Assembly (NCBI GenBank): GCA_012800435.1
Contig: JAAZJH010000072.1
Location: 76,943 to 140,942, forward strand
DNA: 64,000 nucleotides
Origin: Clostridiaceae bacterium
Lineage (GTDB): Bacteria; Bacillota; Clostridia; Saccharofermentanales; DTU023
Direction: 5' to 3'
Part shown: in pieces, positions 1 to 64,000 of the stretch
Position numbering within the stretch: the stretch's first letter is position 1
Layout: each line of letters opens with the position of its first letter
Position numbers and translations under genes: made by a program
Notes under the pieces: generated by a model
Seen by the model: the letters and a program-made list of their open reading frames with translations, nothing else
Database searches by the model: none
Told to the model about the DNA's origin: nothing

Positions 1-2862
1 CTTTAGTTCGATGATCTTTTCTTTCAAAGCATCCGCCTCACCCTGAAGTGATGCTTCTTCAAGTGCAGATATGAACGCATCCGCTACAAGACGGGCATTT
101 TCCTTATCATCTTTCTTCTCAAGCCAAATTTCGACGGCCTGTTTAAGATTTTCGGGAATACCCATTTCCTTAAGCGCTAAAGCATGCTCCGTCAGACGTT
201 CACGAAGCTGTTTTACGCCGAGGTGCATACCAAGACCGTATTCCGCATTGTCTTCAAAAAGCGAATTTGCCCATGAAGGTCCGTGACCGGCGCTATTCTT
301 GCAATAAGGCATAGATGGCGCCGATCCGCCGAAGATCGAAGAACAACCTGTTGCGTTGGCAACCATCATGCGATCACCGAACAACTGTGTCACTAGGCGC
401 ACATACGGTGTTTCACCGCATCCTGCGCAAGCACCTGAGAATTCGAACAGCGGTCGTTCAAACTGACTGCCTTTCGGTGTACTCTTGTTCATCGGGTTAG
501 GCTTTTCGCTAAGCGACATCGCGTACTCCCAATTAATCTTCTCTTGCATGCTGTCAACCAGAGGACGCATCTCAAGGGACTTCTGTTTTGAAGGACAAAC
601 GTGCGCACATGCGCCGCATCCCGTGCAGTCCAGTGCTGAAACTTGAATCCTGAATTGGTACTGTTCATACGCTTTCATGCCGGGCTTCGTAGTGAAACTT
701 TCCGGCGCATTCTTCGTCTCTTCTTCATTGAGAAGGAAAGGACGAATCGCCGCATGAGGACACACGAAAGCACATTGATTGCACTGAATGCAATTTTCCG
801 GAATCCAGTTCGGAATATTCACCGCGATGCCGCGTTTTTCGTATGCCGTTGTGCCCTGCGGCATCGTGCCGTCAACATGATCCATGAATGCCGATACGGG
901 AAGCTTATTGCCTTCCTGACGGTTCATGACGTCTGCGATATCACGAACAAATGCCGGTGCGTCACGAGGTTCTGCAGGCTCGTCTTCCGCGTCTCTCCAG
1001 GCAGCCGGCACATCAACCTTCCAAACATCACGAATGCCGGCATCGACGGCGCTGTAATTCATGTTAATGACGTCTTCGCCTCTATGACCGTAAGATCTGA
1101 CAATAGCGTCCTTCATGTGTTGCACAGCTTCATCAACAGGAATAACGCCACTGATTTTGAAGAATGCCGCCTGACAGACTGTATTAATCCTGCCTCCTAA
1201 TCCCAAATCCTGAGCAATTTGAACGGCGTCAATAATGTAGAAGCGGATATCATTATTAGCGATATAGCGCTTTACGTGTCCGGGCAAGAAATCATCAAGC
1301 TCATCCTGCTTATGAGAAGTGTTGAGCAAGAATGAACCGCCCGGCTTAAGCGAACTCATCACGTCATACTGCTGAACATACGTCGGGTTATGCACAGCAA
1401 CAAAATCGGCCTTTTCAACGAGATACGGCTCGCGGATCGGTTTATCACCGAAACGAAGGTCAGAGATCGTAACACCGCCCGATTTTTTAGAATCGTAAGA
1501 AAAATAGGCTTGCGCGTACATCGGCGTATTATCACCGATAATCTTGATGGAGTTCTTATTCGCGCCGACTGTGCCGTCGGAACCGAGACCCCAGAAACGC
1601 GCAGCGAATGTGCCTTTCGGTGATACATGGATCGGATCGCCTATTGCTAGGGAAAGATTTGTCACATCGTCTTCAATACCGATTGTAAAGCGCGGTTTCG
1701 GATGATCTTTCTTCAACTCATCAAATACTGCTTTAATCTGAGCCGGTGTCGTATCTTTCGAACCGAGACCGTAACGTCCGCCGATTATAGTTGCCGCTCG
1801 ACCCGCCTCAGCAAAAGCTGAGATCACATCAAGCAGCAGAGGCTCGCCAATGGAACCGGATTCTTTCGTCCTGTCAAGCACCGCTATTTTTTTCACAGAG
1901 GCCGGAATAGCATCAAGGAAACGCTTTGTGCAGAACGGACGATAGAGATAAACATGTAAAGCACCGGTCTTGCGGCCGGACTTATTGAGATAATCAACCG
2001 TCTCACAGACAGTCTCAAAGACTGAACCCATTGAGATAACGATTTCTTCTGCTTCAGGGTCGCCATAGTAGCCGAACAGCTTGTAATCCCTGCCGGTCAG
2101 TTTACCAATCTCATCCATATACTGCTCAACGATGTCCGGCAGACGATCGTAATAAAGGTTAGAGGCTTCGCGTTGCTGGAAGAAAATATCCGGATTCTGC
2201 GCAGAACCGCGGAGCACAGGATCGTTCGGTGTTAAACCGCGCCTGCGAAAGGCTTCGAGTTCGTCCTGATCAATCAGTTTAGCAAGATCATCGTATTCCA
2301 AAGCCTCAATTTTCTGTATTTCGTGAGATGTACGAAAGCCGTCAAAAAAGTGCAGGAAAGGTACACGACTGCCTATGGCGGCAAGATGTGCAACAGCACC
2401 AAGATCCATGACGGCTTGAACCGAAGGTGACGCAAGAAGCGCAAAACCTGTTTGACGCACAGCCATCACGTCGCTATGGTCACCGAAAATCGATAGAGCA
2501 TGCGTGGCTAGCGCGCGTGCCGTTACATGGAAAACGGCAGGCAACAATTCGCCCGAGAGTTTGTACATATTGGGAACCATCAGAAGAAGTCCCTGTGATG
2601 CTGTATACGTCGTCGTTAAGGCGCCGGTCGCAAGTGAGCCGTGAACTACGCCTGACGCACCGCCTTCTGACTGCATTTCGATAACGCGTACAGTCTGACC
2701 GAAAATATTCTTTCGACCTTCCTGTGACCACTTATCAACGTAATCAGCCATTGGTGATGACGGAGTGATCGGATAAATACCCGCCACTTCCGTAAATGCA
2801 TACGATGCGTAGGCGGCGGCAGTATTCCCGTCCATCGTCACGAATTTTTTTTCTTTTGTCAT
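1..2862 (-). CDS. nifJ: pyruvate:ferredoxin (flavodoxin) oxidoreductase, N-terminal 954 codons; 3' end lies beyond the window start
   Basis: Absent from the ORF track because no stop lies in the window. My reverse-complement translation from the ATG at 2862 reads MTKEKKFVTMDGNTAAAYASYAFTEVAGIYPITP. Further in I read two ferredoxin-type clusters (NCIQCNQCAFVCPHA around 740-800, DCTGCGACAH around 601-640) and the TPP-domain GACAGCGETPY around 400-440. AGGAGG at 2868-2873 sits 5 nt upstream of the ATG. Confidence 0.9.
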   Translation of the reverse strand, partial: MTKEKKFVTMDGNTAAAYASYAFTEVAGIYPITPSSPMADYVDKWSQEGRKNIFGQTVRVIEMQSEGGASGVVHGSLATGALTTTYTASQGLLLMVPNMYKLSGELLPAVFHVTARALATHALSIFGDHSDVMAVRQTGFALLASPSVQAVMDLGAVAHLAAIGSRVPFLHFFDGFRTSHEIQKIEALEYDDLAKLIDQDELEAFRRRGLTPNDPVLRGSAQNPDIFFQQREASNLYYDRLPDIVEQYMDEIGKLTGRDYKLFGYYGDPEAEEIVISMGSVFETVCETVDYLNKSGRKTGALHVYLYRPFCTKRFLDAIPASVKKIAVLDRTKESGSIGEPLLLDVISAFAEAGRAATIIGGRYGLGSKDTTPAQIKAVFDELKKDHPKPRFTIGIEDDVTNLSLAIGDPIHVSPKGTFAARFWGLGSDGTVGANKNSIKIIGDNTPMYAQAYFSYDSKKSGGVTISDLRFGDKPIREPYLVEKADFVAVHNPTYVQQYDVMSSLKPGGSFLLNTSHKQDELDDFLPGHVKRYIANNDIRFYIIDAVQIAQDLGLGGRINTVCQAAFFKISGVIPVDEAVQHMKDAIVRSYGHRGEDVINMNYSAVDAGIRDVWKVDVPAAWRDAEDEPAEPRDAPAFVRDIADVMNRQEGNKLPVSAFMDHVDGTMPQGTTAYEKRGIAVNIPNWIPENCIQCNQCAFVCPHAAIRPFLLNEEETKNAPESFTTKPGMKAYEQYQFRIQVSALDCTGCGACAHVCPSKQKSLEMRPLVDSMQEKINWEYAMSLSEKPNPMNKSTPKGSQFERPLFEFSGACAGCGETPYVRLVTQLFGDRMMVANATGCSSIFGGSAPSMPYCKNSAGHGPSWANSLFEDNAEYGLGMHLGVKQLRERLTEHALALKEMGIPENLKQAVEIWLEKKDDKENARLVADAFISALEEASLQGEADALKEKIIELK

Positions 2863-2922
2863 GTTTACCTCCTGAATAACTGTTTCACATCGTTATAATA
2901 TTCATAGTCATACACGTTTTTC

Positions 2923-2931
2923 AGTATAACA
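2923..2931 (-). promoter_or_regulatory. candidate extended -10 promoter element (TGtTATACT) upstream of the PFOR gene
   Basis: The minus strand reads catgTTATACTgaaaaacg about 60 nt upstream of the PFOR ATG. There is no convincing -35. Pattern match only. Confidence 0.3.
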
Positions 2932-2990
2932 TGTTCTTGCTTGCCGGCAGCGGTGAAAATATGTGCCGCGAAGCAAACACGTGAATATAT

Positions 2991-4562
2991 TCATACTTCA
3001 TCTTTCAACCACAAAGAGTGCCCCGTCATTTCTTCGGATTTCGGTAAGCCGAGTATATCGAGAAGCGTCGGTGCAAGATCAGCGAGACGTCCTTTCATCA
3101 GATGGCCGCTCGAAAGACCGGCCCCAATCAGCCACACGGGATTCGTCGTATGTGCTGTAAATGGTTGATTCGTCTTGGGATCCAGCATGGCCTCACAGTT
3201 GCCGTGATCAGACGTAATTAGCGCAACACCTCCGCGATCGACGATTGCTGGAACAACGCGTGAAAGACACTCATCAACCGCTTCGATCGCTTTTACCGCC
3301 GCTTCAAATACACCGGTGTGACCGACCATATCACCATTGGCGTAATTCAGAATAACGACATCGAAATGGTCATCTGAAAGCGCCTCTAACAAGTGATCTG
3401 TAACTTCATATGCGCTCATCTCCGGCTTTAAGTCATACGTCGGAACGGAAGGTGATGGCACTAGGATCCGTTCTTCTCCGTCGTAACTGATTTCGCGTCC
3501 GCCATTAAAGAAAAACGTAACGTGTGCGTACTTTTCAGTCTCCGCGATACGAAGTTGCCTCAATCCCGCTTCCGAAATAACCTCACCGAATGTTCCGGTG
3601 AGGTTTAACGGCGGCCAAGCGACAAAAAGGTCGGGAAAATGGTAGAAATCAGTACTGTATTCCGTAAATGTGACGTAATGAAGCCCCATGGGCTTATGTT
3701 CTATCGGAAACGCCTGAAATGTCGGTTCACAGAATGCTCTTGTAAGTTCACGTGCACGATCCGGTCTGAAATTAAAGAAGATAAATGCATCCCCCGATTT
3801 AACCGGCGCAACAGGTGACCCGTCCTGATTTGCCATGACTACGGGTACAATGAACTCATCGGTAACGCCGGCGTCATAGGACTGCCGAATAGCTTCTAAC
3901 GGATCATGGGCATAAGAGCCTTCAAATCCTTCTGCCGTCAACGCGCGATAAGCTTTCTCAACACGATCCCAGCGGTTGTCGCGGTCCATTGCGTAATAAC
4001 GTCCGGAAAGTGTCGCGATTTTTCCGATACCGATCCTATCCATTGCTTCGAGCAACTGTTTCATATATGTGTAACCGCCTGTCGGCGATGTGTCGCGTCC
4101 ATCAAAGAATGCGTGAATCGCGACATCTTTGACACCCTCCTGCTTGGCCATCTTAAGCAGCGCTTCAAGATGTGTGGTATGACTGTGTACGCCGCCATCG
4201 GATAAAAGCCCGGCAAGATGCAACGTCTTATCCTCGTCTGACGCATAATTCATGGCGCCAAGAAGAACCTCGTTCTGATAAAAGGTGCCGTCGTCCACCT
4301 CGTTACTGATACGAAGTAGATCTTGGTAAACGACTCGACCCGCGCCAATATTCGTATGACCGACTTCAGAATTGCCCATCTGCCCATCCGGCAGACCGAC
4401 GTCTCTTCCGGATGCACTAATTTGAGTCACCGGCCATTTCTCCATAAGATGATCTATGTAGGGTGTATTGGCGGCGAGAGCCGCATTGCCTTCGCACGGC
4501 GGAGCGATCCCCCATCCGTCGAGAATGATCAACGCAACAGGTCTTTTAATTAATTTCATCAT
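2991..4562 (-). CDS. gpmI: 2,3-bisphosphoglycerate-independent phosphoglycerate mutase
   Basis: From the internal MMKLIKRPVALIILDGWGI the protein shows the typical iPGM N-terminus, then NSEVGHTNIGAGR, and a length of about 523 aa. The 40-codon upstream extension in the ORF track would overlap the pgk-tpiA 3' end and carries no family signal. Confidence 0.9.
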   Translation of the reverse strand: MMKLIKRPVALIILDGWGIAPPCEGNAALAANTPYIDHLMEKWPVTQISASGRDVGLPDGQMGNSEVGHTNIGAGRVVYQDLLRISNEVDDGTFYQNEVLLGAMNYASDEDKTLHLAGLLSDGGVHSHTTHLEALLKMAKQEGVKDVAIHAFFDGRDTSPTGGYTYMKQLLEAMDRIGIGKIATLSGRYYAMDRDNRWDRVEKAYRALTAEGFEGSYAHDPLEAIRQSYDAGVTDEFIVPVVMANQDGSPVAPVKSGDAFIFFNFRPDRARELTRAFCEPTFQAFPIEHKPMGLHYVTFTEYSTDFYHFPDLFVAWPPLNLTGTFGEVISEAGLRQLRIAETEKYAHVTFFFNGGREISYDGEERILVPSPSVPTYDLKPEMSAYEVTDHLLEALSDDHFDVVILNYANGDMVGHTGVFEAAVKAIEAVDECLSRVVPAIVDRGGVALITSDHGNCEAMLDPKTNQPFTAHTTNPVWLIGAGLSSGHLMKGRLADLAPTLLDILGLPKSEEMTGHSLWLKDEV

Positions 4563-4659
4563 AGTGTTGATGCTCTGATATCCTTTCGTAAATACGGCGC
4601 GCTTGAGGCGATGCCTTGGCGCGCCGGTTATTCCGACATCCGGTATTGGCGCCATCCGT

Positions 4660-6603
4660 TTAACTGTTAGCGATCGTAGCAAAATCGAGCGCTTTCAGTG
4701 ACGCACCGCCAACAAGTCCGCCGTCGATATGCGGTTGAGCAAATAGTTCTGCAGCGTTGTCGGCGTTAACAGATCCGCCGTACAGGATTTTGACGCTCAG
4801 CGCCTCCTCCGAGCTATACAGGTCGGAAAGAACCTCATAAATAAGTTCGCACATTTCTTCAGCCTGTTCGGGCGTTGCGGTATTGCCGGTGCCGATCGCC
4901 CAAATGGGCTCATAGGCAACGATTACTTGGCAAAGCTGCGACGCTTTCACTCCATCAAACGCTCTCTTAATCTGTGAGGTCACGCGGTCTTTTGTCTTCC
5001 CTTCTTTGCGCTCATCTTCCGTCTCACCGCAACAGACAATTGGACGTACGCCCCACTGCAATGCAGCGAGGAGCTTTTCATTTACGAACGCATCAGTTTC
5101 ATTGAAATATCCGCGACGCTCAGAGTGTCCGATGATGACATAGGGTACGTGCATCATCGCCAGTGTTCGCATAGAAATTTCGCCCGTGTACGCACCGGAA
5201 TCTTTCGGATGTCCGTTCTGCGCGGCGACATGAACAACTGTGCCATCTGATGCCTTTAGTGCTGCATCCAAGGCCGTAAACGGAACTGCAGCAATGACGC
5301 GTGCCGGCGCGTCGTCTAAAAGCGGAATCAACTGATGGATAAGATCCACTGCATCCTGAGGCGATTCGCGGTTCATCTTCCAATTACCTGCTGCCACTTT
5401 CGTTCGCGGATTGCGATCGAGCAGACAGTCAATACCGGGAAGCACTTTGCCTTCAAGGAACTCCAACGAAGCACCGCCACCGGTAGACACATGGCTCATT
5501 TTTGACGCTAGTCCGAACTGCTCCACGGCAGCCGCAGAATCACCGCCCCCGATAATAGTCACCGCGTCGATGTCTGCCATGGTTTCTGCCAACGCGCGTG
5601 TCCCCTTTGCGAATGCGTCAAACTCAAATACACCAACAGGCCCGTTCCAGATGACGGTTCCGGATTGGCGAATAATGTCGCAGAAAATGCGTGCCGTTTC
5701 AGGCCCAATATCAAGCCCCATCATGTCATCCGGAATCATATTCGAAGGTACTATGATGTATTTTGCATCTTTATCGAAACGATCGGCGACTACAAGATCG
5801 ACAGGAAGAACAAGCTTAACTCCTCGCTCATCTGCCTCTCGCATGAGCTCTTTAGCAAGTTCGATTTTGTCAGGTTCACATAGCGATGTGCCGACTGAGA
5901 AACCTTGCGCCGCAATAAACGTGTACGACATGCCGCCGCCTATGAGCAGATAATCCACTGTCTTCAGCAAGTTGCGAATGACACCGATCTTGTCATATAC
6001 TTTTGCGCCGCCGAGAATCGCCGTCATCGGTCGTTTCGGCTTAGAAAGCGCATTGCCCATCATGTTCAGCTCTCGGCTGATCGTATAGCCTGCCACCGCA
6101 GGCAAAAAGGATGCAACTCCCGATGTCGATGAATGAGCACGATGTGATGTGCCAAAGGCATCATTTACATAAATATCTGCCATAGAGGCAAGCTTTTGAG
6201 AAAAAAGAGGATGATTCGCTGTTTCTTCCTTGTGGAAACGGACATTCTCCAGAACAAGAACTTCACCATTCTTCAATGCTGCTACCTTGCTTTGAGCGTC
6301 TTCGCCTATGACATCATTGGCAAGTTTTACGTCCTGACCTAACAAGGCAGCGAGACGATGAGCGACATGCTTTAGCGTGAATTCCATGTCAAAGCCTTTG
6401 GGTCGTCCAAGATGTGTCGCAATAATAACGCGAGCACCGCGTTCTACAAGCGACTTGATCGTCGGCAGCGAAGCGCGAATACGGCGATCATCGGTAATTT
6501 CATTCGTTTCCCTATCGAACGGTACATTAAATTCAGTGCGCAAAAGAATGCGCTTTCCCTGAACATCAATGTCATCGATTGTCTTCTTATCGTATTGGAT
6601 CAC
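4660..6603 (-). CDS. pgk-tpiA: bifunctional phosphoglycerate kinase / triosephosphate isomerase fusion (PGK about aa 1-398, TIM about aa 400-647)
   Basis: The N-terminal part shows [19 protein letters not shown] and [11 protein letters not shown] motifs. The C-terminal part starts [10 protein letters not shown] and contains [22 protein letters not shown] and GGSV TIM motifs. It is a single uninterrupted frame with a GTG start at 6603, 7 nt after AGGAGG (6611-6616). Confidence 0.9.
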
Positions 6604-6890
6604 GTCATAACCTCCTAAAATCCAGCTCTATTGGTTAATCATATTTAAAACATAGCTCTTAGGTGATCAGGACATTATGTTCTGCATCACCTTTCTGCAC
6701 TTTACGGATGAAAGTCGTCATTCGGACAACTTATGTTCCTTCATTTCTATTATCTATCATAACGTATTCACATCATTTTATGTGTTGATTCGTTCCTATT
6801 TTATCGAATTATCATGGGTGATGTCTCATGAAAATAAGAGAACATATGAATCAAAAAAGCTTTAGAATTGGCGTTTTAAATAAACAGATT

Positions 6891-7778
6891 TTAAACAAAT
6901 CTTGTCGAGCCAAAATACATGGGTGCATGCGTATCAACGCGCCCGTGATCATCCGATCCCGCTGTTCTAATCAAGTCAAGTTCCGTTGTAACGTCAAACA
7001 ACAGGCGACGCTCTTCTTCGGTTGCTTCACCGTGAAAGCACTCGACACCATCAATCCCTGCATTCTTACATCGCATTATTCGTTCTAAAAGACGTGTTCG
7101 TGTAGAAGGATGTTCCGGACAGCGACACCACCCGTACTGCGCAGGGTGCGCTAAAACAGAGACACCTTGGGCTTTTGCAATGACATTAGTGACCTCGCGG
7201 ATGGAGTGACGGGGCCTCGGTACATAAGCAGGCCTACCTTCCGAAAGCAACGCTCGAAACGCGTCGGATATCGACTCACAACCGCCGTAATCAACGAGCC
7301 AGAGCGCCATATGGACCCTTCCTACACTCGCGTTTCCTTTTCCGCCGTAAGCTGTAAGAGAATCCTCATCTATAGGATACCCCAGCGTACGCAACTTGCT
7401 GAGCATGCGACGATTACGGTCGTGTCGATCACGTCGACGCTCTTCAAGATATGCTTCAATCTCAGATACGAATAATCGTGAAAAATAACCTAAAATGTGT
7501 ACCTCTGATCCCAAATCAACTGCCGAGCATTCGATACCGGGAAAAAACAATATGTCATCACCTGCTGCCTCCTTTGCCTCAACAACACCCGCCATTGTAT
7601 CGTGGTCAGTTAACGCAAAAGCACGAAGTCTATTTCTCTTTGCAGAACGTGCAACTTCCTGGGGCGTCTTAGCGCCGTCCGAACACGATGAATGGAGATG
7701 AAGATCTACACCGCCTTCTATCGTCAGACGGTCAAGTAACAACGCAAGATCATAACGCGTTTGAGGAATTCTCAACAT
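6891..7778 (-). CDS. PHP-domain metal-dependent phosphoesterase (TrpH/YciV-like)
   Basis: VDLHLHSSCSDGAKTPQEV...ALTDHDT at the N-terminus and SDDHG near the C-terminus. RBS GAGGAGAG lies upstream of the ATG. Confidence 0.75.
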   Translation of the reverse strand: MLRIPQTRYDLALLLDRLTIEGGVDLHLHSSCSDGAKTPQEVARSAKRNRLRAFALTDHDTMAGVVEAKEAAGDDILFFPGIECSAVDLGSEVHILGYFSRLFVSEIEAYLEERRRDRHDRNRRMLSKLRTLGYPIDEDSLTAYGGKGNASVGRVHMALWLVDYGGCESISDAFRALLSEGRPAYVPRPRHSIREVTNVIAKAQGVSVLAHPAQYGWCRCPEHPSTRTRLLERIMRCKNAGIDGVECFHGEATEEERRLLFDVTTELDLIRTAGSDDHGRVDTHAPMYFGSTRFV

Positions 7779-7967
7779 TAATACTCTCCTCGCACCTTTA
7801 TTAGTGAAACTCGATTGCCGTCTTCCTTGAAAAATGCCACATATTAATTCGATCCGATTTTAATTCGGTGATTCTAACGGCAACTAATCACGTAACGCTT
7901 GACCTGTATACAGATGATCCTAAGTGTACTTTAAAGCAGTACGAGAAGACTCAATTTAACGATGTGT

Positions 7968-9005
7968 TTATAACATCTTTCGTAGTTTTTCATCGCTCTT
8001 CACATGGCTTTTTCTGACCATATCAGAAACGATGTAGCGCGGTCTCTTTTTTTCTTCATGAAACAAACTTGCCAGATATAGACCGATCAAACCAAGGCTG
8101 ATCAATACAAGACTTCCAATAAGCAGTTGAAGTAGAATCACGGTTGTAAAACCCGATGCCGCGTTTCCGCTGAAATAACGAATAAGAGTCTGAACACCGA
8201 GCACGAAGAAGAAGACGAGAAAGAACATCCCGAGCCAAGTGATCAATACCAAAGGTCGCGATGAAAAACCGGTGACAGCATTGACGGAAAGGCGTATCAG
8301 ATTCTTAAAACCCCATTTGCTATTTCCCTTCGTACGATCTTCGACGTCAAAATCAAACGTTTTACGAGAAAATCCGAGCCAGGCAGAAAGTGCCCGAAAA
8401 AAAGTTTCTTTTTCCGGACAAGCGTTCCATGCGTCAATCACTTTTCGGTCGAGCAATTTGAAGTCCGATGCATTCTTCAGTTCAATTCCGGACATCTTGT
8501 GAAACATGCGATAAAAACAGTGCGCTGCAGCGCGAGAAAAAATCGATTCTCGACCGCGAGACGATTTGACGCCTTCCACGACATCATATCCTTCACGCCA
8601 AAAACGGATCATAAGCGGAATGTGTTTCGGAGGATGCTGCAAATCTCCATCCATCACGACAGCAGCATCACCTTTGACATGTGCAAGTCCGGCACATATA
8701 GCAGCTTCTTTCCCAAAATTACGAGAGAATCGTAATGCTGAAAAGGCATCATGGTGAAGTCCGTAAGTGCGAAGCACTTCCCATGTTGAATCCGACGATC
8801 CGTCATCAATAGCAAGAATGTCACACTGCTCTCCCGTCGCATCGAGCACTGATCGCGTTGCATTGAGTGTCTCTAAAACCTGATCCTCTTCATTGTAAAA
8901 AGGGATAATCACGGTAACGCGCGCACAGCCTTCTGCCGGTCGATACGGCGAACACGGTTCAAGAACTGCATCCCTTATTTTCTGTTCATTATTCATAGGC
9001 TTCAT
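7968..9005 (-). CDS. family 2 glycosyltransferase, polyprenyl-phosphate sugar transferase type (GtrB/CsbB-like) with two C-terminal TM helices
   Basis: VTVIIPFYNEE, AIDDGSSD, VVMDGDLQHPP, then two hydrophobic helices near the C-terminus. The start is uncertain: TTG 9038, ATG 9005 or ATG 8996, none with a good SD. Confidence 0.75.
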   Translation of the reverse strand: MKPMNNEQKIRDAVLEPCSPYRPAEGCARVTVIIPFYNEEDQVLETLNATRSVLDATGEQCDILAIDDGSSDSTWEVLRTYGLHHDAFSALRFSRNFGKEAAICAGLAHVKGDAAVVMDGDLQHPPKHIPLMIRFWREGYDVVEGVKSSRGRESIFSRAAAHCFYRMFHKMSGIELKNASDFKLLDRKVIDAWNACPEKETFFRALSAWLGFSRKTFDFDVEDRTKGNSKWGFKNLIRLSVNAVTGFSSRPLVLITWLGMFFLVFFFVLGVQTLIRYFSGNAASGFTTVILLQLLIGSLVLISLGLIGLYLASLFHEEKKRPRYIVSDMVRKSHVKSDEKLRKML

Positions 9006-9112
9006 ATCGTTAACTATACCAAAAATGAGTCGGCACAAGTCAGCTATAATATTTTAAATCAAACACGTACGCTATGACATCAAAGATAAGGATGCACATC
9101 TCCTTTGTCGCA

Positions 9113-9151
9113 AATGAAAAAGAATGCCATTGTCACGTGGTGACATGGCAT
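9113..9151 (-). terminator. rho-independent terminator after the NlpC/P60 gene
   Basis: Arms 9124-9136 (atgccattgtcac) and 9140-9151 (gtgacatggcat) form a 12-bp stem with one bulge and a 3-nt loop. On the minus strand the stem is followed by TCTTTTTC. Confidence 0.7.
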
Positions 9152-9175
9152 CCCAGTTCTAAACATAAGTATAAA

Positions 9176-11029
9176 TTAGTCGTAAATACGTTTTACCAGG
9201 GAAGGCTGACGGTAATAGTTTCGTATGCCTTCAATTTTGGCAGCAGGCCGCGTTGCATGAACAAACTGCTCCCCTCCGATATAAATGGCAACATGATCAT
9301 AAGTCCTGCCGCCATTGCTTGAATAGAACAACAAATCGCCCGGCAACAGCGAGGAATAGTCGTAAGCTCTGAATGCCACTCTCGTGCCATAGGTCTGAGC
9401 AATAGTATTGGCGCTCTGTCTCGATCGCCAGTTGAAACCGGCAACTTTATAGACGTAGTACACGAGACCGGAACAATCCATATAATTCTTCGTCACTGCA
9501 TCGACAGTAGAGCGATACGGCACGCCGACACACGATCTTGCAATCTCAACGATGCGGGCGCGTACGGCATCATTGGCAGGATTGCCTCTAGCCGCGGATG
9601 AAGCGGGCGCCGGAGGAGAGGTTGGCTTCGTTGTCGTAGCCGGCTTCGTCGTTCCTGCACTTGACGCAGGAGTCGTGCTGGAAGGCGGCGAAGAAGGAAC
9701 TGTCGCTGTATTGCGAATCAAATCGTTGCGGATATAACCGAACTCGCCGTTTGGCGCTTTTACCATCGTCCATTCGCTGCCAACCGCTTTTGTCAAAATA
9801 GATGCACCTTCATAAACAACGGCAACGATTAACGAATCCGTATTCGGCATTGTGCGAATATTCACGGAAGCGCAATTGATGTATACCGTCTTCTCTACAC
9901 GAGTATATCCTGCCGGCGGAGGCGTAACGATGGTCAACATATCGCTGCGTATGAATCCGGTTTTACCGTTTGACAAGCGAACCTTTGACCACGTGCTGTT
10001 GGCCTCAATTTCATACACACTCTCATCGCGCTTCACGGAACCGATAATCGGTCCGTTAGCAGACGGTGAATTGCGCAACAAGACCTCATCCTCGTTGGCG
10101 TAGAGTGTACGGCCCATGCTCTCAAACGTATCCTCGGGAGGTGTCGATTTCAAAAGGTCTTTGTGAATATAGCCTTCAATGCCGCTGACAATACTAACCT
10201 GAACCCAATCGCCTTTTTCAGCGATCAGGCTGACACGATCGTTTTCACAAAGGTAAATGACCACTGCTGAGTTTTCAGTCGGCTGCTCGCGAAGATTAAC
10301 GACTTTCGCCTTAACGTAGAGATCGACAGGCGCAGGCGGAGCGACAGGTTCCGGACGTACGGGAACATTGACGTCAAAAAGATCGTTGCGCATGTAGCCC
10401 GTGATACCCGTCTCTGTGCGAACTTTCGACCATTCAGCGCCTTTCTCAAGCACGAGAAGTTTCAAGCCGAAAGTAGCCAGACCTTCGACGTCATGATTTT
10501 GACCGGGTCCGACACGCACATAAACTACTTCTTTTTGAACATAGTGCGGCGTATTATCAACGGGAGGCTTTGAGGGCGCCGCTGTTTCAACCGGCTCTGT
10601 AGGAAGCACATTCAACAACGCTTCCGGATCCGATTCCGAAGGTTCGGGCTCGTCGGTGATTTCAATAACGAGGGCGTCATTTGGAGACATCGTGTTATCG
10701 ACATCAAGCGGAAGCAGTTCATCCGGTTTGTTCGCTTTATCCTGTCGACTAAACGTTGGCGTATCACCTCGATTGATCAGCATGGCCTGGTGATTCTTTT
10801 GATCAAATTGTTCGAACGCTTGAATAGTCGCTTCCTTTTTGTTCGAAACGACCATTTGCGCGATAAATACAGAAAGCACAGCTACAAAGGCAATCACTGC
10901 AAGCGCGTAAAGAAGAAAATTCTTAGCAAGAATTTTCGTCAGCATGCGTCGCCACCGGCCAACCGGTACACGACTTGTGCGGAGTGTCACCGCACGTATA
11001 CCTTTTTTCGGATTCCGTCGTCCGTGCAT
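9176..11029 (-). CDS. membrane-anchored cell-wall hydrolase: TM anchor, four SH3b-like repeats, Pro/Thr/Ser linker, C-terminal NlpC/P60 domain
   Basis: Four repeats of about 60 aa each end in G(Y/F)(M/I)(R/H)xDL. The linker reads PSSPPSSTTPASSAGTTKPATTTKPTSPPAP. The C-terminus reads DCSGLVYYVY...GDLLFY...YDHVAIYIG, giving an NlpC/P60 Cys-His pattern. ATG 11029 is preceded by AAAGGAG at 8 nt; the track start 11053 is a TTG. Confidence 0.8.
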   Translation of the reverse strand: MHGRRNPKKGIRAVTLRTSRVPVGRWRRMLTKILAKNFLLYALAVIAFVAVLSVFIAQMVVSNKKEATIQAFEQFDQKNHQAMLINRGDTPTFSRQDKANKPDELLPLDVDNTMSPNDALVIEITDEPEPSESDPEALLNVLPTEPVETAAPSKPPVDNTPHYVQKEVVYVRVGPGQNHDVEGLATFGLKLLVLEKGAEWSKVRTETGITGYMRNDLFDVNVPVRPEPVAPPAPVDLYVKAKVVNLREQPTENSAVVIYLCENDRVSLIAEKGDWVQVSIVSGIEGYIHKDLLKSTPPEDTFESMGRTLYANEDEVLLRNSPSANGPIIGSVKRDESVYEIEANSTWSKVRLSNGKTGFIRSDMLTIVTPPPAGYTRVEKTVYINCASVNIRTMPNTDSLIVAVVYEGASILTKAVGSEWTMVKAPNGEFGYIRNDLIRNTATVPSSPPSSTTPASSAGTTKPATTTKPTSPPAPASSAARGNPANDAVRARIVEIARSCVGVPYRSTVDAVTKNYMDCSGLVYYVYKVAGFNWRSRQSANTIAQTYGTRVAFRAYDYSSLLPGDLLFYSSNGGRTYDHVAIYIGGEQFVHATRPAAKIEGIRNYYRQPSLVKRIYD

Positions 11030-11143
11030 TCCGAAAGCTCCTTTGCACAACAATACGCGTGCAGATAGTTAGACAGATTATAGCATCAGCGGTTAGGAAG
11101 AGCAACTTATGTCCATTAAGCCATAAAGCCTGTGTAGTGCAGA

Positions 11144-12751
11144 TTAGCAAAAAAGTAACATATTTGTAATATCTCTAAAAAAAGAGTTTACAAGTCTTGT
11201 GCCCGCAAGCGCATCGGCTGTTCCTCCTGCAGTTAGCCGTTCTTCCTCAAATTGTAATTCCAAAAGAGAAAGACATGCATCAATAGACGAATCGTCAGCT
11301 TTTATTAACGCCTCTATCCATGCAGTAATCCATTCATCATCCTGTAACCGCACATCGGGGACCCAATAGTTCAACAGGAAAGTACGCAAGGTATTGGAAC
11401 GCAAACTGCCTCCTCTTTTCGTAACGGTCGTATCATCGATTACTCCAAGTAAAGCCAAAAAGACACGGCGCCCCATTGCATCATCATATTCTGTGCTGTT
11501 TGATCCTAAGGAACAATAGACTGATGTCATCACCGGCAATCCTGTATCCATAATCGACGGGAAGCCTTTGAGCGCTTCCTGGCGAACTCCGGATGCTTCC
11601 GAGGCAACCGGAAGTACAGCTCTAACCTGCTCAAAGAACGGAGAATTATTAACAACATGCTCCAGTGCTTCTGCGACCTTGATGATCAAGAACTGAAATC
11701 TATCTTTTAGGGTATCCGACTTCTCAAAAAGCGTCGCGTCCTCTCCCAACGCGCCGCGAAAGAACAACCCCATCGCAGCAAGCAGCACACCGGACATGTA
11801 AATCCAACCACGGTGAGTATTAACGCCTTCTGTCGAATCAAACATGCGCTGTTCGGCAAATATTCCTTCCAGACGAAGCTTTTGCGCATCGTTTTGAGAT
11901 AACGCAGGCATCGTTTTAATGGCAGCGGGATGTTCATCAGATTTTACTCTGTTACTTGCTCGATTTCCCCTGCATTCGTATACTTCAAATGATTCCAACG
12001 AGACATATTCCTCGGAAAAAAAACCGATACGAAACGCAGCTTCATAGTAAGAATAAAATACCGATTGCGCACGACCAAAAGTAAAACGATCCATGTCATC
12101 ATGTGAACCGGAGCTCTGCATCGTGACAAGACCGGGTTTTTTGGACACCATAAGTTCAAATGAAGATGCTTCCGAAGCATTTGCCGCCATACGTGCCGAT
12201 GCCTCCCCGGCCACGGCCTGCATCATCCGCCTTTTAGTTTCGCGATCAAGCGCATTTGTATCATGCGCACGAGAACGCGCGCAGATTGAGGCTGGCTGAT
12301 CGCAGAGCAGACATCGCCGCGGCGAATCACCGAGCGCGCTTCGACTGATCTGGGAACCGTCTTGATCAATAACATCTAAATCAAGAAGACGAGAAGCGGG
12401 GCTTTGATCTTCCAAGGCTATTGCCAGACGTTTCACAGCATGAGCGCTTAGACCTTTTATGGCAAAAAGAGCTTCATCTCCCGTTTTTTCCCGCAAAATA
12501 TTTTCGTGCTCGATCTTCGCTCCGAGACCTTTTAATACATCTTTCAATCGTTTTACTTCATTGTTAAAAAAAAGAACACTCAAACGCGTGCGCTTGACGT
12601 TACCCGGGATATTGAGCGTCATAGAAAGAAGCGGCAAACCGGTCTCACTCAAGAGGCGTTTTTGACGTGCCAAGCGCAGATCACGCGCACGAAGCATCTC
12701 TTCAAGTTTCACAGGCTGATAATAGATTTGCTTTTCAAGCTTATTAGTCAT
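11144..12751 (-). CDS. citXG: fused holo-ACP synthase CitX (about aa 1-175) and triphosphoribosyl-dephospho-CoA synthase CitG (about aa 190-535)
   Basis: The N-terminal half resembles CitX (LEEMLRARDLRxxRQ, LNIPGxxK, DLDVID). The C-terminal half carries CitG motifs KPGLV...GSHDDM, EGVNTHRG, DTTVTKRGG and AGGTADAL. The ATG at 12751 overlaps the upstream stop by 8 nt. Confidence 0.85.
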   Translation of the reverse strand: MTNKLEKQIYYQPVKLEEMLRARDLRLARQKRLLSETGLPLLSMTLNIPGNVKRTRLSVLFFNNEVKRLKDVLKGLGAKIEHENILREKTGDEALFAIKGLSAHAVKRLAIALEDQSPASRLLDLDVIDQDGSQISRSALGDSPRRCLLCDQPASICARSRAHDTNALDRETKRRMMQAVAGEASARMAANASEASSFELMVSKKPGLVTMQSSGSHDDMDRFTFGRAQSVFYSYYEAAFRIGFFSEEYVSLESFEVYECRGNRASNRVKSDEHPAAIKTMPALSQNDAQKLRLEGIFAEQRMFDSTEGVNTHRGWIYMSGVLLAAMGLFFRGALGEDATLFEKSDTLKDRFQFLIIKVAEALEHVVNNSPFFEQVRAVLPVASEASGVRQEALKGFPSIMDTGLPVMTSVYCSLGSNSTEYDDAMGRRVFLALLGVIDDTTVTKRGGSLRSNTLRTFLLNYWVPDVRLQDDEWITAWIEALIKADDSSIDACLSLLELQFEEERLTAGGTADALAGTRLVNSFFRDITNMLLFC

Positions 12752-13718
12752 GAATTGACTCGCTACTTCTTTCCTTCTCTGACGGCATGTAGTGCATTAA
12801 CTTCAATGTATTAAGTTCGGAGAGACTGTAATCGCTAGGTATTTCAACGAGTCCGAGAATTTGTGCTTCTTTAGTGATGGGATGAGTGATGAATTCGTGG
12901 TAAAGCTGAAAATTTCGAATCTTTCCGGTCGATGCCACATGCATTCGCGGACCCGTACAGTAGTGGCGCTGGTCACCTATCAGAACGTGGGTATTATCCA
13001 AATATGAAATAGGCAAATCTTTCGCAATAAGACCATTGACATCTCTTTCCAAATCACGAAGATCAATGTCCGGTTTATCCTGAAACGAAAGGATAAAACC
13101 CGAGCGGACATCGTTATGTTCATAGCGGTAAACACGGCGGTCAATAAGACAGTACTCGACTAAATCTTCTGCCGAATGTGCCATCCGTCGCGTGTTAATC
13201 GATGCGTAGACTACTTCTTTAATATCATCCGGTTCCGGACCAAAAACACTTGGACGTGTCACTATGATTTCTTCACCGAGACCAATGAGCAAATGTGCAT
13301 TCACACCGAGATACGGATAAATCAAATCGAAATGCTCAACGATCACGCGTTTTCTACGCGATAGAGCTAAATTAATCGCATCGGCAAGCTCATGAGCTTG
13401 CGTGAACGCCAATTCAAAACGGATATCGATATGGTACGTGTGGGGCGTGAAAAAACCGGTATCGTCCTGATGGAGAAGCGGAAGCGGCCTCACGTTGACA
13501 CCTTCGTCATCGTTCGTCAACTCTAAACCCGGAAACATACCCTTGATCAGAATACTTTTTCCGGAACCGCTGTCTCCGATCAATCCGATCAATAGATCAA
13601 ACGGCGACAGATACTGCTGGGCAATCTGCATTCCTTGGTCTGCCATGCGCGCTGCGCCACGTGGTGACAAAAGAATCGAGTACAGATGGTTGCGTTGCAT
13701 ACGGTCTGAATATGACAT
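12744..13718 (-). CDS. uncharacterised P-loop NTPase (Walker A GDSGSGKS), translationally coupled to citXG
   Basis: 324-aa ORF with RBS GGAGAGGA before the ATG at 13718. Walker A sits at aa 48-55, followed by LELTNDDEG at aa 65-73. I recognise no other family motif. The stop TAA at 12744-12746 lies inside the citXG start region. Confidence 0.6.
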   Translation of the reverse strand: MSYSDRMQRNHLYSILLSPRGAARMADQGMQIAQQYLSPFDLLIGLIGDSGSGKSILIKGMFPGLELTNDDEGVNVRPLPLLHQDDTGFFTPHTYHIDIRFELAFTQAHELADAINLALSRRKRVIVEHFDLIYPYLGVNAHLLIGLGEEIIVTRPSVFGPEPDDIKEVVYASINTRRMAHSAEDLVEYCLIDRRVYRYEHNDVRSGFILSFQDKPDIDLRDLERDVNGLIAKDLPISYLDNTHVLIGDQRHYCTGPRMHVASTGKIRNFQLYHEFITHPITKEAQILGLVEIPSDYSLSELNTLKLMHYMPSEKERSSESIHD

Positions 13719-13781
13719 GAATAATCCTCTCCGGAACCGTCACACGTTAGACTGTGAAAGCGGTCACCCTGTTTTACTTAC

Positions 13782-13802
13782 TATTATAGATTTATTATAG
13801 AT
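13782..13802. repeat. tandem direct repeat TATTATAGAT x2 (11-bp period) in a divergent intergenic region
   Basis: Copies at 13782-13791 and 13793-13802, read directly from the sequence. They lie between the P-loop/citXG operon start and the SDR gene. Confidence 0.7.
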
Positions 13803-13951
13803 GAAGTTTAAGGATGAAGTGTGCCCGACTCGACATTAGATCTTTTCTTTTTCGTCATAATTTTCCGCTGTTTCTACGTAACTGTGCGTCTATGCACATG
13901 TTATAAAGAATATGCGGGTTTCTTACAACGATAGATTAGGGGGGACAAGCC

Positions 13952-15067
13952 GTGTCAATAAATACGGAAATAGAAAAAAATCATCAAAGCCATGACGTTA
14001 GCGGAGTTTTACAAAACGACCATAAAGTATGGATTGTGACCGGCGCCTCCGGTCATCTCGGTAATACAGTCATTCGACGCTTGGTTATGCAGGGTGCACA
14101 CGTACGCGCACTTATCATTGAAAAGGAACGTCCGGAAGCTTTGCGCGGTATTAACTGTGAAGTCATTTCCGGCAATATTTTAGACAGACAAAGCCTTGAA
14201 CCTTTGTTTGCAGGTTTAGAGGATAAGGAGATTTACGTCCTGCATTTAGCAGGCCAAATCAGCATCTTCTCAGGTCACGCCCCTGCCGTCTTCAAAGTAA
14301 ACGTCGACGGTACGAGAAATATGTTGGATGCCTCCGCTTACCACAGTGTTCACAGATTCCTCTATTGCAGCACGGTACATGCTATTCCTGTACCTGAGAA
14401 AGACGTTTCTATCGCTGAAATAGAACATTTCGATCCCGAACTTGTTATCGGAAGCTACGCCAAATCGAAAGCAAGTGCGACTAAGCTTGTTCTCGACGCA
14501 GCAAAGCAAGGTTTTCCCGCTGTGGTTGTCCAACCTGTCGGGATCCTCGGACCATACGATCAACTTCAAGGACATATGACCCGTCTCATCTCACGTTTTG
14601 CGCTTGGCCGACTTCCCGGAATGATCCGCGGCACTTATAATTTCGCAGATGTTCGCGATATCGCTGAAGGCGCCATCAATGCGATTTTGCACGGCAAGAT
14701 CGGCGAATCTTATATTCTTTCCGGCCATGTGACGAGTATCAAGGATATGTTAAATATTGTAGCTGAATTGATTGGACGCAAAAAAATAAAGCGGACGATT
14801 CCACTTTGGCTGGCACGCATTGGTGCGCCGATCATAGAAGGATTCAGCCGTATCTTCAATAAACCGCCGCTTTTTACGACATATTCACTTCATACACTTC
14901 AAACACCGTGTCATTTCTCCAGCGAAAAAGCGCGACATGAATTAGGCTACAGCATCCGTCCCCTAAAGGGAACACTACGGGACACGCTATTATTTATGGA
15001 ACGTCATCAGATGTTTGGTCGCCGTTGTCTCACTTTGAACATGAACAACAATGTATCAAAAAGCTGA
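13952..15067 (+). CDS. NAD(P)-dependent epimerase/dehydratase-family (extended SDR) protein
   Basis: Rossmann motif VTGASGHLGNTVIRRLV, YxxxK (YAKSK), and a length of about 370 aa. GTG start 7 nt after AGGGGGG. Confidence 0.75.
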   Translation: MSINTEIEKNHQSHDVSGVLQNDHKVWIVTGASGHLGNTVIRRLVMQGAHVRALIIEKERPEALRGINCEVISGNILDRQSLEPLFAGLEDKEIYVLHLAGQISIFSGHAPAVFKVNVDGTRNMLDASAYHSVHRFLYCSTVHAIPVPEKDVSIAEIEHFDPELVIGSYAKSKASATKLVLDAAKQGFPAVVVQPVGILGPYDQLQGHMTRLISRFALGRLPGMIRGTYNFADVRDIAEGAINAILHGKIGESYILSGHVTSIKDMLNIVAELIGRKKIKRTIPLWLARIGAPIIEGFSRIFNKPPLFTTYSLHTLQTPCHFSSEKARHELGYSIRPLKGTLRDTLLFMERHQMFGRRCLTLNMNNNVSKS

Positions 15068-15168
15068 TTTTACTTTAATCGGCCGACGTTTTCGCTACAA
15101 TTTTTACATCTGCGAACTTGATAAATCAATCAATCTGATTTGTCTGAAAAACGGCGGAGTTCATATAC

Positions 15169-16593
15169 TTATTTATGGACGGCGCGGATGACATCAAGCT
15201 CATCACCGTCTCGCCCGATAACGCGCGCCACTATGCGCCCTTCATTTTTCAGAAGGCGAGGCTTGCCTGTCAGGCGCTCTGCCTTTTCTTTCAATTCTTC
15301 AATTGAAAAAACAGGTAGTCCGGCACCCGTTAAACAATCGTGCAGATCACGACGTTTTGGATTGTACGCCATACCGTATTGCGTTACGAGAAGATCAATC
15401 GTCTTGCCCGGCGTTGAGACGGTTTGCGGGCGATCCACGATTAGAGGAAGACGTGCTCGCACGAGCGGGGCTGCGATGATCGCAAGCGAAGCGCCTGCCG
15501 CCGTATCGCTGTGTCCGCCTGAGCCGCCCATAATCATCCCGTTCGAATCGGTATGAACATTGACGCTGAAATCCGTACCGATTTCCGTCGCACCTAAAAT
15601 CACTGCATCAAGACGATCGACGATCGTGCTTTTTGCCTGCGGGCTAGCGTAGCGCGAAGCGCTGATTTCAACATGGTGCGGATTCTTACGTATCGATGCC
15701 GCCGCTTCACGATCGAAACACTGAACGTCGGCAAGTGATTTAAAAACACCTTCATTCAAAAGATCGACCAGCAATCCGGTAATCCCGCCTGAGGCAAAAC
15801 TGCCCGTAACACCAAGTTTTCGCATCCGCTCTCCGATGTAAGCAGCAGCGGCAAGAGACGTGCCGCCCGCGCCCGTCTGAAACGAGAAATCGTCCTCTAA
15901 AAGCCCGCACGCTTCAATCGCCCGTGCTGTATAATCTGCGATTAACAGACCTATCGGGTCGCGTGTAATGCGTGTGGTGCCGGACATGATGCGGTCGGGA
16001 TCGCCTATGGAATCACATACGACAACGGCATCAACAAGGTTCTCCGGAATAGATACGTCTGTCAGCGGATAAGGCATGAGGTGATCGGTAATGACGATAA
16101 CGTAGTCCGCATGAACGGCATCACTCATCGCATAACCGATGGATCCGAAAGCCGAGGGTCCTTCTTTGCCATTGCAGTTCCCTTCCGGGTCGGAAGCGGA
16201 CGCCGCGATAAAAGCGACATCAATGTGAGCCGTTCCGCTTTCTAACGCCGCAGGTCGCCCGCCGTGCGTCCGAAAAAGAACGTCATTCGCTAAAAGCCCT
16301 TGTGATATTGCGTGACCGACAGAGGCATGCATGAAATTACATTCGATTCCGGTAACAACTCCAGCTCGAATCGCCTCTACCAAAGGGGTATGACATGCCA
16401 TAATGGAAGACGCGTTTACTGTGAGATTCGAAAAACCAAGTTCTGTGCATGTGTGAAGAACATCATTGAGCACATAGTCACCCGCCCGCAGGTGATGATG
16501 AAAGGAAATCGTCATCCCGTCTTTTAAACAGGACGAGCGAATAGCATCCTTCAGAGAAGGCATAACCTTACCGGTTCGGCGGCTCAGTTTCAC
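15169..16593 (-). CDS. citF: citrate-lyase alpha-subunit family CoA-transferase (CitF-like; probably the citramalate lyase alpha chain)
   Basis: LKDGMTISFHHHLRAGD, typical of CitF, with Gly-rich CoA-transferase segments. GTG 16593 follows AAAGGAG and sits 4 nt after the citE stop. Confidence 0.85.
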   Translation of the reverse strand: MKLSRRTGKVMPSLKDAIRSSCLKDGMTISFHHHLRAGDYVLNDVLHTCTELGFSNLTVNASSIMACHTPLVEAIRAGVVTGIECNFMHASVGHAISQGLLANDVLFRTHGGRPAALESGTAHIDVAFIAASASDPEGNCNGKEGPSAFGSIGYAMSDAVHADYVIVITDHLMPYPLTDVSIPENLVDAVVVCDSIGDPDRIMSGTTRITRDPIGLLIADYTARAIEACGLLEDDFSFQTGAGGTSLAAAAYIGERMRKLGVTGSFASGGITGLLVDLLNEGVFKSLADVQCFDREAAASIRKNPHHVEISASRYASPQAKSTIVDRLDAVILGATEIGTDFSVNVHTDSNGMIMGGSGGHSDTAAGASLAIIAAPLVRARLPLIVDRPQTVSTPGKTIDLLVTQYGMAYNPKRRDLHDCLTGAGLPVFSIEELKEKAERLTGKPRLLKNEGRIVARVIGRDGDELDVIRAVHK

Positions 16594-16597
16594 TTTT

Positions 16598-17497
16598 CTA
16601 ATCTCCTTTCGTCGATGTTGAACGTGATGTGCTCAACATGCCTGATGCAGTGGCGAGCTCAAGCGTTCGCTCTGCTTGCGCTAATACGGGAAGATCAATC
16701 ATTTTACCTCTGAGCGAAACAGCGCCAAGTCCCTCTTCTTTTGCTCGTCTCATCGCGCTAACCACGTCAAGTGCATAAGCGACCTCGCTTTCGCTTGGTC
16801 GAAACGCTCTATGGATAGGTTCGAGATGGTGCGGTGAAATGGCAAGTTTTCCGCTGAAACCGAGACTTCGAGCGTAAGATGCATCCTCGTAGCAACCTTC
16901 CGCATCGCGTGCATCAGTGAACGGGGTATCGATAACATCCAATCCACATGCGCGACCGGCCATTACCAGTCTTGTACGCGCATAAAACAGTTCTCGTGAC
17001 GCTTTCGTTCTGGAGCAGCCTAAATCCGCTGCAAGATCTTCGCCTCCAAGTGCAAGTGCGCGCACACGAGACGAAGCAGATGCAGCTTCAAAAGCTTTCT
17101 CAATGCCCATAGCCGTTTCAATGAGAAGAATCAAGCCGACACTACCGAGCGGCAAATCGGCTTTTTCTTCAGCTTCATCCAGGATAGATGCCGCTTTTTG
17201 AACGGTGTCAGAACCGACCGTTTTTGGCACCATTAGGGCGTCCGCCCCGGCTTTCGTGACATTGATGATGTCAAGGCGGGCATGAAAAGTTTCCATGTCA
17301 TTGATGCGCACGACCTTTTCTCGCACACCGAAGTCAAGCGTTGTCAGTGCCTGACTGATAAGTTCGCGTGCCGCATCCTTCTCTTTCTCAGAAACGGCAT
17401 CTTCTAAATCAAAAATTAGAACATCACACGGAAGCACCATCCCGTTTTGCAATATATTCGGTTGGTTGCCGGGTAAAAAAAGACATGAGCGCCTCAT
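16598..17497 (-). CDS. citE: citrate-lyase beta-subunit family (CitE-like, HpcH/HpaI aldolase fold; probably the citramalate lyase beta chain)
   Basis: From the internal MRRSCLFLPGNQPNILQNG...DVLIFDLEDAV the protein matches CitE-type N-termini. The 41-codon extension in the ORF track overlaps citD and is basic junk. Confidence 0.85.
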   Translation of the reverse strand: MRRSCLFLPGNQPNILQNGMVLPCDVLIFDLEDAVSEKEKDAARELISQALTTLDFGVREKVVRINDMETFHARLDIINVTKAGADALMVPKTVGSDTVQKAASILDEAEEKADLPLGSVGLILLIETAMGIEKAFEAASASSRVRALALGGEDLAADLGCSRTKASRELFYARTRLVMAGRACGLDVIDTPFTDARDAEGCYEDASYARSLGFSGKLAISPHHLEPIHRAFRPSESEVAYALDVVSAMRRAKEEGLGAVSLRGKMIDLPVLAQAERTLELATASGMLSTSRSTSTKGD

Positions 17498-17508
17498 CGC
17501 AATCCTCC

Positions 17509-17829
17509 TTATTCCGTCATAACGACTGTGTTCCCGTCTTTCCCTGAAGGATCTGCGGTATCGTCTTCTTCCATCAAAGCACGGCTGATTGCCGTATGGA
17601 GTCGCGCACGAAGTGTACAATCCAATGCTCCTTGATCGTCAAGATGAATGGCTCCTTGGCGAATGTTCATCGCATCAAGGACATCGCGAGCAGAACGTTC
17701 TATTGCATCGCCGAACTGGCGCACTACAGGAGATTGAATCTCAATTGTTAGCGTATCTGAAGGCATGACGGTCACAAGCACATCACCAGACTCCAACGTG
17801 CCTGCATGAGCTTTTTTCTGAATTTTCAT
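17509..17829 (-). CDS. citD: lyase acyl carrier protein (CitD, gamma subunit)
   Basis: MKIQKKAHAGTLESGDVLVTV matches the CitD AGTLESSD prosthetic-group serine motif. AGGAG precedes the ATG at 17829. Confidence 0.85.
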   Translation of the reverse strand: MKIQKKAHAGTLESGDVLVTVMPSDTLTIEIQSPVVRQFGDAIERSARDVLDAMNIRQGAIHLDDQGALDCTLRARLHTAISRALMEEDDTADPSGKDGNTVVMTE

Positions 17830-17912
17830 CTCCAACTCCTTCTTTAAGCTTGCGGACAAATGCATTATGATCGCCTAATGTCTCATCAAGGCTGAAGTCA
17901 TTTGCGAGCTAT

Positions 17913-19160
17913 TTATCTTATAATGTCAGTGCGAAGTGCAAGGATCCTTTGCATTTCATTGCGTGCGATCATGATGCCCTCATCGACACCCATGCCCGGC
18001 TTAGCGAGGATCTGAGCCGGACGCATCGCCATCGCGACGTGCACACACACTTGTGCAGAACGGTCCGTTTCGTTGCATGTGCCTCCTTGATATGCGCCGA
18101 TACCGTGATCAAGACAATAGCGCAATGCTTCCGCTGTTTTATGAAGACTTCCGAGATCCGGGGTCTTGACCTGAATCATGTGACCGGCTCCGGCATCTAC
18201 AAAATCGCGAACATCGTCTACCGTATTGCACCACTCATCGGCGACTAACTCGACGGGAATGCCTCGTCTTCCAACTTCACGTGTAAGCGCCGCAAGCCAC
18301 TTAAGTTGCAGATCCCGCGTTCCAGCATCAATCGGCCCCTCAATTCGCAACTTGAAAGGATCGGCAAGCTTTGCAAGTCTTGATAGATAGTCGGTAATCG
18401 ACTCGATATTGTCATAACCAAAGCATTGACCAATTGTGCCGTATACATCGATTTGAATCATTGGCTGATAATCTTCACTTCCTCTGAAACGCAGAATACG
18501 CTCACGCAACCAATTGACGTATTCAGCCAACGTATCCCCATTGGGACCGAGCTTTTCCAGATTATTAATCAGTGCATGCGGAAGGACGTCTACCTCTTTT
18601 AGAATCATTTTATCGACATTAAGGTGCCGCGCATCGCCGGATTGAGCAAAAATCGGAATCGCACGATCACTGACTGTGGTCCCAAACTCATCCGCGACAA
18701 CTTCACACATCAACTTGCGTTGACTTAGCGCGACGGCATCCAGTACGGCCTGAGAGAGACCGTAGCGAATTGCAGAATGAAGTTTCTTTCCGTCGTGATC
18801 GTGAAAATCTTCGAAAACCTCCATTGTTTCTTTAAAAGATGTCAGTGACTTTCCTACCAGCTTCGGCGCGACATCTTTTTCAATGATCGGAATAAAATCT
18901 TTGGCAAGAAAGAGAGGATCGCGACCGCCGGCACCTGAATACTGGACAGCAGCAGCATCGCCCCACGCGACTTGTCCATCTTCAAGAACGAGCATAATGG
19001 AAATAGATTCCCCCGCCTGTCGAATTTGATCAAATCCGAGCGTCTCAGGCTGCCCTGTGTAAAACATCCCGTCGCTTCCCGCACCTGCTTTGATAGCGGC
19101 TTGATCGTCAAAGTAAAACCCCGTTACACCGGGTGCGCAAATAATATTTTTAATTTTCAT
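17913..19160 (-). CDS. mal: methylaspartate ammonia-lyase (beta-methylaspartase)
   Basis: MKIKNIICAPGVTGFYFDDQAAIKAGA...VLEDGQVAWGDAAAVQYSGAGGRDPLFLAKDFIP is near-collinear with the clostridial methylaspartase sequence as I recall it. Confidence 0.92.
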   Translation of the reverse strand: MKIKNIICAPGVTGFYFDDQAAIKAGAGSDGMFYTGQPETLGFDQIRQAGESISIMLVLEDGQVAWGDAAAVQYSGAGGRDPLFLAKDFIPIIEKDVAPKLVGKSLTSFKETMEVFEDFHDHDGKKLHSAIRYGLSQAVLDAVALSQRKLMCEVVADEFGTTVSDRAIPIFAQSGDARHLNVDKMILKEVDVLPHALINNLEKLGPNGDTLAEYVNWLRERILRFRGSEDYQPMIQIDVYGTIGQCFGYDNIESITDYLSRLAKLADPFKLRIEGPIDAGTRDLQLKWLAALTREVGRRGIPVELVADEWCNTVDDVRDFVDAGAGHMIQVKTPDLGSLHKTAEALRYCLDHGIGAYQGGTCNETDRSAQVCVHVAMAMRPAQILAKPGMGVDEGIMIARNEMQRILALRTDIIR

Positions 19161-19178
19161 AAGGTAATAGTCTCCCTT

Positions 19179-20636
19179 TTATTCATTTCTCGGGCGCCCG
19201 ACCAAGCGTCCCTTACTAATAGCATAAACATCATCGATGACCATTTGGAAGGAAGCTTCACGTTTCTCGTATTTCGCGCGTGCTTCCATCTTCTGGCGGT
19301 GAAAATCAAGCAATTCTTGTGTCAGGGGAACGTTCCCCGGGTGGAATAGACGAATAGCGCCGTCGTTGTCGCGGGCAGGAAGCATCTTGCCGGCGTTATA
19401 ACGGCTTGGCGCAAATGGAATATCGAGAACGCCAGAACGAATTGCGAGAATGGTGCCACGTGCAATGTCGCCCTTTCCGAGCTCAAAACATTTCTCAAGC
19501 ACACATCGCGTTTCTGAGGCGATAATGACTTTTTCATCTTGCAGACTGTACGTGTCTAGACTTTGCTCGCCCAACATATTAATCATCTGTTTCGTACACA
19601 AAAGTCCCGATGCGTTCGCTTCTTTTGTGGGAACGCCGAACGCTTCATGCGGCGTCTTGACGATGACTTTCGTCGCATGTGAAAGCGCTGCGACAGCGCT
19701 CCCCCACCCGATTACCGCATACGCCTTGGCTTCACTTTGCGGGAAACCGCCCATCCATTGATGTAAGACGGTTGTAACCTGAACATCACCATAACCGTAT
19801 TTACGAAGGTATTCGTCCGTCAAGCTTTGCAATACTTGCATAGCCGCAACATCCTGCACAAGATGACCACACTGTCCGTATCCAACCGTGATGTTTTTCA
19901 CTCCCTGTTCCGCAGCTAGGAGACTTTCAATGATGGCAACGGCATGTGAGATAAAAGGCGGTACGAGTGTGCCGGTAAGAGGACCGTACGGTTCACGATT
20001 GATTGGACAGCCGGATTCTTCGTACAATCCCGTTAGTCGATCTACATATTGCCAATCGCGAATTGTACGTTCCAACGATACATTTTTCGCGTAGGGAATA
20101 TTGTAAGAGATTCCACCGCCTTCAAAGCTTGTGAAACCTCCGGCGTAGGTCATTTCAGCCAAAAGCCGTGCGTCCGGAGTGCCGTGACGGATCTGTATTG
20201 GTCGTTCAAGAGATTCAATCAACAGCCGGCAACCGCGCACACCGTGGTTAACGGCAGGAAATCCGTTCAGCATATTTTTTTGCGTGCGTACCGACTCTTC
20301 AATTCCAACTTCCGCCTCTTGGTAACGATTCTGACGTGTATAACTGTCAATTGTCGTCGGCAGAAGATCAGCCTCCCCTTCGTTCTGTAGATATGTCAGA
20401 AGATTGATCATATCCTGTACAAGCGGGACACCCGCTCGCGGCTGCACAAGTGTCACTTGCTTCTTCTTCGCCTCGTTAAGCGCATTGCTAAACACTTTCG
20501 TCGGCTCGAGTCCCTGATGATACGCGAACGCTTCTTCGAGATTGACGTCTTTTCCGGTCGGCCACTGCGTAAGCACTTCTTGGCGCTTGCGTTCAAAGTC
20601 ATCGAGCGTCCATTTCTCGTTGCGAACTTCATCCAT
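19179..20636 (-). CDS. glmE: glutamate mutase (methylaspartate mutase) epsilon/E subunit
   Basis: [50 protein letters not shown] and IVKTPHEA are all characteristic GlmE/MutE blocks. Length 485 aa. Confidence 0.92.
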
Positions 20637-20690
20637 TTAACCTTCCTCCTCCGATTCATCCGGTGACGAGTCATCATAAACTTGTCTATA

Positions 20691-22118
20691 TTATTCTTTG
20701 GTATAGACATGCGAAGCTGTACTCATCCCCAAAGATATCAGTTCTTTTTTCATCAAACGCAGCGCTATGTCACTCTCTCGTTCGGCAAGCACACCCATCG
20801 CTGCAAGTATATAACGCTTATCAAGCCAGATCTCAGCCTCTATTGGGCGTAATGAAAAGGGATTATCTTCTGAAAAGAGCGCATGTTCGGCAATCGATCT
20901 CGGATCAGACGCATGAATGACCGAACCGCCCGTCAACAAAATATGACGGACACCTCGCAAATCTTTGCCGGTTTGGACGTATACGATACCGGATGTCGTG
21001 TATGCCTCTTCAAGAGTGCCGGCATGACGCGTGGACGCGATACCGACGGCACTCGAAGCTAATACCCGATCCAAAGAAGATGAACGCGGATCATCTATTG
21101 TCGGCACGTACGCCTTATTTTTCGAGATGGCAGTCAAGTAATGCTGTACATCCTCCTCGGTCGTGTCGGACATTTCGGCAAGACGTGCGGTTCCTATGAC
21201 GTCATTAATGCCCGTTGCACTGTAGCGCATACCGATGTCACCCTCAACGGTACGCTTGGCGTACGGTTCTTCCAAGCCTTTTAATACGACGCTGACGTCC
21301 GTAGGATGACCTTCTGCGATGGAATAAGCATCGGTCGTCGCACCCCCCACATCGATAGCAAAAAGTTCACCGATTCCCGCCTCACGTTTAGTTCCTTTCG
21401 CGAGCAGTACCATCGCGGAAAGCACCGCAGACGGCGTAGGCATCAGAATTCCTGAAAGCAGGCTTGATGCCTTTGTCATCCCGCGAGCTCGAATGATATG
21501 TGTTAAAAATAACGATCGAATGGCCTTTTGAACAGGGTCAATATTCAGCTTGTTGAAACGAGGCATGACATTCGGACAGACCGTTGTCTCAAAATCGCTG
21601 AGAATATCTTCACAATCATCGACCGCATCGCGATTACCGGCTATAATGATCGGAAAACGTGCATCCAGACGCGCCAATGCCTCCGCATTATCTGTGATAA
21701 CCGCTCGGTTGCCGCCGTCCGTGCCGCCTGCCAGAAGAAAAATATCAGGAGGGTTCGCCTCAATATGAGCCAAATCCTGCCTGCTTAGTCGATGCGTAAA
21801 AACTCGTGTAATCTTTGCGCCGGCGCCAAGTGCAGCCAACCGACCTGCTTCAGCTGTTAATTCCGGCATTAATCCGGACACAATCATACGCAAACCGCCT
21901 GCAGCAGATGAGCAGGCAAGGCGGTAATCATATTGGAGCACACCGATCTCTTTCTCCAGATCGTTCATCGCTAAAGAAAGACCATCGCCAATATCATGAT
22001 CGACCGTCGTGAAAGCCGACGCGTGCCCAAGCAGAACTTCCTCATCCAAATCAACAGCCGTCACTTTAGTAAACGTGCTGCCAAAATCAATGAGTAAAAC
22101 AGGACGCATCTTATTCAA
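20691..22118 (-). CDS. glmL: glutamate mutase accessory protein GlmL/MutL (ASKHA-fold putative reactivase/chaperone)
   Basis: [16 protein letters not shown] at the N-terminus, a second DVGGATTD phosphate motif, and a position between glmS and glmE. There is an 8-nt overlap with glmS. Confidence 0.85.
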
Positions 22119-22533
22119 CCCCGAGATCTTTCTTCAGCCAATTAATTGTTGTTTTCGGCGGTGTGCCTGGTGGAAATACGCGGTCAAAACCCATGGCGTG
22201 GAAGCGTTTTTCAACTTCGGAAAAATCTTGTTTACCTACGACGATATTCCCTCCAACGTAAAGAAGAATGCCTTCCAGACCTGCCTCATCACACTTATCA
22301 CGAAATCCGCGGCAATCGAGTTCGCCATGGCCGTAGAGTGAAGAGACAATGATCGCATCGGCCTGAGTTTCGATCGCTGCGCCGATATATTCTTCCTGTG
22401 AAACCATCACTCCGAGATTTGTGACATCGAATCCGGCTTCGGTGAAAGCAAAATCAAGTATTCGAATACCAACAGCGTGTACGTCGGCACCAATAACGCC
22501 GATAACCAGTTTTTTACCATTCGATTCCTGCAT
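22111..22533 (-). CDS. glmS: glutamate mutase sigma/S subunit (cobalamin-binding)
   Basis: [16 protein letters not shown] carries the DxHxxG B12 motif, followed by [12 protein letters not shown] and [12 protein letters not shown] 22533 is preceded by GAGGA; the track start 22545 is a GTG. Confidence 0.9.
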
Positions 22534-22601
22534 GTTGATCCTCACGTTCTTTCGGCATATTTCACGCCCTTAAGTTCTAACATCTTTCTGTTTTACTGAT
22601 T

Positions 22602-22617
22602 TGATCTGATGAGATCA
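22602..22617. promoter_or_regulatory. inverted repeat TGATCT-gatg-AGATCA between the GntR gene and glmS (candidate operator)
   Basis: 6-bp perfect arms with a 4-nt spacer, read directly. It lies about 70 nt upstream of the glmS start. No second copy was found elsewhere in the island. Confidence 0.25.
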
Positions 22618-22703
22618 TCCACAATTATTCACATGCGCATATCTCCTAAAGAATGAAAATACTTAATATGTCATTGCATTTGATCCCATTTAGTCATTAA
22701 GAC

Positions 22704-23750
22704 TTAGTCCGGTCGCCCGATGTCGCGCAGCTCTCGATATCGTTCATCTACGGCGCGTCGCACATAGAGCATCGATCCTTCATCACATTCAAATCGGGTA
22801 CGGACGACACGCATGCCTGAAAGCGCCCGCTCGCGCACAAGCGCCATCACTGAGGAAGGTGCAAAATCCGCTACCTCCGGCGCGAGCATGAGGCAGTCCT
22901 GTTGTTTCATAAACTCTTTCATGCCGGCTTGTTCACGCAACTGTTGTGAAGCAATCACACATGCCTCGGGCAAATACGGTAAAAGAGCCTGTTTCATCAC
23001 TTTGAAAAAGCCTTCACTTGCCGTTAGGAAGCCGACACTCTCTCCCGGCTTTACTGAAAGACAAGCGGCCATTGTATCGCTTTCGGGCCGGAGCGCGACC
23101 GGCAAAATCGCCACTCTGTCTGATACAATGAGCGACAACTCGCGGTAGAGGGCTGTGGGGGTAACTATAAAGTCATACCCCATATCTATGCGGTCAGGAC
23201 TTGCGAGAACATCATCATATGACAACCAAAAACGCATCGTCATGGTGAGTGTCTCCATCGCTCGATCCATCACCGAACGCTCTTCCGGCGTTGCCGCAAT
23301 GAGCGCGAGTCGAACAGGACGGCGTTCATCTTCTTTCTGTCGAAGTCGTAATTCGAAGAAGATTTGCGCTTCACGTGTGGAAAAACCGAGCTCTGTCATC
23401 GCGGAAAGCGTGTCATCGATTGCCTTCATCGCACGCTCCTTACGACTCTTCATCGGCTCATCTATTACTTGGCCAACCACAAAGGTACCCTGACCGCGAC
23501 GTGAAACAACAGCTCCCTCACGACTGAGCAACGCATAAACATGGCGGATGGTACCTATGGAAACGTCGTACTGTTCTGCCATATTTCGGATGGACGGCAA
23601 CTTCGTATGTTCTGAAAGTTTGCCTGATGCAATGTCAGCCCGAATCGCTTCAGCGATTAATTGATAGATCGGACGTTTATCAATATTGACGCGACCTTCT
23701 AAGACATTTTTCAGCATCGTATCTTCAGTCATCCTCAGTTCGCTCTCCAT
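22704..23750 (-). CDS. GntR-family transcriptional regulator with a large (about 250 aa) C-terminal effector domain
   Basis: Winged-helix block YQLIAEAIRADIASGKLSEHTKLPSIRNMAEQYDVSIGTIRHVYALLSREGAVVSRRGQGTFV. The start is uncertain: ATG 23750, 23732 or 23717, none with a clean SD. The first overlaps the upstream gene by 26 nt. Confidence 0.8.
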   Translation of the reverse strand: MESELRMTEDTMLKNVLEGRVNIDKRPIYQLIAEAIRADIASGKLSEHTKLPSIRNMAEQYDVSIGTIRHVYALLSREGAVVSRRGQGTFVVGQVIDEPMKSRKERAMKAIDDTLSAMTELGFSTREAQIFFELRLRQKEDERRPVRLALIAATPEERSVMDRAMETLTMTMRFWLSYDDVLASPDRIDMGYDFIVTPTALYRELSLIVSDRVAILPVALRPESDTMAACLSVKPGESVGFLTASEGFFKVMKQALLPYLPEACVIASQQLREQAGMKEFMKQQDCLMLAPEVADFAPSSVMALVRERALSGMRVVRTRFECDEGSMLYVRRAVDERYRELRDIGRPD

Positions 23751-24342
23751 CAGCGATATTATCTACAACAATATTTTGCATCGCGCGCCAAGCAGCAGGA
23801 CCTTCATCATAGAGGTCACGTCCTTCCGTATCGATGGCAACTGTCACAGGAAAGTCGCGCACTCGGATCTGGCGAAGCGCCTCTGTTCCAAGATCCTCCC
23901 AAAATAGAATCTCCGATGACTCGATGGCGTGTGAAAGCAGCGCGCCTGCTCCGCCCGTCGCGGCAAAATACACACATCCATAACGTGTCATCGCGTCAAT
24001 CACTTCAGGACTGCGTTTTCCTTTTCCGATCATGCCGCGAAGACCGCGAGCAATCAGGTAAGGAGCGTATGGATCCATACGGTATGATGTTGTCGGTCCG
24101 GCAGACCCCATCGCGTATCCGGGAAGCGGAGGCGTCGGCCCAACGTAAAATATGACGGCGCCCTCCAGCGGAAAAGGCGGATCTTCATTACGCTCCAACA
24201 GAGCGACAAGACGTTGATGGCCGGCATCGCGAAGTGTAAACATCGGTCCCGTAAGAAGAACGCGCTCCCCCATGCGAAAACTTGACACTATCTCCTTTGT
24301 CAACGGTAGAGTTACTCGGCGAACTGCCTCATTATGATTCAT
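23725..24342 (-). CDS. Fe-S hydro-lyase beta subunit (class I fumarate hydratase C-terminal-domain type; mesaconase candidate)
   Basis: From the internal MNHNEAVRRVTLPL the protein reads LTGPMFTLRDAGHQRL...VIFYVGPTP...GPTTSYRMD...GMIGKGKR. The ATG at 24342 shares one base with the alpha-subunit TAA (TAATG) and follows AGGAGG at 7 nt. Confidence 0.8.
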   Translation of the reverse strand: MNHNEAVRRVTLPLTKEIVSSFRMGERVLLTGPMFTLRDAGHQRLVALLERNEDPPFPLEGAVIFYVGPTPPLPGYAMGSAGPTTSYRMDPYAPYLIARGLRGMIGKGKRSPEVIDAMTRYGCVYFAATGGAGALLSHAIESSEILFWEDLGTEALRQIRVRDFPVTVAIDTEGRDLYDEGPAAWRAMQNIVVDNIADGERTEDD

Positions 24343-25184
24343 TACAAGACCTCCTGACGATGACGAGTCGAATGGCAATTGAGATTGCAGGCAACCGGCA
24401 AACCGGCAATATGCGTCGGCGCAATATTCACCGCAACAGAAAGCGCCGTCGTATGACCGCCAAAACCTTGCGGACCAATGCCGAGTTGATTGATCTTAGT
24501 AAGTAAGGTTTCTTCAAAATCAGCGTAAAACGGATCAGAATGGCGTACTCCAATTGGGCGCGCGAGCGCCTTCTTGGCAAGAAACGCTACATGATCGAAC
24601 GTTCCGCCGATACCAACTCCGACAACGAGAGGAGGGCAGGCATTCGGCCCTGCAAGTTTAACCGTCTCTAAAACAAATGCTTGAACGCCTTCTATGCCAT
24701 CTGCGGGACGAAGCATAGCGAGGCGGCTCATGTTCTCACTTCCAAATCCTTTTGACAAAAGCGTTATCGTTACGCGATCTCCCGGGACGAGACGGATCGT
24801 CGTGATGGCCGGTGTATTATCACCGGTGTTAACACGTCGAAGAGGATCGCCAACGACTGACATGCGTAGTCGGTATCGCTGATACCCGAGCCGGATTCCT
24901 TCGTTGATTGCCTCATAAGGATCACCGGAGAAATGTACATCACGGCCGACATCAAGGAAAACAACAGCCAAACCTGTGTCTTGACAAAGAGGAATACGTT
25001 TATTGCGCGCTACGTTAGCGTTCTCTAAAAGATCGGATAGAAGCGACTTAGCATGCCGACCGTCTTCACAGCTCAAAGCGTTAACAATCGCTTCTTCAAC
25101 GTCATCCGGAAGATCGCATGCGTTTTCACCGCACATCCGTTCTACAGACGCGGTCAAAAGTTTTACGTCAAATTCCCTAATCAT
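24342..25184 (-). CDS. Fe-S hydro-lyase alpha subunit (class I fumarate hydratase N-terminal-domain type; mesaconase candidate)
   Basis: PLCQDTGLAVVFLDVG, GDNTPA and VGVGIGGTFD are typical of the FumA/TtdA alpha domain. Length 280 aa. Confidence 0.8.
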   Translation of the reverse strand: MIREFDVKLLTASVERMCGENACDLPDDVEEAIVNALSCEDGRHAKSLLSDLLENANVARNKRIPLCQDTGLAVVFLDVGRDVHFSGDPYEAINEGIRLGYQRYRLRMSVVGDPLRRVNTGDNTPAITTIRLVPGDRVTITLLSKGFGSENMSRLAMLRPADGIEGVQAFVLETVKLAGPNACPPLVVGVGIGGTFDHVAFLAKKALARPIGVRHSDPFYADFEETLLTKINQLGIGPQGFGGHTTALSVAVNIAPTHIAGLPVACNLNCHSTRHRQEVL

Positions 25185-25212
25185 ATTGCCCCCTGAAATA
25201 TAATGTGCCTAC

Positions 25213-25241
25213 ACAATAGCGCAAAATGTGCTGGCATGCAA
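25213..25241 (-). promoter_or_regulatory. candidate sigma-A promoter for the hydratase/glutamate mutase operon (TTGCAT-17-TATTGT)
   Basis: On the minus strand, -35 TTGCAT at 25236-25241, a 17-nt spacer, and -10 TATTGT at 25213-25218, about 30 nt upstream of the ATG at 25184. Pattern match only. Confidence 0.4.
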
Positions 25242-25541
25242 CTTTTATAATAATTATAATACTGAAAAGAAGATTTTAGAGATTTATTAAATGAAGATGA
25301 TACAATCTCAATTTAACGCGAATTAGCGATAGATGATGAACTTTTTGAAATGCACTTTTCTAGCTGTCAACAGATATGTCAAATAATCATCATTTCATTG
25401 TAAAAAATGTGCTTCAAAAATGGAGCGGTTTAGCGTATGATCAAGGTCAACAAGGAAACACGTTGTTATAACCGTTGATCGGTTTGTGCTACTTGATCCA
25501 TAACAGAATATGAGAAGGGTCAACTAATATCGGAGGTACTT

Positions 25542-25973
25542 ATGTTTGTTGATGTAGTCGTTGGAGAAAAAGGTTCGGGTAAGACACCGGTTATGTTGGA
25601 AATCATGACACGTGAAGCACGAGACGAACACGCGAATATGGTTTTTGTGGAGTCCGGCAAAGGTGCCAGCTACCACATTCCACACTCCGTCCGATTCATT
25701 GACATTACAGAATATCCTATTCAAGGTTACGATCAGTTGCTCGCATTCATCGCCGGCATGAACGCAAAAGATTATGATATTTCTCATATCTTTGTCGACA
25801 GTGTTTTTAAAATTGCGGGTAAAGAAGCGCTAGAAGGTCTCCCCGACTTTCTCAACAGGCTTGAAAAACTTGCTCGTCACGTCGAAACCAACATTACACT
25901 GAGCCTCAGCTGCGCTGTCGATGAACTGCCGAAGCTTCCTGATTCCATCAAAGTACATGTGACGCGAATATAA
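25542..25973 (+). CDS. small stand-alone P-loop ATPase-like protein of unknown function (143 aa)
   Basis: Walker A GEKGSGKT at aa 8-15, a Walker-B-like HIFVDS, and a good RBS (GGAGGTactt ATG). No other recognisable domain. Confidence 0.6.
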   Translation: MFVDVVVGEKGSGKTPVMLEIMTREARDEHANMVFVESGKGASYHIPHSVRFIDITEYPIQGYDQLLAFIAGMNAKDYDISHIFVDSVFKIAGKEALEGLPDFLNRLEKLARHVETNITLSLSCAVDELPKLPDSIKVHVTRI

Positions 25974-26104
25974 TAAACACAATATATTTATTTCACTATC
26001 CCGCATTGTTTAGATAAATCTCACACGTCAAAATTTGCACGGCACAAGATAACGCCAATTACACGCTAAATATGTAGCAAAATTTCTTGGAGAATCAAAG
26101 CATT

Positions 26105-26554
26105 ATGATAAAAGAATTTAAAGAATTTATTGCAAAGGGCAATGTGTTAGACGCCGCTGTCGGTTTTGTGATGGGACTGGCCTTCAAAGCCATCGTAGAC
26201 AGTGTTGTCAACGATATATTGATGCCGCTGATCGGATACTTTACGGCAGGCATCGATTTTGCCAACTTGAAAATTGTGCTTAAACCTGCCAGTGGCGAAC
26301 TGGAGGAAGTTGCCGTCACTTACGGCACGTTAATCCAGAACGTCATTTCCTTCTTGCTTGTCGCTTTCTTCCTGTTCTTACTCGTACGCACGGCAAATCG
26401 TTTGCGCAGGAAACACGAAGAAGCAGCTGCTTCTTCTGAAGAGACCGATGCAGACGAAGAAGAGGTAGAAAAAGAATCGGAGCTTGATTTACTTAAGGAT
26501 ATTCGCTCACTTCTTCAACAAAAACCGGATGCCGATACGGATAAAGAAGACTGA
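26105..26554 (+). CDS. mscL: large-conductance mechanosensitive channel
   Basis: MIKEFKEFIAKGNVLDAAVGFVMGLAFKAIVDSVVNDILMPLIG is the canonical MscL N-terminus. The C-terminus is an acidic tail. The track start 26087 is a TTG; ATG 26105 is preferred. Confidence 0.9.
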   Translation: MIKEFKEFIAKGNVLDAAVGFVMGLAFKAIVDSVVNDILMPLIGYFTAGIDFANLKIVLKPASGELEEVAVTYGTLIQNVISFLLVAFFLFLLVRTANRLRRKHEEAAASSEETDADEEEVEKESELDLLKDIRSLLQQKPDADTDKED

Positions 26555-26582
26555 CAACACACAGACCATCATCCAAACATCA

Positions 26583-26620
26583 TAAAACGGAGCATACCGA
26601 CCTCTGTATGCTCCGTTTAA
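26583..26620. terminator. bidirectional rho-independent terminator between convergent mscL and the heptad-repeat protein gene
   Basis: Perfect 12-bp stem, aacggagcatac (26586-26597) with gtatgctccgtt (26606-26617), and an 8-nt loop. It is flanked by an A-run on the left and TTTAAAT on the right. Confidence 0.75.
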
Positions 26621-26654
26621 ATACTGATGCTGCTTTAAAAGATTATTCGGCATA

Positions 26655-28982
26655 TTATTTCTTGGCAGGCGGAACCTCTTCGGTCATGATTACGAATTGG
26701 ACGCTTGCTACATCTTTGTTTTTGTCCGAGGCGTAGGATCGGATTTCATACTCCTCACCTGACAATTCGTCCAGTTTTTCCTGCATTGCGGTCATGAATT
26801 TCTCACGAAGATCCTTCGTTTCTTCCATCATTTTCTGCGCGCCTTCATCAAACTCAATAATGCCTTCCTCAAAGGGGTTCATACCCTGATCCTGATATTC
26901 GCCTAGACCGCTTTGGAAACGATTGACGCCGTCTACATAAGTATTTATGCCGCTGCTTGTACGAGAAATGCCTTGTGAGATTGTACTCCCCGCGTTTTGA
27001 AGTGTGCTTCCCTGACTGGCAAGCGTGCTTAAGCCCTGTTTAATGCTGGCTGATCCCTCGATCAGTCCGGGTTTGCCCGCGCTACCTTCAAAACCGCTGA
27101 GCAAACCGCCTACGCCATCCGTCATGTAAAGAGTGAGACCTTGATGGAATCCGACTTGCCGGTTGCCGGACGCATCCGGTACCGGATTGCCTTGAGCGTC
27201 ATATACGCCTGCGTACCCATTTCTTAATGCTTGAATTCCATAATAGAGTTGCGAATATTGTTCCATAACATCGCCCAAGGATGTCCCCGCCGAGTCAGCC
27301 ATATCGCGTATGCGATCGCGGATCATAACGATCGCGTCATGAATCCCGGGGCTATGCGAACCATCGCTGTTTGTCGCGCCGTAATAGGCGCTGTCAAGCT
27401 GACGAAGACCGTCGTACAACTGATGTGCACCGGAAACGAGCGCGGGAACACCCATCTCCTGATCCGTTAATCCGGTCAGCGTCGCTTGGAGCAAACCATA
27501 GGATGCCGCGTATCCGGCGACAATCCGCGTCATCATCGTATAATATGCTGTGACTTTCTCGGGGTCACCGGTGATCGTTATGCCTTCGTACAGAGCCAAC
27601 AATTCTTCGAACGATGATACCTGAGGCACAGGAATCTGATCGGCAGCTTGTTTAGCCGTTGCAAGCGAACCATTGAGCGTAACTAAACCTTGCCAGAGCT
27701 GATACATACCGCCATCTGATTTGCCGATGGCATGAAGACCGTCTCGAAATTGTTCGGAGCCATCAACCAGCTGATCCAACTGTGCAAGATCAGCTTCGCT
27801 AAAGGAAGGTATCTGAGCTGCAATTTGATCGGGCGGAGGCAGTTTAGATGCCAACTCGATTAAGGCGTCGCGGATCGAAGACGATGCCGACAGTAATGTT
27901 TTGCCTTCATTGTTTAATGTCTTAACGCCAGCGTGCATTTCCGACAGACCCTTGTCGAACTGGCTGTACCCTGACGACGCCTTTCTGGCACCGTCCACAT
28001 ATTGTGAAACACCGGAAGTATATTGGTTCACTCCGCTTTTAAGCTGGTTGACACCTGCAGCAAGCTGTTGACCGCCATGAACGAGCTCATAGCTCCCCCC
28101 TCGAAGCTCGTCAAAAGCGCCCATCAACTCGCCATAACCGGTGCGAAGTCGATCACTGCCTTCAGCAAAAGCGGCAATACCTTCAGACAAATCATCAAGC
28201 GGAGCGAACTCATCTTCGTACATCGAGAGATCAATCGTCAAAGACAGCGGAATACCGGCAAAGGTCATCTGTCCCATGTGAAAGTCTTCTACATCGAGTT
28301 CGACTCTCATGGTCGTTTCCTGTCCCGGCAACACAATCGAAGAGAATTGTTGAGTTGAACCTGCGTACGCCAACATGAGATTGTCGGATGCGGATACGAC
28401 ACGAGCACAGCCGGGATCGACCGGTATAGTAACCTGCAAAGCGTAGTGGTCAAAGAAGCCGCCGTCGACGTCTTTATTTTCGCGTACTGCTAATTCAATA
28501 ACAAGACGACCGTTTGCACCGGAAAGATCTTTTGGAAGTTGCATAAGGTCGTCGAGACGATAGCTGATGATGATCGACCACGGAAGCTCTCGCGTTCTCA
28601 AGTTACCTTGGTAGTAATAATGACCTTTGGCGCACTCCGTAGACACTTTACCGTTTTCATATATCAGTGGCTGATCACCTGTAAGCTGAACAACTTTGTC
28701 GTAATCACCGTAGTCGACAATTGTCTTCGGTTCAGCCGGCTGGAAATGATTGATTACGTACAATTGCTCGACTTGCCCTACGGCGTCCAGTTTTCCGTAA
28801 ATAACTTCGCGCTTAGCGGTACCGTCCGTCGGAATCATGATCGGCTTGTTGCCGCGTTCTGCTTGGACGAGAGGCGGTACATACGTAATCATGAAAGTGA
28901 CGGCGAGTAACACGACAGTGACGCGCTTCAAAATTTGCAGCACGGATCGGCATCGCCGTGATAAACGATCGGGTGATTTCAT
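26655..28982 (-). CDS. secreted/anchored protein with N-terminal beta-rich domain and long Leu/Gly heptad-repeat region (YhgE/Pip N-terminal-like), partner of the MMPL transporter
   Basis: N-terminal TM/signal helix VTVVLLAVTFMITYV. The central region has repeated xxxLxxG units (QLAAGVNQLKSGVNQYTSGVSQYVDG and others). There is no C-terminal multi-TM block. Its ATG overlaps the MMPL stop in an ATGA at 28979-28982. Confidence 0.7.
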   Translation of the reverse strand: MKSPDRLSRRCRSVLQILKRVTVVLLAVTFMITYVPPLVQAERGNKPIMIPTDGTAKREVIYGKLDAVGQVEQLYVINHFQPAEPKTIVDYGDYDKVVQLTGDQPLIYENGKVSTECAKGHYYYQGNLRTRELPWSIIISYRLDDLMQLPKDLSGANGRLVIELAVRENKDVDGGFFDHYALQVTIPVDPGCARVVSASDNLMLAYAGSTQQFSSIVLPGQETTMRVELDVEDFHMGQMTFAGIPLSLTIDLSMYEDEFAPLDDLSEGIAAFAEGSDRLRTGYGELMGAFDELRGGSYELVHGGQQLAAGVNQLKSGVNQYTSGVSQYVDGARKASSGYSQFDKGLSEMHAGVKTLNNEGKTLLSASSSIRDALIELASKLPPPDQIAAQIPSFSEADLAQLDQLVDGSEQFRDGLHAIGKSDGGMYQLWQGLVTLNGSLATAKQAADQIPVPQVSSFEELLALYEGITITGDPEKVTAYYTMMTRIVAGYAASYGLLQATLTGLTDQEMGVPALVSGAHQLYDGLRQLDSAYYGATNSDGSHSPGIHDAIVMIRDRIRDMADSAGTSLGDVMEQYSQLYYGIQALRNGYAGVYDAQGNPVPDASGNRQVGFHQGLTLYMTDGVGGLLSGFEGSAGKPGLIEGSASIKQGLSTLASQGSTLQNAGSTISQGISRTSSGINTYVDGVNRFQSGLGEYQDQGMNPFEEGIIEFDEGAQKMMEETKDLREKFMTAMQEKLDELSGEEYEIRSYASDKNKDVASVQFVIMTEEVPPAKK

Positions 28983-31141
28983 GAAAAGTCCTCCTGTGGA
29001 TCTTTCTTCAGAGAAAAATGTTCTTTATGCCGGCGTGCTGAGGCGTCGCGTGATTTTCGGCGATAGGTATGCTTATCGGGAAGAAACTTCAGCTTCCACG
29101 TCGTCTTTTCAATTAGAGGGTCAAAAAAGCGTAGCAAATTAGGAAGCAGGAATAACACCATAAACAGCGATGTCAGCGCACCACGTCCGAGTACGCGTCC
29201 AAGCTCGCTCACGACGGAAAGACTCGATGAAAAATAGAGCACATAGCACACACTAGCCAGAATGAGCGCGGGCGGAATAATGGAACCGGCAACCGTCGCA
29301 AAAGTATGAGTGGCCGCGTCCTTTCGATTGAGCTCTACGCGATGATCAAGATAATGCTGCGTCATTAAGATGGCATAGTCAACCGTCGCACCCAACTGAA
29401 CCGTACTGATAACTAAGAACCCGATAAAGTTCAGCGGAATGCCGGTAAGATACGGGATCGCCAAGTTGATCCAGATAGACAGTTCAATCGTAAGAACTAG
29501 AATCAGCGGAATCATAAGCGATCGGAACGTGAACATGATGACAAGCGCAATCGCCAGGATTGCCAATCCGTCAACAATTAAAATATCTTTATTGATCGTA
29601 GAGCGCATATCAAGCAAAACCATATTAGCGCCGGTAAGATGTGTATTCCCATCAGGATAAGCGGCGTCAACTGTCGCACGGATCTTCTCCGCCGTATCGA
29701 ACGTCTCAGGCGCCTCGTCCGGAGAATCAACGATCAAAATGATCCGACTGTAATGTTCTGAAAGTAAAGACGACATGAGCCGCTCCGGTAATATTTCGTT
29801 TGGAATGCCGCGACCGACGGCTGTCACATAGCCAATCGCCGATTTGACCTCCGGCATGTCAGTAAGCGCATCTACAAGCTGTCCTTCGTGCGCCCAATCC
29901 CCGCGCGGTACAAGAAGCGCCATCGGGACATTGTTGCCAAATCGCTCCTCTAACAACAGGCAGTCGCGTTCCTGACGTGACTTCGCCGGATATGTGCGCG
30001 CTCCGTATAACAGACGATTTGAGCGTTGTGCAAGGAACGACGGCACGACCACGATAGCAGCTACGATCAAGATGGGAATTCCGAACTTGATGATCCAGCG
30101 ACTAGGCTTTTCAAACGAAGGGATGAACGAGCGATGCGTCGTTTTGTCAATCAATTTATACGTCAAAGTTGTAAGCGCAGGAAGTAATAGGAACGAACTC
30201 AACAGACTGAAAAATACGCCTTTTGCAAGCACAATTCCGAGATCGAATCCAATACCGAAACGCATGAACACGAGTGCGAGGAAACCGAATATAGTCGTTA
30301 GCGCCGACGCAAGTACAGGTGCCACGCTCTTGACGATCGCCATTTTCATGGCCTCCTTGATATCGTAACCTTCGCCTCGGTATTCGCTAAAACGGTGGAG
30401 AATGAAAATTCCGTAGTCCATCGACACCGCAAGTTGCAAGATTGCGCCGATCGACTGCGTGATGAAAGAAATATCGTCAAAGATGAGATTGGTGCCCATA
30501 TTGAGCAGTACACCGCTAAAAATGACCACCATAAACAGCACTGGCTCAAACCATGACGTCGTTGTAAAAAGCAGGATAGCAAATGCTATAGGAATAGCAT
30601 ATGTGGCAATGCTTGTCACTTCCGATGTCGTCGCGCTCTGCATGTGCGCGTGCTCAACAAGCTGGCCTCGAACGGCGGCATCTTCACCGACCAAGTCGTA
30701 TAAATTCGTTAGAAACTCAAGCTCCGGCATGTCTTCACTTGTGTCCACTGTCACTTGGAAAAGTGCCATGCCGTCCTTGTAGAAACCATCGACAAACTTC
30801 TGATCCGAAAGGGCAAGGGGTATACCGATATCAACCTGATCATCAAGCCAAAGGACACTATTCACGTGCTCAAGCGCTTGAAGCTCCTTCTTGAACTTCA
30901 GAGCATCCGTTATCGTTTCACACGGAATTCCAATTTCCAGGTTAGGAATGTTATCGGTATACTCAGCCATCACTTCATCGATCGCAATGGTCGAACGCGC
31001 ATCCTTAGGAAGATAAGATGTCAAATCGTAATTGACCTTGACTTTGGTAGCAAGATAGCCGCAAATGATGGAAAGAACGAGAAAAACTATCACAACTATG
31101 ACTCGTCCTTTAACGATGAGGTTCGCTAATTTGTTCATCAT
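28979..31141 (-). CDS. MMPL-family (RND-superfamily) membrane transporter
   Basis: 720 aa with two blocks of about 5-6 TM helices separated by soluble loops. The sequence shows an MMPL-type duplication (GVLLNMGTNLIF..., LAVSMDYGIFILHRF; second half VQLGATVDYAILM). Confidence 0.85.
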   Translation of the reverse strand: MMNKLANLIVKGRVIVVIVFLVLSIICGYLATKVKVNYDLTSYLPKDARSTIAIDEVMAEYTDNIPNLEIGIPCETITDALKFKKELQALEHVNSVLWLDDQVDIGIPLALSDQKFVDGFYKDGMALFQVTVDTSEDMPELEFLTNLYDLVGEDAAVRGQLVEHAHMQSATTSEVTSIATYAIPIAFAILLFTTTSWFEPVLFMVVIFSGVLLNMGTNLIFDDISFITQSIGAILQLAVSMDYGIFILHRFSEYRGEGYDIKEAMKMAIVKSVAPVLASALTTIFGFLALVFMRFGIGFDLGIVLAKGVFFSLLSSFLLLPALTTLTYKLIDKTTHRSFIPSFEKPSRWIIKFGIPILIVAAIVVVPSFLAQRSNRLLYGARTYPAKSRQERDCLLLEERFGNNVPMALLVPRGDWAHEGQLVDALTDMPEVKSAIGYVTAVGRGIPNEILPERLMSSLLSEHYSRIILIVDSPDEAPETFDTAEKIRATVDAAYPDGNTHLTGANMVLLDMRSTINKDILIVDGLAILAIALVIMFTFRSLMIPLILVLTIELSIWINLAIPYLTGIPLNFIGFLVISTVQLGATVDYAILMTQHYLDHRVELNRKDAATHTFATVAGSIIPPALILASVCYVLYFSSSLSVVSELGRVLGRGALTSLFMVLFLLPNLLRFFDPLIEKTTWKLKFLPDKHTYRRKSRDASARRHKEHFSLKKDPQEDFS

Positions 31142-31294
31142 CGCGCCGTTCTCTTTCTAAGGATTATTCATCCCGATTCCTTGGATACGCCTCGACAAAA
31201 CGCATTCGAAAAACACGTTCATATAGTAGTATCAGGCATTCCACGCCATTATAGAGAAGCTTGATTGCGATATGCAAATAACGCAATAACATCA

Positions 31295-31361
31295 TTTGTC
31301 GTTTAATTAACAAAAAGCGACAAACTGTCGTGTTTGTGTTAAGATTGTCACAGAAACACAC
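31295..31361. promoter_or_regulatory. cluster of inverted repeats in the TetR/MMPL divergent intergenic region (candidate TetR operators)
   Basis: TTTGTCG (31295-31301) pairs with CGACAAA (31318-31324). The palindrome CGACAaacTGTCG spans 31318-31330. GTGTTTGTG (31330-31338) pairs with CAgAAACAC (31351-31359). All were read directly from the sequence. Confidence 0.3.
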
Positions 31362-31487
31362 AAAAGTTCAGAATCATTTTCTCAATATAGGATCGATTTT
31401 ATACAGGAAAAGAACACACGTGACACATCAGCACACATGTAGGATTGCTAAAATTAGACTGCTTGAAGGAAAGAAGATAGACCGAAT

Positions 31488-32177
31488 ATGACGTATAAAA
31501 AGAAAGATGATCTCCAACGCTGCATAGGAAACAACAACCGCTATTTGTTAAATGATGAACGATCAACTCAGCGCATCAAAGGCGATCGGCGAAGCAGGCG
31601 AACAGCAATGGCGCTTCAGAGAAGCCTCGTAGATCTTCTTCTTGAAAAATCGTTGGCAGATATTACGATTCAAGAGTTAACAGACCGCGCAAACATCAGC
31701 CGCACGACGTTCTATCTTCACTACCAAAACATCGGTGATCTTTTTCAGTCGATCGAAGATGAGGTGGTCGCACAATATGAAGACATCATCAACCGAATCG
31801 TCTCCGACGAGTTCGATATTTTACACGTCGTCACCGACAAAAAAGGGCAAAAATGGCTGCCGACACTCGTTGAAGCGTTCCAGTTTTTCTACGATAACCC
31901 GACATTTTGCACCGTCCTTTTCCGGAATCCGGAAAGTCGTTTTTTTCAGCGTACGGTCGAACGAGGTCACGACGCTGTGATAGAACGCATGGAGGAGCTT
32001 CGACCGGATCTTTCACGCGTTGAACTCGAGTATTTCTATTATTTTGTCGTTAACGGCATTCGTGGCATTGTACAGGAGTGGTTGCTCCACGGCTACAAGG
32101 AAACACCAAGCGAGATCTCGAGTATAGTATCTCAACTTGTTCTTAATCAATTGGATATACTTTCAGAAGATCATTGA
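31488..32177 (+). CDS. TetR/AcrR-family transcriptional regulator
   Basis: HTH block ITIQELTDRANISRTTFYLHYQNIGDLF. Length 229 aa. Divergent from the MMPL operon. Confidence 0.8.
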   Translation: MTYKKKDDLQRCIGNNNRYLLNDERSTQRIKGDRRSRRTAMALQRSLVDLLLEKSLADITIQELTDRANISRTTFYLHYQNIGDLFQSIEDEVVAQYEDIINRIVSDEFDILHVVTDKKGQKWLPTLVEAFQFFYDNPTFCTVLFRNPESRFFQRTVERGHDAVIERMEELRPDLSRVELEYFYYFVVNGIRGIVQEWLLHGYKETPSEISSIVSQLVLNQLDILSEDH

Positions 32178-32221
32178 ACCTATGCTTTGAAACATACGAG
32201 CATTTCGAAAGAAGGAATGTC

Positions 32222-32806
32222 ATGAACGTTATAGACGACCCGATAGTACAAGATAGCCGATCCGGCGAAACAGCGATTAGAACAGCGTTGCAAAATGCGT
32301 GCAAGGAACTGATCGCTGAAGCCGCTTACTCGTGTGAAGGGGATCTTTTTGTGCTCGGATGCAGCACAAGCGAGATTCTCGGCATCCGAATAGGCCAAGG
32401 TTCCAGCATGGCGACCGGCGAACTTGTTATCGACGCGGTCCTCCCTCTCATAGAGAAACATGGATTTCACCTCGCGGTTCAGTGTTGTGAACACTTAAAC
32501 CGAGCGCTTGTAGTAGAGCGTGACATAATGATTCGCGATCGACTTGAAGAAGTAAATGCCGTACCCGCTCTCCATGCAGGAGGAGCCTGCGCGTTGGCCG
32601 CATACAACCGTTTTCAGAACCCCGTTCTTGTTGAGCATCTCCAAGGCACAATGGGGCTTGACATCGGAGATACGTTTATCGGCATGCATATCCGCTTTGT
32701 GCAACGCCCTTTGCGCCTCAAAGAGAAATCGATCGGTCATGCACATCTCACCGCCCTCATGTACCGTCCGAAACTGATTGGCGGCGATCGCGCAAAACAT
32801 TTTTAA
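32222..32806 (+). CDS. UPF0340/TIGR01440-family protein (YwlG-like)
   Basis: DLFVLGCSTSEILG...AVQCCEHLNRALVVER...HAGGA...GLDIGDT are family-typical blocks as I recall them. ATG 32222 follows GAAGGAA; the track start 32174 is a TTG overlapping the TetR stop. Confidence 0.7.
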   Translation: MNVIDDPIVQDSRSGETAIRTALQNACKELIAEAAYSCEGDLFVLGCSTSEILGIRIGQGSSMATGELVIDAVLPLIEKHGFHLAVQCCEHLNRALVVERDIMIRDRLEEVNAVPALHAGGACALAAYNRFQNPVLVEHLQGTMGLDIGDTFIGMHIRFVQRPLRLKEKSIGHAHLTALMYRPKLIGGDRAKHF

Positions 32807-32879
32807 GCCTTCCATTTACATTTACAGGACTACATACGCGTCTTATGGCGCGATTAAGGATACACATTCAGGAGTATAT

Positions 32880-34676
32880 ATGAACCAATATCGAAAATCA
32901 GACAAAACCCAACGCGACATGAAAGAAGATACCCCGTCTCCGCGTGGTGTTCTGCGACCAAAGCAGGCGCATGACAGTACCCCTAAAAAGAAAAACGGCA
33001 AAAAGAGCCATGCTCCGGCATTACGCATTGTACCGCTTGGCGGCTTGCGCGAAATCGGAAAAAACATGACCGTTTTTGAATACGGCGATGATATCATCAT
33101 TATCGATTGCGGCATCGCTTTTCCCGATGACAATATGCCCGGTGTAGACACGATCATACCGGATTTCACATATCTTCGTGAAAATAAAGAGAAAATCCGA
33201 GGCTTGATTATTACTCACGGCCATGAGGACCACATTGGAGCGATACCTTGGTTCCTTCAAGAATTTGACGTCCCCGTTTACGCGACACCTTTGACGATGA
33301 AATTGATTGAATTGAAGCTCGACGATTTTCGTCCCAAAGTAAAGAGTAACAAATTGCAGGTTGTCCGTGCGGGTGAGTCGCTAACCATCGGCCCTTTTAC
33401 CTTTGATTTCATCCATATCAATCACTCCATCGCGGACGCCGTTTCCATCGCGATCCACACACCGGTCGGCATCATCTTCTATACCGGCGACTTCAAAATC
33501 GATTTTACGCCTACCTCTGACGTACCTCACGCCGATCTTGGGAAAATAGCCGCGCTAGGCAACGAAGGCGTGCTTCTGCTAATCTCGGAAAGCACGAATG
33601 TAGAACTTCCGGGAAGCAGCCTTTCCGAGCGTGAAGTAGGCAAAACGTTTGACAATATCTTTCATCAAGCGACCGGGCGTGTTATTGTAGCCATGTTCTC
33701 ATCCAACGTCTTTCGACTGCAACAGGCCATCTCCACAGCAGAGCGCTTCGGCCGAAAAGTCCTCATACTCGGAAGAAGCATACAGAACGTTTTTGAAGCC
33801 GCGGATAGGCTCGCTTATCTGACATATCGACCCGATACGATCATTCAAATAAACGAGTTGGATCAGTACCCGCCTGAAAAGATCGTGATCATCGCTACCG
33901 GAAGCCAGGGTGAACCGATGTCGGCACTAACGCGGCTTGCCTACTCTGAACATAAGTTGGCCGAAATTATACCGGGCGACACGGTCATTCTTTCCTCAAG
34001 TATGATTCCCGGTAATGAAGCCGCCATTTACAACGTCATTAACGAACTCTTCATGCGGGGGGCAAACGTCATCTATGAATCGCTTTCTGCCGTTCATGCT
34101 TCCGGTCACGCGTGCCAAGATGAGCTGAAGCTGATGCTCGCCTTGACGAGACCGACCTATTTTGTGCCTGCGCACGGAGAATACCGCATGTTATACCAGC
34201 ACGCCGAGCTGGCTAGTCTGATGGGCATACCCAACGATCATATCGCGATATTGCAAAACGGAGACGTGCTTGAGTTTTCAGAGGACGGCATGGAATTTGC
34301 GGGCTATACTGAGGCCGCCGGTGTTCTCATTGACGGATCCGGCATGGGCGATGTCGATGAGCTCGTCCTAAGCGATCGCCTGAGGCTTGCCAATGATGGA
34401 GTGGTCTCAGTAATGCTCGTAATCGACCGCTTGTCCAATCGACTGTACGGCACTCCAATCGTTAAAGCAAGCGGCTTTACCTATCAAAGTGACATGAAAA
34501 AGATGATTACGAGCTGTCAGGATACGGTTGAAGACATGGCAGAACGCCTTTTTAAAAAGAAAAAACCACTTGACAGAGCGATGACACCTGACAGTGTCAG
34601 CAAAGAGGTACAAAAAGTACTGTATGAACACACGCGTCGCCGACCGCTCGTGATGACGTCCGTCACTGTCATTTAA
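32880..34676 (+). CDS. rnj: ribonuclease J, with a basic N-terminal extension of about 45 aa
   Basis: LGGLREIGKNMTVFEY, ITHGHEDHIGAIPW (metallo-beta-lactamase HxHxDH) and HASGHACQDELK. ATG 32880 follows AGGAG. Confidence 0.9.
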   Translation: MNQYRKSDKTQRDMKEDTPSPRGVLRPKQAHDSTPKKKNGKKSHAPALRIVPLGGLREIGKNMTVFEYGDDIIIIDCGIAFPDDNMPGVDTIIPDFTYLRENKEKIRGLIITHGHEDHIGAIPWFLQEFDVPVYATPLTMKLIELKLDDFRPKVKSNKLQVVRAGESLTIGPFTFDFIHINHSIADAVSIAIHTPVGIIFYTGDFKIDFTPTSDVPHADLGKIAALGNEGVLLLISESTNVELPGSSLSEREVGKTFDNIFHQATGRVIVAMFSSNVFRLQQAISTAERFGRKVLILGRSIQNVFEAADRLAYLTYRPDTIIQINELDQYPPEKIVIIATGSQGEPMSALTRLAYSEHKLAEIIPGDTVILSSSMIPGNEAAIYNVINELFMRGANVIYESLSAVHASGHACQDELKLMLALTRPTYFVPAHGEYRMLYQHAELASLMGIPNDHIAILQNGDVLEFSEDGMEFAGYTEAAGVLIDGSGMGDVDELVLSDRLRLANDGVVSVMLVIDRLSNRLYGTPIVKASGFTYQSDMKKMITSCQDTVEDMAERLFKKKKPLDRAMTPDSVSKEVQKVLYEHTRRRPLVMTSVTVI

Positions 34677-34683
34677 AAGTTAT

Positions 34684-37104
34684 TTATAAAGGATTGTGTC
34701 CGCGCGTTACACGCACGACCCCGTCGATCGCCTTCACCCTGCCGACTAATCGGTCGTACTGAGACTGGTCAGAGATTTCAACGATCAGACGTAAGCTCGC
34801 GCTGATGTCTCGGGCGGACTGGATGCGTGCCGACTGAACAGAGACACCTTCTTCGGCGATCGCTACGGAGATTTCTGCGAGAAGATTTGGACGATCGCGC
34901 GCGATGATTTGCATATCGACCGGATAGGTGCGACGCTTCGTTCCCACGTCCGTCGTCCAGACAACGTCAATCAGACGCGCGGCGCGCTCAGCATCTTCCG
35001 GTGTACGGTCAAACTCAGTAAGAATACGTCGAATATTCGGACAATCGATCCGGTGGACAGCGACACCCGAGCCTCGCGTGATGAAGCCTATGATCTGGTC
35101 GCCGGGCACAGGATTACAACAGCGCGATATTTTCACCAAGGCATTGTCAATACCCTTGACGACAACGGGAATGTCCCCCGTTTTTTTCTTCTTTTTCTTC
35201 TTTTTTATTTCTTCGCCTGTTTTATCGGCGGCCATCAGCGCATCAGTTACAAGCATTTGACCCGTGTTCTTCAGGATTTGGCCTGATTTTGTGATGCGAT
35301 AACCGAGCCTAAAGACTTCTTCTTGCGGCAATGTCTTCAACCACGCATCGCGCAAGCGCGGAACAATGCGTCCCGGTGCAAATCCGCCGTAGCCTACGCC
35401 GGCGAGGAGGTCATCGACCTTATGCATAGAATGACGTTTCAACAACGGTTTAAAAAAATCCGGGTTCATGAGATCTGACGGCTGAAAGCCGCTATTCTTA
35501 ATCTCGCGCTCCAAAAGCTCCCTACCGCGAATGATGTTTTCATCACGGCGCTCTCTACGGAACCACGTTGAGATTTTATTGCGGGCGGTGCTGCTCTTGA
35601 CGAAGCCGAGCCAGTCTCGTGAAGGTCCGCGCACTTTATCGGACGTTAATATTTCTACAATATCACCGTTGTTAAGCTCATAAGTCAAAGGCACCATATG
35701 TCCATTCACTTTAGCGCCGTACATTGAATTCCCGATATCACTGTGAATGTGGTATGCAAAATCAACCGGTACTGCGCCCGCGGGCAGCGCGATTACCTCG
35801 CCCATAGGCGTGAAAACAAAGACTTCGTCCGGTATCAAGCCTTCTTTAAGTGAATCCATATACTGTTTCGCGTCGCTCATATCACTCTGCCATTCGAGCA
35901 ATTGACGCAACCAGGACAAACGGACATCAAGATTATGATGTTTTTTGTCAGAGACGCCCTCTTTATAACGCCAGTGCGCGGCAATGCCATATTCTGCGGT
36001 GCGGTGCATTTCTTCCGTGCGAATCTGCACTTCAAAGGGTATGCCGTTGTTGCCGATGACCGTGGTGTGCAATGATTGGTAGCCGTTGCTTTTCGGAACG
36101 GCAATGTAGTCTTTGAATCGTCCCGGAATAGGTTTAAACAGCTCATGCACCAGCCCAAGCACGGCGTAGCAATCGCTTACTGTCGACACAATGATGCGCG
36201 AAGCGAATAAGTCATATATTTCATAAATTTCTTTCTGTTGAGCGCGCATTTTACGGTAAATACTGTAAAAATGTTTCGGCCGTCCCTCAATATCCGCTTT
36301 GATCCCCATCGCCGCCACTTTCTCTCTTAGCAAAGCGATGATTTCTTGAAGGTGTTTTTCGCGGTCAGAACGGCGTTGCGACAGCATACCGACAAGTTCA
36401 TAATAGGCATCCGGATCGAGATAACGTAAGCTTAGATCCTCAATTTCCCATTTCAGACGATGAATACCGAGCCGAGCGGCCAACGGGGCATAAATATCAA
36501 TAGTCTCGCGTGCCGTCTCGATTTGCTTATCAGGATCCATATGGTCGATCGTTCGCATGTTGTGGAGACGGTCGGCAAGTTTTATGATGACTACTCGGAT
36601 ATCTTTTGCCATCGCAAGAAACATTTTGCGGTAATTCTGCGCTTGCTTCTCTTCTTGCGAAGAATAAGAAATACGTGAAAGTTTTGTAACACCGTCCACC
36701 AGATCGGCGACATCCTGACCGCATGCTTCTACGAGATCATCAAAGGTTACATCAGTATCTTCAACGGTATCATGCAGCAAAGCCGCCGCAATCGTGTCTT
36801 CGTCAACAATACCGATATCGATTAGGATCCTCGTGGCAGCTATCGGATGAACAATATAGGGCTCACCGGTCGCACGGAATTGATTCATATGTGCTTCGCG
36901 CGCGATGCGATATGCTTTCTCAATAAGCGGTGCTTCATCTTTGTGCGCAAGCTTTTTCCATTCCTCAATCAGCTGTCGCGCTTCCTCATCTGCCTGAGCC
37001 AAACGCTCACGCTGTTCTTTTGTATAATGGGCGGGCTCGACGTCACTTAACGACATCTCAGGCACTGCATGCCGCACTGATTTTTTAGACTGCCGATGAG
37101 CCAT
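34684..37104 (-). CDS. relA: bifunctional (p)ppGpp synthetase/hydrolase (RelA/SpoT homologue)
   Basis: HD domain (HPIAATRIL...LHDTVEDT), synthetase block (YSIYRKM...DLFASRIIV...YQSLHTTV), TGS (VFTPMGEVIALPAGAVPVDFAY) and a C-terminal ACT-like region. Length 806 aa. Confidence 0.9.
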   Translation of the reverse strand: MAHRQSKKSVRHAVPEMSLSDVEPAHYTKEQRERLAQADEEARQLIEEWKKLAHKDEAPLIEKAYRIAREAHMNQFRATGEPYIVHPIAATRILIDIGIVDEDTIAAALLHDTVEDTDVTFDDLVEACGQDVADLVDGVTKLSRISYSSQEEKQAQNYRKMFLAMAKDIRVVIIKLADRLHNMRTIDHMDPDKQIETARETIDIYAPLAARLGIHRLKWEIEDLSLRYLDPDAYYELVGMLSQRRSDREKHLQEIIALLREKVAAMGIKADIEGRPKHFYSIYRKMRAQQKEIYEIYDLFASRIIVSTVSDCYAVLGLVHELFKPIPGRFKDYIAVPKSNGYQSLHTTVIGNNGIPFEVQIRTEEMHRTAEYGIAAHWRYKEGVSDKKHHNLDVRLSWLRQLLEWQSDMSDAKQYMDSLKEGLIPDEVFVFTPMGEVIALPAGAVPVDFAYHIHSDIGNSMYGAKVNGHMVPLTYELNNGDIVEILTSDKVRGPSRDWLGFVKSSTARNKISTWFRRERRDENIIRGRELLEREIKNSGFQPSDLMNPDFFKPLLKRHSMHKVDDLLAGVGYGGFAPGRIVPRLRDAWLKTLPQEEVFRLGYRITKSGQILKNTGQMLVTDALMAADKTGEEIKKKKKKKKTGDIPVVVKGIDNALVKISRCCNPVPGDQIIGFITRGSGVAVHRIDCPNIRRILTEFDRTPEDAERAARLIDVVWTTDVGTKRRTYPVDMQIIARDRPNLLAEISVAIAEEGVSVQSARIQSARDISASLRLIVEISDQSQYDRLVGRVKAIDGVVRVTRGHNPL

Positions 37105-37201
37105 TTATTCTTATGCCATCCCTTTCGTGATTACAATATGGTCTTACGCGCGATTACTTCCCGAGAAAATCAACATCAATTTCAGTCAATGCACACATAT
37201 A

Positions 37202-39355
37202 TCATATCTCATCATCCAACCAACCGAAACGGCAGAGCAACGTCCAAAGGGGTGATGATGTGAGACTTGGTCGATCGCTCTCCTGCTCCTTGGGCATAAA
37301 AACATAAAAGCCTGTTCCGGTGCTATCAAAATGACATAGACCTACGTCTGAAAAAATACGAAGAGCCGCTAATACAGCAAACGCATCCGCCTCTACATTA
37401 TAACGATGCGATAGAATCCAAGCCAAACGACTCGGCGAAAAGACAATCCGCCCGTCGCCGTTTGCTCCAAGCTGAGCTAAAAACAGCCATAGCGCTGTGA
37501 AAAACGCAGGTTTCAACGTTATCCATAATGCGGGATCTTTCGATGACGGCGTTTCATAAAAACGAGTCAATGTATTAAAAGCGAGGATGTCTTCTTCACT
37601 CACGCGCGAAGGGCGTATTGCTTCAATGTTGAGCTGTATCGTTGATCTCCCTTGCCATACATTCCATTCAGGAGTAACCAATACATCAATGACATCATCA
37701 ATGGCGTAAAAAGATGCTTCGTCTCCTCCGTGAAAGAAGATTGCATCAAAAGTTTGCATGGTTTCATCTCCTGCCCGTAGACGCATTTTTAGATGATGTC
37801 CCTCTCCAACTCGTTTCAGATCGTCAATGACGAATTGACGAATGAGAAAAACGGCTTTCCCGAAATCCTGTCCGGTAGGCTCCAAAAGCGCCAATCGATC
37901 TACCAGCTCACCGTCGATCTCTGATGCGAGAACATCGGCATCAGCTTCATAAGTTACTTCTCGCTCCTCTTCAGGAATCGAACGCATATACGACTCCATC
38001 ACCTTACTGAAGGCGTCAATTTGATCAATGTTAAGCTGTAGACCTGCCGCACCGCTATGACCTCCATAACGATCAAGATACTCACTTGCGGCATCAAGAG
38101 CGAGGATCAAATTGATTGAACCGAAAGAGCGTGCCGACCCAATCAAAAGACCATCTTCCTCCCGCAACGTGATAGCCGGAACGTGAAGACGGTCCGACAA
38201 ACGTGAACTTACAATACCTAGGACTCCGGGATGCCAGTCATTACCGTACGAGATCGCAATTACCGGCGCTTCGTCGCCCCATGCGCGCGTTACCATCTTG
38301 AGCGCCTCGTCAAAGACATCACCCTCTACACGGCGGCGTTCTTGATTGAGTTCGTCAAGTCGCAACGCTAACATAGCCGCGCGCTCCGCGTTATCCTCAA
38401 GAAGCAAATCAAGTGCGAGACGCACATCTCCCATGCGCCCTGCGGCATTCAGGCGAGGAGCGATAAAAAATGCGATATCACGTGAGAAGATCGTTGAAGG
38501 ATCACGTCGACGCATCAAGTCAAAAAGAGCTGCGAGGCCAACCGGCGCGTCAGTGTTAAAGCGTTCGAGACCGTGTCGAACAAGCAGACGATTGACACCG
38601 GTCAACGGCATTACATCGGCAATCGTCCCTACGGTGGCAAGCACAGCCAGCAAATCACGGTTAGAAGTATGTTCTCCGATCGTCAAATCTAATGCTTGCG
38701 TCAACATAAAGGCTACCCCCGCACCGCTTAGAGCGCAGTACGGATATGTTTCATCATCGGCTGAAGGGTTGATCAACGGTGCGATCTGTCGATCGAAAGG
38801 CAACGTCGGTACGTGATGGTCGGTAACAACGACCTGAACGCCTTCATTCACGAGCAATGAGATAAATTCCGCTGCAGTAGTTCCAGTATCCACCGTTAAC
38901 ACAAGATCCGGACGATGCAGTAACATCTCTTCAACTAAAGCCGCCGATAATCCATATCCGTCGTCTATACGGTCAGGGATCAGAATATTGGGATGGATCT
39001 CGTGTGCGTGAAACCAGCGCGCGAGAAGCGCGGATGCTGTCAATCCATCAGCGTCATAATCTCCGAAAATAAGAATGCGCGGAGACCTCTTCCGCATAAC
39101 ATCTAAGATAATCGACGTGGCGCGCGCCATGTCTATAAAAGAAAAAGGATCAGGCAGATCATCAATCGTCGCATTAAAAAAAACATCGCGGCTTATCTCG
39201 GTGTCAAAACCTCGTGCGATTAGTACGCGCTCCAAAATATCAGTGTCGGCTGATTCGTCTGATACCACAGATTTGATCTTCCATGGAGGCGACGTCAGCC
39301 AACGAATAAGTTTATGGCGTAATTTCGGTTCAATTGCATTTTGTTGTGCGTTCAT
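37202..39355 (-). CDS. recJ: single-stranded-DNA-specific exonuclease RecJ
   Basis: DHH motifs (IFGDYDADGLT, VVTDHH) and DHHA1 (GGHSGAAG). Length 717 aa. Confidence 0.9.
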   Translation of the reverse strand: MNAQQNAIEPKLRHKLIRWLTSPPWKIKSVVSDESADTDILERVLIARGFDTEISRDVFFNATIDDLPDPFSFIDMARATSIILDVMRKRSPRILIFGDYDADGLTASALLARWFHAHEIHPNILIPDRIDDGYGLSAALVEEMLLHRPDLVLTVDTGTTAAEFISLLVNEGVQVVVTDHHVPTLPFDRQIAPLINPSADDETYPYCALSGAGVAFMLTQALDLTIGEHTSNRDLLAVLATVGTIADVMPLTGVNRLLVRHGLERFNTDAPVGLAALFDLMRRRDPSTIFSRDIAFFIAPRLNAAGRMGDVRLALDLLLEDNAERAAMLALRLDELNQERRRVEGDVFDEALKMVTRAWGDEAPVIAISYGNDWHPGVLGIVSSRLSDRLHVPAITLREEDGLLIGSARSFGSINLILALDAASEYLDRYGGHSGAAGLQLNIDQIDAFSKVMESYMRSIPEEEREVTYEADADVLASEIDGELVDRLALLEPTGQDFGKAVFLIRQFVIDDLKRVGEGHHLKMRLRAGDETMQTFDAIFFHGGDEASFYAIDDVIDVLVTPEWNVWQGRSTIQLNIEAIRPSRVSEEDILAFNTLTRFYETPSSKDPALWITLKPAFFTALWLFLAQLGANGDGRIVFSPSRLAWILSHRYNVEADAFAVLAALRIFSDVGLCHFDSTGTGFYVFMPKEQESDRPSLTSSPLWTLLCRFGWLDDEI

Positions 39356-39382
39356 GGCATAAAGAATACACTAAAAACCATT

Positions 39383-39420
39383 AAAAAAACCTCATGACTC
39401 TTTCGAAAAAAGCATGAGGT
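39383..39420 (-). terminator. rho-independent terminator after rpsU
   Basis: 8-bp stem, acctcatg (39389-39396) with catgaggt (39413-39420). On the minus strand it is followed by TTTTTTTAA (the A-run at 39383-39389 on the plus strand). Confidence 0.75.
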
Positions 39421-39445
39421 CTATTTTAGAATTGAAATTGAATGA

Positions 39446-39619
39446 TCAGCGTTTGCGCTTTCTGGCGGCTTCTGCTTTCCTCTTGCGTCTAACACTGGGT
39501 TTTTCGTAGTGTTCACGCTTTCTGACTTCAGCAAGCACGCCCGAACGAGCACAGGATCGTTTAAAACGTCTCAAAGCGCTGTCCAGGGATTCATTCTCTT
39601 TTACACGAATCTCCGTCAA
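39446..39619 (-). CDS. rpsU: 30S ribosomal protein S21
   Basis: Not in the ORF track because it is 57 aa. My translation from the TTG at 39619 is [57 protein letters not shown], with stop TGA at 39446-39448. RBS GAGGGGAGGG lies upstream. Confidence 0.9.
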
Positions 39620-39679
39620 GTTTATCCCTCCCCTCGCCGTGATTCTTCGTAACCCGAATTAAATTCGAAGCTAGAATGC

Positions 39680-39708
39680 AGTATACCGCTCTCTCAATCC
39701 CCCGTCAA
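39680..39708 (-). promoter_or_regulatory. candidate sigma-A promoter for rpsU (TTGACG-17-TATACT)
   Basis: On the minus strand, -35 TTGACG at 39703-39708, a 17-nt spacer, and -10 TATACT at 39680-39685. It lies about 60 nt upstream of the rpsU start. Confidence 0.55.
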
Positions 39709-40049
39709 ATCAGGGTTTTAGAGACTTGCAGGAAATAATACAATGGCTGATTAGCAGTGTAAGCTAGATGTGAAGAAAAGTTAGCGCTGCACTTTAGTTT
39801 ACTGTTCATTAACAGGAATCAAACGTAGGCTACTCGTTTTCAGGTATTTCATCTCCATGATAAGATAAAAGAACAAAACGCCACATCGGTTGCTTGCCAT
39901 GTCATTTGTCGCGTGCTCCTCCTCATAAACGGGAACAACCGAGATCAATGGCAGTTTTGTAAAAGCGTACAGCGTTCGGAGATGCTCCCTCATCCCGAGC
40001 GCCTGAGAAGAATACCGTCCTTCCTGAATATCAGTGAAAGCACACCTTT

Positions 40050-41954
40050 ATGCCGAACAACATGCAGTCCATCCGAATGTCCACACCTAGTTTGCTCTCT
40101 TCGCATCGCATTTCGCGCATCTCAAAAACTTTCAACAAGAAGAGAGAGAACGACAACAAACCGAAACGAAGACGATACCCCTTCGCTTTACTTCTCCTTT
40201 TGCTGCTTTCGCTTCTCCTCTCGCAAACGCAACCGGCGAAGGCCCGTGACAAGATACGCCTTGTTCCGGTAGATCTTGCTCATGCCGATGTTCTAATTCG
40301 CTCGGATAATACCGTGCTTATTACTGAGACTTTCTATTGCACTTATCAGGGAGAGGATCTCTCCTTCGCATTTGATATTGGGACATCCTTAAGCGGGGAC
40401 GCAACACTTGTAGCCGTGAAAAAAGCACGTGTCGAACAGGGAGAATTGAAAGATCTTGTCAACATCACACCTAAGGACGGTACGCGCCCTCAACCCCATA
40501 CTTACCAAATTGAGAAAAAAACAGACGGCACACGTGTTCTAGTCCATCTTTCATCAATTTCCGGTACTTTCGCTATTCAGCTTACCTATCAATGGAATCA
40601 TGGCGTCGTCAAACTAGACGGATATGCGATGATAGCCGGAGCGCTCTGTTCGGTGCCGAAGGGCACAAATATTCGTAATCTTATCTGGTCCGTTAAACTC
40701 CCCTCCTCAGTTCCTGCAGACCGGGCAACTGTCATTGCTGTCACATCCCATCCCGCCGCGATCAACCAGGAAGAAAACATTCTGACAATCGTTGATAATC
40801 ATCGATTTACTCGTCGCGAAGGCATGGGTATTGTTCTTCGCCTCCCGATCAAATTTTTTCCTCTAGCGACCGCGAAAGAGGGCCTCAAATCCACCGCCGC
40901 TGATATTTTGGATGACGCGCAAAACCGGCGCGAGATGCTGATCCATATGGAATTGCTCTCTAGGAACAGCACGCGGATGATCGGGATTTTAAGTCTCACG
41001 GCGCTGTTCTTCCTTCTGATCTTACACACAGTTCGAAATTGGACACCGCGTCGCCGAAAATTTCTTCCGGATTACCTCTATTGGCCGGCGACGGCTCCGC
41101 CTGCGTACATCTCAATCCTGCAACGCAGCCGTCTTCGTGACAGCGATATCCTATTGTCAACGCTTCTTAGTCTGACGGCCAAGAAAGAGATCGCTTTTGT
41201 CGACGAAATTTTCATTTGGAGAAATCCGGATCGCATCGATTTCTCGTCATTCACCCCATGGGAGACGCTTTTGTTGCAATGGCTCTTTGAAGACGATCCG
41301 GCATACGGGAGTGTCCTCGCGGCGGAACGCCTGCGAGTCGCGGCGAGACAACCTGAATTTCGAATGATTGCGCAAAATTTCAGAAAAACACTGCACAACG
41401 ATTTCAGTCAATCTCACTTGATGAAACGTCGGCTGACGACCATCTTTCGTGTTGCGTCACTGATCTTTGCAGCGCTTTTCGCGCTGATCGGGATTGTCTT
41501 CTTCCTCGTTACACGGAGCTATGGATCATTCATCTTGCTGGCTGTCGCCGTCATTTACACCGCCAACGGCTTTACGTATACCTATCTTTCAAGATATGGT
41601 GCGCAACGCCGATGGGAAACGCTTCGATTTGCCAACACACTCGGCACGCCGAGAAAGATTATTTTGTCTTGCCAAAATAAACTCACCGATGTAGAAACTG
41701 CCATCACCTCACTTCCCGCTGCCGTTGCACTTGATCGGGTCGGAGATTACTTTCTTGGTATTAGAAATCTACAGGACGAACTCTTTTTCAAAACTGCGTA
41801 CGCCATCTTGCATGTCTTCCGCGATCTTCCCATCCCAAAACACATCAGGCGACGCGCCTCACCGTCTGAGAAAAGGATGTTGCTCGATGAGCTCTATCAG
41901 ATGGAACGCATGCTTGCTGTGTGGGATGCTTTGTTGAAATCATGTTTAATCTGA
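40050..41954 (+). CDS. predicted membrane protein, DUF2207-like architecture (signal peptide, beta-rich ectodomain, TM, cytoplasmic linker, C-terminal TM pair)
   Basis: Signal-like segment RRRYPFALLLLLLLSLLLSQTQPAKA, a TM helix MIGILSLTALFFLLIL, then a PATAPPAYISIL...LLSTLLSLTAKKEIAF segment and two further TM helices. The start codon is uncertain because none of the ATGs at 40050, 40062 or 40077 has an SD. Confidence 0.55.
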   Translation: MPNNMQSIRMSTPSLLSSHRISRISKTFNKKRENDNKPKRRRYPFALLLLLLLSLLLSQTQPAKARDKIRLVPVDLAHADVLIRSDNTVLITETFYCTYQGEDLSFAFDIGTSLSGDATLVAVKKARVEQGELKDLVNITPKDGTRPQPHTYQIEKKTDGTRVLVHLSSISGTFAIQLTYQWNHGVVKLDGYAMIAGALCSVPKGTNIRNLIWSVKLPSSVPADRATVIAVTSHPAAINQEENILTIVDNHRFTRREGMGIVLRLPIKFFPLATAKEGLKSTAADILDDAQNRREMLIHMELLSRNSTRMIGILSLTALFFLLILHTVRNWTPRRRKFLPDYLYWPATAPPAYISILQRSRLRDSDILLSTLLSLTAKKEIAFVDEIFIWRNPDRIDFSSFTPWETLLLQWLFEDDPAYGSVLAAERLRVAARQPEFRMIAQNFRKTLHNDFSQSHLMKRRLTTIFRVASLIFAALFALIGIVFFLVTRSYGSFILLAVAVIYTANGFTYTYLSRYGAQRRWETLRFANTLGTPRKIILSCQNKLTDVETAITSLPAAVALDRVGDYFLGIRNLQDELFFKTAYAILHVFRDLPIPKHIRRRASPSEKRMLLDELYQMERMLAVWDALLKSCLI

Positions 41955-41964
41955 GGGATTGAAT

Positions 41965-41986
41965 GGCATTGCTGTGCCGACTTTTT
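41965..41986 (+). terminator. weak candidate terminator after the DUF2207-like gene
   Basis: 5-bp stem ggcat/gtgcc (including one GU pair) with a 4-nt loop, followed by gaCTTTTT at 41979-41986. Confidence 0.35.
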
Positions 41987-42089
41987 AAAACGCGCTTTTG
42001 AGCAGGATTTCTAATAATGAGCACCAACCCGAGATGTCATTATCTTGTCAAATATTCGGCACTTATCTTCTTAAAGTATAATTGAACGA

Positions 42090-42596
42090 TCATCGTTCTG
42101 AGGGTCGATAAGCTGACGCGATGCAGGTGCAGGCGATGCCTTCTCCTCTTCCGAACGCTGTCAGTCCCTCACCTGACGTTGCTGTTATAGCGACGTTTTT
42201 TACTGGAAGACCGGTGAGCTGTGCAATATTTTCTCGCATAGCAACGATGTGCTCTGCGAGATGCGGCCGCTTTGCTTCGATCGAAAAGGAGAGATGTGTA
42301 AGCCGGATGTCGTCTAATGTTTCGAGCGCTACACGAACGTACGTCGAGCTATCCGTGATGCCGGATTCACACATTATGTCAGCTTTTCTACCAAGCACAG
42401 GCACTGCCGAAAGACCCGACAACGCGTTTGTTAACGCATGTAGGACAACGTCCGCATCGCTGTTGCCTTCAAGAGCAGGAGTTCCAAGGATCTCTATGCC
42501 GCCCAGCATTAATCGACGCTCGGATGAAGATGAGGTCTCTTCATTAACGAAGCGATGGCTATCCTGTCCGATCGCGCTGATAAAAATCATCTCCAT
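42090..42596 (-). CDS. divergent IspF-like protein (2-C-methyl-D-erythritol 2,4-cyclodiphosphate synthase family)
   Basis: IGQDSHRF aligns with the GxDxH zinc motif, LGGIEILG...GNSDADVVLHAL with GHSDADVLLHA, and ITATSGEGLTAFGRGEGIA with KATTTEKLGFTGRxEGIA. The alternative start ATG 42590 is equally plausible. Confidence 0.7.
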   Translation of the reverse strand: MEMIFISAIGQDSHRFVNEETSSSSERRLMLGGIEILGTPALEGNSDADVVLHALTNALSGLSAVPVLGRKADIMCESGITDSSTYVRVALETLDDIRLTHLSFSIEAKRPHLAEHIVAMRENIAQLTGLPVKNVAITATSGEGLTAFGRGEGIACTCIASAYRPSER

Positions 42597-42693
42597 GCTC
42601 CCTCCCCGTTGATTACACATCACACATTTACTTCATAAATTATTCTAGCAAACACGGATGTTCTCAACGAGTATCACTAGCTGTCGTCGCGTC

Positions 42694-43317
42694 TTATTGA
42701 ACAGACCTTTTGCGTATCGGTCGTATTGCACGAAGCACGTGATAACCCTTAGCGCGTGCGACTGTTTCTACGACGCTGTAATGATTTTGCAGTTTCCGCG
42801 CCGCCGATGCTTTGCCTTGACGGACACGGATAACCGTGTAAAAAGCGCCGTCGTTTTTCAGATTTTTTGCCGCCTCTTCAAATAGACGGTACACAACTTT
42901 TTTTCCAGCACGAATAGGCGGATTGATGACGATAAGATCGAACGGCCCCCTATCCTCAGGCACACCGTCCGCCCATACAAAATCTGCACCCGTGACACCG
43001 TTTCGTTTTGCGTTTTGAGTTGCAAGTTGGACGGCTCGCTCGTTGATATCGCTGCCTGTTATCTGAAAGGAAGGACGACATTTTGCAAGCGCGACAGCAA
43101 GAACCCCGGTTCCCGTTCCAAGATCAAGCACGGATGCTTCACGACGATCTTCCATAAGAAGGACTGTGTCTAAAAGGAGATTCGTTCCGGGATCAACGCG
43201 GTCTCTTGAGAAAACGGCGCTATCTGTACCAAACGTGAGTGTTTCTCCTTCACATGATAAAGAAAAGGAGCCATACGCGTGAGGTGTTTCCGGTTGTTTA
43301 GAAAAGTAGTGTGTCAT
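42694..43317 (-). CDS. class I SAM-dependent methyltransferase (RsmC/RsmD-type small-domain rRNA/N6-adenine methylase family)
   Basis: VLDLGTGTGVLAVALA (motif I) and IVINPPIRAGK (NPPxxxG motif IV). ATG 43317 is preferred over GTG 43341. Confidence 0.75.
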   Translation of the reverse strand: MTHYFSKQPETPHAYGSFSLSCEGETLTFGTDSAVFSRDRVDPGTNLLLDTVLLMEDRREASVLDLGTGTGVLAVALAKCRPSFQITGSDINERAVQLATQNAKRNGVTGADFVWADGVPEDRGPFDLIVINPPIRAGKKVVYRLFEEAAKNLKNDGAFYTVIRVRQGKASAARKLQNHYSVVETVARAKGYHVLRAIRPIRKRSVQ

Positions 43318-43429
43318 AGCAACGAACCTTTTAGACTTCACCCGATATTTGTTTTGCCTGTCGCACGTCTTCCTTGCGATTTGAAATGAGATGAAGCAAC
43401 ATTCTGAAGAAGCGTCCTCTTCGTCACAT

Positions 43430-44098
43430 TCAATCGGTGCGCTTTGTCAGAAAAGAGGCGTCCTGACGCCTAATACTCTTCATGCCCATCGGAGTACGTG
43501 CCAGTGCTGTGACGAGCGGAAGCCCAAGTCCAAACACAACGATGCTTTGAGAAAGGGCTAACAACCCGCAACTTGCAGCCACGAGTCCAAACGTGACGGC
43601 TTGAGGCGTCATGAGAAAGGGCAGATACACACCCACAACCAATGCGTTCAACAGAACCTGCGGAAGTAACGGAATGACTAAATCGCGCCATGTCGGCAGC
43701 TCTTTATTCTCATCCCTATTCTCTGATCGCCGAAAACCCTCTTTAGCAAGCTTGCGACGCCACGGCGCCGCAAGACGCCATGTCGCAAACGCGGCAACCA
43801 GCGTCGTCAGACTTCCAGCGACAACATCGATCAGACCTAATGGCGACGGATTTAATATATTCGACAACAAACAGCCCAAGAATACGCCGGTGATCGCCGA
43901 TGGGAAAATTGCCGGAAGCACCGTTAACGCTTCGGAGACGCGAAGCTGCAACATGCCGTAACTCATAAAAGACGGCAATAACGTCAACAGTATATAGAGC
44001 GCTGCGATCAGGGCACTTTGTACCGTGGAAACGATTACCTCATTTCGTTTTCTTGGGTTAGCGATACGATCCCTCTCCTCCACACCGCTGCGTAGCAA
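43430..44098 (-). CDS. queT: QueT-family queuosine-precursor transporter (ECF S-component-like)
   Basis: LQLRVSEALTVLPAIF and PLGLIDVVAGSLTTLVAA match QueT blocks as I recall them. The start is unresolved. The only in-frame candidates are TTG 44098 and GTG 44083, neither with an SD, and no start lies near the N-terminus expected from homology. Confidence 0.7.
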   Translation of the reverse strand: MLRSGVEERDRIANPRKRNEVIVSTVQSALIAALYILLTLLPSFMSYGMLQLRVSEALTVLPAIFPSAITGVFLGCLLSNILNPSPLGLIDVVAGSLTTLVAAFATWRLAAPWRRKLAKEGFRRSENRDENKELPTWRDLVIPLLPQVLLNALVVGVYLPFLMTPQAVTFGLVAASCGLLALSQSIVVFGLGLPLVTALARTPMGMKSIRRQDASFLTKRTD

Positions 44099-44110
44099 CG
44101 CGTATCGAAA

Positions 44111-47100
44111 TTAGATACTTTCATCTTGCGGCACAAGCACGGCAAAGGTCATGTCGTTGCCATTAATATCCCATGTCTGCTGATTCGATCCGCGCGGAAG
44201 CGTCTCCCCATTCTCAAAGAAAAGCACCTCCGACGCGAGCACTTCGCCTGCAATATCTTCCGCGTGCCGTTCCACAAGCTCAGCGCCCTCTCCTCTCATG
44301 ACATAAAGACGAATACGGTCAGTCACTTCAAAATGACTTGAACGGCGCATTGTCTGAATTTTACTTACGATCTCGCGCAAAGTACCCTTTTCAATCAAGT
44401 CTTCCGTTAACATCGTGTCAAGCGCGACTTTATTTGCGCTTTCTCCCTCAACCACATAGCCTTTTGCAGATACTTCGCTGATCAGCAGATCGTCTTCCTT
44501 AAGCTGATATACTGTGCCGTCCACATCAATCTCAACATAGCCTTTCTCCCGCAACATAGCCATCGTAGTCTTGCCGGGAAGGGCTTCGATCATGGGACGC
44601 GCCTTGGGAAGATCCTTGCCCATAAGTCGACCGAGAGTACGAAGCTGTGGCTTAAACTCATAATCAACCAAGCGTTCATCATCGTCCGAGAACGTCAGTG
44701 TCTGAATATTCAGCTCATCTGTAACACAGATGGACAACTCGTCGGAAAGCGGATCGAAACCCATCGCGATCAGTTCTGAAAGCGGCTGTCGGATCTTTAT
44801 TTGCGCGCGGTTCCGCGCAGCTCGGCCAAGCGTAACGATCTCGCGTGCAACGTCCATATTTTTTTCAAGCTCCGGATCGATCCAAGTATCGTCGATCTCC
44901 GGGAAATCACAAAGGTGAACGCTTTCCGGCGCACCTTCAATATGATCTGCAACAAGATTTAAATAGACCATCTCTGCCATAAAAGGCGTGAAAGGCGCAA
45001 TCAGACGTGCCAAAGTCACAAGCACCTCATATAGAACCAAGTATGCAGTGATCTTGTCGTCATCCATGCCTCCTCCCCAGTAACGCTCTCTTGAACGACG
45101 AACGTACCAGTTTGATAATTCATCCGTAAAGGATTCAATCGCGCGCGCCGCGCCCGTAATATCCAGCGCGCTAAGCCTCGTATCGACGAACCGGATGAGC
45201 GAGTGAAGACGACTCATGATCCACCGATCCATCAGCGTCACATGATCTTTCAAAGGGAAATCGTCATAATCCTCTTTCAGGAAACCGTCGATGTTAGCGT
45301 AGAGAACAAAGAACGCGTACGTATTCCAGAACGTTCCCATAAAACGTCTTTTTGTCTCACGGATCAAGTCTTCCGAGAAACGCGCAGAAAGCCATGGATG
45401 GCTGCCCACATAGAACATCCAACGGATGGCGTCCGCGCCTTCCTTCGACAAAATATCATTGGGATCGACAACATTTCCGAGGTGCTTCGACATCTTGACA
45501 CCGTTTTGGTCAAGAACATGTCCCATCACAATACAGGATTTAAACGAGGTCTCATTGAAGAGGCAATTGCTTACCGCGTGCAAATTGTAAAACCAGCCGC
45601 GCGTTTGATCAATCGCTTCCGAAATGAAATCTGCGGGGAACCGTTCCTCAAAAATCTCGCGGTTTTCAAAAGGATAATGGTACTGCGCGAACGGCATCGC
45701 GCCGGAATCGTACCAGCAATCGATGACCTCGGGAACACGAGTCATCGAATCTTTGCACTTCGGACACGTCAGATGCACCGCATCAATCATCGGTTTATGT
45801 AATTCGATCTCCTCAGGACAATTCGGAGACATCTCCTTCAGCTCGGCAATAGAACCCACCACATGGCGGTGCGTACAGGATTCGCACTCCCAGATCGGGA
45901 GCGGGGTACCCCAGTAGCGCTCACGTGACAGACACCAGTCGATAACATTCTCTAAAAAGTGACCGAAGCGACCTGTTCCGATATGCGACGGAATCCAATT
46001 GATTTCCGCGTTGGTTTCAAGAAGACGATCCCGCAACGCCGTCATTTCAATGAACCAGTTCGAGCGAGCGTAGTAAATTAGCGATGTATCACAGCGCCAG
46101 CAGAACGGATATGTATGTTCTACTTCTTTTTCGAAAAGAAGGCTGTTCTCATTTTTAAGACGTTCTACCAATCCGTCGTCCGCATCCTTGCAAAACACTC
46201 CCGCAAAGTCAGATACTTCTTCCGTCATGGTGCCGTCTTCAGCTACAAACTGGATGTGCGGCAGATCATAGACGCGACCTAGGCGTGCGTCATCTTCACC
46301 GAATGCCGGCGCGATGTGAACGATACCTGTACCGTCCGTCAACGTGACGAAAGGATCGGACACGATATAAAAAGCTTTTTTGCCCTGCTCTGCGACAGTA
46401 TCCTCTGCGTATGGATAGATCGGCTGATATTGTGTACCAAGCAACTCCGAGCCCTTACACTTTTTCAATATACGCGCCTCTTCTCCGAACACCTCAGCAC
46501 TAAGTTCTTCCGCAATCCAGTAACGAGGACGCCCCACGGAACCGTCCGGTTCGTGATCGAGTTCACAGAGTACATAATTCTCTTTTTCATTGACACAAAG
46601 CGCGACGTTCGACGGCAACGTCCAAGGCGTTGTCGTCCAAGCGGCAAAATAGGTGTCGGGGTCTTCGACCGTTCGAAATCGCACGTAGATGGAACGTTCC
46701 TTGATGTTTCGATAGCCCTGTGCTACTTCATGACTTGAAAGTGACGTTCCGCAACGCGGACAATAAGGCACCACTTTGTGGCCCTTATACATCAGATTTT
46801 TATTCCAAATCTCTTTTAGCGACCACCAGACCGATTCAATGTAATTATTCTCATAGGTGATGTAGGGATTGTCCATATCTGCCCAAAAACCTACACGTTC
46901 GGACATTTCCTCCCATTCCCGCTTGTATTTCCAGACACTCTTTTTGCATTCTTCAATGAATTTATCGACACCGTAGGCTTCAATCTGCTCCTTGCCGTCA
47001 AGACCGAGGCGGCGCTCCACCTCAAGCTCCACAGGAAGACCATGAGTATCCCAGCCCGCTTTGCGAGGAACATGATACCCTTTCATCGTACGGTAACGCG

Positions 47101-47305
47101 GAATCAAATCCTTAATCGCGCGCGTCATCACATGCCCCGCATGCGGCTCACCGTTCGCCGTCGGAGGCCCCTCGTAAAAGGAGTAAATCGGAGCACCTTC
47201 TCTTATCTTCAAGGACTTTTCAAAAATCCGGTTATCTTTCCAAAACTTCAGAATTTTCTCTTCTCGCGGCACAAAATGGAGACTGTTATCAACTTTCTCG
47301 TACAT
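44111..47305 (-). CDS. ileS: isoleucine--tRNA ligase (long, type-2-like form, 1064 aa)
   Basis: PPTANGEPHAGH (HIGH), KMSKHLGN (KMSKS), and a CP1 editing region (WTTTPWTLPSN). Confidence 0.95.
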   Translation of the reverse strand: MYEKVDNSLHFVPREEKILKFWKDNRIFEKSLKIREGAPIYSFYEGPPTANGEPHAGHVMTRAIKDLIPRYRTMKGYHVPRKAGWDTHGLPVELEVERRLGLDGKEQIEAYGVDKFIEECKKSVWKYKREWEEMSERVGFWADMDNPYITYENNYIESVWWSLKEIWNKNLMYKGHKVVPYCPRCGTSLSSHEVAQGYRNIKERSIYVRFRTVEDPDTYFAAWTTTPWTLPSNVALCVNEKENYVLCELDHEPDGSVGRPRYWIAEELSAEVFGEEARILKKCKGSELLGTQYQPIYPYAEDTVAEQGKKAFYIVSDPFVTLTDGTGIVHIAPAFGEDDARLGRVYDLPHIQFVAEDGTMTEEVSDFAGVFCKDADDGLVERLKNENSLLFEKEVEHTYPFCWRCDTSLIYYARSNWFIEMTALRDRLLETNAEINWIPSHIGTGRFGHFLENVIDWCLSRERYWGTPLPIWECESCTHRHVVGSIAELKEMSPNCPEEIELHKPMIDAVHLTCPKCKDSMTRVPEVIDCWYDSGAMPFAQYHYPFENREIFEERFPADFISEAIDQTRGWFYNLHAVSNCLFNETSFKSCIVMGHVLDQNGVKMSKHLGNVVDPNDILSKEGADAIRWMFYVGSHPWLSARFSEDLIRETKRRFMGTFWNTYAFFVLYANIDGFLKEDYDDFPLKDHVTLMDRWIMSRLHSLIRFVDTRLSALDITGAARAIESFTDELSNWYVRRSRERYWGGGMDDDKITAYLVLYEVLVTLARLIAPFTPFMAEMVYLNLVADHIEGAPESVHLCDFPEIDDTWIDPELEKNMDVAREIVTLGRAARNRAQIKIRQPLSELIAMGFDPLSDELSICVTDELNIQTLTFSDDDERLVDYEFKPQLRTLGRLMGKDLPKARPMIEALPGKTTMAMLREKGYVEIDVDGTVYQLKEDDLLISEVSAKGYVVEGESANKVALDTMLTEDLIEKGTLREIVSKIQTMRRSSHFEVTDRIRLYVMRGEGAELVERHAEDIAGEVLASEVLFFENGETLPRGSNQQTWDINGNDMTFAVLVPQDESI

Positions 47306-47415
47306 GAATACTGTACTCCCTCTTTCTTGGCGCTATCGATTAGGTGGAGACAGCGCAAATCTTGATTTTAAAACGCCTTATCGAAAAACGATGTTTAATA
47401 ACTTAAAATCGTCTC

Positions 47416-47424
47416 ATTCTACCA
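47416..47424 (-). promoter_or_regulatory. candidate extended -10 element (TGgTAGAAT) upstream of ileS
   Basis: The minus strand reads cggtaTGgTAGAATgagac about 110 nt upstream of the ileS ATG. There is no clear -35. Confidence 0.3.
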
Positions 47425-47475
47425 TACCGCGCAAAATAACCCATGACTTGAAAAGCGGGGCGCCTTTTATGTAGG

Positions 47476-48426
47476 ATGCTAACTATGAATATGTGGCCTA
47501 TTTTGTTCTCGATTATAGGCGCGATCGGCGTTCTTTGTCTTCTCTATGGCTTCTTTATTGAACCGAAGTTTATTCGTCAGCGCCACGTGACCGTAACGCT
47601 TCCCGCCCCGCGCGTAACACATCTTACAAAACCGCTCAAAGTAGTCTTCTTCTCGGACATTCACATCGGCCCCCGTACGACAAAAGATAAACTGGATCGA
47701 CAGATGCGCGCAATCATGCGAAATAAACCGGATGCCATCATATTCGGAGGCGATCTCGTCGAGGAAGCGACACCGCTCGCTGATGAAGCTGTTCAATCAA
47801 TGACGATCTCCGCTTTAGCGTCTCTCGAAGCGCCTCTCGGAAAATGGGCGGTTTTTGGAAATCACGATCTTGAGGCGCCGCGGTTTCGTCGATGGACAGA
47901 AAAAGTCCTCCATGCATCCGGTTTCAAGATCCTCGAAAATGAGGGAGCCTGCCTTGAAGAACTGCCTTTATGGGGATTTGAAGACGCGCTTCACGGTACA
48001 CCCTCACGAGACACCAACAATGGACTTCGACATAATTGCTTTGAAATCAATGACATTTCGGGATGCATTAGTTCTGAAAAAACACTATCTCGTCACACTG
48101 ATCCACTATCGCCGTTTACCCTTTACATCTCACATGAACCCGATACGGCTCTACTCTATCAAGATGAAGAAGTTACCGGGCTGATGCTTTCCGGGCACTC
48201 GCATTACGGACAAGTGACCCTCTTCGGATTGCCTCTCATACGCGTACCCGCTGCAAAACATTTCGTGAAAGGACATTACGATGTGCAATCTGATTTGAAA
48301 CTTATCATTAGCGCGGGACTGGGTACCGTACATATTCACGCACGCTTTTTTGCACGACCCGATATCGTAACAGTTCTCTTTCAACCTTCAACAAAGGCGA
48401 CCGATATCGCTTACTCGTTCAAGTAA
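47476..48426 (+). CDS. membrane-anchored metallophosphoesterase (YkuE/calcineurin-like)
   Basis: N-terminal TM helix, then VVFFSDIHIG, GGDLVEE, GNHD and SGHSH motifs. ATG 47485 is an alternative start. Confidence 0.75.
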   Translation: MLTMNMWPILFSIIGAIGVLCLLYGFFIEPKFIRQRHVTVTLPAPRVTHLTKPLKVVFFSDIHIGPRTTKDKLDRQMRAIMRNKPDAIIFGGDLVEEATPLADEAVQSMTISALASLEAPLGKWAVFGNHDLEAPRFRRWTEKVLHASGFKILENEGACLEELPLWGFEDALHGTPSRDTNNGLRHNCFEINDISGCISSEKTLSRHTDPLSPFTLYISHEPDTALLYQDEEVTGLMLSGHSHYGQVTLFGLPLIRVPAAKHFVKGHYDVQSDLKLIISAGLGTVHIHARFFARPDIVTVLFQPSTKATDIAYSFK

Positions 48427-48570
48427 TCAAAATCAGCCTTGCCGATAATCTGTCAAATTAAAAAGACCGAAACACAATTCCCTTTACGGCAGTGACCGTC
48501 AATTCGTTGCCGTACAAGTTAAGGTGTCGATGGTCTATTTTTCACTTTTTCTTCTATCGTGATCAGTATA

Positions 48571-50154
48571 TTAAGTTTGAAAAAAATGACGTTTACGTTC
48601 AATCAGATCATCAAGCTTCCGGATATAGAGGTCGATGTCTTTGGGATTGTGAAAACGCTTCGCCGTCCTCTCGAATATTTTTTTTGAAGACGATCCGCTC
48701 CCCAGACCGATAACCGGCACCTGATCGCTCATCATTGCGACATTATATACACATGAGTAATTCGGACGCGCAAATCCGGTATTTTCAAGTCCGCCTCGAC
48801 AATTTTTCTGCCTATACAAATAGTACGGAAAATAACCGGATGAACGCAGAAGATGATGCGCTTTTTCGATAGCTTCCTCAAGCTTAGGATCTGGTCTAAA
48901 AAGCGCCGTTGCGCCTATTTCTCGATCAAAGAATGAGCCTTTTTTGATGGACAGCGTGTGTAACGTGATACTTTCCGGCCCGAGATCAAGCACCGCTCGC
49001 ACCGAGTTCAGAAGCTCTTCCTCCGTCTCTTTCGGAAGACCTGCGATCAGATCCATATTGATATCTTGAAAGCCTGCCTTTCGCGCTAATTGAAAGGCAT
49101 AATAAACATCAGCAGTTGTATGGCATCGTCCGATCAGCCGGAGCGTTTCATCATGCATCGACTGAGGATTGATACAAAGTCGCCGAAATCCAAGCGCGTG
49201 AAGAATAGCGAGTTTCTCTTCGTTGAGTGTATCAGGACGACCCGCTTCCATCGTAAATTCCGTCTTGTCATCAATTGGAAGTACGCGAAGCACGCCTTCG
49301 AGATAACGTTGTAAAAGTGGCGCAGGAAGGCTTGTCGGCGTTCCGCCTCCAAAGTAAACAGCCGCAATACGACCTTGGGAAGAAACACCGTTCCTTTGAA
49401 AACATCTTGTGATTCTCTCGTCTAAAAACAGGGATTCTGCCTCATGAATAACGGCATCAACGTAATCAGGAAGCGCTTTACTCTGACGTATGGCATCCTG
49501 CGTAATAAAACTGCAATACGCACAACGGCTGGGACAAAATGGCAGGCCGACGTAGACGATCATATCGCCGCGCGTGGTATCTATCGTTTGCAGGATGCGC
49601 GCTTCACTTTTTGCCGTTTCGACGGCAAGTTCAGCCTTCGCTTGACTCGTTTTCCAATTGCTTACTAAGCGCGCTGCGGCACGCGCATCGGCCTCGTCAC
49701 CTTCCCTACGCGCTTGCTCTAGCTCTCGAAGCGCGATATCGGTCGGTCGAACACCTGTCAGCATGCCCCATGGAAACGTAAGCCCGGTCAACTCAGAAAG
49801 CACATTGAAAAGCTGGCGACGAATCGTCTCTCTTAATAGAGGAAGCGAAACGTCCGCTTCCTCTGCCTGCTCTTCACCATCAGTTTGAAGAGTCGTTCGG
49901 ACATAAACGGCATGATCAGCATACGCGCCGGTTCGAGATGCATGACGTGCCGCTTGAGGCGGTATCTGAGGCTTGCACGCGATGGTGATTATCGCCCCGT
50001 CAGGAATCAATGACGCTCCGTCATTATACTCATCTACGACGACGTGAAAAGTCTTTACTCCAGTAGCGCTGACATTCGAAAAGAAGTGATGAAGCATTCC
50101 GGAAACGGCCGCCCGTTCCTCATGTCCTTCCAGAATCACTGTGATCGTCGTCAT
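48571..50154 (-). CDS. radical SAM coproporphyrinogen-dehydrogenase-like protein (HemZ/HemN family) with an N-terminal extension of about 190 aa
   Basis: GLPFCPSRCAYCSF (CxxxCxxC), GGGTPT, and a HemN-type C-terminal region. Confidence 0.8.
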   Translation of the reverse strand: MTTITVILEGHEERAAVSGMLHHFFSNVSATGVKTFHVVVDEYNDGASLIPDGAIITIACKPQIPPQAARHASRTGAYADHAVYVRTTLQTDGEEQAEEADVSLPLLRETIRRQLFNVLSELTGLTFPWGMLTGVRPTDIALRELEQARREGDEADARAAARLVSNWKTSQAKAELAVETAKSEARILQTIDTTRGDMIVYVGLPFCPSRCAYCSFITQDAIRQSKALPDYVDAVIHEAESLFLDERITRCFQRNGVSSQGRIAAVYFGGGTPTSLPAPLLQRYLEGVLRVLPIDDKTEFTMEAGRPDTLNEEKLAILHALGFRRLCINPQSMHDETLRLIGRCHTTADVYYAFQLARKAGFQDINMDLIAGLPKETEEELLNSVRAVLDLGPESITLHTLSIKKGSFFDREIGATALFRPDPKLEEAIEKAHHLLRSSGYFPYYLYRQKNCRGGLENTGFARPNYSCVYNVAMMSDQVPVIGLGSGSSSKKIFERTAKRFHNPKDIDLYIRKLDDLIERKRHFFQT

Positions 50155-50177
50155 AGCAATGTTACTTTAGGCGCGCG

Positions 50178-51122
50178 TCAAAAGGTCGGCAGACCAAGGA
50201 TAAGCGACAATACAATAAACAGGATCGGTTGGTGAAGCACGTAGACCCAAAGCGCGTTGCGACCGAGAAAACAAAATGGGCGCATAAGAAGCGGCAAACA
50301 ATCATTGTTACGTTTTTGATCTTCTTCGGAAGATGCTAATGGTGTCTTATTCTGCCTCGATTTTGGAAAAAGCAAATGTCCGACAGCGGCTCCAATCAGG
50401 AAGAACCCCATCCCCGGAAAAAGCGACATGCCGTCCATAACATCTCTTCCCGTTGGAGGCACACCCAGTATTAGAAAAAGCCCATTCTTTGACGATGAGG
50501 GCAACAGCGGTTCCAACAGACCGGCGGCTAAAATGCCCATCGCGCCGATCATGATAAGAAGCGCAATTTTTTGATTCAGATGAAGCGTCTTTTCCTGCCC
50601 GTCATAAATATTAATTGCTTCTTCACTTAAAACACCGGACTCGTCATTTTCAGACATCAATAGCAGCTCGTCATTTACAGAATGAACACCGGGTTCTTTA
50701 GAGGCGCCATGATGATCATCAGAACGCATGAGTAAGGAGTAAAGAAAGATAGAGCATGCAATAACATGGATCACGTTGAAATAAATGATGCCGACAGGAG
50801 CGATCCAGCGATCGATGATCCACGAGCCCAACGTCTCTACAAAACCGAGCACGAGCATACGAAAACCGCGCTTTAAATTGTTTTTAGAGAAGACGGAGCT
50901 AATCCCCGACACAGTAAGAAAAACGGCGAGCACAATTGGTCGACCGATACCGATAAACCAGTATTCCTCCTGAAAAGCAAAAAGATCCAATCCATAAAGG
51001 TAACGCACATTCATAATCGCATGGTGAAATACCATGAGCGCAAGCGCCGCACCGCGCGCAAAATCAAGCGACGGCAGCCGGTTGCTCTTTACAGTTTTAG
51101 ATTTAGGAGAGATCCGGTTCAT
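50178..51122 (-). CDS. multi-pass membrane protein, DUF1624 / heparan-alpha-glucosaminide N-acetyltransferase-like
   Basis: RLPSLDFARGAALALMVFHHA at the N-terminus, about 8 predicted TM helices, and one internal acidic loop. Confidence 0.6.
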   Translation of the reverse strand: MNRISPKSKTVKSNRLPSLDFARGAALALMVFHHAIMNVRYLYGLDLFAFQEEYWFIGIGRPIVLAVFLTVSGISSVFSKNNLKRGFRMLVLGFVETLGSWIIDRWIAPVGIIYFNVIHVIACSIFLYSLLMRSDDHHGASKEPGVHSVNDELLLMSENDESGVLSEEAINIYDGQEKTLHLNQKIALLIMIGAMGILAAGLLEPLLPSSSKNGLFLILGVPPTGRDVMDGMSLFPGMGFFLIGAAVGHLLFPKSRQNKTPLASSEEDQKRNNDCLPLLMRPFCFLGRNALWVYVLHQPILFIVLSLILGLPTF

Positions 51123-51144
51123 TGTTCAAAAAACATCAACGTAT

Positions 51145-51186
51145 GAAAGAAAAGATCCTGCCGCCTGAAGAATCAGGCAGCAGGAT
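51145..51186 (-). terminator. rho-independent terminator after ppdK
   Basis: 14-bp stem with one mismatch, atcctgccgcctga (51155-51168) with tcaggcagcaggat (51173-51186), and a 4-nt loop. On the minus strand it is followed by CTTTTCTTTC. Confidence 0.8.
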
Positions 51187-51206
51187 GATCAGATAAACTG
51201 TTTCTA

Positions 51207-53834
51207 TTATTTATTTTTCGGATAGCGAATCGCTGACTGAGCTGCGGCAAGACGCGCAATCGGTACGCGATAGGGTGAGCACGACACATAGTCTAGCCCG
51301 AGCATCTGGCAGAACTCTACTGATGACGGATCACCGCCATGTTCTCCGCAAATACCCAATTCAATCGTCGGATGAGTTTTGCGCCCGCGCTCCACAGCCA
51401 TACGCATCAGCACACCCACGCCTTCACGATCAATGTGTGCCGTCGGATCGGCGTCAAAGATGCCTTTCTGGTAGTACGTTTCAAGAATCTTGCCGGCGTC
51501 ATCACGCGACAGTCCATAGGTCATCTGAGTCAGGTCGTTCGTGCCGAAGCTGAAGAAATCGGCCTCCTTGGCAACTTCGTCCGCCGTGATGCAAGCGCGC
51601 GGAATTTCAATCATTGTGCCGATCATGTATTTCAACTTGAGTCCTGACGCTTCAATCAACTCATCGGCAGCTGCTTTGCAGACTTCTCGCAACAGTGCCA
51701 GTTCTTTAACATCGCTCACTAACGGAATCATGATCTCCGGTATGACATCGACACCCTCGCGAATAGCTTCAAGCGCCGCGCCAATAATGGCTTTTGTCTG
51801 CATTTCGGCAATTTCGGGATAGCTGATGGCCAAACGACAACCGCGGTGCCCAAGCATGGGGTTAATCTCGTGGAGACTGTCAACGATCGTTTTTAATTCC
51901 GCAACGTTCATTTTGAGCGCTGCCGCCAGATCTTCGATCTCTGAATCTCTCGTCGGAAGGAATTCGTGTAGCGGAGGGTCAAGCAAGCGGATAATGACCG
52001 GCAGACCATCCATCACGCGGAACAGTCCGAGGAAGTCATTCTGTTGCATCGGCAGAATATGCGCGAGTGCCTCGCGTCGAGCCTTCTCGTCGCGCGACAC
52101 AATCATCTGCCGGAAGGCAAAGATGCGATCCGTCTCAAAGAACATGTGCTCTGTGCGGGTCAATCCGATACCCACTGCACCTAGATCACGTGCAACCTGC
52201 GCATCGTGCGGCGTATCGGCGTTCGTCCTGACACGAAGCTCGCTGAATTCATCCGCCCAAGACATGATCGTCTGGAAATTGCCGGACATCTGCGCTTCGC
52301 GCGTCTCAATTTGACCTTCGTAGACGATGCCGGTAGAACCGTCAATCGAGATAAAATCATCGTAGCTATAGACTTTGCCATCAGCCGTCATCGTTCCGGC
52401 ATCCATATCAATGATGAGATCTGAACATCCGGAGACACAAGACTTGCCCATACCGCGTGCCACAACAGCAGCGTGAGAGGTCATGCCCCCGCGAGAAGTC
52501 AGAATGCCGACCGCAATGCTCATACCTTGGATATCCTCCGGAGAAGTTTCTTCACGTACGAGAATGACATTGCGACCTTCGGCATGCGCTTTCTCCGCTT
52601 CTTCAGCATTGAACACGATTTGTCCGGTTGCCGCTCCGGGAGATGCCGGAAGTCCTTTTGCGATCTGTTTTCCTTTTTTCAGGCTTTCTTCATCAAACAT
52701 GGGATGGAGCAACGCGTCCAGCTGCGCAGGATCGATACGTAGGAGCGCTTCTTCACGAGAAATGATGCCTTCTGCCACCATATCCACCGCAATTTGAAGC
52801 GCTGCCGTCGCGGTGCGCTTTCCGTTGCGCGTCTGAAGAATAAAAAGCTTGCCGTCTTCAATCGTAAACTCGATATCCTGCATATCGCCGTAGTGGTGTT
52901 CAAGCTGCTTAACGATTGACGCAAACTGCTCGTATATCTTAGGCATCTGTTCTTCCAAGTGCGCGATCGGCTCGGGAGTACGGATACCTGCCACCACATC
53001 CTCACCTTGCGCGTTGATCAAGTATTCGCCGAATAGTTCATGTTCTCCGGTGGCAGGATTACGTGAGAACGCCACGCCGGTGCCCGAGTTTTCACCCATG
53101 TTGCCGTATACCATCTCGTTTATGCTGACGGCGGTGCCCCACTGGCTCGGAATATTATTCATTTTGCGGTAGAAAATCGCGCGTTCATTATTCCAAGAGC
53201 GGAAAACAGCCTCAATGGCGGCAATAAGCTGTTGTTGTACGTCTTCGGGGAAAGTGCTCTTCCTGTTCTTTTCATAGATCGCCTTGAACGCTTTAACAAT
53301 GTTCTTGAAATCGTCCGCACTGAGATCCATGTCATTTTCCACGCCTTTTTCACTCTTTACGCGGCTCAATTCAGCCTCAAAGAGCGACGCGTCAATTCCC
53401 ATCACGACATCTGAAAACATCATAACGAAGCGACGATAACTGTCGTAGACGAACTTAGGATTATTAGTCAGTCGGATCATCCCTTCTGCCACACGGTCAT
53501 TAAAACCAAGGTTGAGAACTGTATCCATCATCCCCGGCATCGAGACACGGGCTCCTGAACGAACCGACACGAGCAGCGGCTTCTCCGTATCGCCAAAACC
53601 TTTGCCGGTAACTTCTTCCAGTTTTGTTACGGCACTGAAGATCTGATCTTTGATCTCAGGCGAGATCATTTGGCCGTCGCTGTAATAGCGGTTGCAGGCT
53701 TCGGTCGTGACCGTAAAACCATTGGGTACCGGAAGACCGAGCTTCACCATCTCAGAAAGGTTAGCAGCCTTGCCGCCGAGAAGGTTGCGCATCGTTGCAT
53801 CGCCTTCAGAAAACATGTACACATACTTTGTCAT
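51207..53834 (-). CDS. ppdK: pyruvate, phosphate dikinase
   Basis: MTKYVYMFSEGDATMRNLLGGKAANLSEM, GGMTSHAAVVARGMGK (catalytic His loop), and a C-terminal PEP-utilising TIM barrel (FFSFGTNDLTQ). ATG 53834 is 6 nt after GGAGGA. Confidence 0.95.
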   Translation of the reverse strand: MTKYVYMFSEGDATMRNLLGGKAANLSEMVKLGLPVPNGFTVTTEACNRYYSDGQMISPEIKDQIFSAVTKLEEVTGKGFGDTEKPLLVSVRSGARVSMPGMMDTVLNLGFNDRVAEGMIRLTNNPKFVYDSYRRFVMMFSDVVMGIDASLFEAELSRVKSEKGVENDMDLSADDFKNIVKAFKAIYEKNRKSTFPEDVQQQLIAAIEAVFRSWNNERAIFYRKMNNIPSQWGTAVSINEMVYGNMGENSGTGVAFSRNPATGEHELFGEYLINAQGEDVVAGIRTPEPIAHLEEQMPKIYEQFASIVKQLEHHYGDMQDIEFTIEDGKLFILQTRNGKRTATAALQIAVDMVAEGIISREEALLRIDPAQLDALLHPMFDEESLKKGKQIAKGLPASPGAATGQIVFNAEEAEKAHAEGRNVILVREETSPEDIQGMSIAVGILTSRGGMTSHAAVVARGMGKSCVSGCSDLIIDMDAGTMTADGKVYSYDDFISIDGSTGIVYEGQIETREAQMSGNFQTIMSWADEFSELRVRTNADTPHDAQVARDLGAVGIGLTRTEHMFFETDRIFAFRQMIVSRDEKARREALAHILPMQQNDFLGLFRVMDGLPVIIRLLDPPLHEFLPTRDSEIEDLAAALKMNVAELKTIVDSLHEINPMLGHRGCRLAISYPEIAEMQTKAIIGAALEAIREGVDVIPEIMIPLVSDVKELALLREVCKAAADELIEASGLKLKYMIGTMIEIPRACITADEVAKEADFFSFGTNDLTQMTYGLSRDDAGKILETYYQKGIFDADPTAHIDREGVGVLMRMAVERGRKTHPTIELGICGEHGGDPSSVEFCQMLGLDYVSCSPYRVPIARLAAAQSAIRYPKNK

Positions 53835-54055
53835 TAACATTCCTCCACAATTTTATATGGCTGTCGGACTTTATCCAGCAGCGCTATGACTCTATTTTTG
53901 TTTCACACAGCAAGGGTAACATCCCGCTGTGGTTGACCAATTATTCAATGTTTGTACCGCAGACACCACGATAAGCGCGAAGAAATGCGTCACCTCAAAA
54001 AAGACGGCCAACGCGCATATCGTCGCACACAATCGCGGCATAACATGGTACGACA

Positions 54056-55450
54056 TTATGGCAAATCAAACTTACCTTCAAAAAAGGACTCAAGTTCCTC
54101 GATCGGCAAACGAATTTGCTCCATTGAATCTCGTTCACGTACTGTAACGCACTGATCCTCGAGCGAATCAAAGTCGAATGTGACAGCATACGGCGTACCA
54201 ATTTCATCCTGACGTCGATAACGCCTGCCAATCGACTGGCGTGTATCAAATTCGGCGATCACGTTACGCATCAACATGCGATAGACCTTCTCCGCTTCCG
54301 GGGCAAGCTTTGCAGAAAGCGGAAGAACAGCTACCTGAACAGGTGCCATCGCTGGACTAAAGCGCATCACCGTACGCGTCGATCCGTCCTCCAGTATTTC
54401 TTCTTCATAGGCATCTGAAAGAATAGCTAAAAGCAAACGGTCAACTCCAAGCGACGGCTCGACAACATACGGGATATATTTCTCATTTTTATCCGGATCG
54501 AAATACATAAGGTCTTGGCGGGAATGCTCCATGTGCTGCTTCAAGTCGTAATCTGTTCTGCTCGCAATTCCCCAGAGTTCTCCCCAGCCGAACGGATAGA
54601 GGTATTCGATATCCGTCGTCGCCTTTGAATAAAATGAGAGCTCATCAGGACTATGGTCACGCAAACGAAGATGATTCTCACGTATGCCGAGATCAAGCAA
54701 CCACTTTACGCAAAATTCGCGCCAATACTCGAACCATTCGGTATCTGTTCCCGGTTCACAGAAAAACTGGAGCTCCATCTGCTCAAATTCACGCGTGCGG
54801 AAAATGAAATTGCCCGGTGTGATTTCGTTGCGAAATGCTTTACCGATCTGAGCAATGCCGAACGGTATTTTCCTTCGCGACGTGCGCTGGACATTCCGAA
54901 AATTGACAAAAATGCCTTGTGCCGTCTCAGGACGCAGATAAAGTTGGGCAAGACTATCTTCCGTGACACCCTGATACGTCTTGAACATAAGATTGAACGT
55001 ACGAACATTTGTAAAGTCGTGCGCACCGCATTTCGGACATGGAACCTTATGCTCCAAAATATAGTCGCCTAGCGCCTCGTTGGACCAACCGACCACCGGC
55101 AGTTTAATCCCCTGCGCTTCATTCCAGTCTTCAATTAGCTGATCGGCACGGCTACGACTGCCACAAGATCTGCAATCGACTTGAGGGTCGGAAAAACCTG
55201 CAACGTGACCGGAGGCGACCCAAACTTCAGGATTCATGAGGATGGCCGCGTCGAGACCTTCATTTAGCGGACACGTCTCAACGAAACGACGCCACCAAGC
55301 AGCCTTGATGCGACGTTTCAACGCCACACCATAAGGTCCATAGTCCCAGGCGTTGGCCAGTCCGCCATATATATCCGATCCCGGATACACAAATCCGCGA
55401 TTGGCGCATAGATTAACAATGGTAGAAAGCGCATGTTCTTTGTTAGACAC
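54056..55450 (-). CDS. glyQS: glycine--tRNA ligase (homodimeric GlyQS type)
   Basis: [24 protein letters not shown] and [26 protein letters not shown] prefer GTG 55450, which has GAGGGAG 6 nt upstream and sits 1 nt after the rpoZ stop, over the track ATG 55477, which overlaps rpoZ. Confidence 0.93.
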
Positions 55451-55451
55451 G

Positions 55452-56021
55452 TTACGCTCCCTCTTCCGGAGTATCATCCGACATTCCGTTCTCTTCCGTT
55501 ACATCAGTCTCGTCATCTTGTGATTTCGGGTTTTCATCGTCTTCCGTATCTTCTTCACTTGCAGCCAATATTTTCGCTTCTTCTTCCGCACGTTCGGCCT
55601 GCTCCATGCGTTCGACATGACTAATGAAACGTTCCGCGATCAGCGATGCATCCTCAACGGAAATACCCGCAGATTCAAAAACTGTAGGAGATTGCTCACG
55701 GCTCAGTACACGCGGCGAACGGCTCGCCTCTTCAAGGCGCTCCTCTTCTTCTTTGGCACGCGCTTCGCGTTCCGCCGCTTCACGCGCAGCAATGATAAGA
55801 GGATCTTCGGGAACGATCACGTTGTGTTTGCCGAAGCGGAACACCACTCGGCCGGCATGGATTTCTTCACTTGCGAGCGAGACACGGTTGCGCGTATCGG
55901 AATCGATGACCGGACGAGCGCCGGATGTCAGCTGTCGAGCACGGCGCGATGCCAACATGGCAAGAATATAACGATTGTCAACCCGCTTTAAAAGCTCTTC
56001 TGTTGAGGGATAAATCAGCAT
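55452..56021 (-). CDS. rpoZ: RNA polymerase omega subunit with a long acidic low-complexity C-terminal extension
   Basis: The N-terminal 65 aa or so, [22 protein letters not shown]...[12 protein letters not shown], match RpoZ. The remaining 115 aa or so are Glu/Asp/Ala/Arg-rich. Confidence 0.8.
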
Positions 56022-56082
56022 TTTTTACTCCTGTAAAATAATAAAAATCGTAGCCTACAAAAATATACCACAATCCAATAAA

Positions 56083-56709
56083 CTATACCGTTTTATCGAC
56101 TCCGTCGTCAATATAAAGCCTTGAAGCACGGCGCTTCTCGGCACGGATGATAGCGGAAATATCATCTACGGCATCTTCAAGCACCGCATTTTCGACACAA
56201 TAGTCAAAATCGGCGGCCATACGAAGTTCTCGTTTTGCCGTTTCCAAACGGTGTACCACAACATCTTCCGTTTCTGTACCGCGCGTCGAAAGGCGTGACA
56301 CCAGTTCCTGTAAAGACGGCGGCGTGATGAAAACCAAAATAGCGTCCGGACACTTCTCTCGTATCTGCAGCGCACCGGAGACTGTAAGGTCAAAGAGTAC
56401 GTCTCTTCCGGCATTTACATGTTGAACTGCCGGCTCACGCGGTGTGCCGTAATACGACCCGCAATACTCATCGTATTCCAGAACTTCCCCTTTTTGAATC
56501 AACTGTTCAAAATGTTCACGTGTCGTGAAATGGTAAGAGACGCCATCCACCTCATGAGGTCGCGGCGCCCGCGTTGTCAGCGAAATCGAATGTACTCTGT
56601 TCGGGTCTGCCTCAACAAGGGAGGATATGATCGAATTTTTCCCTGCTCCGGACGGTCCCGATAATACCACCATCAGTCCCTTTCGAGGTTGAATTGCGAA
56701 CGATTCCAT
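56083..56709 (-). CDS. gmk: guanylate kinase
   Basis: GLMVVLSGPSGAGKNSI and YHFTTREHFEQLIQKGEVLEYDEYCGSYYGT. ATG 56709 follows AAGGAGAGGA. Confidence 0.9.
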   Translation of the reverse strand: MESFAIQPRKGLMVVLSGPSGAGKNSIISSLVEADPNRVHSISLTTRAPRPHEVDGVSYHFTTREHFEQLIQKGEVLEYDEYCGSYYGTPREPAVQHVNAGRDVLFDLTVSGALQIREKCPDAILVFITPPSLQELVSRLSTRGTETEDVVVHRLETAKRELRMAADFDYCVENAVLEDAVDDISAIIRAEKRRASRLYIDDGVDKTV

Positions 56710-56719
56710 CTTCCTCTCC

Positions 56720-56992
56720 TTATCCAACATCGCCGTCTTCTGTATAGCTTTCCGCACAATCCGGAACAGCTGTAATCGCGTCAGGCTTCATCGCCGACAA
56801 TATCACGTGATCACTGTCCATCACGATAACGGCTCTGGTCTTTCGCCCGCCGGTCGCGTCGATCAGCGATGCTCTGTCGCGAGCATCTTGTATCATACGC
56901 CTTGCCGGCGCTGAATCGGCGGTAACAACCGCAATGACACGAGCTTTGGCGATATAGTTTCCGTAACCGATTGCGATCATTTCATAATCCAT
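56720..56992 (-). CDS. remA: DUF370 protein (RemA/YlzA family regulator)
   Basis: IAIGYGNYIAKARVIAVV...SAPARRMIQDARDRASLIDATGGRKTRAVIVMDSDHVILS. It sits in the conserved position between yicC and gmk. Confidence 0.8.
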   Translation of the reverse strand: MDYEMIAIGYGNYIAKARVIAVVTADSAPARRMIQDARDRASLIDATGGRKTRAVIVMDSDHVILSAMKPDAITAVPDCAESYTEDGDVG

Positions 56993-57155
56993 ATTTACAT
57001 CCTCTTGCCCTACACCGTCAGTGCTTATAACGTCATAACTTAAAAGCGATCAGAAAGGTAAACTGTGTCATAACATATGCGTTCATGATACTTCGGGAAG
57101 CTTATCCCGTAAATAATTCCGGTATCCATCCACGCATTACACTCACTCATTGAAC

Positions 57156-58043
57156 TTATTCAAGATTTTGCACTTGTTCCCGGATTGCTTCAAGTTGTGT
57201 TTTCATCATGACGACTGTCTTCGCAATGTCAAGGTCATTCGCTTTGGAACCGATCGTGTTGACTTCGCGGTTCATCTCTTGAATTAGGAAATCCAATCTT
57301 CTGCCAACAGGACCTGTCACAGACAAATTTGCTTCAAGCGCCGTTATGTGAGAGCGAAGGCGCGTAACTTCTTCATCAATGGACGAGCGATCAGCAAAAA
57401 GCGCCGTTTCTGCGAAGAGACGCTGATGGTCGTACCATTCAGGATACGATTCTCCTAGAAGTTCTTCTGCACGAACCAGTATTTTTTTTCGATACAGATC
57501 GACTACCTCAGGTGAGCGCTTCGCAACATCATCGACGAGCTTCTTAAACGATGCCGTTCTGGACAGAAGATCACTCGCCAGACGTTCTCCTTCGGCTCGT
57601 CGTGCTGCTTTCAACGCTTCAAGCGCTGAAGCGGCGGCTTCCAACAGCTGCCCTTCAATCGTCTCTCGATCTTCGGCGTGTTCATCTTCTGTAAGTACAC
57701 CGCGCTGTGCAGCCACGAGCGCAACAAGATCATCTGTCTGACGTTCCGTGATGCGCTCCAGTGTTTTAATAGACTCTATGTACCCGAGTGCGAGCGCCGT
57801 ATCCACTGTGATCTCACGAGGAACACTCGCATCTGTTGCTATTGTCACAAAAATATCGACGTGACCGCGTGAAAGCTCGTCTTTGAAAAGTTGACGAATT
57901 TCCATTTCAAAAGAGGAAAGTGAAGAAGGCAATCTCAAGGACAAATCTAAATAGCGGTGGTTAACGGATCGACACTCGACCGTCACTGTTCGACCGTTTC
58001 GTTCGGATACACCTAAGCCGTATCCGGTCATACTGTTAGGCAT
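57156..58043 (-). CDS. yicC: YicC/YloC-family protein (stress-induced, putative endoribonuclease)
   Basis: MTGYG...SVNHRYLDL at the N-terminus and EMNREVNTIGSKAND...KTQLEAIREQVQNLE at the C-terminus. ATG 58043 follows AGGAGA. Confidence 0.85.
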   Translation of the reverse strand: MPNSMTGYGLGVSERNGRTVTVECRSVNHRYLDLSLRLPSSLSSFEMEIRQLFKDELSRGHVDIFVTIATDASVPREITVDTALALGYIESIKTLERITERQTDDLVALVAAQRGVLTEDEHAEDRETIEGQLLEAAASALEALKAARRAEGERLASDLLSRTASFKKLVDDVAKRSPEVVDLYRKKILVRAEELLGESYPEWYDHQRLFAETALFADRSSIDEEVTRLRSHITALEANLSVTGPVGRRLDFLIQEMNREVNTIGSKANDLDIAKTVVMMKTQLEAIREQVQNLE

Positions 58044-58159
58044 GATATTTCTCCTATGCAAAAGAATCGATTTCTATCGTATTTTTATCCCGTGTCAGGT
58101 CACTCTGTCACGCGAATAATGCTTCTCTTCATTATATGCCGCAAGACGACACCTGTTCA

Positions 58160-58906
58160 TCATAAACTCTCTTGGAAAACACCGTCTTCACCGATAAGAA
58201 GAGGCTGAAATTCAAGATGGTCTGCAGACGTTAACACATAACGGACACCGTCGACAACGGGAGAAGTACTGTAAAAGGGCACGTCATGGTGTATATGACC
58301 AAAAAAGCAGCGCTGTATTCCTGCAGGAGCAAGCAATGAGGAAAGCGCCGATGTCTGCCCTTTCTCAGAAATGGGCGGATAATGCATTACGGCGATTCCC
58401 GGCTGTACCGAACCTCTTTGATGACGAAGCGTAGCTAAATCACTAAGAGAGAGGTTCATCCGAATCACTTCGCGATCAAAAACGCGTTGATCTTCCGGCT
58501 TAAAAGCATCATCCGAAGGCAAAACCCAACCGCGTGTGCCGCAAAGATCAAATCCGGCAACCTCCATTGCATTGTGACGGAGAAAAAGAATCGAATTCAG
58601 ACCTTGTTCCAATACGACTCGTTTCATCTTCTTGAGCGTTGACCACCAATAGTCATGATTGCCTCGAAGAATAATTTTTTTTCTTCCCGGCAGTTCATCA
58701 ATCCAACGTAAATCGGGAAGCGCGTCATCAAACGAAATGGCCCACGACACATCGCCGCCGATCACAACAGCATCCTCGTCACTCACTATCGCCGACCATG
58801 CGCCCTTTATACGATCAGTGTGATTCTTCCATCGTTCACCGAAAATATCCATCGGCTTATCGAAAGCAAACGAAAGATGCAGATCGGAAATCATGAAAAG
58901 TTTCAT
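58160..58906 (-). CDS. metallophosphoesterase-family protein
   Basis: MISDLHLSF, GGDVSWA, GNHDYWW and GHIHH motifs. Confidence 0.75.
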   Translation of the reverse strand: MKLFMISDLHLSFAFDKPMDIFGERWKNHTDRIKGAWSAIVSDEDAVVIGGDVSWAISFDDALPDLRWIDELPGRKKIILRGNHDYWWSTLKKMKRVVLEQGLNSILFLRHNAMEVAGFDLCGTRGWVLPSDDAFKPEDQRVFDREVIRMNLSLSDLATLRHQRGSVQPGIAVMHYPPISEKGQTSALSSLLAPAGIQRCFFGHIHHDVPFYSTSPVVDGVRYVLTSADHLEFQPLLIGEDGVFQESL

Positions 58907-58937
58907 ACCAAGTCTTCGCTTCCTTTCTCTGATAGAA

Positions 58938-59025
58938 CATCATCCACGTTCGCATCGGGATGAATTGGGCTGCACGCAAATCTGACCAGCGTAACCGGCA
59001 TCATCCACGTTCGCATCGGGATGAA
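58938..59025. repeat. 27-bp perfect direct repeat (catcatccacgttcgcatcgggatgaa) with a 61-bp period at the uvrC 3' end
   Basis: Copies at 58938-58964 and 58999-59025, read base by base. The 34-bp segment between them is unique. Confidence 0.9.
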
Positions 59026-60904
59026 AATAGCGGAAAACCGATTCCGCTACATCTTCCGGCAACCCCTTGACTTCTTTTAACTGTTCGAGTGACGCCTCCT
59101 CAACCTTTTTGCTTGTGCCGAAGGCCTCAAGCAGCAGACGGCGTCGCGCAGGTCCTACCCCCTTGATATTCTCAAGCGCGTACCGCATCACGCGTTGACG
59201 ACGCTCTTTCTTGTTTAATCGCTGTGCGAAGCGATGCGCTTCGTCCTGAATCGAAGTCAAAAGATGGAGGAGACCCTGCCGCATCGCACGTTCTTCTTCC
59301 GGCCGAGCTCGCGCGTCAGCAATAGATTCGGGATTAGATAGTTCAACAATCTCTCCCGTTGGTATGACAAGACCTCGTGTGCGGTGACGCCGGTCTTTGA
59401 CCATGCCCGCTACAGGTATACCGATTCGTTCCAATATCGGCAGCACCGTCGACACATGACCCTTCCCTCCGTCGACCAGAATCAGATCCGGTCGATCTCC
59501 GAACGATACGTCTTCAAGCCGGTCAACACGCCGCATTATTACTTCCGCCATCGCGCGGTAATCATCGATTCCCTCAAAAGCCTTTATTTTAAAATGGCGA
59601 TACGATGCGCGTTCAGGTTTTCCATTTCGAAATACGATCATTGACGCCGACCGAATATCTTTGCCCCAGTTAGAAATATCAAAAGCTTCGATCCTCTCCG
59701 GCGCTCTTTCCAAATGACAAAGATCGGCCAATGTCATCAGTGTTTCTCGAATTGAACGCATATCCGCTCCACGTGCAAGTGACCGTCTTTCTAAAGCTTT
59801 CTCGGCATTATGCCGCGCCATATCGATCAGAGCTTTTTTATCGCCGCGCTGTGGGAAGCGGATATGCACAGCCCGCCCTCGTTTCTTTCGAAGCCATTGC
59901 GTCAACACGTCTTGATCATCCAGTGGCGAGGCGACAAGAATTTCTGCAGGAACAGAGGCGGATCGATACTGTTCCCTGATCATCGCAGAAAGATAGGCGC
60001 CGTCCTTTTCATCCGTGTCTTCAGCAAAAGCGCGTGAGAAACCGGTCATACGTCCATCACGAATATCAAGCCGTACCATCGCGACTTCCCGACCATTACG
60101 AGCAACGGCTAACACATCGCGGTCACCGCCAGAAGGATCGACAACGCGTTGTGTCTCACGAAGCGCTTTAAGAGACATCCATTTTCGTTTCAGACGATCC
60201 GCTTCCTCGAAATCGAGTCGATCGGCCGCCGCGCGCATGTCAGAGTAGACCTGCTTCGTGATGTCGTCGGTCTTCCCCTCCAAAAAAAGGCAGACCTGTT
60301 CCGCCAACACGCGGTAGTCCGCTTTTGAAATACGATCATCACACGGAGCGAGACAGCGCCCGATATCCATGTTAAGGCAAGGACGTCGTTTTCCGATATC
60401 GTCAGGCAAATCGCGACGGCATCTCCTCATTGGAAAGAGCTCGCTCAATGTTCTCAAGGCGCGGTTAACGTCACCGGCAAGCCAAGGTCCGAAATATCGC
60501 GCGCCTTCGTCAGCATCCGGGCCAAGACGGAACGCTTTAGTAACACGAGGATATGGTTCTTGCATCGTTACACGGATATAGGGATATTCCTTATCATCGC
60601 GCATCAGGATATTATATTTCGGCTGGTGTTTCTTTATGAGATTGGATTCGAGAATAAGCGCTTCGACCTCGTTCTCACAGAGAATCGTTTCAAAGGAAGC
60701 AATCTTGGAGATCATCGCCTGAATCCGCGGCGTTACGGACGGATTCGGCGTGAAATAAGAGCGTAAACGCTGACGAAGTGAGTTTGCTTTACCTACATAA
60801 ATAATAGAACCCGACGAATCACGCATCAGGTAGACGCCGGGTTCTTCTGGAACTAATTCAAGATGCACCTCGAAGGTGCTTGATTTGCTTTTATCTCCTG
60901 TCAT
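58940..60904 (-). CDS. uvrC: excinuclease ABC subunit C
   Basis: GIY-YIG (GVYLMRDSSGSIIYVGKANSLRQRLRSYF), UVR domain, endonuclease domain, and C-terminal HhH (IKGVGPARRRLLLEAFG). It ends in an atypical tail created by the repeat above. Confidence 0.92.
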   Translation of the reverse strand: MTGDKSKSSTFEVHLELVPEEPGVYLMRDSSGSIIYVGKANSLRQRLRSYFTPNPSVTPRIQAMISKIASFETILCENEVEALILESNLIKKHQPKYNILMRDDKEYPYIRVTMQEPYPRVTKAFRLGPDADEGARYFGPWLAGDVNRALRTLSELFPMRRCRRDLPDDIGKRRPCLNMDIGRCLAPCDDRISKADYRVLAEQVCLFLEGKTDDITKQVYSDMRAAADRLDFEEADRLKRKWMSLKALRETQRVVDPSGGDRDVLAVARNGREVAMVRLDIRDGRMTGFSRAFAEDTDEKDGAYLSAMIREQYRSASVPAEILVASPLDDQDVLTQWLRKKRGRAVHIRFPQRGDKKALIDMARHNAEKALERRSLARGADMRSIRETLMTLADLCHLERAPERIEAFDISNWGKDIRSASMIVFRNGKPERASYRHFKIKAFEGIDDYRAMAEVIMRRVDRLEDVSFGDRPDLILVDGGKGHVSTVLPILERIGIPVAGMVKDRRHRTRGLVIPTGEIVELSNPESIADARARPEEERAMRQGLLHLLTSIQDEAHRFAQRLNKKERRQRVMRYALENIKGVGPARRRLLLEAFGTSKKVEEASLEQLKEVKGLPEDVAESVFRYFHPDANVDDAGYAGQICVQPNSSRCERG

Positions 60905-60955
60905 TAGGGAATCATCACCCTCCTGACATTTCGAATTGCGTGTGGTCGCGCAAAG

Positions 60956-61216
60956 TTACCGCTTCACATCACTGATGTATGCTTTGAGTTTCTCGACAGC
61001 CTCTTTTTCGTCTTGGCCGTCCGCCAAAATGTCGATTTCATCTCCATTATTGATGCCGAGAGATAATACACCGAGAAGACTCTTAGCATTTGCTCGACGG
61101 CCATCTTTTTCGATATAAATACTGCATGCGAAATCGGATGAAATCTGAATCAACATGGCGATGGATTTCATCGATTGATCTTCGCCACCATGAAAAACGA
61201 CAGTTTCTTTCGTCAT
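60956..61216 (-). CDS. HPr-family protein lacking the His15 phosphorylation motif but retaining the Ser46 context (Crh-like)
   Basis: IEKDGRRANAKSLLGVLSLGINNGDEIDILADGQDEKEAVEKLKAYI aligns with the HPr/Crh core. The position of GxHARPA reads GEDQSMKSIA. ATG 61216 follows AAGGAGG. Confidence 0.8.
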   Translation of the reverse strand: MTKETVVFHGGEDQSMKSIAMLIQISSDFACSIYIEKDGRRANAKSLLGVLSLGINNGDEIDILADGQDEKEAVEKLKAYISDVKR

Positions 61217-61266
61217 TCTTCCTGCCTCCTTAATTCTCAAGATGAATGGATCACAAATGTATAGTA

Positions 61267-61296
61267 AGTATAAAGACGATCTCTGTAGCTTGTCAA
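61267..61296 (-). promoter_or_regulatory. candidate sigma-A promoter for the HPr-like gene (TTGACA-18-TATACT)
   Basis: On the minus strand, -35 TTGACA at 61291-61296, an 18-nt spacer, and -10 TATACT at 61267-61272. Confidence 0.5.
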
Positions 61297-61384
61297 TTTT
61301 ACATTTAACCAGCTTCCCTCACATGATGGTAAGAGAATTTAGTCTTTTCGACCGCATTTTAGAGAAATAACCGCTGACTCGGTT

Positions 61385-61894
61385 CTATATTTGTATTTCA
61401 AAATAGACCTGTGAATATTTCGGATTACGAAGTTCGGCAGGTATTTCCTTTTCGATCATTCCGATTCGCCTATATAATGCCAATGCCTTTTTATTCTCCG
61501 GATTGGGGTCAACCCATGCGCAAACGGCTCCATTCAAGAACGCCTGATCTATGGCAAATTTAAGCGCGCAAGTTGCAATTCCTCGTCCTCGTGCAGAGTT
61601 TTTCAGCTTAATATCTATGGCTGCCCTCTTTGTCTCAGGGTCGATATTATAAAAAGTTTCTCCGCAGTAAATGCCGCTTTCGTAAATTGAATAATGATTG
61701 ATTCCGGGTCTTCCCTCTTCAATCCATGCGAGCCAATCTAGCATTTTTTCATCTGTTTGCTTCAAACCTTCCGGGAAGCCCACAAACTTCATCACCTCGC
61801 CGTCAGACCAAAGCGTTTTAACCTCATCTAAATCGGAAAAAGTTGTTTCCCTTATTTCTATTTTTCCTGTAGTTGAGGCTTTACTTTTGTTCAT
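61385..61894 (-). CDS. GNAT-family N-acetyltransferase
   Basis: ARGRGIATCALKFAIDQAF (acetyl-CoA binding R/Q-x-x-G-x-G/A motif). Length 169 aa. Confidence 0.8.
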   Translation of the reverse strand: MNKSKASTTGKIEIRETTFSDLDEVKTLWSDGEVMKFVGFPEGLKQTDEKMLDWLAWIEEGRPGINHYSIYESGIYCGETFYNIDPETKRAAIDIKLKNSARGRGIATCALKFAIDQAFLNGAVCAWVDPNPENKKALALYRRIGMIEKEIPAELRNPKYSQVYFEIQI

Positions 61895-61935
61895 CTGAAA
61901 TCCTCCATGCTTATCTCTCTATGGAAGTTTTATGT

Positions 61936-62286
61936 TTACTTTAGCGCCCGCGCCCAGTCTGCTTCCTTGAAGCCGACGAGCACGAAGTCATCACCGATAA
62001 GAATCGGACGCTTCACAAGCATTCCGTCTGTCGCAAGCAGGGCATACATTTCATCTTCTGTCATATTCGGAAGCTTGTCTTTCAGCTGGTGCTTTCTGTA
62101 CAAAAGTCCACTTGTGTTGAAAAATCTCCGAAGAGGAAGACCGCTCCGCTCATGCCAACGGCGCAGTTCCTCTTCCGTAGGATGATCGTCTTTTATATGC
62201 CTCTCTTCATAGGCGACACTATTTGACTCCAGCCATGTCCTAGCTTTCTGACATGTCGTGCATTTCGGGTAGCAAAGAAAAATCAT
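61936..62286 (-). CDS. ArsC/Spx-superfamily protein (YffB-like arsenate-reductase family)
   Basis: MIFLCYPKCTTCQKARTWLESNSVAYEERHI...LVKRPILI. Length 116 aa. Confidence 0.8.
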   Translation of the reverse strand: MIFLCYPKCTTCQKARTWLESNSVAYEERHIKDDHPTEEELRRWHERSGLPLRRFFNTSGLLYRKHQLKDKLPNMTEDEMYALLATDGMLVKRPILIGDDFVLVGFKEADWARALK

Positions 62287-62392
62287 ACAATGACCTCCGT
62301 TCTTTTTGACGCTTTAATTTTACACGTTTGACGATAAGTCCGGCAAAAGGAAGAGTTTTAAAAAAACGGTGCTAAGACATTTACTAAGACGC

Positions 62393-63538
62393 CTAGCTTT
62401 CATTAAGTTTTTTCAGATTAGAGATGGTTCGCTCAGCAAGAGGAATCAGGATCTCTTTATCGCCATTTTCATTGATCGAAAGAGCGATCATAAAGGGACC
62501 ATACGTATCGTCGTTCACAAGAACACAAAGTTCCGGGTAGCTTCTGTAACTTGATATCATCCAGTAAGCATCATCACCGAGATTAGGAACATCTTCAACA
62601 AAACTCTTCGATCCTCTGCCCTGATCAAAGACAAGCTGGGAACCCGAGACAAAAAGCTGATCATAAGTCAACTCATCCTTGGCATAGTACAAATCGAATC
62701 GAAGTTCCACAGCTTTCGATGAGCCTGGACTTCCCTCAGGATCGGCATGAAGGAAATAATCTATTTGAGACATCCTGTCATCTACAAACGGTTCGAGTTC
62801 TCCCACATTATAAAGGCCTGTAATCTCCTCGATCTCTTCTACACTGAGATAGTTTTCAGGAGAAAGCCGTGGTGCAGCCTGGAATATTATTTTGAAACCA
62901 GCTTCTAGGACTTTGACTTCTTTAGCCGTGCCGCTATCTCGTTTCAACTCAAAAATCATATTCAAAGAAGGTGTTGCTCCGTCAAACATTTGGTTGATAA
63001 CAAATCGGATTTCTTTCCAGTCTTCCGGGATCACCATCCCCGTGTAGACTTGCTCACTTATTCCTTTATTGATGGTTGTGTCTAAGGTAGGCATGTCTTT
63101 GCCGCTGTATGAATAGAGCGCGTCCATGCTGCGTTTATATTCTTCACCATCCACTGTAGCAACACAGGAAGACTGTGAGGCAAAGCTAATGTTCTGATCA
63201 TCCTCTCTTTCATTTTTCAAGGTCAGGATAGGATACATGAAGATAAAACCTTGCGGAGGAGGACTAAAGAGTCCAGGATCATCGTCAAAGAGCACATAGT
63301 CGAAGGCGATGCGAGTCCCGTAGCGCTCCAGCTCCTGATTCAAAGGGATTTTACCTTTTCTTCCGTCAAAGATGACCCCTTCTGCCGAGCTGGGAGGCTT
63401 CTTCCCGGTGTCATCTGTCTGTACAGTTTTTTTCATGATTTGATCTGATTTTTCCGGACGTTCGTTAGCTTCTTCCTTGGCACCGCATGAGGTGAGTAGG
63501 AGGACGAGGATAAGTAGAATCGCAAATAGCTTTTTCAT
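62393..63538 (-). CDS. lipoprotein of unknown function
   Basis: MKKLFAILLILVLLLTSCG has a signal peptide plus an L-T-S-C lipobox. ATG 63538 follows AAGGAGG; the track start 63559 is a TTG. Confidence 0.7.
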   Translation of the reverse strand: MKKLFAILLILVLLLTSCGAKEEANERPEKSDQIMKKTVQTDDTGKKPPSSAEGVIFDGRKGKIPLNQELERYGTRIAFDYVLFDDDPGLFSPPPQGFIFMYPILTLKNEREDDQNISFASQSSCVATVDGEEYKRSMDALYSYSGKDMPTLDTTINKGISEQVYTGMVIPEDWKEIRFVINQMFDGATPSLNMIFELKRDSGTAKEVKVLEAGFKIIFQAAPRLSPENYLSVEEIEEITGLYNVGELEPFVDDRMSQIDYFLHADPEGSPGSSKAVELRFDLYYAKDELTYDQLFVSGSQLVFDQGRGSKSFVEDVPNLGDDAYWMISSYRSYPELCVLVNDDTYGPFMIALSINENGDKEILIPLAERTISNLKKLNES

Positions 63539-63549
63539 GGAGCACCTCC

Positions 63550-63571
63550 TTGTTGTCAAGTTGTTGTCAAG
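63550..63571. repeat. tandem 11-bp duplication (ttgttgtcaag x2) immediately upstream of the lipoprotein RBS
   Basis: Copies at 63550-63560 and 63561-63571. On the minus strand this reads CTTGACAACAA CTTGACAACAA GGAGG. Confidence 0.8.
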
Positions 63572-63601
63572 TTAACGTACTTTAGATTTACACTTGTGAA
63601 G

Positions 63602-63668
63602 AAAAAAGGTTCCCTCCCTTCTTGGCAAAATGGATTTTTAAAAATACCAACCAAGGTGAAAAGGAACC
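63602..63668 (-). terminator. candidate terminator/long imperfect hairpin between rimI and the lipoprotein gene
   Basis: On the minus strand, GGTTCC...CCTTGG, an AT-rich loop of about 25 nt, then CCAAG...GGGAACC, followed by TTTTTT (the plus-strand A-run at 63602-63607). Confidence 0.45.
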
Positions 63669-63789
63669 ATATCTAAAGAAATTATACAACGAATTGAGAA
63701 TGTAATAAAGATAGAGTTGAATGAAATTGAGCATTTAACAATCGCTGATTGTAAGGTCAATGATTTTAGCTTTTGGTAATCTTACAGGC

Positions 63790-64000
63790 TCAGAGATTTT
63801 CTTTTGTTTTTGTTAAGAGAAAAGGCGGTGTTGCCGTCATCAATACGGCATCTTCACCGGTATCGGCATAATACGAGCGTCGCCTTCCGACAATCTTGAA
63901 GCCGAATGATTCATAAAGACGCCGCGCCTCACGATTTCCGTCACCGACTTCAAGTATGATCGAGATTGCCTCTACAGTTGCACCGCGATGCATGACCTCA
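63790..64000 (-). CDS. rimI: ribosomal-protein-alanine N-acetyltransferase-like GNAT, C-terminal part; 5' end lies beyond the window
   Basis: ILEVGDGNREARRLYESFGFKIVGRRRSYYADTGEDAVLM matches the RimI C-terminus. The frame stays open to the window edge. Confidence 0.7.
   Translation of the reverse strand, partial: EVMHRGATVEAISIILEVGDGNREARRLYESFGFKIVGRRRSYYADTGEDAVLMTATPPFLLTKTKENL

Follow-up and report, generated by a model that had tools for sequence, protein, structure and literature searches.

The 64-kb window analysed here, the whole stretch of DNA under study, carries on its minus strand an accessory gene of 3-methylaspartate glutamate fermentation. It belongs to a family that is tightly conserved but has no name, and for which we have coined the label TGT in the present analysis. 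The C-terminal domain of the protein is an AlaX/AlaRS-editing-type domain in which the first His and the Cys/His of the zinc motifs are retained, while the N-terminal domain is, by its modelled fold, a P-loop ATPase of the TsaE/YjeE type with intact nucleotide-binding motifs.

Distribution and annotation of the TGT family

Homologues of TGT make up 3848 clusters at 90% identity and occur in at least 555 species genomes, spread over the Bacillota (Clostridia and Negativicutes), Chloroflexota, Spirochaetota and Bacteroidota. Because of these homologous clusters, and because the exact sequence is on record (NLZ67282.1, recorded on 59 contigs), the 324-aa reading frame is a real gene and a member of a conserved family. 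Its conservation is so strong that, when 1.84 billion representatives were searched with a profile, 324 proteins were returned and the 150 matches listed were mostly short TGT-family fragments. The preliminary description of this DNA had remarked that most of the protein resembled nothing it could name; in agreement with this, there is no Pfam or NCBIfam match at E <= 0.01, and a literature search found no paper on the family. Some family members bear the existing label "lantibiotic ABC transporter", which hides a pathway-specific family.

The gene and its surroundings in the window

The TGT gene (12744..13718, minus strand; 324 aa, two domains) starts with ATG, 7 nt downstream of a Shine-Dalgarno sequence, GGAGAGG (13726..13732, minus strand), so that the coordinates and the ribosome-binding site are as first described. 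Its TAA stop (12746-12744) lies inside ATGACTAA, an 8-nt overlap (12744..12751, minus strand) in which positions 12751-12749 are the ATG of citXG, and the two genes are predicted to be translationally coupled. This overlap, too, had been noted before; it recurs on four other contigs with an identical protein, where the genes were called independently. The downstream gene, citXG (11144..12751, minus strand), encodes a fusion of holo-ACP synthase and triphosphoribosyl-dephospho-CoA synthase (PF03802 CitX, 4e-47; PF01874 CitG, 7e-33). The co-transcription with lyase-biogenesis genes predicted earlier agrees with the order in other genomes, TGT directly preceding citXG at 17 of 80 genome loci and citC, TGT and citXG following one another elsewhere. 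Within the window TGT would merely be co-translated with citXG, as the first gene of a small transcription unit that an inserted SDR/epimerase-family gene (13952..15067, plus strand; Pfam Epimerase, 1e-25) appears to have cut off from citDEF, and the same arrangement is seen in close relatives.

The 3-methylaspartate pathway, which proceeds through glutamate mutase, methylaspartase, mesaconase and citramalate lyase, is a classic of the textbooks, with enzymes under study since the 1950s. Beyond the SDR gene lies its complete cluster, all on the minus strand: the ACP-dependent lyase genes citD-citE-citF (15169..17865), then mal to mesA (17913..25184). Pfam and NCBIfam matches identify citD (17509-17865; ACP/citD), citE (16598-17620; HpcH_HpaI/citE) and citF (15169-16593; CitF), and thus bear out the CitD, CitE, CitF, CitX and CitG homologues already listed for this window; Pfam matches identify mal (17913-19160), glmE (19179-20636), mutL/glmL (20691-22118), glmS (22111-22545), gntR (22704-23750), mesB (23725-24378) and mesA (24342-25184). 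Since the methylaspartate cluster around it is complete, CitDEF is most likely the citramalate lyase of this pathway rather than a citrate lyase (PMC4682846). The reported lack of CitC, the ligase that would be expected beside such a lyase, also held up: neither phmmer with a CitC query nor a profile HMM of ten CitC sequences gave a match in the six-frame translation of the 64-kb window.

An ATPase domain fused to an editing-type domain

The AlphaFold model of TGT (pLDDT 86.8, pTM 0.83) was searched with Foldseek, as the preliminary description had proposed, and gave matches to TsaE and to AlaX-type proteins; neither a CitC-like nor an HprK fold was among the 50 matches listed. The N-terminal domain (about aa 1-160; 13239..13718, minus strand) matches 1htw (1.7e-5), 6nak_D (2.9e-5), 1fl9 and 6n9a_E, all at a Foldseek probability of 1.00, with TsaE E-values from 1.7e-5 to 9e-5 and a target-normalised TM-score of about 0.53. 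Pfam TsaE (PF02367) matches 41 of 55 family members weakly (best E 9e-4), and the protein of the window, at 13.1 bits and E 0.093, stays below the gathering threshold of 26.6 bits. The Walker A motif GDSGSGKS stands, as first read, at aa 48-55 (13554..13577, minus strand), and its G48, G53, K54 and S55 do not vary across 81 sequences; the acidic segment LELTNDDEG (aa 65-73) follows 10 aa past the P-loop rather than the approximately 15 given earlier.

TGT shares its fold with TsaE, the ATPase of the bacterial tRNA t6A-modification complex TsaBDE, and apparently also the order Walker A, NV(K/R)xP, YHxDxxR and VE(W/H), its GDSGSGKS, YHIDIRF and VEHF appearing to correspond to GDLGAGKT, YHFDLYR and VEW of the E. 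coli protein; both proteins are accessory and neither is part of a catalytic core. YHIDIRF and VIVEHF were matched by eye, hhalign and hmmsearch having aligned the P-loop region alone, and H96, D98 and E128 are invariant in the 81 sequences. TGT differs from TsaE, however, in remaining below the Pfam threshold, in an extra, highly conserved N-terminus of 40 residues and an insertion at aa 82-92, in its fusion to a second domain, and in being encoded in glutamate-fermentation operons; no tsaB/tsaD-type gene recurred in the clustering of its neighbours. In Prevotella there is a single case of a tsaD 4 kb from TGT.

The P-loop had been likened at first to the core of HPr kinase or of the PRK/uridine-kinase group, with which TGT has in common a P-loop of the GDSGxGKS type and, after it, an acidic stretch that contains DD. 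The Foldseek results do not sustain this comparison, the fold being TsaE-like and AlaX-like instead; no HprK is found among the 50 Foldseek matches listed in either search, and there is no Pfam HprK match. The single PRK match, 5b3f (E 0.24 by sequence, Foldseek probability 0.11), is at chance level.

The C-terminal domain (about aa 163-300; 12819..13232, minus strand) has the fold of AlaX and of the AlaRS and ThrRS editing domains, matching 2e1b (AlaX-M, 6e-4), 3rfn, 3rhu, 1qf6 and 1tje at a Foldseek probability of 1.00 and E-values from 6e-4 to 1e-2. Pfam tRNA_SAD (PF07973) gives weak matches in 38 of 55 members (best E 7e-5) that do not reach the gathering threshold of 24 bits, examples being 14.9-15.8 bits over aa 245-279. 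Aligned by hhalign with E. coli AlaRS 561-686, RMAH181SAED185 falls on RLNH564SATH568 and C254TGPRMH260 on C666GGTH670, so that the RxMAH...CxG...H positions correspond to R561, H564, C666 and H670; the STGxIxxF strand past the Cys motif is also retained. The first motif (H181-S-A-E-D185; 13164..13178, minus strand; H181 in 79 and D185 in 77 of 81 sequences) keeps the first His of HxxxH, but the second is Asp or variable, giving HxxxD/E. In the second (C254-TGPRM-H260; 12939..12959, minus strand; C254 and R258 invariant, H260 in 78 of 81) CxxxH has become CxxxxxH by a two-residue Pro-Arg insertion that carries R258. Down to 39% identity there is no change in H181, E184, D203, C254 or any of the Walker A residues.

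With Glu, His and Asp in place of T567, Q584 and S587 of AlaRS, the substrate pocket appears remodelled, as judged from the sequences, around Glu184, Asp185, His201, Asp203 and the inserted Arg258. In some members the metal site may be non-catalytic, because HxxxH has lost its second His, H201 is Phe in the Prevotella/P0127 branch and H260 is Gln in the Prevotella homologue. In contrast to AlaX and AlaRS, TGT has no C-Ala or other tRNA-binding domain and is fused to an ATPase; we found no characterised example in which the ATPase that serves tRNA t6A synthesis is joined to a tRNA-editing-type domain.

Gene neighbourhoods and the question of CitC

Neighbourhoods were compared at 80 genome loci and, separately, 37 metagenome loci, presence being scored within 10 kb. 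Pathway genes accompany TGT at 77 of the 80 genome loci, at most of the metagenome loci, and in Pelosinus, Prevotella nigrescens and Peptoclostridium acidaminophilum. Among the 80, Glm/Mal genes are found at 58, mesaconase at 36, a Cit-type lyase at 34 and a Cml-type lyase at 30, and both lyase types at none. Immediately upstream of TGT stand CmlB (26), Mal (16) or CitC (4), and immediately downstream CitXG (17), MesA (11), CobO (8) or CitD (5); taking genome and metagenome loci together, most of the genes directly adjoining TGT are CmlB, CitC, CitXG or CitD. CmlAB, identified via PDB 9erq, is a citramalate lyase of the AtuA/DUF4387 type, unrelated to CitDEF, that cleaves citramalate directly, its two genes sufficing in E. 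coli (bioRxiv 10.64898/2026.01.16.699985). TGT directly follows cmlAB at 30 of the 80 loci, and within 10 kb of these there are no acyl-carrier, CitX/CitG or CitC genes. The invariant residues are identical in Cit-type and Cml-type contexts, and the TGT subclades interleave loci of the two kinds. Methylaspartate clusters of the E. coli type have no TGT and cmlAB suffices in E. coli; TGT is therefore dispensable for the chemistry.

The preliminary description had proposed that TGT replaces CitC, acetylating or activating the lyase thiol in genomes without citC. CitC is indeed absent from the window, from within 10 kb in five close relatives spanning citF-citXG (L002, L005, L007, L008 and L010) and likewise in L056 and L074, and none of the best 120 relatives of the sister-lineage CitC could be attributed to the organism of the window. 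The two proteins resemble each other in that CitC (PF08218, TIGR00124) needs ATP and is encoded beside citX/citG, often next to TGT itself. But there is no sequence or fold relationship between them: TGT has no match to the CitC ligase models PF08218/TIGR00124 or to HIGH-type nucleotidyltransferases in Pfam and NCBIfam at E <= 0.01, and its C-terminal domain belongs to a hydrolytic family, with no adenylate-forming or acyltransferase domain present. Moreover, a true CitC is a separate gene in the TGT operon at 9 of 80 genome and 15 of 37 metagenome loci, in Pelosinus and in P. acidaminophilum; the order citC, TGT, citXG is seen in the latter and on many rumen and gut metagenome contigs, and a sister lineage of the window organism, whose TGT is 75% identical, has mal-TGT-citD-citE-citF-citC-citXG. 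Since TGT and CitC coexist in one operon, they are not alternatives. The same conserved protein also goes with CmlAB, at the 30 loci that have no acyl-carrier genes within 10 kb. A replacement of CitC by TGT is thus scarcely credible, and the comparison sets right an inviting but mistaken conclusion, namely that the P-loop protein next door substitutes for the absent CitC.

Possible roles of TGT

AlaX takes a wrong amino acid off the terminal adenosine of a tRNA, where it is held as an ester, and TsaE spends ATP to reset a partner enzyme. By analogy with both, TGT would be a hydrolase rather than a ligase, and would strip off an acyl group attached in error, of a kind formed only while the pathway is running. 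We tentatively favor such an ATP-coupled, metal-dependent editing or reset-type hydrolase protecting the pathway as a possible, though far from assured, function.

In gene order TGT goes mostly with the lyase module and the genes for lyase biogenesis, and a lyase-linked role fits at least as well. TGT could be a maintenance factor acting alongside CitC, CitX and CitG, for example by hydrolysing wrongly acylated or adenylylated acyl-carrier protein, by deacetylating the lyase, or by holding the triphosphoribosyl-dephospho-CoA precursor, whose triphosphate would sit in the P-loop and whose 2'-substituted adenosine would sit in the AlaX-like pocket. The order citC, TGT, citXG recurs as a three-gene unit divergent from citDEF (L043, there without citXG, L063, L070, L080, P. 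acidaminophilum and the 15 metagenome loci), TGT-citXG pairs persist with no citDEF within 10 kb (L021, L024, L026, L048 and L075), a citC-TGT pair stands alone amid hut genes (L099/L100), and in the window the coupling to citXG is predicted to be translational. What makes this role unlikely is the set of CmlAB loci, where CitD, CitX/CitG and CitC are absent within 10 kb and the lyase works directly as two genes in E. coli; no locus has both Cit-type and Cml-type genes, yet the residues of TGT do not differ between the two settings and its subclades interleave them. TGT also accompanies glm/mal/mes genes at loci with no lyase gene within 10 kb (L031, L069, L072 and L118-L120).

TGT could instead be a regulatory ATPase or kinase, with the AlaX-like domain sensing glutamate, 3-methylaspartate, mesaconate or citramalate and the TsaE/UbK-like domain phosphorylating or gating a pathway enzyme or the GntR regulator. 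At about a dozen metagenome loci (L110-L120 and L131) a lone TGT diverges from the whole pathway operon, a typical position for a regulator, and TGT adjoins gntR in L054 and in small TGT-mesA-mesB-gntR units. The Foldseek matches of TGT include PDB 5mvr, which is YdiB, the Bacillus subtilis homologue of TsaE; YdiB reportedly has protein-kinase activity, and the citrate-lyase ligase of Clostridium sphenoides is said to be under phosphorylation control. On the other hand, TGT has no DNA-binding or receiver domain and is usually tightly coupled within enzyme operons, and its near-invariant His and Cys residues of catalytic type point to chemistry rather than plain ligand sensing. Regulation is, on balance, quite improbable.

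A role independent of lyase type is that of a coenzyme-B12/glutamate-mutase chaperone, gating adenosylcobalamin transfer from CobO to GlmS/E or assisting the reactivase MutL. Its models would be MeaB, which aids methylmalonyl-CoA mutase, and TsaE, which docks on the ASKHA-fold proteins TsaB/TsaD, and MutL belongs to the same fold clan as these two; a weak Hydant_A_N match of MutL is consistent with an ASKHA-type partner. TGT resembles MeaB/MMAA in being a P-loop NTPase whose gene accompanies that of a B12 mutase and, at some loci, that of an adenosyltransferase, an overlapping cobO directly following it in 8, and glm/mal is its most frequent association (58 of 80). Its P-loop class, however, is TsaE-like and not that of a G3E GTPase, it has no B12-binding motif, and it never adjoins glmS, mutL or glmE; where the operon is split, its company is mes/gntR or citC/citXG and not glm (L026, L061, L065 and L099), and it is missing from E. 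coli-type clusters that have glmSLE and cobO. These points make a chaperone highly improbable.

Returning to the editing-type hydrolase, our most specific guess at its target is tRNA mischarged with 3-methylaspartate, an abundant aspartate analogue, whose side-chain carboxylate Arg258 would bind while Asp203/Glu184 would bind the amino group. This target is preferred because it is the sole one we can name that is independent of the type of citramalate lyase. That it is a tRNA we purely infer: no tRNA or aminoacyl-tRNA synthetase gene recurs near TGT, the protein is acidic (pI about 5.5), a literature search for 3-methylaspartate mischarging returned nothing, and no ATP-requiring trans-editing factor is known to us. 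That TGT is a new kind of quality-control enzyme embedded in a pathway, a self-contained combination of TsaE and AlaX that removes a mis-attached acyl group by means of ATP and a metal site, with 3-methylaspartate on tRNA as the leading candidate, is a distinctly unlikely proposal. If true, TGT would be needed only under high methylaspartate-pathway flux, its operon would be the first catabolic one known with its own translational proofreading factor, and the protein would be the first in the AlaX superfamily to be coupled to ATP.

The gene cluster of the 3-methylaspartate pathway is regarded as fully assigned (PMC4682846); a strongly conserved extra gene in more than 500 species of at least four phyla, among them gut, oral and rumen bacteria, implies that something in the pathway, or in its maintenance, has yet to be accounted for. 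The pairing of a TsaE-type with an AlaX-type domain, once elucidated, would widen the known roles of both families.

Gene organization

TGT is our label for a 324-aa protein and its family. The gene (12744..13718, minus strand) has 324 codons, begins with an ATG 7 nt after the Shine-Dalgarno sequence GGAGAGG read on the same strand, and ends in a TAA inside ATGACTAA, the ATG of which starts the next ORF, a citXG fusion (11144..12751, minus strand; Pfam CitX 4e-47, CitG 7e-33). This 8-nt overlap recurs in the gene calls of four other contigs with an identical protein. Residues 48-55 form the Walker A motif GDSGSGKS, and LELTNDDEG follows at 65-73. ORF, ribosome-binding site, overlap and Walker A motif are all as the preliminary description had them, as are the CitD, CitE and CitF homologues upstream (Pfam/NCBIfam). 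Since there are 3848 homologous clusters and the exact sequence (NLZ67282.1) occurs on 59 contigs, TGT is a real gene.

TGT heads a small unit with citXG; between this unit and citF lies an SDR gene of opposite orientation (13952-15067). Beyond it, all on the minus strand and recognized by Pfam (the first three genes also by NCBIfam), lie citD-citE-citF (15169-17865), mal (17913-19160), glmE (19179-20636), mutL/glmL (20691-22118), glmS (22111-22545), gntR (22704-23750), mesB (23725-24378) and mesA (24342-25184). The lyase genes of the window are the tail end of a complete 3-methylaspartate pathway cluster; such clusters have been described for glutamate-fermenting clostridia, with the "citrate lyase" genes taken as citramalate lyase (PMC4682846; PMC8473912). 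Within 16598-17865 (minus strand), about 110 nt are shared between citD and the mechanically defined citE ORF, which has 340 aa and a TTG start; gene calls on identical contigs give 299 aa for citE and 106 aa for citD, so the true starts lie further downstream.

The spacer upstream of TGT contains a tandem direct repeat, ATCTATAATA-A-ATCTATAATA, with two TATAAT boxes (13780-13810, minus strand), and a terminator-like stem lies in the same gap (13750-13765, plus strand). The number of sites found in a promoter scan is not above that in shuffled sequence, and as a sign of shared regulation the 10-nt upstream match between TGT and mesA (AGATTTATTA) is no more than expected by chance. The gene immediately following citXG, in the same orientation, encodes a 625-aa cell-wall hydrolase with three SH3_3 repeats and NlpC/P60 (9176-11053, minus strand), and a GT2 glycosyltransferase gene comes next; because related MAGs show this order too, the unit formed by TGT and citXG may extend into these unrelated genes. 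The 647-aa ORF at 4660-6603 (minus strand) is called a phosphoglycerate kinase/triose-phosphate isomerase fusion (PF00162 + PF00121) on identical regions of related contigs.

Distribution and genomic context

TGT is encoded in at least 555 species genomes, and conservation within the family is very high: among 1.84 billion representative proteins a profile search picked out 324, the 150 listed being mostly short TGT-family fragments. Databases know the family only as a domain-named hypothetical: NCBI names its members by a domain only or, wrongly, "lantibiotic ABC transporter", and a literature search for the family name found no paper.

Genes of the methylaspartate pathway are found in 77 of the best 80 genome loci, taken with 10-kb flanks (Glm/Mal in 58, mesaconase in 36), Cit-type lyase or lyase-biogenesis genes in 34, and AtuA together with DUF4387 in 30. 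The immediate upstream neighbour of TGT is CmlB in 26 of these loci, Mal in 16 and CitC in 4; immediately downstream are CitXG (17), MesA (11), CobO (8) and CitD (5). The order is gntR-glmS-mutL-glmE-mal-TGT-citD-citE-citF-citC in Pelosinus, glmS-glmL-glmE-mal-cmlA-cmlB-TGT-mesA-mesB in Prevotella nigrescens and citF<citE<citD< / citC>TGT>citX(G)> in Peptoclostridium acidaminophilum.

Two loci (L086 and L087, 2-1600 in each) carry two TGT genes in tandem. The first is canonical and clipped by the contig end; the second is degenerate, its product (P0137, at 38% identity to the window protein) lacking H181, C254 and H260 while the GK[ST] P-loop is still there, and the two may be an enzyme/pseudo-enzyme pair. 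In three further loci (L099, 6917-8859; L100, 3911-5853; L139, 11002-21376) citC-TGT or citC-TGT-citX lies within or abuts hutH, urocanase, hutI, ftcD and hutD. Glutamate is the end product of histidine breakdown, so histidine utilization and glutamate fermentation appear to be wired together here.

Two citramalate lyases

The AtuA/DUF4387 neighbours, at one point considered as a possible new partner of TGT, were dropped as such, being the already solved citramalate lyase CmlAB; they match PDB 9erq/9evf, titled "Citramalate lyase, subunit A (cmlA)", at 1e-164. The citramalate lyases that TGT accompanies are therefore of two non-homologous kinds. Across the 80 loci the Cit-type is found in 34, the Cml-type in 30 and both together in none, and in the Cml-type TGT loci the 10-kb flanks are free of acyl-carrier and CitX/CitG genes. 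CitDEF (with CitC/XG) versus CmlAB is a clean non-orthologous displacement inside one pathway. The loci with this mutual exclusion include L017, L019, L020, L023 and L025-L030, as well as L081 from E. coli and L138 from Prevotella. A blastn search found no TGT in E. coli genomes, where the Cml-type clusters stand without it. TGT subclades interleave the two contexts, and the functional residues are all identical in both.

Relationship to CitC

Searches of the whole 64-kb window in six-frame translation, by phmmer and with a CitC HMM, bring up no CitC, which bears out one observation of the preliminary description. Its main idea, that TGT activates the lyase in place of the absent CitC, was mostly wrong, even though the ORF, the motifs, the coupling to citXG and the missing CitC were seen correctly. 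With PF08218, and TIGR00124 above its cut-off, taken to define bona fide CitC, 9 of the 80 genome loci have this ligase and TGT in one operon, as do Pelosinus, P. acidaminophilum and 15 of 37 metagenome loci; the metagenome loci were retrieved with a TGT paralogue, and their usual arrangement is citC>TGT>citXG. One of the 9 belongs to the sister lineage of the window organism, which has a TGT 75% identical and the order mal-TGT-citD-citE-citF-citC-citXG. Since CitC shares the TGT operon in many lineages, TGT does not serve organisms as a replacement for CitC, and a substitute role is very hard to credit. The strongest rival to the editing or reset hydrolase suggested below, namely that TGT beside CitC/CitX/CitG keeps the ACP-type lyase correctly loaded, draws on the same citC-TGT-citXG units; it is opposed by the 30 CmlAB loci, and we regard it as doubtful.

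In the window lineage (window 11144-17865; L002, L005, L007, L008 and L010) citDEF and citXG are present, with no citC inside 10 kb; that of the sister lineage is placed between citF and citXG. When the CitC of the sister lineage was used as query, none of the best 120 matches could be attributed to the window organism. P0339 is on contigs of 61% GC, against 48% in the window, and belongs to another organism; P0343 is part of an ordinary citrate-lyase cluster; and P0412 led to the citC-TGT pair of yet another organism. P0339 itself (341 aa; L093-L096, 6001-7026) is a stand-alone CitC homologue without lyase genes nearby, flanked by ornithine-fermentation genes (ornithine aminomutase, OrtA-type) on one side and an oxaloacetate-decarboxylase operon on the other.

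Domain structure

At normal thresholds Pfam and NCBIfam give no match for TGT, and PDB searches with the single sequence or a profile find just a generic P-loop likeness to ABC ATPases (E > 0.04). A first structure model from 28 close homologues was mediocre (pLDDT 70.8); one from 55 sequences, with a divergent clade added, reached pLDDT 86.8 and pTM 0.83. Run against the PDB, Foldseek places the N-terminal 160 residues with the TsaE/YjeE structures 1htw (1.7e-5), 6nak_D, 1fl9 and 6n9a_E, and Pfam TsaE matches 41 of the 55 members weakly but consistently. Compared by eye, the motifs of E. coli TsaE (GDLGAGKT, NVKSPTYTL, YHFDLYR, LVEW) appear to have counterparts in the same order in TGT (GDSGSGKS, VNVRPLPLL, YHIDIRF, VEHF); hhalign aligned the P-loop alone, at 29% probability. 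A P-loop of HPr kinase or PRK type had been suggested, but HprK is absent from the listed fold matches and PRK is at chance level, and the fold is TsaE-like instead.

In the Foldseek comparison, residues from about 163 to 300 resemble AlaX-M (2e1b, 6e-4) and the AlaRS/ThrRS editing domains (3rfn, 3rhu, 1qf6, 1tje), and Pfam tRNA_SAD matches 38 of the 55 members (best 7e-5). Covering the whole editing domain, with a low probability because the template is a single sequence, hhalign puts R178-MAH181-SAED185 on E. coli AlaRS R561-LNH564-SATH568 and C254-TGPRM-H260 on C666-GGTH670. By this alignment three of the four zinc ligands appear to be retained. Asp replaces the second His, the Cys motif has gained an invariant Arg, and the AlaRS residues T567, Q584 and S587, which contact the substrate, have given way to Glu184, His201 and Asp203. 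Down to 39% identity the Walker A residues do not vary, nor do H96, E128, R177, H181, E184, D203 and C254. Both domains are of known kinds; we found no characterized example of their fusion, nor of one that belongs consistently to the operon of a classical fermentation.

Possible function

These comparisons show a pathway-specific accessory protein, independent of lyase type, with its predicted ATP site intact and, in a domain related to a hydrolytic superfamily, a predicted metal/catalytic-type site that is conserved. We tentatively suggest that TGT could be an ATP-coupled editing or reset hydrolase, a class that is possible without being probable. The most specific guess would be deacylation of tRNA mischarged with 3-methylaspartate, since both domain ancestries fit, there is no dependence on lyase type, TGT is confined to organisms running the methylaspartate pathway, and its pocket is remodelled with Arg and acidic residues. 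Against this target, no tRNA or aaRS gene recurs near TGT, the protein is acidic, a literature search found nothing on methylaspartate mischarging, and we know of no ATP-dependent trans-editing factor; we consider it unlikely. Weaker alternatives are a regulatory kinase or sensor, which seems quite unlikely, and B12 chaperoning or handling, which seems more unlikely still; the remaining weight falls to a role not yet thought of. As cultured hosts exist, TGT is an experimentally tractable unknown, and a worthwhile one.
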